The position numbers were made by a program, and so were the translations under genes. DNA of 32,000 nt, from assembly GCA_030167145.1 (NCBI GenBank), contig CP126532.1:2460001-2492000 (forward strand), written 5' to 3'. This stretch comes from Ktedonobacterales bacterium (GTDB lineage Bacteria; Chloroflexota; Ktedonobacteria; Ktedonobacterales; JADMIN01). Below the pieces are notes generated by a model, which was given only the letters and a program-made list of their open reading frames with translations, did not search any database and was not told where the DNA came from. Position 1 is the first letter of the stretch, and each line of letters starts with the position of its first letter. Positions 1 through 32,000 of this stretch are shown in pieces.

Positions 1-2
1 CC

Positions 3-176
3 ACCTTCACCGTCGAGCCTGTCTCCGGCGGCCAGGCCAGCCGCGTGCGCATCGCCACGGATTGGCAGGGCGGTCGGGGCATCGGCGGCTTCTTCGAGCG
101 CACCTTCGCCCCCGGCACGATGCGGCGCATCTACGAAGAAGAGCTAGACCGGCTGGTGGAAGAGACTCGCGACTGA
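3..176 (+). CDS. 3' end of an SRPBCC (START/polyketide-cyclase-like) family protein; the 5' end lies outside the window
   Basis: Frame is open from the window edge to TGA at 174-176. Translation TFTVEPVSGGQASRVRIATDWQGGRGIGGFFERTFAPGTMRRIYEEELDRLVEETRD resembles the C-terminal part of SRPBCC proteins. Third-position GC bias fits the host. Confidence 0.5.
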   Translation, partial: TFTVEPVSGGQASRVRIATDWQGGRGIGGFFERTFAPGTMRRIYEEELDRLVEETRD

Positions 177-179
177 CCC

Positions 180-400
180 ACCCCTACGGGCTGGCGCAAA
201 CATCCCACACGGGACATAATCACCGTGACTACTCTCCCGCATACATGCGGGAGCTTCTAGGAGCAAGCCCCAAGGTGTGTAGCCCCACACCTAAAATGTT
301 CAGACTGGCGTTGAAATCACGGTCGAGAACCACCCTGCAGCAGGGGCAGGTATAGATGCGGTCTGCAAGGGAGAGCGGTTGCCGATGTCCACACTGCGAG
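180..400 (-). ncRNA. Predicted omega-RNA (TnpB guide RNA scaffold) overlapping the tnpB 3' end; extent is a guess
   Basis: By analogy with characterised TnpB systems, the omega RNA is encoded by the tnpB 3' end plus the right end of the element. Local hairpins are seen on the minus strand: CTCCCGCAT/ATGCGGGAG at 234-253 and GGTGTG/CACACC at about 273-290. Only about 52 nt separate the tnpB stop from the neighbouring gene, so the scaffold must overlap coding sequence. No expression data. Confidence 0.3.
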
Positions 401-1374
401 CAATCTTGACTGGTATACGCGGGGTTCACTGCCACATACTTTCGACCGGCCCATGCTGCCTTGTACGAGAGGGTGGCGGCGAACTGACTCCACGCCGCGT
501 CATGAATGCTCTTGGCGAGACAATGGTTGTGCATCATCCGGTTGACCGACAAATCTTCGACGGCGATGAGGTCGAAGCCATCAACGATACGGCGGCTGTG
601 CTGGTGGGCGAAGTCGCTCCGTCGCCATCGAATCCGCTCATGCACCCGCGCTACCACCTTGCGCCGCGTGGCGCGCTCCGATGTGCCCTTTTCTTCCTTG
701 CTGAGACGCCGCTGTACCTTCGCCAGAACCGTTTCTTCGGCACGGAAGAAACGCGGGTTAGCGATTTCCAGCCCAGTCGAGAGCGTGGCAAAGGTCTTCA
801 AGCCCACATCAATCCCCACCTGCTGCCCGATCTCTGGCAGTGGGGGTGGCTCAGCACATTCACACGAGAAGCAGACATACCATTTGCCGGTACTGCTGCG
901 GCTGATCGTCGCCGTCTTGGCTGTGCCTTCCCATTGGCGATGGAGTACGATCTTTACCAAGCCGACGCCATGCAACCGCAGACGCCGCGCATCCGCATCC
1001 AGCGTGCAGCCTACTGGCACCTGGGGATAGGTGAGGCTGGCGTAGCGCCCCTGGCCGCGAAAGCGCGGATAACCAGGTTCTCGCTCACCGGCCTTCATAC
1101 GGCGGAAGAACGCCTGAAACGCCAAGTCAATGCGGACCGCGACATTCTGCAACACCTGCGATTGGACACTAGCCAGTGTGGGTCGCTCAGCTTTGAGCAC
1201 AGGCAATGTCGCCTGCTGGTCGTAGAGGCGCAGCGATTCTTGCCGCTGCTCCCAGGCGTCGCGCCGGGCAGCCAGCAGTTCATTGTAGAGCCAGCGGCAC
1301 TCCTCAAGCTGCTGTGCGAGGAGGCGCTGCTGCTGCTTGGTCGGGTACAAGCGGTACTTAAACGTCTTACGCAT
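229..1374 (-). CDS. tnpB: TnpB (IS605 OrfB) RNA-guided DNA endonuclease, apparently intact
   Basis: 381-aa ORF. N-terminus MRKTFKYRLYPTKQQQRLL is typical of OrfB/TnpB. RuvC-like triad candidates are D in GIDVGLKTF, E in IAVEDLSV and D in DRDFNASLNI. CxxC-N-CxxC zinc ribbon is CSQCGH...CPCC. No internal stops or frameshifts. Confidence 0.93.
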   Translation of the reverse strand: MRKTFKYRLYPTKQQQRLLAQQLEECRWLYNELLAARRDAWEQRQESLRLYDQQATLPVLKAERPTLASVQSQVLQNVAVRIDLAFQAFFRRMKAGEREPGYPRFRGQGRYASLTYPQVPVGCTLDADARRLRLHGVGLVKIVLHRQWEGTAKTATISRSSTGKWYVCFSCECAEPPPLPEIGQQVGIDVGLKTFATLSTGLEIANPRFFRAEETVLAKVQRRLSKEEKGTSERATRRKVVARVHERIRWRRSDFAHQHSRRIVDGFDLIAVEDLSVNRMMHNHCLAKSIHDAAWSQFAATLSYKAAWAGRKYVAVNPAYTSQDCSQCGHRQPLSLADRIYTCPCCRVVLDRDFNASLNILGVGLHTLGLAPRSSRMYAGE

Positions 1375-1489
1375 ACTCGTATGGTATTCTTAAAGCATAC
1401 GTGTTGTCAAGAGGGAGAAGGCCATTCATCCCCCGCTCAAAAGACGGGGGCTTTCTCGCCTGTTTTTGTAACTGTCATCCCATCCGTAG

Positions 1490-1508
1490 GGGCGTCCGGT
1501 GGACGCCC
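1490..1508. repeat. REP-like GC hairpin GGGCGTCC-GGT-GGACGCCC preceded by CCGTAGGGG
   Basis: Perfect 8-bp stem with a 3-nt loop, read directly. It lies about 115 nt upstream of the tnpB start. Related motifs occur at 181-189 (inverted) and 9018-9042. Confidence 0.6.
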
Positions 1509-1667
1509 TCACTTTCTACACCGCCGGACGCCTTCTCGCTCCGCCCGCACTGCCGGCGGGGCGAATACTGCTGTTTGCCCGCGCTCCGCTGCGCTGACAG
1601 ATAACTTGTCTGTCCTATCGCTGATGCCCGCCATATAAATTGATACGAATTGAAAGGAACGACCACC

Positions 1668-2609
1668 ATGCCCCGCTACCAACCCGCAGACTCCTTCCAA
1701 TCGCCACGCTTCACCGGCGTCCGCACCTTCGCGCGTCTGCCCCACACCACCGCCCTCGAAGACGTAGACGCCACGATTCTCGGCATCCCCTTCGATACCG
1801 GCGCCACCTTCCGCCCCGGCGCGCGTTTCGGCCCGATGGCGATCCGCGAGATGTCGGTGCTGCTGCGCCCTTACAACCCTGGCGCGGGTGTAGATGTCTT
1901 CAACACCCTCTCGGTGACGGACGGCGGCGACGTGCCCACGGTCCCCGGCTACATCGAAGACACCTACGAGCGCATCGAAGCCGCGCTGCGGCCCATCCAC
2001 CAGGCGGGCGTCGTGCCCATCTGCCTCGGCGGCGACCACTCCATCACCCTGGCCGAGCTACGCGCCGCCGCCGCCGTGCATGGCCCGCTCGGCCTGGCCC
2101 ACTTCGACGCCCACAGCGACACCTGGGACACCTACTTTGGCCGCAAATATAACCACGGCACCACCTTCAAGCGCGCGGCTGAAGAGGGATTGCTCGATCC
2201 CACGCGCTGCATCCAGGTCGGCATGCGCGGCCCCATCTATGAGCCAGCCGACTACGATACGGCCCGTTCGCTGGGCTTCGAGCTAATTGACAACAACGAA
2301 CTGCGTCATCGTGGCATCGGCAATGTCATCGAAGCCGTCTGCCAGCGGGTAGGTGACGGCAAGACGTTCCTCACCTTCGACGTAGACTTCGTGGACCCCG
2401 CCTACGCCCCCGGCACCGGCACGCCAGAGGTCGGCGGCGTCACCAGTTGGGAAGCCCTGCAATTGCTGCGCGGTCTGCGTGGCCCGCGCTTCGTCGCCTG
2501 CGACATCGTCGAAGTGCTGCCCGCCTACGACCCCACGCAAATCACCGCGCTGCTCGCCGCCAACGTCGCCTACGAATTTCTCACCCTGCTCGCCGCCGCC
2601 CGCCGCTGA
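1668..2609 (+). CDS. speB: Agmatinase / guanidino-acid hydrolase (arginase-ureohydrolase family)
   Basis: The track ORF starts at TTG 1650. ATG 1668 is preferred because SD GAAAGGA (1652-1658) precedes it. Family motifs: RFTGVRTFARLPH, LGIPFDTGATFRPGARFGP, Mn-binding HFDAHSDT, GGDHSIT, DVDFVDPAYAPGTGTPE. Substrate specificity (agmatine versus guanidinobutyrate) is not resolvable by eye. Confidence 0.88.
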   Translation: MPRYQPADSFQSPRFTGVRTFARLPHTTALEDVDATILGIPFDTGATFRPGARFGPMAIREMSVLLRPYNPGAGVDVFNTLSVTDGGDVPTVPGYIEDTYERIEAALRPIHQAGVVPICLGGDHSITLAELRAAAAVHGPLGLAHFDAHSDTWDTYFGRKYNHGTTFKRAAEEGLLDPTRCIQVGMRGPIYEPADYDTARSLGFELIDNNELRHRGIGNVIEAVCQRVGDGKTFLTFDVDFVDPAYAPGTGTPEVGGVTSWEALQLLRGLRGPRFVACDIVEVLPAYDPTQITALLAANVAYEFLTLLAAARR

Positions 2610-2720
2610 GCGCGTCGAACGCACGGCTGTTGCGTGCGTGCCCACCAATCCGCGCCAGCCCTGACCCATAGCCCGTGTGGCGCACTGCGGGTTCAGAGCT
2701 GGCGCACGTGCCCAGCTCCC

Positions 2721-3647
2721 CTACTCGGCGTCCGTGCTCGCACCCTCACTGAAGAGTTGCGGCTGTTGCCCCCTGGCCGTCAGGCTCGTCGCGTTCTCGC
2801 TGCTCACCACCGGACGCCCCGTGCGCGCCTCGATGTCGCGCCGCACATTGCCGCCCACCTCGCCAGCCTCGCGCGCATCAGCCTCTAACGCTGGCAATCC
2901 TTGGGAATCGCGAGCCTGATGCAACTCCGTCGCTGTCGCCTCGCCGACCTGCGTCAGCAGCAATTCCAGCGTCGTCATGTTGTCGCGCAGGTTCGCGCGT
3001 GCCCCGATGTGCTTCACTTTCTTATGGCTGGCGACGCTGTGGTCAAACGTTCCGCGATGAATCGTATTGGTGAGCGCGCCGAAATCGTCGTCGCTGGCGC
3101 CGCGTACACGCCATTCGCCCGTCAGTTCATCACGAATGATGATCCCCTGCAAACGCTTGTCTATCCACTCGTCGTCATACCCCAGCCGCTGGTACTCCCG
3201 GCGCATACGGTCGGCGGCGAGTTCCGGGTTCTCCATCTCCTCCAATCGCTCGTAGCCCACCCGCGCCAGCCATTGTTTGAACGGCTCGGCTTTGGGCGAC
3301 GGGATGCTCTGGATGATGCGCAGCAGCGTCTCCGTATCCGCCGCATCGGTCAGCCGCTGTTTGCCGTCGGCTGACTCCATTTTCAACTGTCCGATTTTTG
3401 CGGACACTTCACTTCCCTCAGCGGCAAGATTCGCCTTCAGATCTGACCAATACTTGCGTGGCCGCTGTGAGCCTGTCAGCAGCCCGATCACATCAATCAC
3501 ACTGAAGAACCAGCGCCTCTCATGCCACACCCGGCGCACCTGCTGCTCCGCCTGCTCGTCGAGCAGATCCAGCCCCATCGCATCATCTTGCTCTTGTTGG
3601 CCTCGTTGGCCCTGTTGGTCGCGCTGATCGCTGTCGTCGTTACGCAT
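2721..3647 (-). CDS. Bro-N domain protein (phage-antirepressor / DinD-like family)
   Basis: Start moved to ATG 3647, which has SD GGGAGGAA 6 nt upstream; the track ORF starts at 3731. Bro-N-like segment RRVWHERRWFFSVIDVIGLLTGS. Conserved central block IQSIPSPKAEPFKQWLARVGYERLEEMENPELA and NLRDNMTTLELLL, as in widespread Bro-N proteins of about 280 aa. Confidence 0.8.
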   Translation of the reverse strand: MRNDDSDQRDQQGQRGQQEQDDAMGLDLLDEQAEQQVRRVWHERRWFFSVIDVIGLLTGSQRPRKYWSDLKANLAAEGSEVSAKIGQLKMESADGKQRLTDAADTETLLRIIQSIPSPKAEPFKQWLARVGYERLEEMENPELAADRMRREYQRLGYDDEWIDKRLQGIIIRDELTGEWRVRGASDDDFGALTNTIHRGTFDHSVASHKKVKHIGARANLRDNMTTLELLLTQVGEATATELHQARDSQGLPALEADAREAGEVGGNVRRDIEARTGRPVVSSENATSLTARGQQPQLFSEGASTDAE

Positions 3648-3964
3648 GCGAAGTTCCTCCCAAGCCCACCAACCACGCGCAGCCAAATACAACGGCCACG
3701 CGCACCCATCCCAAGTGAGAGACAGGTACACATGGCCGGAAATTTCCGAATCCCCTGTGCAAACGCTGGCGAATCATGATAGCATGACGCCAGGTGTGTC
3801 CTGCGTGTCTCAGGATGCGCTCAGCGCCCCGGCAGTGCGACCAACACTGTTTCGGGGCGCGCCCATACGTGCGGGCTTGTTATGAGCGGAGTATACCATA
3901 ACGCGATGCGATTGTCACTCACAGCAAACCGTTCAGGGGACGTGAGGCGGCGACAGCCGTGCCT

Positions 3965-4594
3965 CTAGCCCTGCAACAGCGCCTCGATGTCGGCAATCGC
4001 CTGGGACGTGCTGGTGAAGAGAACGGCCTGGAAGCCGCAGGCGCGGGCGGCGTCAATATTTGGCTGCAAGTCGTCGAGGAAGACGATCTCCGCGGGTGGG
4101 ATGCCGAGGCGCTCGGAAGCAATCGCGTAGATGCGCGCATCTGGCTTGCGGACCCCTTCCTCATGCGTATAGATGGCCACGTCCACCATCGAAGTGAAGC
4201 CGTAGCGTTCTTCCTCCTGCTCACGCGCCCCCAGGAAGCTATTCGTGAGGATCGCGGTGCGGTAGCGCGGGCGCAGATCGCGGAAATACGCGATCAATTC
4301 TTCGTTCGGGCTGCCCATGTAGATGTCCCAAAACGCGGCCATGTACATGTCGAAATCAGCCTGGCTCATGCCCGTGCAGGCCTGAAACCGCGCGCACCAC
4401 TCGTCGTAGGTGCAGCGCCCATTCGCACCGTCCGCCGCGATTGCCTCATAGCACCGCGTCAGATGGCCGGGCGGCAGACCCAGGCGCGTGTTCCACTCCT
4501 CATCGAGGGCAGGAAAGCGCGTCGCGGGGTCGCCGCCCTCGGGGATCACTTCGAGGATGCCGCCGATATCAAACATCACCGCGCGAATAGGCAT
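3965..4594 (-). CDS. HAD-superfamily hydrolase (subfamily IA-like phosphatase)
   Basis: Real start is ATG 4594 with SD GGGAGGAGCGAGG upstream; the 355-aa track ORF is an upstream extension. Motif I AVMFDIGGIL, motif II AILTNS, motif III/IV KPDARIY ... VFLDDLQPNIDAA. Confidence 0.85.
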   Translation of the reverse strand: MPIRAVMFDIGGILEVIPEGGDPATRFPALDEEWNTRLGLPPGHLTRCYEAIAADGANGRCTYDEWCARFQACTGMSQADFDMYMAAFWDIYMGSPNEELIAYFRDLRPRYRTAILTNSFLGAREQEEERYGFTSMVDVAIYTHEEGVRKPDARIYAIASERLGIPPAEIVFLDDLQPNIDAARACGFQAVLFTSTSQAIADIEALLQG

Positions 4595-4802
4595 GAAACC
4601 TCGCTCCTCCCTAACTACATCAATGGAACGCTCCCCAGCCCTGCGGGGAACCAACCTTGCTCCCCGATTATATGCGATGGAGCGACGTTTGTACAGACGT
4701 AACATGGGAGCGTACTTCACTGCGAAGGTGCGTCGCACGCCTACGTATTTTGGCCGGGCGGCACGCAGAGCATCCTGAAGAACGGTCCATGAGGAGTGTG
4801 AC

Positions 4803-5264
4803 ATGCGAAGTATGATGAGTCCACGCTGGCGTCTTTTTCCCTTCATGATCGCCGCCGTGCTGACGCTGGCCCTGGTATTGGCTGGATGTGGCGGCACGAC
4901 TTCCACCACCGGCAACGCGCCCGCGCCAACGGACACCGCCACCACCGCGCCCACCGCCACCACCGCGCCACCCACGGCAACCACCGCGCCCAACGGCCCC
5001 ACGGCCAGCATCTCGATCAGCGGCGTCGGCACCTACAAGTTCTCGCCCGCCACGCAATCGGTGAAAGTGGGCACCACCGTCACCTGGACCAATACCACCC
5101 AGGCGCCGCATACCGTCACCAGCGACACCGGCGACCCGGCATCCTTTGATGGCTCCGTGGATAGCGGCGGCACGTTCAGCTTCACCTTCACCCAGCCCGG
5201 AACCTACAAGTATCATTGCAATATCCACCCGTATATGACGGCGACCATCACCGTCACCCAATAG
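4803..5264 (+). CDS. Cupredoxin (plastocyanin/amicyanin-like blue copper protein) lipoprotein
   Basis: SD GAGGAG lies 7 nt upstream of ATG 4803. Signal peptide carries the lipobox LAGC, followed by a Thr/Ala/Pro-rich linker. Type-1 Cu ligands are H in QAPHTV and C-x2-H-x2-M in YHCNIHPYM. Confidence 0.88.
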   Translation: MRSMMSPRWRLFPFMIAAVLTLALVLAGCGGTTSTTGNAPAPTDTATTAPTATTAPPTATTAPNGPTASISISGVGTYKFSPATQSVKVGTTVTWTNTTQAPHTVTSDTGDPASFDGSVDSGGTFSFTFTQPGTYKYHCNIHPYMTATITVTQ

Positions 5265-5297
5265 CGCCCACCCGCTGACCCGCCGAACCAGCGCATA

Positions 5298-5355
5298 GGC
5301 CTTCCCCATCCAGCGTACTCGCACACCGCGCTGGGTTGGCGAAGGCCTTCTCTTT
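5298..5355 (+). terminator. Likely rho-independent terminator after the cupredoxin gene
   Basis: Long imperfect hairpin GGCCTTCCCCATCCAGCG ... CGCTGGGTTGGCGAAGGCC followed by TTCTCTTT. Confidence 0.5.
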
Positions 5356-5574
5356 GGCGCATACCCACACACGAATACCCCGCGCGACACACCCCCAGCG
5401 ATGTACCAACCCATGTCATGAGAACATACGGCTGCTATATCTCGTCTATAGAGAGTAGGCTCTACACATAGCAATACTCGTGGTGCCTACTTCATCTTGC
5501 CCATGTAGTGCCTCTGTGGATGTGAGGAACCCGCCGCGCGCTCATACGCCGGCCGTTGGTGGTGGAGGACCTCT

Positions 5575-6858
5575 ATGCGCGCTCGCTCATTCGCACCTCG
5601 CTCATTCGCACTCCGTCTCCGTGCGTTCATCGCGCCGCTCGCGCTCGCCTGCCTCTGTGCGGCGTTCGCCGTTCCCGCCGCGCAGGCGCGGCCATTGCGC
5701 CCCGCCATCCTCTGCGGTCCCGGCGTCACCGGCATGCACTGCTCGCCCTGGCGCTATGTCGCCGCTCCCACCGTTCAGGTTGACCCGGAAGTTCACGCTC
5801 TGGCCGCCGTCAGCGCCAATGACATTTGGGCGGTTGGCGCGTTCTACAACAGCCAGAGTCCCGCTCTCAACACCTTGACCGAACACTGGAACGGTTCGAC
5901 GTGGAGCGTCGTGCCCAGCCCCAATCCGCTGGGGTTCGGCAGCACGCTAACCGCCGTCACCGCCATCGCCACCAATGATGTCTGGGCTGTTGGCTATGCC
6001 TGGGTCTCCAACGGCTACGACCAGACCATCACCCTCCATTGGAATGGTTCAGCCTGGAGCACGGTGGCCAGCCTCAGCCCTGGCCCACTCGATAACCTGC
6101 TCACCGGCGTCGCCGCCATCGCCGCGAACGACATGTGGGCCGTCGGCACGTACCTCATCAACAACGGCTCTCGCGTGCTGGCGGGCCAGACCCTCACCGA
6201 ACACTGGAATGGTTCCGCATGGAGCGTCGTCGCCAGCCCCAACCCCGATACCACCAACGATGAATTACACGCCGTGACTGCCATCGCCACCAATGATGTC
6301 TGGGCCGTCGGCGAGATCGCGGGAACAGAAGGTACATCCTCTGAGCTGACCGAACACTGGAATGGCTCAGCCTGGAGCGCCGTATCCAATCCCGCCTCAC
6401 AGGGTGGCGTCCTGCAAGGCGTCGCCGCGCTCTCATCCACCAACGTCTGGGCCGTCGGCTCGACACCATATTTCCCGCTCGCCGAACACTGGAACGGCAC
6501 GACCTGGACTTCCGTGCCCTGCCCGGGCGGCATGTACGCGCAACTTAAGGCCATCACCGCCGTCCCTGGAACCAACCAGTTCTGGGCCGCTGGCAGCGGA
6601 TTTCGGGTCATCTCCGGTTCCGCCCAGTATCCCGACCTCACCGAACACTGGAACGGCTCAACCTGGCAAGCCATCCCCGGCGCCAACGCCATCTATACCT
6701 CTGGCTACTACGCGCTGACGGCCGTCGTGGCGGCATCAAGCCAGAATATCTGGGCAGCGGGCACGATCAGCCCCTACTCCGCGATCTTCTACGAACGCTA
6801 CGCGCCAGCCTCCAACAGCTGGCTCCCCACTTCGGGCAGACCGCTACGGGTCGTCTGA
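5575..6858 (+). CDS. Secreted beta-propeller-like repeat protein (about 7 blades with recurring vWAVG ... EHWNGSxWS motif)
   Basis: SD GGAGGA precedes ATG 5575. Signal peptide ends AAQA-RP. Six copies of (L/I)T(E/L)HWNG(S/T)xW(S/T/Q), each preceded by N(D)vWAVG, plus a seventh partial WAAG blade. The DNA motif ACCGAACACTGGAAYGG recurs. Confidence 0.85.
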   Translation: MRARSFAPRSFALRLRAFIAPLALACLCAAFAVPAAQARPLRPAILCGPGVTGMHCSPWRYVAAPTVQVDPEVHALAAVSANDIWAVGAFYNSQSPALNTLTEHWNGSTWSVVPSPNPLGFGSTLTAVTAIATNDVWAVGYAWVSNGYDQTITLHWNGSAWSTVASLSPGPLDNLLTGVAAIAANDMWAVGTYLINNGSRVLAGQTLTEHWNGSAWSVVASPNPDTTNDELHAVTAIATNDVWAVGEIAGTEGTSSELTEHWNGSAWSAVSNPASQGGVLQGVAALSSTNVWAVGSTPYFPLAEHWNGTTWTSVPCPGGMYAQLKAITAVPGTNQFWAAGSGFRVISGSAQYPDLTEHWNGSTWQAIPGANAIYTSGYYALTAVVAASSQNIWAAGTISPYSAIFYERYAPASNSWLPTSGRPLRVV

Positions 6859-6881
6859 CGCCATACGCCCAGCGCAATATG

Positions 6882-8111
6882 CTACACCAACAGCCGCAGC
6901 AGATAGCCAGGGCGCAGCACCGCCGACGCGGGCAGAAAATCGCCGGTGACGGCGACCACCGTATCCGCCATCCCGGGATTGCGGTTCATCACGGCGGCGA
7001 TGTGGCTCATCAGCGGCGGCGCCTGCACCGCGCTCTGGATGATCGCCTCGATAGTCCGCTTGCCACGAAACTCCGTGCGCTGAAGCTGGTCGTAGCGGCT
7101 GAGCGTCGCCGCGTTCAGCGCGTCGCCCGCCAGCGCGGGGATCGCCACCTCGGCGGCGAGTTGGGCGCTGCGCAACGCATGGTAGATGCCCTCACCCGTG
7201 AACGGATCGTAGTAGCCCGCCGCGTCGCCCACCAGCAGCAGCCCATCGCCTGAGCAGCGGCGTGTCCGCACGCTGATGCGGCTGATCGTCAGCGTGCGGC
7301 GTGTCACCTCTACCTGCGCAAGCCGCCCCCGCAGCCTGGGAAACGTCGCCAGCGCATCCAGCAAGAACGCCTGCGGACGCCCCGCCAACGTGCGCCCGTC
7401 GCGCGCCTCATCCACCACCATCGCCACGTTGCAGAGGTCGCCGCGCTCGTGCGGCTCCAGCGGCGCGAGGCCCACATAGCGCCGTCCCGCCACGTGCATC
7501 TCGCCATAGTCGCCCAACCCCGCGATGCCGCGCATATGCGCCACGAGCGCGATCTTCCGCATCCGACCGGGGATCTGCAGAGCCAGCCGCCGCGCCACCG
7601 TCGAGTGAACCCCATCGGCGGCAATCAGCAGCCGCGCACGTATCGCGCCGCCGTCGGGCGCTGGCGTCAGCGTCCACACACCCGCCTCGCGCTGAAGCGC
7701 CGCCAGCCGCCAGCCTTCGCGCAACTCAGCCCCCGCGCGCACGGCGGCCCGCACCAGTGCGGCATCCAGCAACAGGCGCGGAATCGCCAGGCCAGTCTCA
7801 TAATAGCTCTTGCCGCTGGCGTCGCGTGTCGCCGCGAAGTCCCCCTGGAAGACGCTCCCATTCGGCGCATGGATGCGAAACCCGCGCAGCCGCGCCGGAT
7901 CGCTCGCCGCAAGCTCATCCAGCACGCCCAACTCCGCCAGCAGCGGCTCTGCGGCGGGGCTGAGGTATTCCGCGCACGGCTTATCGCGCGGGAATGCCGC
8001 TTTATCCGCGAGAACGACGCGGTAGCCCGCCCGCGCCAGCGCGTTCGCTGCAGCCGATCCCGCCGGACCAGCCCCGATGACGGCGGCATCGTAGAGCGTA
8101 TCCTCAGCCAT
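6882..8111 (-). CDS. FAD-dependent oxidoreductase, geranylgeranyl-reductase family
   Basis: Start is ATG 8111 with SD GAGGAGAGAG upstream. Rossmann dinucleotide motif YDAAVIGAGPAGSAAANALARAG. LLLVGDAAGYYDPFTGEGI is typical of GG-reductase/FixC-like flavoproteins. Confidence 0.88.
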   Translation of the reverse strand: MAEDTLYDAAVIGAGPAGSAAANALARAGYRVVLADKAAFPRDKPCAEYLSPAAEPLLAELGVLDELAASDPARLRGFRIHAPNGSVFQGDFAATRDASGKSYYETGLAIPRLLLDAALVRAAVRAGAELREGWRLAALQREAGVWTLTPAPDGGAIRARLLIAADGVHSTVARRLALQIPGRMRKIALVAHMRGIAGLGDYGEMHVAGRRYVGLAPLEPHERGDLCNVAMVVDEARDGRTLAGRPQAFLLDALATFPRLRGRLAQVEVTRRTLTISRISVRTRRCSGDGLLLVGDAAGYYDPFTGEGIYHALRSAQLAAEVAIPALAGDALNAATLSRYDQLQRTEFRGKRTIEAIIQSAVQAPPLMSHIAAVMNRNPGMADTVVAVTGDFLPASAVLRPGYLLRLLV

Positions 8112-8153
8112 GCGCGTACTCTCTCCTCTGACGGCGTGACACATTTGCCGTGA

Positions 8154-8855
8154 TTATGCCCCGCCGCGCGCATCCAGCGCCAGCCGGAAGGGGAACGCCA
8201 CCCGCACCCGCGCATCGCGCAGCCCCGCGCGCCCGGCGAAGTCGCGTAGCTCAGCCGCGCTATACGCCCGCCGCACCGAGGCCGGAGCATCGTGGCGCGT
8301 CATGTAGTTCATCGGCGTCACATGCGTCAGCGCGAACGCCCCCAGGTACGCCAGCCGCGAACGCTCCACATCGAAAACCAGCACCCGCCGCCCCACCCGC
8401 GCCATCTCGCGCAGCAGCGCCACCGCCTGCTCCGGCTCGAAGTGGTGCAGCGCCAGCGTGCAGAGCGCGAAGTCGAAGCTCGCCGGCGCATACGGCAAGT
8501 GCAGCGCATCCTGCCGTTCCACGCTCATCCCCGCGACGCCTGACGCCTGCTCACGCGCGATGCTCACGATCTGCACGCTGATATCCGTCGCCGTGATGCG
8601 CGCGGCGATACCCGCTCTGGCCGCCCACCGCGCAATCGCCAGCGGCATATCAGCCGATCCGGAGGCCACATCCAGCAGTGCGAACGAGCGCATCCCCGCC
8701 GCCCGAACTTGCCGCGCCACCGCGCGCACCGTATACGCCCGCCAGCCCAACGCCGCGTTGATGAAACGAATGTCGCGCAGATTGCGGCTCAGCGCCTCCG
8801 CGTCCAGCGTATCGGCATCCAGCAGCTCGCGTATTTCAGCGTCACGCACGCGCAT
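8154..8855 (-). CDS. Class I SAM-dependent methyltransferase
   Basis: Motif I LLDVASGSAD and post-I ATDIS. The Methyltransf_11/25-like core ends LALHHF. Start chosen at ATG 8855 (SD GGAAAGGA upstream); TTG 8888 and ATG 8876 are alternatives. The stop lies 42 nt upstream of the reductase start, so the two are probably an operon. Confidence 0.82.
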   Translation of the reverse strand: MRVRDAEIRELLDADTLDAEALSRNLRDIRFINAALGWRAYTVRAVARQVRAAGMRSFALLDVASGSADMPLAIARWAARAGIAARITATDISVQIVSIAREQASGVAGMSVERQDALHLPYAPASFDFALCTLALHHFEPEQAVALLREMARVGRRVLVFDVERSRLAYLGAFALTHVTPMNYMTRHDAPASVRRAYSAAELRDFAGRAGLRDARVRVAFPFRLALDARGGA

Positions 8856-8961
8856 CACTGCCCATCCTTTCCCCATTCGCAGCGCCAATTCTCTCCCGCG
8901 TCATTATAGCGCCACGGCTCCCCTTCGCGGATTGCTCCCGCCCACTCCCCTTCCCTGGTGG

Positions 8962-8981
8962 GGCGGACATTCCTGTCCGCC
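8962..8981. repeat. REP-like GC hairpin GGCGGACA-TTCC-TGTCCGCC
   Basis: Perfect 8-bp stem with a 4-nt loop in the 300-bp intergenic region 8889-9190. It is preceded by GGTGG, and CCGTAGGGGTG follows 37 nt downstream at 9018-9028. Confidence 0.55.
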
Positions 8982-9190
8982 TTCCGCGTTCCCAGTCCGA
9001 GCAGGCGGACTTCGCAGCCGTAGGGGTGTATGGCGTGCGCCCGTCGCGCGGCTTCAACCGCCCACTGTATCCGCCGCTACATATCCACCCGACCCACGCG
9101 CATCCCCACATCCGTCCCGCGCCGCGTGCTATGCTTTACCAGGCATTATTGACACGGCCACAGCACACAAAGAGAGAACGAGGATTCGGC

Positions 9191-9625
9191 ATGCGCGCAT
9201 TTCGGCAGATGGAAGCAATCGCGGGGGTCGGGGCAACGATCATGGGGCTACTGACGCTAGCCGTGGCGCTCTTCGTGCCGCTGCTCTCCTTCCGCGTCAT
9301 CACCACTACCCCAGACGGGCAGGCCACGGCCCACACCGAAATGCAGACGCTCGCGCAGCAAGTGAGCGGGGGAACACAGACATCGCTACTGGTGACGTTT
9401 GCCGCGCTGGCCGTCAGCATGGGGCTGCTGGCGCTTACCCACACCCGTAGGCGCACACGCGGCGACCTGATCCTGCTGTGGATCGTGTGCCTGCTGCTGC
9501 TGGCCGAAGCCTACTTCTCCATCGTGCTCATCATGGGCGTATTCGTGCCCACCGCCCTGCTTGCCCTCATCTGCGCCATCTCCGGCACGCTGGCGCAAGC
9601 CAGCGCGGGCGCGGCTGAATCCTAG
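9191..9625 (+). CDS. Small 4-TM membrane protein (hypothetical); distant paralogue of 28061-28498
   Basis: ATG 9191 has SD GAGGA 6 nt upstream; the track ORF from 9026 covers the REP-like region. Four hydrophobic spans. The LALTHTRRRTRGDLILLW and VFVPTALLALICAISG blocks align with the protein at 28061. Confidence 0.65.
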   Translation: MRAFRQMEAIAGVGATIMGLLTLAVALFVPLLSFRVITTTPDGQATAHTEMQTLAQQVSGGTQTSLLVTFAALAVSMGLLALTHTRRRTRGDLILLWIVCLLLLAEAYFSIVLIMGVFVPTALLALICAISGTLAQASAGAAES

Positions 9626-9656
9626 CCCACTTCCGCGCCTACTCGTTCGCAATCGC

Positions 9657-10202
9657 TCAGGCGGCGGTTTCCTCGCCATCTTCGGGGCCGCCCACCTCGC
9701 CACGCGCCACACGCTGGCTCAGGCCCACCCACATACTCAACACATCCATCCGCTGCGGCAGCGCAAAATGTTGGGCATGCCAGCCACCGCCCAGCGTCAC
9801 ATCGCCGCCAGCCCCCGCTTCCAGGTCCAGCCGCCAGAGGTCCAGCGTCTGTGTATTCGTCTCCTCGCCGTAGACCTCCACCGCCGGGATCGCCTGTGGG
9901 GCAGCCGGACGCGCATGCTCCGTTTCAGCGCGCGAGCGCGATGTGCCGCCCGCTGGCTCCGTCTTTGGGCGATAGCGTTGCGCCGGCAGCACCTGCGTAT
10001 CTTGCTGCTCCACCACCTGACGGCCCACTGTCTCCAACAAGTTCAGCGAATAGCACTGCAAAATCGCCGACTCGTAGCCGCTCTGCGCGGCATAGCGCGC
10101 CAGGCGCTCCGCCGAGCGTTTATCGCTCCCTGGCGCCCAATAGGGGTAATACTCCCACCCACCTGGCTTATTCAGCGCTTTCGCGACAACTTGATAATGC
10201 AT
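9657..10202 (-). CDS. Hypothetical protein
   Basis: ATG 10202 has SD GGGAGAA 6 nt upstream. 181 aa with host-like codon bias. No family recognised. Confidence 0.5.
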   Translation of the reverse strand: MHYQVVAKALNKPGGWEYYPYWAPGSDKRSAERLARYAAQSGYESAILQCYSLNLLETVGRQVVEQQDTQVLPAQRYRPKTEPAGGTSRSRAETEHARPAAPQAIPAVEVYGEETNTQTLDLWRLDLEAGAGGDVTLGGGWHAQHFALPQRMDVLSMWVGLSQRVARGEVGGPEDGEETAA

Positions 10203-10425
10203 ACCGGTTCTCCCGCTCCGGCTTTGGGGCGGCGCCCACATCAGCCAATATACGCATGAGTCATCAGTTACAAGAACGAAGGGACGGAATTGTCGTAACG
10301 TGATAGCGCCGCGAAGAGGTTGCGCTCATCCTTTTGCGGTGTATCATAGGCTTGTGGGTGGTCACGCGGGTACTATGGGTACTCTTGGGTAACTGCTGGC
10401 GCGCGGCATCGTGAAGGGGAATGGC

Positions 10426-11214
10426 ATGGAACCGGCTGGCATCTGTCTGCGCTGCGGCGCGCCCTATGAAGCCGACGACACCGTCTGCTACTCCTGCGGC
10501 GCGCCCATCGGCGAGATACAGAGTCCCACGCAGCCGGTGCGCGCCGTGCGCGCACCCAAATCCGCGCCCGAAACGGAGCCTGAGCCACCTACCCCCGCAG
10601 CCCCACCACCCGCGTCCCCGAAGCTTCCCGTCTGGCAGCCGCCACAGGCAGCATCAACAACCAAGCGACGCCGCACCCTCTGGCCAGCCATCGCGCTGAT
10701 CTGCGCCGTGACGCTGGCCATCCTCGGCGGCGCGGCCTACATCTCACACGCGGTACACTCCGGCCCACCAGTCGCCAACCAGATAATTTACCGCGATCCA
10801 CAGCACCGCTTCCAATTTACCCGTCCCACCCTCTGGACGCTGACCCCCACCACCGATGGCGTCATCATGAGCGACAGCAACGGCGCCAGCACAGCAACCG
10901 TCCACGTGGTGCAGCCAGCGCCGCCTCTGACCGCCGCCGGCTATGCCACACAGCTCGCGCAAGCGCCAGAGATGCAGCCTCCGCTGGCATCCGCCCCCCA
11001 ACAGACCATCGCGGGCGCCGTCTGGGAGCAGCGTGCGGGACAAGTGACCGGCCAGGACGGTGCGGTTCGCCAAATTGTGCTACTGGTGACGGTGCATGAT
11101 GGCGCAGCCTACGTCATCCAGTTCAGCAGCCCCATCTCCAGCTACAGCGCCACCAACACTCTCGTCTATCAGCCGCTGCTCGCGTCCTTCGCCTTCGACA
11201 CAACTGGCGTCTAA
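10426..11214 (+). CDS. Zinc-ribbon domain membrane protein (N-terminal CxxC-x12-CxxC, Pro-rich linker, 1 TM, extracytoplasmic domain)
   Basis: ATG 10426 is preceded by GAAGGGGA. Zinc ribbon is ICLRCGAPYEADDTVCYSCGAPI. TM segment is LWPAIALICAVTLAILGGAAYI. Confidence 0.72.
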   Translation: MEPAGICLRCGAPYEADDTVCYSCGAPIGEIQSPTQPVRAVRAPKSAPETEPEPPTPAAPPPASPKLPVWQPPQAASTTKRRRTLWPAIALICAVTLAILGGAAYISHAVHSGPPVANQIIYRDPQHRFQFTRPTLWTLTPTTDGVIMSDSNGASTATVHVVQPAPPLTAAGYATQLAQAPEMQPPLASAPQQTIAGAVWEQRAGQVTGQDGAVRQIVLLVTVHDGAAYVIQFSSPISSYSATNTLVYQPLLASFAFDTTGV

Positions 11215-11416
11215 CATACCTCAGCCCACCAACCGTGCTCCGGACTTTCATGGCCAAGACCGCGCCTCCTGTTCTTTTTCTGTTCTTTCGGCCAGAAACC
11301 TGCTCCTCCGTTGGGCATGGCCCTTGCGTTCCCCTTTCCGTCAACGATACATTCTTGTCTATCACTTCAAAAGATGATGCATTGGCAAACCACCAGCAAG
11401 CAGGGGAGAGCGCGTC

Positions 11417-13162
11417 ATGAGCCAGAACGACGAGCGTGAAGTCGAGAGGCAGGATAGCGCCAATGTGGTGAATGGCGCGGCGAATGGCGCCAATGGGAGC
11501 GCGCCCGTTGCGGGTGCGCCACCCGAACTGGACCGCGCGCATCTCATCTTCGCGCTCTCAGGCGTCCTGCTCTCGATTCTCGTCGCCGCACTCGACCAGA
11601 CCATCGTCGGCACCGCTCTGCCGCGCATCATCGCCGATCTCAACGGCTTCGACCGCTATTCCTGGGTCTACACCTCCTACCTGCTCACTGCCACCTGCGT
11701 CATTCCCGTCGCCGGCAAGCTCTCCGACCAGTTTGGCCGCAAACCTATTTTGATGTTCGGCCTGATCGTCTTCGTGCTTGGCTCTGCCCTCTCCGGCGCT
11801 TCGCAGACCATGAACCAACTGATCCTCTTCCGTGGCTTGCAGGGCATCGGCGCGGGCGCGCTGCAATCCGGCGCCTTCGCCAGCATCGGCGACCTCTTCT
11901 CGCCAGCCGAGCGCGGCAAGTGGCAGGGCGTCATCGCCGCCTCGTTCGGCATCGCCACCATCTTCGGGCCGAGCCTGGGCGGCTGGATCACCGACAACTA
12001 CAGTTGGCGTTGGGTCTTCTATGTCAACGTGCCCGTCGGCTTCGTCGCATTCATCACCCTGCTCTTCGGCTTCCCAGCCGTCACGCGGCTGCGCGGCAGG
12101 CGGCGCATAGACTGGCCCGGTGTCGCGGCGATTGTCGCCGCCGTTGTGCCGCTGCAAATCGGCCTCACCTGGGCTGGCACCACCTATCCGTGGGCCTCGG
12201 CGCAGGTGATCATCGCGCTGGCGCTCTCCGTGGTGATGTTTGTCGTCTTCGTCTTCATCGAACGCACCGCCGCTGAGCCAATGCTCCCGCTCGACCTCTT
12301 CAAGAATCAGATCTTCACGGCTGCCTCGGTCGCCAGCTTCTTCATCGGGCCATTGCTGCTCGGCCTGGGCGCGTTCCTGCCGCTCTTCGTCCAGGGCGTC
12401 ATGGGCCAGAGCGCCACCAGTTCGGGGGCGGTCATCACGCCGCTCAGCGCCGCCTCCATCGTCACCAACATCCTCGGCGGCCAGCTCATCTCGCGCACCG
12501 GCAAATATCAGAAGATCGCCATTGTCGGCCTGATACTGATGACCATCGGCATGCTGCTGATCCTGGGTATGGGCGCGGATACCACCAATGCCGTCATCAT
12601 CCGCAACATGATTATCACTGGACTGGGTTTTGGCTTTGTGCTACCGGTCTATACCCTGGCTGTCCAGAACGCGCTGCCCTATAACCGGCTCGGCGTCGTC
12701 ACGTCCTCGGTGCAGTTCGCGCGCTCCATCGGCTCGACCATCGGCATCACCGTCCTCGGCACCATTCTCGCCGATGTCTACGCCAACTCCTTCGCGCGCG
12801 TGCAGTCGCCGCGCCTCCATACCGTCCTCATCACAGCGGCGGCAGCCAAACACCCCGTCCCATCGGACCCCCAGGTGCTCGTCAGCCCTGAAGCGCAAGC
12901 AGGGATCAAAGCGGCGTTCATCCAGTTCTTGGGACCACAGCTAGGGAACACGATCTATAGCGATTTCCTACATAGTGTGCAGCTTGCCCTGCTCGACGGC
13001 TTGCACGCCGTCTTCTTCGCCCTGCTGCTCACCACGCTCTTCGCCTTCATCGCCACCCTCTTCCTCAAAGAAATACCGCTGCGCCAGACCATCGCTCACA
13101 CCGGCGAGGGCAAGCCAGAAGATGAGCAGGAGGCCGCGCCAGTGATGGGCGCTGGCCACTAA
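11417..13162 (+). CDS. MFS transporter, DHA2 (EmrB/QacA-like, 14-TMS) drug:H+ antiporter family
   Basis: SD GGGGAGAG precedes ATG 11417. Motifs: LDQTIVGTALPRIIADL, GKLSDQFGRKPILMFG (motif A), LILFRGLQGIGAGAL. Length 581 aa with many TM spans. Confidence 0.92.
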   Translation: MSQNDEREVERQDSANVVNGAANGANGSAPVAGAPPELDRAHLIFALSGVLLSILVAALDQTIVGTALPRIIADLNGFDRYSWVYTSYLLTATCVIPVAGKLSDQFGRKPILMFGLIVFVLGSALSGASQTMNQLILFRGLQGIGAGALQSGAFASIGDLFSPAERGKWQGVIAASFGIATIFGPSLGGWITDNYSWRWVFYVNVPVGFVAFITLLFGFPAVTRLRGRRRIDWPGVAAIVAAVVPLQIGLTWAGTTYPWASAQVIIALALSVVMFVVFVFIERTAAEPMLPLDLFKNQIFTAASVASFFIGPLLLGLGAFLPLFVQGVMGQSATSSGAVITPLSAASIVTNILGGQLISRTGKYQKIAIVGLILMTIGMLLILGMGADTTNAVIIRNMIITGLGFGFVLPVYTLAVQNALPYNRLGVVTSSVQFARSIGSTIGITVLGTILADVYANSFARVQSPRLHTVLITAAAAKHPVPSDPQVLVSPEAQAGIKAAFIQFLGPQLGNTIYSDFLHSVQLALLDGLHAVFFALLLTTLFAFIATLFLKEIPLRQTIAHTGEGKPEDEQEAAPVMGAGH

Positions 13163-13313
13163 CGCATAGAGATCTCGCACAACCCGAACGGGGCCAGGCG
13201 CGTAGTAAGTGATGTGGCCAGGCGGGCGCACGATGCGATCTACCGCAAGCCTGCGCTGGATGGTGACGCGCCGAATGCGCGTTCTCTTACGAATGCACGA
13301 GGAGACGTTTCAC

Positions 13314-13547
13314 GTGGCACGCAACGCTGGAGGGCACGGCGTCCTGCAAGTGGGATGCTTTACCCTGATCTTCCTGCTCATTCCCATCGTCGGCCACATC
13401 CTGGCGACGGTTCTGGTACTCGCCGACGACCTCACCCTGGCAGAGAAAATACTCTGGCTGGTCGTCGTCTGGGTCTTCTGGCCCATCGGCCCGTTCCTCT
13501 ACCTGCTGCTCGGCCAGCGCCGCACCATCGGCGCCCGCGCCAGCTAG
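13314..13547 (+). CDS. Small membrane protein with a PLD-nuclease N-terminal (PLDc_N)-like domain
   Basis: C-terminal LWLVVVWVFWPIGPFLYLLLGQRR is characteristic of PLDc_N small proteins. Start set at GTG 13314 (SD GAGGAGA 8 nt upstream). ATG 13293 and the track start 13209 are alternatives. Confidence 0.6.
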   Translation: MARNAGGHGVLQVGCFTLIFLLIPIVGHILATVLVLADDLTLAEKILWLVVVWVFWPIGPFLYLLLGQRRTIGARAS

Positions 13548-13579
13548 CACGCACCCACCCATTCCATAGACACCTCAGA

Positions 13580-13612
13580 GCCACCCACATCAGTGTGGGT
13601 GGCCGCTTTTCG
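13580..13612 (+). terminator. Rho-independent terminator
   Basis: Perfect 10-bp stem GCCACCCACA-TCAG-TGTGGGTGGC followed by CGCTTTTCG. It sits between convergent gene ends at 13547 and 13615. Confidence 0.65.
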
Positions 13613-13614
13613 CG

Positions 13615-13902
13615 TCATTGTCCATGCACTTTGCGATTGTAGTCCTCGTGCGTGCCAATCCAATCCCAAACGATCGTGTCGCCAATAAGCTTGCCGATGA
13701 CACGATAATGGTCGCCTACTCGCGCCGAGTAGAGTGTCGCGTCGGCGGGGCTGATCCGCTTAAATTGAAGGCTTGGATGCCGCGGATTCTGGCTGAACAG
13801 CTGATAGGCAGCACGTGCCTGACGTTGCGCGTCCGCAGGGAGGGCCTCCAAAAGCGCACGGAAACGCTTCGTCCGTTTGGAGGTGAACACTACAGATCCC
13901 AA
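13615..13902 (-). CDS. Type II toxin, RelE/ParE superfamily
   Basis: About 91-95 aa. C-terminal YSARVGDHYRVIGKLIGDTIVWDWIGTHEDYNR matches the RelE/ParE-fold pattern (Y-R-hydrophobic strand, WIGTHxxY). The track start TTG 13902 overlaps the upstream gene by 13 nt. An alternative GTG at 13890 shares one base with the upstream TAG (TAGTG). Confidence 0.72.
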   Translation of the reverse strand: MGSVVFTSKRTKRFRALLEALPADAQRQARAAYQLFSQNPRHPSLQFKRISPADATLYSARVGDHYRVIGKLIGDTIVWDWIGTHEDYNRKVHGQ

Positions 13903-14108
13903 CCGCCTTCTTCTACCTCTCCTGCAGCCTCCTGCTCGTCAATCTCGCGAGAAAGCTGGGCGAGATAGGCCTGCGACTCGGGAGTGTTGGTGAGGGCATC
14001 CCACTCCTGTTCGTCAAGGGCCAGGGTAATCAACTCGGCAATGTGGCGCTGCATGTCCGCTGGCTGTTGCTCCACCTGAGCAATGGCATGGCGCAGTTCT
14101 TCAATCAT
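13890..14108 (-). CDS. Putative cognate antitoxin (acidic 72-aa protein)
   Basis: SD AGGAGGAA precedes ATG 14108. It lies immediately upstream of the toxin gene and overlaps it. The C-terminus is acidic. No DNA-binding fold is recognisable by eye. Confidence 0.6.
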   Translation of the reverse strand: MIEELRHAIAQVEQQPADMQRHIAELITLALDEQEWDALTNTPESQAYLAQLSREIDEQEAAGEVEEGGWDL

Positions 14109-14144
14109 CGCGTTTCCTCCTGGCCTTGTCTCGTCTCTACCTGT

Positions 14145-14153
14145 TAGTATAGC
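14145..14153 (-). promoter_or_regulatory. Candidate extended -10 promoter (TGCTATACT) for the toxin-antitoxin operon
   Basis: The minus strand reads TGCTATACT about 37 nt upstream of ATG 14108. It is embedded in an imperfect palindrome CCTGTTAGTATAGCACCAGG (14 of 20 symmetric positions). No clear -35. Confidence 0.35.
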
Positions 14154-14183
14154 ACCAGGAGCGCGAGTACCGCAGCCTCATCA

Positions 14184-15530
14184 CTATTCACCACTCCCAA
14201 CCCCCACCGCGACACCAGGCGCGGCGCTATCTGGCGATGCCACCTTCTCCGTAGCAGTCAGTGATTCGCGGCCAGCCGCGCGAGCAACAAGCAGCGCCAG
14301 CGCCGTCGCGATAGCCAGCGCGCACACCCCGAAGAAGAACGGCAGCCGCAATGTCACCGCCGCCAGCGCCGCGCCGGTAATCGGACCAAGGAACCAGGAA
14401 AGCTGCGACGGCAGCAGCGAAAAATTGAGGATCGAGGCCCGCCGCTCCTCTGGCGCCAGCAGTGCCAGCAGCGCGATCACCGTCGTCCCGATGCCGCCCT
14501 GAAACAATCCATTCCAGACCACACCCCCCTGGAAGGGCAGCAGCGCTGGCGCCAGCCCCTCGATCAGCAGCCCAACGGCAATCGCGCCGATACAGACCGG
14601 CAGCACCCGCCAGCGTCCCACCACATCGCCCAGCCGTCCCCACAGCGGCGTCGTCACCGCCATCGCGATCCCTGCTAGCGTCAGCGTCGTGCCGATCACC
14701 GTCGGCACCGCCACCGACGGACCAACATAGAGCCGCTGCAACACAATCGGCACGAACGGCGTCACCACCGACATACCAAACGTCGCCGCGAAATACAGGA
14801 TGAACAGCCGCAGCACCACAGGCGCGGCCACGATGTCATGCACCGCCGCGCGCAGCATGCGCCCCACCGTCGCATTGCCGCGCCCTGCCACTCGCCGTTC
14901 GCGGATCACCAGCGTCAGCGCCAACCCCATCAACGCCGAAAGACACGCATCAAAGAAGAGCAGTGTTCGGATTCCTGGCCCCGCCACCACCAGCCCACCG
15001 ACAAACGGCCCGATAGCCGAGCCGAGCGGAAAGCCCGCGCTGGCGATGCCCACCGCCAACCCCAGGCGCTTGCGCGGCGTGCGTTCCGCCAGCAGCGCCA
15101 GCATCACCCCCGTATTGCCCAGCACGAAGCCGCCCAGAAAGCGCGCCACCGCCAGCACCCACACATTCGGGCTGAATGCGGCAATGGTGAACAGCACACC
15201 CTCGACATACGCGCTGCGCACAATAATCAGCTTGCGCCCATAGCGGTCCGCCCACACGCCCCAGAATGGCAGCAGCGGCAGCCCCAGCACAAAGCCCAGC
15301 GCCGACAGCACGCCGGTCCACTGCGGAATCCGCGCCTTCGCGATGCCCAGCTCTTGCAGAAAGATCGGCGTGAACGCGCCGAGATGCCCGAACGCCTGCG
15401 ACTCCACCACGCCCGCCAGCGTAAAGGCCACCAGCAGCACCCGCCAGTCGTCCCGCCAGCTACCCCGATCTTCCATCTCTCCGGCTTCCCGCCGCGTCGC
15501 AGCCGTCTCCCCGGTCGTCTCCAGCCTCAT
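14184..15530 (-). CDS. MFS transporter (12-TMS type)
   Basis: Start is ATG 15530 (SD GGGGAAGGG upstream); the track ORF extends to 15677. Motif A-like GVWADRYGRKLIIV; a second-half motif is also seen. TM spans run throughout. Confidence 0.88.
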   Translation of the reverse strand: MRLETTGETAATRREAGEMEDRGSWRDDWRVLLVAFTLAGVVESQAFGHLGAFTPIFLQELGIAKARIPQWTGVLSALGFVLGLPLLPFWGVWADRYGRKLIIVRSAYVEGVLFTIAAFSPNVWVLAVARFLGGFVLGNTGVMLALLAERTPRKRLGLAVGIASAGFPLGSAIGPFVGGLVVAGPGIRTLLFFDACLSALMGLALTLVIRERRVAGRGNATVGRMLRAAVHDIVAAPVVLRLFILYFAATFGMSVVTPFVPIVLQRLYVGPSVAVPTVIGTTLTLAGIAMAVTTPLWGRLGDVVGRWRVLPVCIGAIAVGLLIEGLAPALLPFQGGVVWNGLFQGGIGTTVIALLALLAPEERRASILNFSLLPSQLSWFLGPITGAALAAVTLRLPFFFGVCALAIATALALLVARAAGRESLTATEKVASPDSAAPGVAVGVGSGE

Positions 15531-15867
15531 GTCGCGCCCTTCCCCGTGCCAGCCGGCTTCCCATCGTTCCCGGCTTGTGCCAATAGTATCAAAACTGTAG
15601 CACAGGACGGCACGGACATGCCGCCGCTCACCCATTTCGCCGCGCAACCCTCCCAATCTGCTTCTTTTAACCCACACTCCGCTGCCATACGGGCCGCTTT
15701 CGAGAGTTCCTATACGACTGCGGCATACGGCTTACCAGTATGATCGCACCGAGCAAGAAGTAGACAAGGTTAGCATCTGACGAATGGAACGACACCGAAG
15801 AAGGGAGCGTAGACCATGGGAGAGCATGGTGGAGGCCGCTCACTCCAGGGAAAGGTCGCGTTGGTAG

Positions 15868-16125
15868 CTAGCGCCTGCGCGGCTCGCGGGGATACTGGTC
15901 ATACTCATCGTACTGGTTGTACTGATTGCGGTATCTCGTGGCCTCGCGCTGGCGACGGCGCGCTTCCTCTTCTTGCTGGCGGCGCAGGGCTTCGGCGCGC
16001 CTGCGGCTGAGCATGGTAGCGATGAGCAGGATCAGCGCGATGATGAGCAGCCCTGCTACTGCCGCGACGATGATGACCGGCGAGATGCCGCCGGGTGCAC
16101 CTGAGGAGGGGCCAACGGAGGTCAA
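15868..16125 (-). CDS. Small single-pass membrane protein with an Arg/Glu- and Tyr/Gln-rich cytoplasmic tail
   Basis: TTG start overlaps the upstream gene's TGA (CTTGA), suggesting translational coupling. TM is ISPVIIVAAVAGLLIIALILLIATML. Tail is RRRAEALRRQQEEEARRRQREATRYRNQYNQYDEYDQY. Confidence 0.5.
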   Translation of the reverse strand: MTSVGPSSGAPGGISPVIIVAAVAGLLIIALILLIATMLSRRRAEALRRQQEEEARRRQREATRYRNQYNQYDEYDQYPREPRRR

Positions 16126-16952
16126 GGGACGGGCGTGGCGGGAGCGATGATCTGGAATGGGTCCGTAGTGAGACGATATGAGTCGCCAATAGTAAGCTGG
16201 TATTTCCCCGGCGGCGTGGTGGCTGGCAATTTCACCGCCAAGTTAAAGCTATCTGGCGTGCCGCCGGTGTTCGTTGTGGCGGTGAACGAGAGCGGCACAG
16301 GGTTGGAGCCGTCCGATTGTGACACGAGCGCGACTGACGTGGGGGCCGCGTGGTTGGGGGTGCTCCAGTTCGAGACGACAACAGTGATCGTGGATCCTGC
16401 GGGCGCTCCTCCAGCAGGGACCATCGCAAATGAGGAAGGTGGAGTTGTATTCCCTCTCCCTGGTGTAGCCGTTGGCGTGGCCGAGGAGCTTGCGGTCACA
16501 GTGAATGGGTCATTTGACTGCGCTGTATCACCGGAACCACTTTGTGGCGACGCGCAGAGCCAGTACTGGCCAGAGGCGAAGGCGCTGGGCCAGTTGAATT
16601 GCACGTGGCCGCCTTGTCCGCCAACCGTGACCGGACTGAGGCCAGGGATGGGTTGCGCCGAGGAACAGCCGCCCTGCGTGGGGTCTGTGCTGGTAGCGCG
16701 GAGAAGATACGCCTGAGTAGTGGATGAAGAGAGATTAATCGTGATGGTTACCTGTGTTCCGACGGGGCCATTTGATGGTGTAATCGTAATATTGCCCGCA
16801 GATCCCGCAAGAGCTTGCCGCGCAGGGAACGACCAGAGCATGAGCAGCAGAGCGCAGATCACGCCAAGCAGCGCGACGAGGTGGAGGCGTTGGCCTGAAC
16901 GACCTATCCACCCTACTGGCAGCGCAACGGCCCGATATAAACGTCTGTGCAT
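16122..16952 (-). CDS. Secreted/anchored protein with two Ig-like (IPT/TIG-like) beta-sandwich segments; hypothetical
   Basis: N-terminal signal/anchor LHLVALLGVICALLLMLWSF ... ALAGS. Two segments of the type ITITPSNGPVGTQVTITI and GAPAGSTITVVVSNW are separated by a Ser/Thr/Pro linker. Confidence 0.68.
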   Translation of the reverse strand: MHRRLYRAVALPVGWIGRSGQRLHLVALLGVICALLLMLWSFPARQALAGSAGNITITPSNGPVGTQVTITINLSSSTTQAYLLRATSTDPTQGGCSSAQPIPGLSPVTVGGQGGHVQFNWPSAFASGQYWLCASPQSGSGDTAQSNDPFTVTASSSATPTATPGRGNTTPPSSFAMVPAGGAPAGSTITVVVSNWSTPNHAAPTSVALVSQSDGSNPVPLSFTATTNTGGTPDSFNLAVKLPATTPPGKYQLTIGDSYRLTTDPFQIIAPATPVP

Positions 16953-16972
16953 AACCGTATCCTTTGTGATGG

Positions 16973-17017
16973 CTGTTGTGCTACCAACTGGCGATTATAT
17001 CAGCAATAGCACAACAG
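16973..17017 (-). promoter_or_regulatory. Extended -10 promoter (TGATATAAT) nested in a perfect 11-bp inverted repeat
   Basis: CTGTTGTGCTA (16973-16983) and TAGCACAACAG (17007-17017) flank a 23-bp spacer. On the minus strand the spacer reads TGATATAAT, about 35-40 nt upstream of ATG 16952. Confidence 0.42.
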
Positions 17018-17040
17018 CACTTGTGTCATCGTGCCGCTTA

Positions 17041-17250
17041 TCAGACGAGCGAGCCGTTACCGTTGTTGTTGATGATGCCATTGTAAAGTTGGCTCTGACT
17101 CACTGTGAAGAGGCCATAGCCGTTCGAGCCGCACTCCGTTCCGCACGTATCGAGGTAGGTATACGTGCTATTGGTATTGTTGTAGCCAATGATGGCTACA
17201 TAGTGGCTCACGACGTGGTCTGTGCTCCAGTTGGAGAGATACTGCCCCTG
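17041..17250 (-). pseudogene. Orphan 3' fragment of a papain-fold (C39-like) peptidase gene
   Basis: 69 sense codons run between the acyltransferase TAG (17251-17253) and TGA-TAA (17041-17043, 17038-17040). Translation: QGQYLSNWSTDHVVSHYVAIIGYNNTNSTYTYLDTCGTECGSNGYGLFTVSQSQLYNGIINNNGNGSLV. The H-x-V-hydrophobic-GY motif resembles the catalytic-His strand of C39-like peptidases. There is no N-terminal Cys-containing half and no start codion long enough to appear in the track. G+C is visibly lower than the flanks. Confidence 0.42.
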
Positions 17251-18474
17251 CTATACCACGCTCGGCGCTAGCACGCGCTTCGGCTGCCCCCACCGCGCGC
17301 GAATCGCTCGCCGTGCCGGACGCTCGATATATCGGAAGCTCAAGCCAGCCACCGCCAGCAGTAGCAGCCCATACACTGGCACGATGATAACATTATCTGG
17401 CGCAAAATTGAACGTCTTCTCGGCGAATCCACTCAAGAGTTCCCAGAGCGGCACATGCAAGATGTAGATGCCGTAGCTGATCTCCCCCAGCCAGACTACC
17501 ACCGGAATAGAGAGCACACGCGCGGTGATCCCACGCTTGAACGCCAGCACATACATCAGCGCCGCCAGCAACGGCAGAGCGAACGGCGCCATGCTGTCGT
17601 AGTCCATCGTCATCAGCCCCAGCTTATACAACGCCAGCAGCAGCGCCGCAAGGCAGAGCGCCACCCCGATCACCACGGCATCGAAGGCCAGCCCGCTCAT
17701 GCGCCGTGCCCGCGATACAGTACTCGCGCTACGCTTGACGAACAACAGACCAAGCGCCATCCCCGCCAGAAATTCTGGCAGGCTGACGAGCGGATTGTAG
17801 CGCACGACCGATGACCACCACGATTGTTCCGCCAGCCCCGTCTGCCCGCCAGCGAACACCAGCAAATACATATCCAGCCCAAAAAGCAGCCACGATCCGA
17901 TGAACAGCACCCACAAGCCGCGCCGTCCCTGCCGCGCGAAGAGCGGCAACAGTAAGGGAAAAAGCGCATAGAAGAGCGCTTCGACCGAGAGGCTCCAACT
18001 CGGCTGATTCCAATCGAGCGTCGAAGGTAGCCAGGCATGTATCATCAGCAGATGCGCGACGCCTGACGTCACCACATCCCACGGATTGGCATGCTGCGAC
18101 ATATAGGGCCAGAAGGCGAGAAGCAGCCCAAGTAAATAGACCGGATAAATGCGCGCGATTCGCGCCACCCAAAACGCCTGACGGCTGCCACGCAGCGTAC
18201 CCTTGGTGGTGGTGTAAGTATAGGCGAGAATGAAACCAGAGAGCAGAAAGAAAAAGTCAACCGCGAGATGCCCTTGCAAAATCAGCACATCGAAAGGCGT
18301 GTGATGGCCGTAGATATAGTGTATCTCTTCCTTCAGTGCGGTGAAACGAAACTCAATGGTGTAGTGATAGACCACCACCCACAGCGCGGCCAAAAATCGT
18401 AAACCCGTCAACGGTTCCAATGATTGGCGCGTTACCTGTTTGCCGCCATACTCCTCAGTCACACTTGCCTCCAT
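17251..18474 (-). CDS. Acyltransferase family 3 (OafA/NolL-like integral-membrane O-acyltransferase)
   Basis: Start is ATG 18474; the track ORF extends to 18666. LTGLRFLAALWVVVYHY and GHLAVDFFFLLSGFIL are hallmark AT3 motifs. About 10 TM spans. Confidence 0.9.
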   Translation of the reverse strand: MEASVTEEYGGKQVTRQSLEPLTGLRFLAALWVVVYHYTIEFRFTALKEEIHYIYGHHTPFDVLILQGHLAVDFFFLLSGFILAYTYTTTKGTLRGSRQAFWVARIARIYPVYLLGLLLAFWPYMSQHANPWDVVTSGVAHLLMIHAWLPSTLDWNQPSWSLSVEALFYALFPLLLPLFARQGRRGLWVLFIGSWLLFGLDMYLLVFAGGQTGLAEQSWWSSVVRYNPLVSLPEFLAGMALGLLFVKRSASTVSRARRMSGLAFDAVVIGVALCLAALLLALYKLGLMTMDYDSMAPFALPLLAALMYVLAFKRGITARVLSIPVVVWLGEISYGIYILHVPLWELLSGFAEKTFNFAPDNVIIVPVYGLLLLAVAGLSFRYIERPARRAIRARWGQPKRVLAPSVV

Positions 18475-18740
18475 ACCACAGCCTCGCATCATGAGCCAAT
18501 GGTGCGAACCCAGTGTAGCATGGGGCGCAACAGCTAACCATAGGCGAAAAACACGGAATAGAACGGCGTCAAACGCCCTATCTTGCCCTCGGTTCTGTAT
18601 CCCATGCAGCCCATCTGGGCCAGCGCACCCGTCCGCCATCCACGCGCGTGCGCCGCCCGCGCGCAATCCAGGATTCCTTCGCCCCCGCTCTCGCGTGCTA
18701 TAGTGCGAACGTCACCTGTATGGAAAGCGAGCGCACCCCC

Positions 18741-18809
18741 ATGCCCGTCCTTCGCCTGGAGCATCTCGTGCTCACCATGCGCGACATAACGCCAGTCTAT
18801 ACCCCATAA
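18741..18809 (+). pseudogene. Possible N-terminal remnant of a VOC (glyoxalase/bleomycin-resistance) family gene
   Basis: ATG 18741 to TAA 18807-18809 encodes MPVLRLEHLVLTMRDITPVYTP. L-x-H-L-V-L-T-V-R-D-I is the typical first beta-strand of VOC proteins. The frame stops after 22 codons, 13 nt before the next gene. Confidence 0.3.
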
Positions 18810-18822
18810 AGTGAGGGCGAGT

Positions 18823-19713
18823 ATGCTGCGGGATGAACATGAACCCACCACTGCCCCCGGCTACATCGGCGCGCGCGACCCCGGCGAAGCCGAACGTCTC
18901 GTCGCGCAAGAGGCGGGCGGCCTCGAAGAGCTACGCGCCGCGCTGGCGCTGCACTCCCCAGGAACCACCCCGCGCGTCCTCGAACTCGGCTGCGGCTCCG
19001 GCGTCTTCACGCGCGCCTTGCTGGCCGCGCTCCCCGCCGCCACCATCACCGCCACCGACCGCGACCCGCGCCTGCTAGAGGCCGCCCGCGCTGCATTGGC
19101 CACCGCAACGCATGCGAAGCGCGTCACCTTCGCGCAGGCAGATGCGGCCGGCCTGCCATTCCCGGCCCGCGCCTTCGACCTCGTCGCCTGCCGCTGCCTG
19201 CTGATGCACACACCCGACCCACTGGCTGTCACCGGCGAGATGTTCCGCGTCGCCGCTGTCGGTGGCGTCGCCCTGGCCATCGAGCCAGATTGGGGCGCGC
19301 GTGCCCTCTACCCCGACGCCGAAGCCCTCGCCGAACTGCTCACGCTGGCGCGGCGCGCGCGCGCCTACGGCTTCCCCGATCTGCTGCTGGGCCGTAAACT
19401 CTTCGCCCTCTTCCGCGCCTCCGGCTTCACCGCCATCCAGGTCCACGCCACGGCCTTCAGCGAAACCGCCGCACAAGTCGCAGCCACAGATGACGACACC
19501 GCGACCACCATCACCGGACCAGAGCGGCTCCTCGCGCAGGGGCGCGCGCTGCTGCGCCAAGCAAGCCTCGCCGACGACGCCGCGCTCGACGCCCTCATCG
19601 CGCGGCTCACCGCCACGCGCCAGCATCCCGAATACTTCTCAGCCGGTATGGACTTCGCGGCGGTCGGCGTCAAACCCTCCCTACTCCTCGCCGAAAGCGA
19701 ACGCTACGGCTGA
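18823..19713 (+). CDS. Class I SAM-dependent methyltransferase
   Basis: ATG 18823 is preceded by GAGGG. Motif I VLELGCGSGVFT, then ITATDRD, then FDLVACRCLLMH. Confidence 0.85.
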   Translation: MLRDEHEPTTAPGYIGARDPGEAERLVAQEAGGLEELRAALALHSPGTTPRVLELGCGSGVFTRALLAALPAATITATDRDPRLLEAARAALATATHAKRVTFAQADAAGLPFPARAFDLVACRCLLMHTPDPLAVTGEMFRVAAVGGVALAIEPDWGARALYPDAEALAELLTLARRARAYGFPDLLLGRKLFALFRASGFTAIQVHATAFSETAAQVAATDDDTATTITGPERLLAQGRALLRQASLADDAALDALIARLTATRQHPEYFSAGMDFAAVGVKPSLLLAESERYG

Positions 19714-21041
19714 CCCGCGCTCACAATCTCGCGCAGCGCGGCCACCATGCGCTCCACCTCGTCCGCCGTGTTGTAGTGCGCCAGCCCAATCCGCAGTGCC
19801 CCGCCGTGCTCTTCCAGGCCAAGCTGCTCCATCAGGCTCACGGCGTAATAGTTGCCGTCCCACGCGAAGATGCCACGCTCACCCAGCGCCTCCGCCAGGG
19901 CGCGCGGCGCGTAGCCATCAACCGTCAAGATCACCGTCGGCACACGGCGCGGCAGATCATCCGCCGCCGTCAACCCGTAGAGATGTGCGCCCGGCAGCGT
20001 CGCCAGACCCGCAATCAGTCGCGCGACGAGCGCCCGCTCGTGCTCCTGAATCGCCGCCAGCGCCACATGCAATTCCAGACGGCGCCCCGTCATCTCTGCG
20101 AATCGCGCCCCGTAGCGGTCGGCATGCTCGCGGCCCAGGCTCGCCAGATAGGTCAGCGTCGCCACCAGCCCCGCCAGGCACTCGTGGTTCTGCGTGCCCG
20201 TCTCCCACTTCCCCGGCGGCACGGGGTCCGACGGGCGCACCTTATACGCCGGTATGCTTTCCAGCAACTCCAGCCGCCCATAGAGGATGCCCAGATGCGG
20301 CCCAAAGAACTTGTACGCCGAACACGCCAGAAAATCGCAGCCCAGCGCCTGCACATCAATCGGCGCGTGTGGCGCATACTGCACCGCGTCCACAAACGAG
20401 AGCGCGCCCACCTCGCGCGCCCAGCGCACAATCGTCGCCACATCGTTGATCGTGCCCGACGCATTCGAGGCATAGCCCACCGCGACGACCTTCGTCTTCT
20501 CGGTGATCTTCGCGCGCAGATCGTCCATATTCAGCGTGCAGGTGGCCGTATCCACCGCCGCCACACGCACCACCAGCCCGCGCTCTTCTTGCAGCGCCAG
20601 CCACGGCGCCACATTCGCATCGTGGTCCATCGCCGTAATCACGATCTCATCGCCCGGCTTCAGCGTCCGCCCGATGGCGCGGCTCAGCGCGAATGTCAGC
20701 GTCGTCATATTCGGCCCGAAGACAATCTCGCGCGGGTCACGCGCGTTGAGCAGGTCGGCCATGCCAGCGCGGGCATCGTCCAGCATCGCGTCGGTGCGCG
20801 CGCTGGTCAGGAACGCGCCGTGGGTATTGGCGTTGGCGCTCGCCAGATACGCCGCGATGGCGTCAATGCACTCTTGCGGCGTCTGGGTGCCGCCAGGATT
20901 GTCGGCAAAGATCACCGGCTGGCCATGCATCTCCATCGCCAGCGACGGAAAATGCGCGCGGGCGGACCCCAGATCCGGCGCGGGCGCGCCACCGACGGCA
21001 GGCATAGCAGTAGCGTCAGGCGTGGTAGTCGAGTCAGGCAT
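19704..21041 (-). CDS. Class-V aminotransferase fold PLP enzyme (cysteine desulfurase-like)
   Basis: Start is ATG 21041 (GAGGGG upstream); TTG 21065 is an alternative. FADNPGGTQTP, ITAMDHDANV, and the PLP-lysine context CSAYKFFGPHLG. The 3' end overlaps the convergent methyltransferase by 10 nt. Confidence 0.9.
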   Translation of the reverse strand: MPDSTTTPDATAMPAVGGAPAPDLGSARAHFPSLAMEMHGQPVIFADNPGGTQTPQECIDAIAAYLASANANTHGAFLTSARTDAMLDDARAGMADLLNARDPREIVFGPNMTTLTFALSRAIGRTLKPGDEIVITAMDHDANVAPWLALQEERGLVVRVAAVDTATCTLNMDDLRAKITEKTKVVAVGYASNASGTINDVATIVRWAREVGALSFVDAVQYAPHAPIDVQALGCDFLACSAYKFFGPHLGILYGRLELLESIPAYKVRPSDPVPPGKWETGTQNHECLAGLVATLTYLASLGREHADRYGARFAEMTGRRLELHVALAAIQEHERALVARLIAGLATLPGAHLYGLTAADDLPRRVPTVILTVDGYAPRALAEALGERGIFAWDGNYYAVSLMEQLGLEEHGGALRIGLAHYNTADEVERMVAALREIVSAGQP

Positions 21042-21182
21042 AGATGGATTACCCCTCGTTGGCAAGTTCCCGAATCACATGGACACGGACGTAGCATAGC
21101 ACAGCGCCCTATCAGCCCTCCGCGTGGAACACCAGGAGTGAATGCAATAGCTCAGCAACAATGCTGATATTTCCACACCCTC

Positions 21183-21211
21183 TTGTGTTTCCGGCGCTAA
21201 CCCGCTAGAAT
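21183..21211 (+). promoter_or_regulatory. Candidate sigma70-type promoter TTGTGT-17-TAGAAT
   Basis: -35 TTGTGT is at 21183-21188, followed by a 17-nt spacer and -10 TAGAAT at 21206-21211. It lies about 130 nt upstream of the 21340 start. Confidence 0.4.
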
Positions 21212-21339
21212 GCACGGAGCAGTCCGCCACCGCCAGGTCGGCGCGCGCCTCGCCCAAACTATGGCGCACAGGCTGCAAGCTGGTCTTATGTGCATATACA
21301 AGTGCCACGACGTTGTGGCGGAAAGTGGAAGGGTCATCA

Positions 21340-22275
21340 GTGGAGACAGCGACTGAAACCAAAGTCCAGCGTGTCGGACTCTCCCGTGCGAGCCTCTCAA
21401 TTATCGTATTGGGCTTAATCGCGCTAGCCATCCCCATCGGCTACACCCTCTTTGCCAGCGCCTCCGGCAACGTGACACTGGCCTCAGCCGATGACATCAC
21501 GAATCTGCTGCGCAATGGTCTCGTGCTGACCGTCGTCGCGGCGGCCCTGGGCGTGCTCGGCCTCCTGCTGCACCTGCTCGCCAATGGTATCCGCAAGATC
21601 ATCCAGATGGCCTTCTCCGTGCTCGTGATTGTCGCGGCGCTCGTCTTCCTGTTCGTCATGGTGCTGCCACGCGTGAACACCATCCAGAACCTGAACGACA
21701 AGATCGTGCCGTTCGCCACCACCATGCGCGATTACTGCCAGACGCCGCTCAACCAAACGCACGCCGACCTCCTCGACGCGCTCAACCGCACCCAGGGCGC
21801 GGCTGACGACGCCACCTTCGCCGCTGCGATGCAGTCGGCGGTCACTGCCCTGCAAAAGGACTCGACCGACCTCACCAACGCGTTGACCAAACTCAACGCC
21901 ACCACCGCGCCCGACTCGAAATATCAGGATCTGCTCAATGATTGCAAAGCCACCGTCCAGGCCCAGAACGACTTCCTGAGCAATCCCAACGGCGCGAACG
22001 CCATCCCGCTGCCCCCGCCATTCAACGCCCTGGCGGCGAAGGTGGACGGTATTGACCTGCTCAAGAACTCCGGCGCCATCGCGGCTGGTCTCGCGCCGCT
22101 CAAGGTTCCCGCAGGCACGATGGAGCCGCTAGTGGCCCAGGCACTCACCCAGGTCGTCTCCGTCACCAACCCCAAACTCACCGCCGAGGGCGACCAGCTT
22201 AGCAATGACATCAGCGACACCCTGACCAACAATCTGGCCCCGTTCAAAGTAGACACCGCTAGCATCGTCGGCTAG
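21340..22275 (+). CDS. Membrane protein with 3 N-terminal TM helices and a helical extracytoplasmic domain; hypothetical
   Basis: GTG 21340 has SD GGAAGGG 7 nt upstream; the track start is TTG 21313. TM spans: LSIIVLGLIALAIPIGYTLF, LVLTVVAAALGVLGLLLHLL, FSVLVIVAALVFLFVMVL. Confidence 0.68.
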   Translation: METATETKVQRVGLSRASLSIIVLGLIALAIPIGYTLFASASGNVTLASADDITNLLRNGLVLTVVAAALGVLGLLLHLLANGIRKIIQMAFSVLVIVAALVFLFVMVLPRVNTIQNLNDKIVPFATTMRDYCQTPLNQTHADLLDALNRTQGAADDATFAAAMQSAVTALQKDSTDLTNALTKLNATTAPDSKYQDLLNDCKATVQAQNDFLSNPNGANAIPLPPPFNALAAKVDGIDLLKNSGAIAAGLAPLKVPAGTMEPLVAQALTQVVSVTNPKLTAEGDQLSNDISDTLTNNLAPFKVDTASIVG

Positions 22276-22305
22276 CCACTACCCGCAACCAGCCTGATCC
22301 ATCCC

Positions 22306-22350
22306 GACACCGCACGAAACCACTGGTTCCGCGCGGTGTCCTATTTTTTC
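22306..22350 (+). terminator. Rho-independent terminator
   Basis: GACACCGC (22306-22313) pairs with GCGGTGTC (22333-22340). There is additional inner pairing CGAAACCA/TGGTTCCG. The stem is followed by CTATTTTTTC. Confidence 0.72.
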
Positions 22351-22387
22351 GCGCTCATCCCAGCCAACCCGTCATCAAAACATCACT

Positions 22388-22417
22388 TTGACTATTCTTG
22401 AACTATTGTGGTAGCAT
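22388..22417 (+). promoter_or_regulatory. Candidate promoter of the arsR-arsM gene: TTGACT-18-TAGCAT with a TG extended -10
   Basis: -35 TTGACT is at 22388-22393 and TGGTAGCAT ends at 22417. The direct repeat TTGA(A)CTATT occurs twice within the spacer. The ATG lies 20 nt downstream at 22437. Confidence 0.45.
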
Positions 22418-22436
22418 CTCCGCAGAGGTGTTGCCC

Positions 22437-23705
22437 ATGATCGTTATTGACCGTGTAGCCCTGGCGCTCAGCGATCCCATCCGCCTGCGCATTCTCGATC
22501 TGCTGGCGGCGGGGCGCGATGCCGCATGCTGCTCGCCCGCGAACGCCGAAGCGCCAGAGGCCATCTGCGCCTGCGATCTGCTAGCCGCGCTGGATATCGC
22601 CCCCTCAAAGCTCTCGTATCACATGAAAGAACTGCGCGAGTCCGGCCTGACGCGCGAGCGCAAACGCGGGCGCTGGCATTACTACACCCTGGATACAGCG
22701 GCGCTGGACGGGTTCCGCGCCGCGCTGGAACAACGCTATCTGTCGGATAGGGCCATGGCCCAGAGGAGAGTTCCCATGTCGAATGATGCGGCGAATACTA
22801 CGGAAGCTGACGCCACGCGAGCCAGCGAGAACGCGGAAATTACCGAGGCCGTGCGGGCGCGCTACGGCGGCATCGCCGTCAGCGTCTTGCAGGGGCAGGA
22901 GCAAGCGGCAAGTTGCTGCGGCGACACAAGCGCCAGCGCGGACGCCGCGTGCTGTGGCGGCAGTGCAACGACGACCGGTGACCGTATCTCAGCGGGCCTC
23001 TACGCGGCGAATGAGCTAGACGGCGTGCCGCTGAAAGCTGCGCTGGCTTCGCTTGGCTGCGGCAATCCCACCGCGCTAGCGGAGCTGCATGCGGGCGAGA
23101 CCGTGCTCGATCTCGGCAGCGGTGGTGGCATTGACGTGCTGCTCTCCGCACGCCGTGTTGGGCCAACGGGCTTCGCCTACGGTCTGGATATGACCGATGA
23201 GATGCTCGATCTGGCGCGCAAAAATGCCGCCGAGGCAGACGCGACCAACGTCGCATTCCTCAAGGGCGACATCGCCGCCATCCCCCTGCCCGACGCCAGC
23301 GTAGACGTCATCATCTCCAACTGCGTCATCAACCTCGCGGCGGACAAAGCGCCGGTGCTGCGCGAAGCCTTCCGCGTGCTGAAGCCGGGCGGGCGCTTCG
23401 CCGTCTCCGATATCGTCATTCACGGCGGCCTGCCAGCCGATCTGCTGGATACCGCTGAACTGCGGCGCGACCTCTCCTCCTGGGCAGGCTGCATCGCCGG
23501 CGCACTGACTGACGAAGAATACCGCTCTGGGCTGATCGCCGCTGGCTTCACCGACATAGACCTCGAAGTCACCCGCCACTACAGCGTTTCCGACCTCGGC
23601 ACGCCGACACCAGCCTGGGTCGCGCGGCTGGGCGACGATCTCGCCACCCGCGTCGTCGCGAGCTTTGCCAGCACCTTCGTCCGCGCCCGCAAACCAACCG
23701 CCTGA
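22437..23705 (+). CDS. arsM: ArsR-family metalloregulator fused in-frame to arsenite S-adenosylmethionine methyltransferase (ArsM)
   Basis: ATG 22437 (SD AGAGGTG). N-terminal wHTH: DPIRLRILDLL, ICACDLLAAL, SKLSYHMKELRESGL, WHYYTL. C-terminal ArsM: Cys pairs SCCG/ACCGG, LGCGNP, SAM motif VLDLGSGGGID, SNCVINL, WAGCIAG. No stop lies between the domains. An internal SD+ATG is at 22762-22778. Confidence 0.85.
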   Translation: MIVIDRVALALSDPIRLRILDLLAAGRDAACCSPANAEAPEAICACDLLAALDIAPSKLSYHMKELRESGLTRERKRGRWHYYTLDTAALDGFRAALEQRYLSDRAMAQRRVPMSNDAANTTEADATRASENAEITEAVRARYGGIAVSVLQGQEQAASCCGDTSASADAACCGGSATTTGDRISAGLYAANELDGVPLKAALASLGCGNPTALAELHAGETVLDLGSGGGIDVLLSARRVGPTGFAYGLDMTDEMLDLARKNAAEADATNVAFLKGDIAAIPLPDASVDVIISNCVINLAADKAPVLREAFRVLKPGGRFAVSDIVIHGGLPADLLDTAELRRDLSSWAGCIAGALTDEEYRSGLIAAGFTDIDLEVTRHYSVSDLGTPTPAWVARLGDDLATRVVASFASTFVRARKPTA

Positions 23706-23728
23706 ACCAAACCAACCTCCATTATCTT

Positions 23729-23768
23729 GCCCCTGCTCCGCGACGGGAACAGGGGCGCACGCCTTTTG
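23729..23768 (+). terminator. Weak candidate terminator after arsR-arsM
   Basis: GCCCCTG (23729-23735) pairs with CAGGGGC (23750-23756) around a 14-nt loop. The T-run CTTTTG starts 7 nt after the stem, so the geometry is suboptimal. Confidence 0.3.
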
Positions 23769-23880
23769 TCCTGGGTCACCTGTGGCGCAATTCACAGGCG
23801 TGCGCCGCCCGAATCAAGTACACTTGTCCTTGTCGCGGTAGGTCGCTGTGTCTGCCGCAAAGCGAGAGGGGAAGTGCAGC

Positions 23881-24255
23881 ATGCGGAAGCTGGTAGCAAC
23901 ATTGTTCGTGCTGATGGTCACGCTGAGTCTTTCGGCCTGTTTTCCGGGTCAGCAGCAGGCATCCGCGCCGCTGCCCACGCCCGATACGGCGCTCGTCAGC
24001 GCCATCAGCCACAAGGTCGCCGCGCTCTACGGCGAGAGCAATCCCCAAATCGTCAGCGTCAAAGCCGATGTCACGGTAGACTCCACGCACGCGCCCATGG
24101 ATTCCGTCTTCCTGACTGGCTCCTTCCAGAAGGGGACGCTCCACGCCACCCACCTCAGCTTTTCGATGCTCGCCAGCGGAAAACAAGTCTGGGCCGTGCG
24201 CGCCTCCGACGACACCAACCAAACCATCTGGATAGACGATAGCATCACGGTGTAG
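23881..24255 (+). CDS. Lipoprotein, hypothetical
   Basis: ATG 23881 has SD GAGAGGGGAAG. Signal peptide MRKLVATLFVLMVTLSLSAC carries a lipobox. No family recognised. Confidence 0.7.
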   Translation: MRKLVATLFVLMVTLSLSACFPGQQQASAPLPTPDTALVSAISHKVAALYGESNPQIVSVKADVTVDSTHAPMDSVFLTGSFQKGTLHATHLSFSMLASGKQVWAVRASDDTNQTIWIDDSITV

Positions 24256-24276
24256 AACGCATCCCACACAACATGA

Positions 24277-24321
24277 TTGACAGGGCCACTTCCCTTCGCT
24301 ATTATCTCAATATCCATTGAG
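24277..24321 (+). promoter_or_regulatory. Near-consensus promoter TTGACA-17-TATTAT followed immediately by the palindrome CTCAAT-ATCC-ATTGAG (candidate ArsR operator)
   Basis: -35 is at 24277-24282, -10 at 24300-24305, and the palindrome at 24306-24321 covers the predicted +1. The arsR start lies at 24354. Confidence 0.55.
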
Positions 24322-24353
24322 CTATATGGCGCGTTCAGGCGCGGGGGGCTTTG

Positions 24354-24773
24354 ATGGCACAGACGAACTCGACGCCAACCAAAGACACGCAGGCACTCGA
24401 CGCAACGCGGATCACGGCGCTGCTCAAGGCGCTGGCGGACCCGACGCGGCTGCGGCTGTATCTGCTGCTGCGGCGGGGCGAGGCATGTGTCTGCGAACTG
24501 GCAGCGGAGCTAGAGCTTGCGGAGAATCTGGTTTCACACCACCTTGGCGTCCTTCGACGGCTAGGGCTGGTACGCGACCGCCGCGATACCGCAGATGCGC
24601 GCTGGGTCTACTACACACTCGACACAGGCACACTTCGCCAGTTGGCCGCCGAGCTAGGTCTGCTCTTCAATCCCGACACCATCGGCACGCGCACCCCTAC
24701 GTGTGGGCCAGCGGCGCTGCTGACACCTCAACGCGCGACACCTCGCCAGCGCGCTTCCGATTCATCCCGCTAA
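24354..24773 (+). CDS. arsR: ArsR/SmtB-family As(III)-responsive repressor
   Basis: LLKALADPTRLRLYLLL, the metal site EACVCELAAEL (CVC motif), LVSHHLGVLRRLGLV, WVYYTL. ATG 24354 (TTG 24351 in the track). Confidence 0.9.
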   Translation: MAQTNSTPTKDTQALDATRITALLKALADPTRLRLYLLLRRGEACVCELAAELELAENLVSHHLGVLRRLGLVRDRRDTADARWVYYTLDTGTLRQLAAELGLLFNPDTIGTRTPTCGPAALLTPQRATPRQRASDSSR

Positions 24774-24803
24774 TCGCGCCCACCACGGCCATAGGAGCGT
24801 CAT

Positions 24804-24872
24804 ATGTTCGCAAATATCTCAACGGACATTGAGGCAATAAAGATCGAGCCATCAGAGCGCGACGAACGGTAA
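24804..24872 (+). CDS. Candidate 22-codon leader sORF (MFANISTDIEAIKIEPSERDER)
   Basis: SD AGGAG lies 6 nt upstream of ATG 24804. The TAA (24870-24872) shares its last base with ATG 24872, the first in-frame ATG of the aquaporin ORF (TAATG). G+C is locally lower. No homology is assessable. Confidence 0.3.
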   Translation: MFANISTDIEAIKIEPSERDER

Positions 24873-25696
24873 TGCGCGGCCAGTCGCATATGGAGAACAT
24901 CGGTATGGCAGTGCAGCCACCAGCAATCCAGCGAGACGAAGAACAGCAAGAACCCACATCCGTGCATGCGAGGGGCGAGACGCGCCCTGCACGTACTCCA
25001 GCGGCGTTGGCCGCGTGTGTCGCCGAGTTCATCGGCACGTTCGCACTGGTCTTCGCTGGCTGCGGCGCGATCATGGTGGATCATCTCTCCGGCGGACAGG
25101 TCACGCATGTCGGCGTCGGCCTCGTCTTTGGCCTGGTCATCGCCGCAATGATCTACGCGACCGGCCACATAAGTGGCGCGCATCTCAATCCCGCAGTGAC
25201 GCTCGGATTCGTGCTCGCGCGGCACTTTCCGGCGAGGAGGCTAGCAGGCTACTGGCTGGCGCAGATCGGCGGGGCGGTCGCGGCGGCGCTGGCGCTGCGC
25301 CTGTTGCTGGGGAATGTGGCGCGTCTCGGCGCAACACTGCCAGCGGGCAGCGGTGGCGCCTGGCAATCGTTCTGGATGGAGGCGCTACTGACCTTCTTCT
25401 TGATGTTTGTAATTATGGCCGTCGCGACCGACACCCGCGCCGTAGGGCAGGCAGCGGCGCTCGCTATCGGCGCCACGGTGGGGCTAGAGGCGATCTTCGC
25501 TGGGCCGATCAGTGGCGCTTCGATGAACCCCGCGCGCTCGCTAGGTCCGGCCTTGGTGGGTACGATGTGGACGGCACAATGGGTCTATCTGTTCGCACCA
25601 TTGCTCGGCGCGAGCGTGGCTGCACTGCTCTACCGCTGGCTGCGTGATGCCAGCAGCGGCACGAACACGACGGAACGCGAGGAGGATGCCCTATGA
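24872..25696 (+). CDS. MIP-family channel (aquaglyceroporin, AqpS/NIP-like arsenite channel by context)
   Basis: Two NPA boxes (HLNPAVT, SMNPARS) and six TM spans. It lies between arsR and arsC. Start candidates are ATG 24872 (coupled to the sORF), ATG 24890 and ATG 24905 (GGAGAA 8 nt upstream). Confidence 0.9.
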   Translation: MRGQSHMENIGMAVQPPAIQRDEEQQEPTSVHARGETRPARTPAALAACVAEFIGTFALVFAGCGAIMVDHLSGGQVTHVGVGLVFGLVIAAMIYATGHISGAHLNPAVTLGFVLARHFPARRLAGYWLAQIGGAVAAALALRLLLGNVARLGATLPAGSGGAWQSFWMEALLTFFLMFVIMAVATDTRAVGQAAALAIGATVGLEAIFAGPISGASMNPARSLGPALVGTMWTAQWVYLFAPLLGASVAALLYRWLRDASSGTNTTEREEDAL

Positions 25697-26154
25697 CCAA
25701 CGAACCAACCACTTCAGCACCCATCCGCGTGCTCTTCCTCTGCACGCACAACTCCTCGCGGTCGCAGATGGCCGAGGGGCTGCTGCGTGCGCGCGGCGGT
25801 CCGCGCTATCGCGTCTTCAGCGCGGGAACACATCCACGCGCCGTGCATCCGCTGGCGGTGCGGGCCATGGCCGAGATCGGCATAGACATCAGCGAGGCGG
25901 CGGGCCACCGCGCGAAAAGCCTGGACGAATTCGCGAGCCAGCCGCCGCTGGATCTGGCTGTCACCGTCTGCGACGATGCGGCGGAGGAATGCCCATTCTT
26001 CCCCGGCGCGCGGCGGCAGGTCCACTGGGGCTTCCCCGATCCAAGCGCGGCCACCGGCACGGAAGAGCAACGGCTGATAGTCTTCCGCGCCGTGCGCGAC
26101 GCCATCGCCGCCCGCATTGACGCCTTCCTGCGCGAACATCCATCCCCCGCGTAG
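25693..26154 (+). CDS. arsC: Arsenate reductase, LMW-PTPase (thioredoxin-coupled) type
   Basis: ATG overlaps the channel gene stop (ATGA), with SD GGAGGA upstream. P-loop LCTHNSSRSQMAEG (CX5R). The downstream Cys pair VCDDAAEEC matches the Cys82/Cys89 pattern of the pI258/Bacillus enzymes. Confidence 0.92.
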   Translation: MTNEPTTSAPIRVLFLCTHNSSRSQMAEGLLRARGGPRYRVFSAGTHPRAVHPLAVRAMAEIGIDISEAAGHRAKSLDEFASQPPLDLAVTVCDDAAEECPFFPGARRQVHWGFPDPSAATGTEEQRLIVFRAVRDAIAARIDAFLREHPSPA

Positions 26155-26315
26155 GGACATGCGAAGTACACCCCGCGTTCCAGCCCAATCGCTTGACGGC
26201 CAGTGGCGGGCTGGCTGCTCTCAGCGCTCACACCCGCCAGCGCCCTGCCCTACCTCGGCCTGCTAAAATAGCGATGTGTGTCTATGTTACACCTGCGAAT
26301 GAGGAGCATACGTGT

Positions 26316-26792
26316 ATGGAAGGAACAATTCGCCCGGCGGTGAAAGACGACGTGCCAGCCATCGCCGCGCTGGCTGATGCGCGCCGTCAGCAATATCAGC
26401 GCTATCAGCCGCGCTTCTGGCGTCCAGCGGCGGATGCGCGCGAGCGCCACGAGCCATTCCTCGAACAGCTAGTGACGGGCGACCGCGCCATCGTCCTCGT
26501 GCATGAGCGCGACCATACGGTTGACGGCTTTGTGATCGCGCAGATCGTGCCCACCCCACCGGTCTACGATGCCGGTGGCCCCACCTGTAGCATAGACGAC
26601 TTCTGGATCGCTGCGGATGCCGGCTGGTTAGTTGCGGGCCGCGCGCTGCTCGAAGCAGCGATGACTGAAGCCAGGACGCAGGGCGCGATGCAGACTGTCG
26701 TCGTCTGCGCCTATCTGGATGAACCGAAGCGCGCGATGCTCGCCGAGATTGGCTATACCCCCGCCTCCATCTGGTACGTGCGGGACAATTAA
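26316..26792 (+). CDS. GNAT-family N-acetyltransferase
   Basis: ATG 26316 (SD GAGGAG 9 nt upstream). IRPAVKDDVPAIAAL N-terminus and an acetyl-CoA-binding-like segment AGRALLEAAMTEARTQGA. 158 aa. Confidence 0.78.
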   Translation: MEGTIRPAVKDDVPAIAALADARRQQYQRYQPRFWRPAADARERHEPFLEQLVTGDRAIVLVHERDHTVDGFVIAQIVPTPPVYDAGGPTCSIDDFWIAADAGWLVAGRALLEAAMTEARTQGAMQTVVVCAYLDEPKRAMLAEIGYTPASIWYVRDN

Positions 26793-26922
26793 GTGGGTGG
26801 CCGTTGACTCTTTAGCAACTTCCGAGGACACATCGCATTGCATGCCAGACCCATCCTTGCCCGACTGACTGCAATGTTTTAGAGGCTACTCTCTTAACCG
26901 TGACGCTTCTTTGCAGGGAGGC

Positions 26923-26951
26923 TTGACATTTAAATGCGAGGCAGCTATAGT
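26923..26951 (+). promoter_or_regulatory. Near-consensus sigma70-type promoter TTGACA-17-TATAGT upstream of the 30-bp repeat array
   Basis: -35 TTGACA is at 26923-26928, followed by an exact 17-nt spacer and -10 TATAGT at 26946-26951. The predicted TSS near 26958 is about 22 nt before the first repeat. Confidence 0.55.
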
Positions 26952-26979
26952 TTGCTATGTGGCTGCCAGTTAGTTGAGC

Positions 26980-27135
26980 GTTGTCCTCTCATGCCGCCCG
27001 TGGACGGGCGTTGTCCTCTCATGCCGCCCGTGGACGGGCGTTGTCCTCTCATGCCGCCCGTGGACGGGCGTTGTCCTCTCATGCCGCCCGTGGACGGGCG
27101 TTGTCCTCTCATGCCGCCCGTGGACGGGCGTTGTC
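26980..27135 (+). repeat. Perfect tandem array: 5 full copies plus a 6-nt partial of the 30-bp unit GTTGTCCTCTCATGCCGCCCGTGGACGGGC
   Basis: Units at 26980, 27010, 27040, 27070 and 27100 are 100% identical, and GTTGTC repeats at 27130-27135. Each unit contains the palindrome CGCCCG-TGGA-CGGGCG (the closing G is shared with the next unit). There are no spacers. Confidence 0.97.
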
Positions 27136-27149
27136 AAAGGAGCAGTTGG

Positions 27150-27923
27150 TTGAAGAGAAGGTTTTACTGGGCATTGGCCATTATCAATGCGATGGCCATC
27201 GTTGGGATGACATTTATTCAGGGTAGCATAGCATCGGCCGCTCCGCGATCCCAGGTGTCCTCTCCAATCGTCATTGTGGCTCGTGATACTACTGCCGCAT
27301 CCCATTGTGTTACCATGCGTACCGTAACCTTTCATGGACACACTGTGACACGTACAACCGCACCATGCTTGCCAGGCACGGTTGTCTCGGCAATTCGGGT
27401 TCCTCTTACTGAGGCAATAGCGCGACACGAAATGTACGCCATCTTACCTGCAGCATCAAGTTCGCAGACAGAGAAGGCGCAGATTGAAGCGCGTGTTGGC
27501 ATACTCCTGGCAAATGTTCGCCTAGCAGCACAACAAAGCGCCCACCGAGAAGCTCCGCAGCCTGAACTTGCGTGCGGCAGCACAGGAACAGTATCTGTTT
27601 ACTGGACCCCCAGTTGGGATGCGTCAACTGAGTTCCTTTCGTATACTACGTACCTTCACACGTCGGATTGTAAGTACGCTTACATCGAAGAAACCGACAT
27701 TGAGGAGTACATATATCACATACGCGGGTACTGGCTGAACGCAAAATACGGCGGAAACACCTGGAACTTTGGATGCTCTATAAATCCAGTAGAGGATCCG
27801 CCGGGCGACGTATACTACATTGACCACAATGAAACGCTGGGCTATTACATGGTGCAGACGGTTGCCAATGGGTGTGGACTTGGAAACTCCACAGATACCG
27901 TCAGCATGGGGCCTCTGAATTGA
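27150..27923 (+). CDS. Orphan secreted Cys-containing protein (hypothetical); the ORF is also open upstream to ATG 26934 through the repeat array
   Basis: TTG 27150 has SD AAAGGAG (27136-27142) 7 nt upstream. It opens a textbook Sec signal peptide, KRRFYWALAIINAMAIVGMTFIQGSIASA-AP. The mature part has six Cys. G+C is visibly lower than the flanks. The alternative start ATG 26934 (GGAGG 13 nt upstream) would add (CPLMPPVDGR)x5. Confidence 0.68.
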   Translation: MKRRFYWALAIINAMAIVGMTFIQGSIASAAPRSQVSSPIVIVARDTTAASHCVTMRTVTFHGHTVTRTTAPCLPGTVVSAIRVPLTEAIARHEMYAILPAASSSQTEKAQIEARVGILLANVRLAAQQSAHREAPQPELACGSTGTVSVYWTPSWDASTEFLSYTTYLHTSDCKYAYIEETDIEEYIYHIRGYWLNAKYGGNTWNFGCSINPVEDPPGDVYYIDHNETLGYYMVQTVANGCGLGNSTDTVSMGPLN

Positions 27924-28060
27924 TCTTCCGTGGGCTAGTGATGGAAACGCACTGACCCATTGTTTGATGGATGCGTTCTTCTACAACCGGCAGCCAGAGT
28001 CATTGCTTGCATCTTCGGTTGACACAAATGGTGTCAGTTGTTAGGCCAAGGGAGAAACCG

Positions 28061-28498
28061 ATGGACCGAACCGTGTTGAGCATCAACCTGAATGCACGCA
28101 CTACCCTTCGATTGGCAGAGCTTGTAATGGGCTTGGCTGCTGCCGTCGTCGGCTTAACCGCGCTCTACAACCTGCTCTTTGGGCCAACGTTTGTCATCGT
28201 GCGGCAGACGGGCAGGGTTCCGGGCAGCTTGTTTGACGAACTCCACAACACCGGAACGTTTCCGGCCCTGCTGGTGGGGTTCGGTATCGTGTTCGCCGTC
28301 ATCGCCATCAGCGCGCTCGCACACACGGCGAGCGGGCGCAACGCCAGCCGCATCGTGCTCTGGCTGGCGACGCTGACCCTCGTCGCCCTCACTGCTATTT
28401 GGTATTTCGATGCGGGACTGTTCTTCGTGCCCGGCGCGGCGCTCGCATTGGCAGCCTGCGTCCTCTCGTTAACCTGGAAGCGCGCCGCCTCGCGGTAG
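28061..28498 (+). CDS. Small 4-TM membrane protein (hypothetical); distant paralogue of 9191-9625
   Basis: ATG 28061 has SD GGGAGA upstream. Four hydrophobic spans. The ALAHTASGRNASRIVLWL and FFVPGAALALAACVLS blocks parallel the 9191 protein. Confidence 0.68.
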   Translation: MDRTVLSINLNARTTLRLAELVMGLAAAVVGLTALYNLLFGPTFVIVRQTGRVPGSLFDELHNTGTFPALLVGFGIVFAVIAISALAHTASGRNASRIVLWLATLTLVALTAIWYFDAGLFFVPGAALALAACVLSLTWKRAASR

Positions 28499-28503
28499 CA
28501 CAC

Positions 28504-28548
28504 TGCGCATGGTGCGCATGGTGGGCATGGCGGGCATGGCGGGCATAC
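28504..28548. repeat. 9-bp microsatellite-like repeat, 5 copies (TGCGCATGG x2, TGGGCATGG, CGGGCATGG, CGGGCATAC)
   Basis: Read directly in the 87-bp gap between convergent genes. The last unit forms the 5' arm of the hairpin GCGGGCAT (28539-28546) / ATGCCCGC (28568-28575). Confidence 0.85.
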
Positions 28549-28585
28549 CTTCCGAAAGGCGAAAGACATGCCCGCTTCCCATACC

Positions 28586-29389
28586 TCAGCCGAGCGTGAA
28601 CCGATGCACCGCCACGCGCGCCATATCGCCATCGGGCGGCCAGGCGCGCTCGTAGATCGTCGTATCATCGCGCCAGCCAGCGGCGTGCGCGGCGGCCACG
28701 AAGGCCAGCGACACGCGCCGCCCCGGCTCCGCCAGCCAGAATTGCCCGCCCCGCGCGAGGATGCACGGCGCCAACGCCAGCAGCGGCTCCAAATTCTCCT
28801 GCTCATACAGCACGTCGGCGGCGAGCAGCAGCGCGACCGGCCCCGCCTGCGCGCAGGCGGCGCGTCCCGCCTCGGTCCGCCAGTCCACCAGCAGCGTGCG
28901 CGGCGCACGGGCGGTATTCCGCAGCGTGTTATAGCGCGTGAAGAGCAGCGCCTCGGCAAAGCAGTCGGCAGCCCAGAGATCGGCCCCAACTTCCAGCGCC
29001 GCCGCCGCCGTCACCCCCAGCCCGCAGCCCAATTCCAGCACGCGCCCTCTCCGCGCCGCATCAGGTTGCAGCAGCAGCGCCTCCGCCAGCGCCAGCCCAC
29101 TCGGCCACAGCAGCCCCCAGTACGGCATGTGAACTCCCGCCGCCACCATCGCCCGCGCCTGCGCAGCGGCATCTGTGGCTGTATGTTCGCCAGCCACCCC
29201 CGCGGATGTGGGCGCATGAGCGACGAAAGCGTCGAGCGGGGCATCAGGATTGGCGGGGAGCGCGATGCGATAGGGATGCGACGCGCCAGGGAAGCTCAAG
29301 TCCAGGTCGCGCAGCGCATAGACCTGGCGCATGCGCTGGCGCAGCGACGCCAGGGCAGGTATGCTGTCGGTGGGCAAAGTATCGGACAT
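28586..29389 (-). CDS. Class I SAM-dependent methyltransferase (protein-lysine MTase / Methyltransf_16-like)
   Basis: PYWGLLWPSGLALAEAL followed by motif I VLELGCGLGVTAAAA, then LLLAADVLYE. The start lies 6 nt after the kinase stop, so the two are probably co-transcribed. Confidence 0.82.
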   Translation of the reverse strand: MSDTLPTDSIPALASLRQRMRQVYALRDLDLSFPGASHPYRIALPANPDAPLDAFVAHAPTSAGVAGEHTATDAAAQARAMVAAGVHMPYWGLLWPSGLALAEALLLQPDAARRGRVLELGCGLGVTAAAALEVGADLWAADCFAEALLFTRYNTLRNTARAPRTLLVDWRTEAGRAACAQAGPVALLLAADVLYEQENLEPLLALAPCILARGGQFWLAEPGRRVSLAFVAAAHAAGWRDDTTIYERAWPPDGDMARVAVHRFTLG

Positions 29390-29395
29390 ATGTGC

Positions 29396-31921
29396 TCAGG
29401 CAAAGTGGCCCGCGCTGGCCAGCGGCGCGGCGGGATGCTCATTGTCGGTGATGTCATCGGGTTGGGCGGCGGGCAACATGAACGCGAAGGTGCTGCCAAA
29501 ATTGGCCGCGCTCTCGTGCAGCCAGATGTCGCCGCCCATGCCGCGCACGATCTGGCGGCAGATATAGAGGCCCAGGCCGGTGCCGCGTATCTGGCTGGCG
29601 CGCGCCGAATCGGTGCGCGCGAAGCGCTCGAAGAGCCGCGCCCGCTCATCCGGCGGAATGCCCATACCCTGGTCGCTCACCGTCACGATGAAGTACGGCT
29701 GCGCGGCGGCCAGCGTCACCAGCGCGGGCAGCGGTGCGGTGGGATTGCCTTCCTGCCCATCTTCTCCGGCGAACTGCGGCATCACCAGCGTGGGACGCTC
29801 CTCGATGCTTCCGCTAGTGAACGCCGTCGCAGGCGGCATCGTCTCGCGGGCGCTGATCGGCGTGCCGAACTCCGCAAGCACGCAACGCACCACCACCGAT
29901 CCGCCGTGCGGGCTATACTTGATGGCGTTGCTCACCAGATTTTCGAGCACCTCTTTCAGGCGGCTCAGATCCGCGCGCACATACAGGTCGGGCCGCACCT
30001 CAGCGAGCAACTCGTGGTTGCCGCCCTGCGCCTGCTGCAACTCGCGATACGAGCGCAGCACCGCGTCCACCACGCTGGCCAGCCGCACCGGGCTGGTATG
30101 CAGCTCGAAGCGGCCCGTATCTAGCCGCGAGGTTTGCAGCAGCCGCTCCGCAATCTCCGCCAGCTCCTGCGCGGAGTCCGCCGCGCGGCGCAAGAAGTCG
30201 CGTGCGCGGGCGTCATCGCGCGAGCCGGTATAGTCCACCAGCAGTTCCAGAAAGCCCTGCACGCCGGTCAGTGGGGTGCGTAGCTCGTGCGACGCGGTGG
30301 CGATGAAATCGTCTTTCATGCGGTCGAGTTCGCGCTGCTTGCGATACGCCCGCTCCAGTTCCACGAACGTGCGCGCGTTCTCGATGGCTTGGGCGGCCTG
30401 CGCCGCGAAGAGGTCGAGCAGCCAGAGGTCATCGTCGGTGAAGACGCGGAGTTCAGCGCCGTCCACCACTTCCAGCACGCCGATCACCTGACCGCGCTGG
30501 ATCAGCGGCACGGCGATGATCGCGCTGGGGTCTTCCGCGTCGTAGATCGCGGCGCGGGCGGGATACAGCCGGTAGTCATCCACCAGCATACCTTTGCGCG
30601 CCTGCACGACGCGCCCCGCCAGCCCCTCGCCCGCGTGCAACCGCGTGCCAGAATAGTCGTGGCGCAGCCCCTGGCTGACCAGCACTTCGAGGTCGTTGTA
30701 GCGCGGCTCGCAGACGTAGACCATCCCCGCGCGGGCGCTGAGCAGCGCAATCGAGCGACGCAGGATGTCGGCCAGCAGTTCGCTGGGGTCCGCGCCAAGC
30801 TGGCTGGCCACTACCAGCGATGTGGCGTGCAGCGTCATCATCTGCGCGATGCGCTCCTGCGCCACCTCCGCCACCTCTTGCGCCCGCTGCCGCGCCTGCA
30901 CCAGCCGTGTCACATCCACCGCCACCACCAGCACGCCGTCCGCGCCGGTAGCGGAACCCGCCAGCGGCGAGCTGGTGACATTCCAGTAGGTCATGCCCCG
31001 GTCGGGCTGGTGAACGGGCAGTTCGGTCATCGCCTGGGCTTCCCCGCTCGTATAGGCGGCGTCGAGGCGCAACATGGTGGCAAAGCCAGCGGCGCGTTCC
31101 GGCAGCACGTCGTCGAGCCGCCGGTCGGTGAGCGACAGCTCACTATCCAACCCCAACAGCAGATTGAAGGTGGGATTGGATAGCGCGAAGGTATGCTCCG
31201 CGCCGGTCAGCACCGCCACCGCGACCGGCGTATGGCGCACCACGGTCTGCGACAGCGCCTCCTGACTGCGCGAGTAGCTGAGCAGGCGATCACGGTCGGC
31301 GGCCAACGCGGTGAGATCGGCGAGTTCTTCGAGCGTTTGCAGGTGGCGCGCGTTCAGCCGTGTCTGCGCGCCCACCGCCAGCACCCCGAAGAACTGCCCT
31401 CGCGCCCGCAACGGATACGCCGCCAGCGTGCCAAGCGCCGTGGGCGACGCAAGCGGCAGCGGCGCGGCGAGCCGCTCCACCCACTCGCCAGTGAGCGCGG
31501 GATCGGCGGCATCGCTATAGACGATGGGACGACGCGCGGCGGCGACCTCGCGCACCAGTTGCCCAGCGGATGGCGCGCTGCGCGGGAGCCACTCACTGCC
31601 AGCCTCAAGCGCGCCGCTGCCCTCCGCTCCGATGGCGCCATGCGCGCGAAGCGAGGTCGCATCAGCCCGCAGCCGTAGCGCGGGCGCTAGCTCTTCGCCG
31701 CCGATGCGGCCCCGCGCGCTGGCCCACGGCGCGAGATCGGCAATCCACAACTGCGCCGTGGCGGGCGCGAGCGTGGCGGCGAGCGTGGCAGTGAGCGTGC
31801 GCGCGGCTTCGTCCAGGGCGCCATTGAGCAGCGCCAAACGCAGATCGGGCAGCGCGGGCGTCAGCAGATCAGGCGGCGGCAGCGTGGGGCGCAGTTCCGA
31901 GGTGATGCGCGCTCGCTCCAC
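29396..31921 (-). CDS. Multidomain sensor histidine kinase (GAF-PAS-GAF-HisKA-HATPase_c); the frame stays open to the window edge, so the true start may lie beyond 32000
   Basis: H-box FIATASHELRTPLT, N-box LENLVSNAIKYS, G1 VSDQGMGIP, G2 GTGLGLYICRQIV. GAF-like segments have ...GVLAVG... and ...VIGVLEVV... signatures. A PAS-like segment lies between them. GTG 31921 is the first in-window start, but upstream codons (ADASAPKRTRRAGGRGRARESAILGL) contain no stop. Confidence 0.88.
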   Translation of the reverse strand: MERARITSELRPTLPPPDLLTPALPDLRLALLNGALDEAARTLTATLAATLAPATAQLWIADLAPWASARGRIGGEELAPALRLRADATSLRAHGAIGAEGSGALEAGSEWLPRSAPSAGQLVREVAAARRPIVYSDAADPALTGEWVERLAAPLPLASPTALGTLAAYPLRARGQFFGVLAVGAQTRLNARHLQTLEELADLTALAADRDRLLSYSRSQEALSQTVVRHTPVAVAVLTGAEHTFALSNPTFNLLLGLDSELSLTDRRLDDVLPERAAGFATMLRLDAAYTSGEAQAMTELPVHQPDRGMTYWNVTSSPLAGSATGADGVLVVAVDVTRLVQARQRAQEVAEVAQERIAQMMTLHATSLVVASQLGADPSELLADILRRSIALLSARAGMVYVCEPRYNDLEVLVSQGLRHDYSGTRLHAGEGLAGRVVQARKGMLVDDYRLYPARAAIYDAEDPSAIIAVPLIQRGQVIGVLEVVDGAELRVFTDDDLWLLDLFAAQAAQAIENARTFVELERAYRKQRELDRMKDDFIATASHELRTPLTGVQGFLELLVDYTGSRDDARARDFLRRAADSAQELAEIAERLLQTSRLDTGRFELHTSPVRLASVVDAVLRSYRELQQAQGGNHELLAEVRPDLYVRADLSRLKEVLENLVSNAIKYSPHGGSVVVRCVLAEFGTPISARETMPPATAFTSGSIEERPTLVMPQFAGEDGQEGNPTAPLPALVTLAAAQPYFIVTVSDQGMGIPPDERARLFERFARTDSARASQIRGTGLGLYICRQIVRGMGGDIWLHESAANFGSTFAFMLPAAQPDDITDNEHPAAPLASAGHFA

Positions 31922-32000
31922 CAGCCCCAGGATGGCGCTCTCGCGGGCGCGTCCGCGTCCCCCTGCGCGGCGGGTACGCTTGGGCGCGCTCGCATCAGCG

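Follow-up and report, generated by a model that had tools for sequence, protein, structure and literature searches.

Among the tandem repeats that have been described near bacterial gene starts, two kinds come closest to the element analysed here. In the hmw1A and hmw2A genes of Haemophilus influenzae, heptanucleotide repeats are transcribed into the 5′-UTR, where RNA structure matters and a larger number of copies leads to lower expression; these repeats comprise at least 11 copies of a 7-bp unit, which form one long hairpin with a G-rich arm that is processed by RNase III (PMC12721329). In Mycobacterium tuberculosis, perfect promoter tandem repeats of 54-58 bp have been reported, the copy number of which is phase-variable (PMC12817950). 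A further point of reference is provided by REPs, which are tandemly reiterated together with flanking DNA and whose GTAG-tagged forms have been reported in Chloroflexi (PMC3733652).

Here, we analyse an array of perfect 30-bp repeats that lies ahead of a gene for a secreted protein in the genome of a Ktedonobacterales bacterium. Our literature search for tandem repeats in Ktedonobacteria returned nothing, and a first reading made from the letters of the DNA (the sequence-only reading) had stated that no described element shares this architecture. This statement does not hold, since both transcribed 5′-UTR repeats (PMC12721329) and promoter-proximal perfect tandem repeats (PMC12817950) have been described, and a known kind of element, not a new regulatory device, is the better description of the array.

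The array and its genomic setting

The window, i.e., the whole 32-kb stretch of DNA that was analysed, corresponds to positions 2,450,001-2,482,000 of the 5.07-Mb JGI contig Ga0494333_323. All coordinates below refer to the window, and the features concerned are as follows.

26793-28585, no strand: lower-GC variable islet, from the GNAT gene to the methyltransferase gene, carrying the array and a two-gene cassette
26923-26951, plus strand: predicted sigma-70-type promoter, with TTGACA (26923-26928), a 17-nt spacer and TATAGT (26946-26951)
26978-27135, no strand: array of five complete 30-bp units (26980-27129) plus a partial copy; 158 bp, or 5 × 30 + 8; GC 70%
26995-27130, no strand: 16-bp palindrome CGCCCG-TGGA-CGGGCG, five copies, starting at 26995, 27025, 27055, 27085 and 27115
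27136-27142, plus strand: Shine-Dalgarno (SD)-like AAAGGAG, 7 nt ahead of the start codon TTG 27150
27150-27923, plus strand: secreted-protein gene, 257 aa, with a signal peptide and six conserved cysteines; member of an unnamed family of ~250-270 aa
28061-28498, plus strand: membrane-protein gene, 145 aa, downstream of the secreted-protein gene

The five perfect head-to-tail units reported in the sequence-only reading were confirmed both by TRF, which describes a tandem array at 26978-27135 with a period of 30, 5.3 copies, 100% matches and a score of 316, and by exact matching of the 30-mer GTTGTCCTCTCATGCCGCCCGTGGACGGGC, which is found at 26980, 27010, 27040, 27070 and 27100. Counted over its full length, the array holds 5.27 units at 100% identity with 0 spacers, and the 8-bp sequence GCGTTGTC stands at both of its ends (26978-26985 and 27128-27135). 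The units abut directly, without the unique spacers that lie between the repeats of a CRISPR array. Each of the five palindrome copies can form a local hairpin, and neighbouring copies are able to pair with each other (7 + 7 bp, 14-nt loop). Elsewhere in the window, neither the 16-bp palindrome nor the 30-mer at up to 3 mismatches was found (shuffles gave 0 matches in 100), and no copy of the unit at up to 9 mismatches lies outside the array in the ~36 kb formed by the window and a second locus of the same genome (L001).

The copy number of five comes from one assembly only, the JGI metagenome contig Ga0494333_323 (3300045419), and dependence on a single metagenome contig is what a spurious or mis-counted repeat would have in its favour. 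However, in the Logan assembly (k = 31) of run SRR22113990, one contig ends at window position 27007 and another begins at 27106, these ends being the last and first unique 31-mers around the perfect periodic stretch. The second assembler thus breaks exactly where a periodic stretch longer than k = 31 predicts, and it reproduces both junction sequences. The Logan contigs give no copy number because they break at the array; the break at both array edges indicates that the repeat is real sequence, and an assembly artefact is extremely unlikely.

An 11-nt near-direct repeat flanks the array, with CAGTTAGTTGA at 26968-26978 (plus strand) and its partner CAGTTGGTTGA, which includes the TTG start, at 27143-27153. 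The two match at 10 of 11 positions, a level that was reached in 44 of 5000 shuffles. An interpretation of this pair as the target-site duplication of a MITE was dropped, as terminal inverted repeats are absent.

The islet that carries the array has a GC content of ~55%, vs 64% for the window. To its left lie genes for ArsR, an aquaglyceroporin, an LMW-PTP-type ArsC and a GNAT protein, and to its right a methyltransferase/histidine-kinase pair, the best relatives of which are found in Ktedonobacterales and Chloroflexota MAGs at 50-70% identity. By tblastn, neither cassette gene was detected in 8 Ktedonobacterales/Chloroflexota loci; the only relative in which GNAT stands beside the methyltransferase (L006) has a different gene, encoding a 203-aa membrane protein, in between. 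The cassette is horizontally variable.

The secreted-protein gene, its start codon and its leader

The gene downstream of the array had been described as an orphan in the sequence-only reading, and a word-indexed protein search did match only the gene itself. This appearance was overturned when 1.84 billion representatives were searched exhaustively with phmmer, which recovered a family of 118 cluster representatives at E ≤ 1e-3, of which 50 also pass E ≤ 1e-10. The phmmer alignments begin at residues 1-15 in both partners, and when 37 sequences are aligned their N-terminal signal peptides fall in register with TTG 27150, in agreement with the proposal that a secreted protein with a signal peptide starts there; the cysteines conserved in this alignment are C53, C73, C142, C174, C209 and C242. 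A confident AF2 model of the protein (pLDDT 88, pTM 0.80) had no Foldseek match in the PDB, and searches of Pfam and NCBIfam gave no match either.

Within the cassette, the 145-aa membrane protein is probably co-transcribed with the secreted-protein gene. At the nearest homologue locus (L016), the gene that follows the homologue of the secreted-protein gene (P0002) encodes a membrane protein of ~150 aa with 42% identity to the 145-aa protein, and this shared partner indicates that the secreted-protein and membrane-protein genes constitute a cassette.

Since the unit contains no stop triplets, all three plus-strand frames are open through the array, including that of ATG 26934, which gives (RCPLMPPVDG)n. 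A coding repeat was among the explanations offered in the sequence-only reading; a protein initiated at ATG 26934 would have (RCPLMPPVDG)x5 in front of a membrane anchor. That the ATG 26934 frame is open and in phase with the unit was confirmed as a property of the frame only, and GGGAGG does occur 12 nt before this ATG. However, ATG 26934 is situated inside the near-consensus promoter, in the spacer that separates its -35 and -10 hexamers. Furthermore, a signal peptide opens all 36 aligned homologues, at ~0-25 residues from TTG 27150, and the extra 72 N-terminal codons implied by ATG 26934 have no counterpart in any of the 36. The coding repeat was rejected on this alignment of homologue N-termini to TTG 27150, none of them extended, and we give it almost no credence. 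Judged by these alignments, the true start is TTG 27150, not ATG 26934, nor the ATG 27432 called by JGI, which yields a protein of 163 aa that is truncated relative to the TTG 27150 start.

The promoter candidate TTGACA-17-TATAGT agrees with the consensus in all but one of its 12 positions. Only two sites with at least 11 of 12 matches exist in the 32 kb, vs 0.045 expected, and the second of them, at 24277, is located directly upstream of arsR. The rarity of such near-consensus sites, together with the position of the other one upstream of arsR, led us to accept the promoter at 26923-26951 as probable, and it is likely to be real. Extrapolation from this predicted promoter would place the transcription start site (TSS) near 26958. 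Relative to this assumed TSS, the first unit begins at about +23, the palindromes follow from about +38 and the start codon lies at +193 (+43 without the five units), such that the array lengthens the predicted leader from ~42 to ~192 nt.

The order proposed in the sequence-only reading, from near-consensus promoter through array and AAAGGAG to TTG 27150, therefore holds. The array follows the predicted promoter and precedes both the SD and TTG 27150, which would place it within the transcribed leader, and the homologue N-termini aligned to TTG 27150 make it non-coding; given the predicted promoter, the array is very probably a transcribed non-coding 5′ leader, as had been suggested, with the TSS as extrapolated above. 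A scan found no promoter-like site inside the array. No T-runs follow the hairpins and the terminator scan flagged none of them, and a terminator or attenuator function was discarded on these grounds.

No comparable array occurs upstream of seven homologues (P0002-P0008, at loci L016-L032), and alignment with the leader of the nearest one (L016) revealed no recognisable single-copy progenitor of the unit. The absence of the array from the seven homologous leaders points to a recent, lineage-specific origin. Within the ~36 kb of this genome and the public collections that were searched, the array, as judged by sequence comparison, is specific to the secreted-protein locus and evolutionarily young.

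Folding predictions and possible regulatory roles

As RNA, the hairpin CGCCCG-UGGA-CGGGCG has a predicted folding energy of -11.3 kcal/mol. The plus-strand leader RNA as a whole folds no better than shuffled sequences (z = -0.07). Folding of the minus-strand RNA gives z = -4.2, and no minus-strand promoter or gene context for an antisense role was found. When the array is folded as ssDNA, the predicted energy is -43.5 kcal/mol, vs -31.2 ± 2.9 kcal/mol for shuffles (z = -4.26), and neighbouring palindromes pair with each other.

The sequence-only reading had also proposed that a CCUCUC tract in each unit acts as an anti-SD sequence. Pairing with the SD is retained in our predictions in a reduced form, in which a 4-bp UCCU:AGGA helix joins unit positions 5-8 to the AGGA of AAAGGAG; the CCUCUC tract as originally stated is not. 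In equilibrium folding on the assumed transcript and TSS, the predicted cost of opening the SD is ~2.0 kcal/mol with 0-2 units and ~5.0 kcal/mol with 3-8 units, which suggests a modest, step-like brake on translation with the step between two and three units. If base pairs may span no more than 40 nt, AGGA is predicted to be occluded by the last unit on its own. The predicted SD pairing uses only the last one or two units and hence does not explain five copies.

A selected RNA leader is one reading of these features, in which the hairpins would act as a multivalent platform, offering GGA tetraloops to a CsrA/Rsm-like protein or another RNA binder, or the array would serve as an SD-sequestering device. 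The CsrA/RsmE site CANGGANG presents GGA in a short loop, with one site over the SD, and the hairpins of the array are similar. The locus combines five CGUGGACG hairpins with AAAGGAG, that is, five UGGA tetraloops and a GGA within the SD, as a CsrA/Rsm target would; in addition, the array is very probably part of the transcript, and the predicted UCCU:AGGA pairing amounts to a ddG of ~3 kcal/mol. However, no Rfam family matches at E ≤ 1 and the seven homologous leaders lack the array; the predicted pairing with the SD leaves all but the last one or two units uninvolved, and the plus-strand fold does not exceed shuffles. The CsrB/RsmZ decoys and CsrA-repressed leaders resemble the array in that their hairpin loops display multiple GGA motifs and a further GGA is part of the SD, but those RNAs consist of degenerate units conserved across species and are CsrA-dependent, whereas the array units are identical, unconserved and without an Rfam match. 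More generally, known multi-site decoys and leaders consist of degenerate units, and the perfect identity seen here points instead to recent expansion. Furthermore, csrA itself is carried by only ~30% of bacterial genomes (PMC13443453). Taken together, we regard a selected RNA leader of this kind as unlikely.

The same palindromes could alternatively act at the DNA level as an operator or iteron array, in which a dimeric regulator would bind to five 6-4-6 palindromes immediately past +1 and obstruct transcription. Their perfect 16-bp symmetry and regular 30-bp spacing of about three helical turns, starting from about +38, would suit such a function. On the other hand, no regulator or Rep gene stands beside the cassette, the palindrome occurs nowhere else in the window, and perfect identity of the 14-nt linker is unnecessary for binding. 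A search of JGI metagenome contigs for two palindromes 8-24 nt apart returned one match (L015), and this sole tandem pair, found on an unrelated contig of high GC content, has a different linker and is probably terminator-like. A DNA operator is accordingly very unlikely. The L015 pair was also considered as a possible relative of the array and judged unrelated, its terminator-like hairpins with their different linker being placed after a gene end.

Origin of the array and comparison with known repeat systems

The array shows several sequence properties of a VNTR, namely a spacer-free head-to-tail unit of at least 10 bp, high identity among copies, and a terminal partial copy with microhomology. 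The 158 bp of the array, equal to 5 × 30 + 8 and bounded on either side by GCGTTGTC, carry the hallmark of a tandem duplication primed by microhomology, and the perfect identity of the copies points to recent expansion and not to selection on each site. A slippage-prone copy-number locus had been one of the explanations offered in the sequence-only reading, and it fits best: perfect identity, the 5 × 30 + 8 structure with its 8-bp bracket, the predicted ssDNA hairpins and a second tandem hairpin element in the genome are all in keeping with it. We therefore consider that the array is probably a young, slippage-generated minisatellite (VNTR), with its copy number known from one assembly.

A plausible course of events would start from a 30-bp stretch of leader with a GC-rich hairpin, bracketed by the 8-bp microhomology GCGTTGTC. 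The two microhomologies, 22 nt apart, would prime a first slipped-strand duplication, and the duplicate would then grow to five copies through more slippage or unequal recombination, a process that the strong ssDNA hairpins may aid. As a side effect, the leader would become longer and hairpin-rich, with five stable hairpins added. The consequence may be a copy-number-dependent brake, or rheostat, on expression, since at three or more units AGGA is predicted to pair with UCCU nearby; on these folding predictions, copy-number-dependent damping of expression is plausible.

The unit has a GC content of 70% within an islet of 50-55%, and this contrast, together with the flanking 11-nt near-repeat, gives a hint that the hairpin core was perhaps inserted and is not native leader sequence, which would count against a leader-derived origin.

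The second tandem hairpin element belongs to a GTAG-tagged REP family in the same genome, of the form CCCATCC-GTAG-GGGCGTCCG-G-CGGACGCCC. Single copies are located at 1479-1508 of the window and at position 19327 of L001 (minus strand), and a tandem array of 3.3 copies of 39 bp occupies L001 19616-19744, between sigma-factor and glutaredoxin genes. This tandem array indicates that the amplification of hairpin units recurs in the genome. It also bears on whether the 30-bp unit is itself a REP-like palindrome, RAYT-mobilised or otherwise dispersed, that landed in the leader and was reiterated there. The unit is a short GC-rich stem-loop with a higher GC content than its surroundings and the array is flanked by the 11-nt near-repeat; a real REP family of this genome forms tandem arrays, and REP clusters reiterated with flanking DNA are known (PMC3733652). 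Nevertheless, no GTAG or CGTC tag is found beside the stem on either strand (the flanks being CATGC/GTTG on the plus strand and CAAC/GCAT on the minus strand), and no second copy of the unit is present in 36 kb, in which the GTAG REP sits at three loci.

Searches of public collections also returned 0 matches. The 21-base core pattern of the unit had no exact match in GTDB representative genomes, JGI metagenome contigs or IMG/VR, blastn of the array against plasmid and phage collections gave no match, and Rfam matched nothing in the whole window at gathering cut-offs, nor in 26850-27250 at E ≤ 1. These scans are uninformative on the rest of this genome, because the metagenome set that was searched excludes the source contig and the nearest GTDB relatives are only 50-70% identical in the methyltransferase. 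As the unit lacks a GTAG/CGTC tag and is undispersed in the available sequence, we do not file it as a REP, and an origin by REP mobilisation appears improbable.

Returning to the minisatellite, a separate question is whether its copy number is under selection. The array could be a selected, copy-number-tunable translational rheostat, acting via SD occlusion or via the number of GGA-loop-binding proteins recruited, and hence an RNA-level contingency locus of minisatellite scale in a free-living member of the Chloroflexota. The perfect identity of the copies, the uniqueness of the unit and its absence from homologous leaders argue against long-standing selection, be it for a CsrA-like platform or for DNA iterons, and we think it unlikely that the array is such a rheostat. 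If the copy number proved to be variable and to tune expression, RNA-level repeat rheostats would extend from repeats of 1-7 bp to a 30-bp hairpin module, and from host-adapted pathogens to environmental Chloroflexota, which would widen a known principle modestly and not establish a new one. If the array is an ordinary minisatellite, its value is mainly practical, in that the JGI gene call at this locus is truncated and short-read assemblies break at the array; it would also mean that a Ktedonobacterales genome amplifies intergenic hairpin units.

Compared with described systems, the array shares with the hmw repeats its position as a tandem repeat between a promoter (predicted here) and a start codon, and the folding prediction for the array points in the same direction as the effect at hmw; the difference is that the array consists of five copies of a 30-bp unit, each with a hairpin of its own, and is known from its sequence and from folding prediction. 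With REPs and BIMEs it has in common a short GC-rich intergenic stem-loop and tandem head-to-tail reiteration together with flanking nucleotides (PMC3733652), but its 30-bp unit carries no GTAG/CGTC tag and is undispersed in the 36 kb and the collections searched. The promoter repeats of M. tuberculosis are likewise (near-)perfect head-to-tail units of tens of bp that precede a start codon by a few to tens of bp (PMC12817950). In contrast to the array, which lies downstream of its promoter and whose unit has no promoter-like hexamers, the M. tuberculosis units carry promoter elements, such that copy number equals promoter dosage. The MIRU-VNTRs of M. tuberculosis are further examples of bacterial VNTR, or minisatellite, loci. 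Slippage or recombination creates and alters such loci, which is also the proposed mode of origin of the array, and short-read assemblies collapse them or, as at the array, break there.

The secreted-protein gene and the borders of the array

The gene that follows the 30-bp hairpin array (window 27150-27923) belongs to an unnamed family of secreted proteins of approximately 255 amino acids with six conserved cysteines, which comprises 118 representatives at 50% clustering. Its AF2 model is confident (pLDDT 88, pTM 0.80); Foldseek comparison of this model with the PDB returned no match, and none was obtained for the protein in Pfam or NCBIfam. The JGI call for the gene, made on the metagenome contig containing the window (Ga0494333_323, 3300045419), begins at ATG 27432 and encodes 163 aa, making it 94 codons short.

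An 11-nt near-direct repeat, CAGTT(A/G)GTTGA, lies on both sides of the array (window 26968-26978 and 27143-27153), its downstream copy including the TTG start of the secreted-protein gene. The two copies are identical at 10 of 11 positions, a match reached by approximately 0.9% of shuffles, and no terminal inverted repeats accompany them. The entire array is also spanned by a plus-strand ORF of 59 codons (window 26974-27153, from TTG 26974), whose TGA stop overlaps the real start of the secreted-protein gene as TTGA (27150-27153). Because no SD precedes TTG 26974 and all plus-strand frames of the array are open by construction, this ORF is probably coincidental.

The second predicted near-consensus promoter and the arsenic genes

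In the window, only one other site, TTGACA-17-TATTAT at 24277-24305, agrees with the sigma-70 consensus at 11 or more of 12 positions; it lies just 5′ of the arsR-aquaglyceroporin-arsC operon. Upstream of the ars genes lies a gene for a 422-aa fusion of an ArsR-type HTH and a SAM methyltransferase (6745-8013 of L001, the source-genome sequence that overlaps the window and extends past its end; window ~22437-23705), and a GNAT gene (26316-26792) is found immediately 3′ of arsC. Together, the fusion, ars and GNAT genes may constitute an extended arsenic-resistance island.

Other repeats in the source genome

The source genome also carries a GTAG-tagged REP-like family with the sequence CCCATCCGTAGGGGCGTCCGG(C/T)GGACGCCC, present as single copies and one tandem array:

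Members of the GTAG-tagged REP-like family
Window 1479-1508: single copy
L001 19327-19356, minus strand: single copy
L001 19616-19744 (~window coordinate 35308-35436, just beyond the window): tandem array, 39-bp x 3.3, 96% identity

This tandem array is flanked by a sigma-70-family gene on one side and a glutaredoxin gene on the other, and the family is missing from the loci of Ktedonobacterales relatives. Within the window, a 9-bp motif, GCATGGCGG, is repeated 4.4 times in tandem (28507-28546, 93% identity) in the short spacer separating the convergent membrane-protein and methyltransferase genes.

Loci of secreted-protein homologues

At L028/L032 (GCA_044449905.1, JBIOIK010000072.1), the secreted-protein family is represented by two tandem paralogues, P0005 and P0008. 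Two small genes precede them, one of which weakly matches Frankia_peptide (PF14407). Upstream of another homologue, P0007, and adjoining an OmpR-type (Trans_reg_C) regulator gene, AATCTAACGCA recurs as imperfect direct repeats (11-bp x 4.2) at 1247-1292 of locus L029. This repeat probably represents regulator binding sites, and is of a different kind from the 30-bp array.
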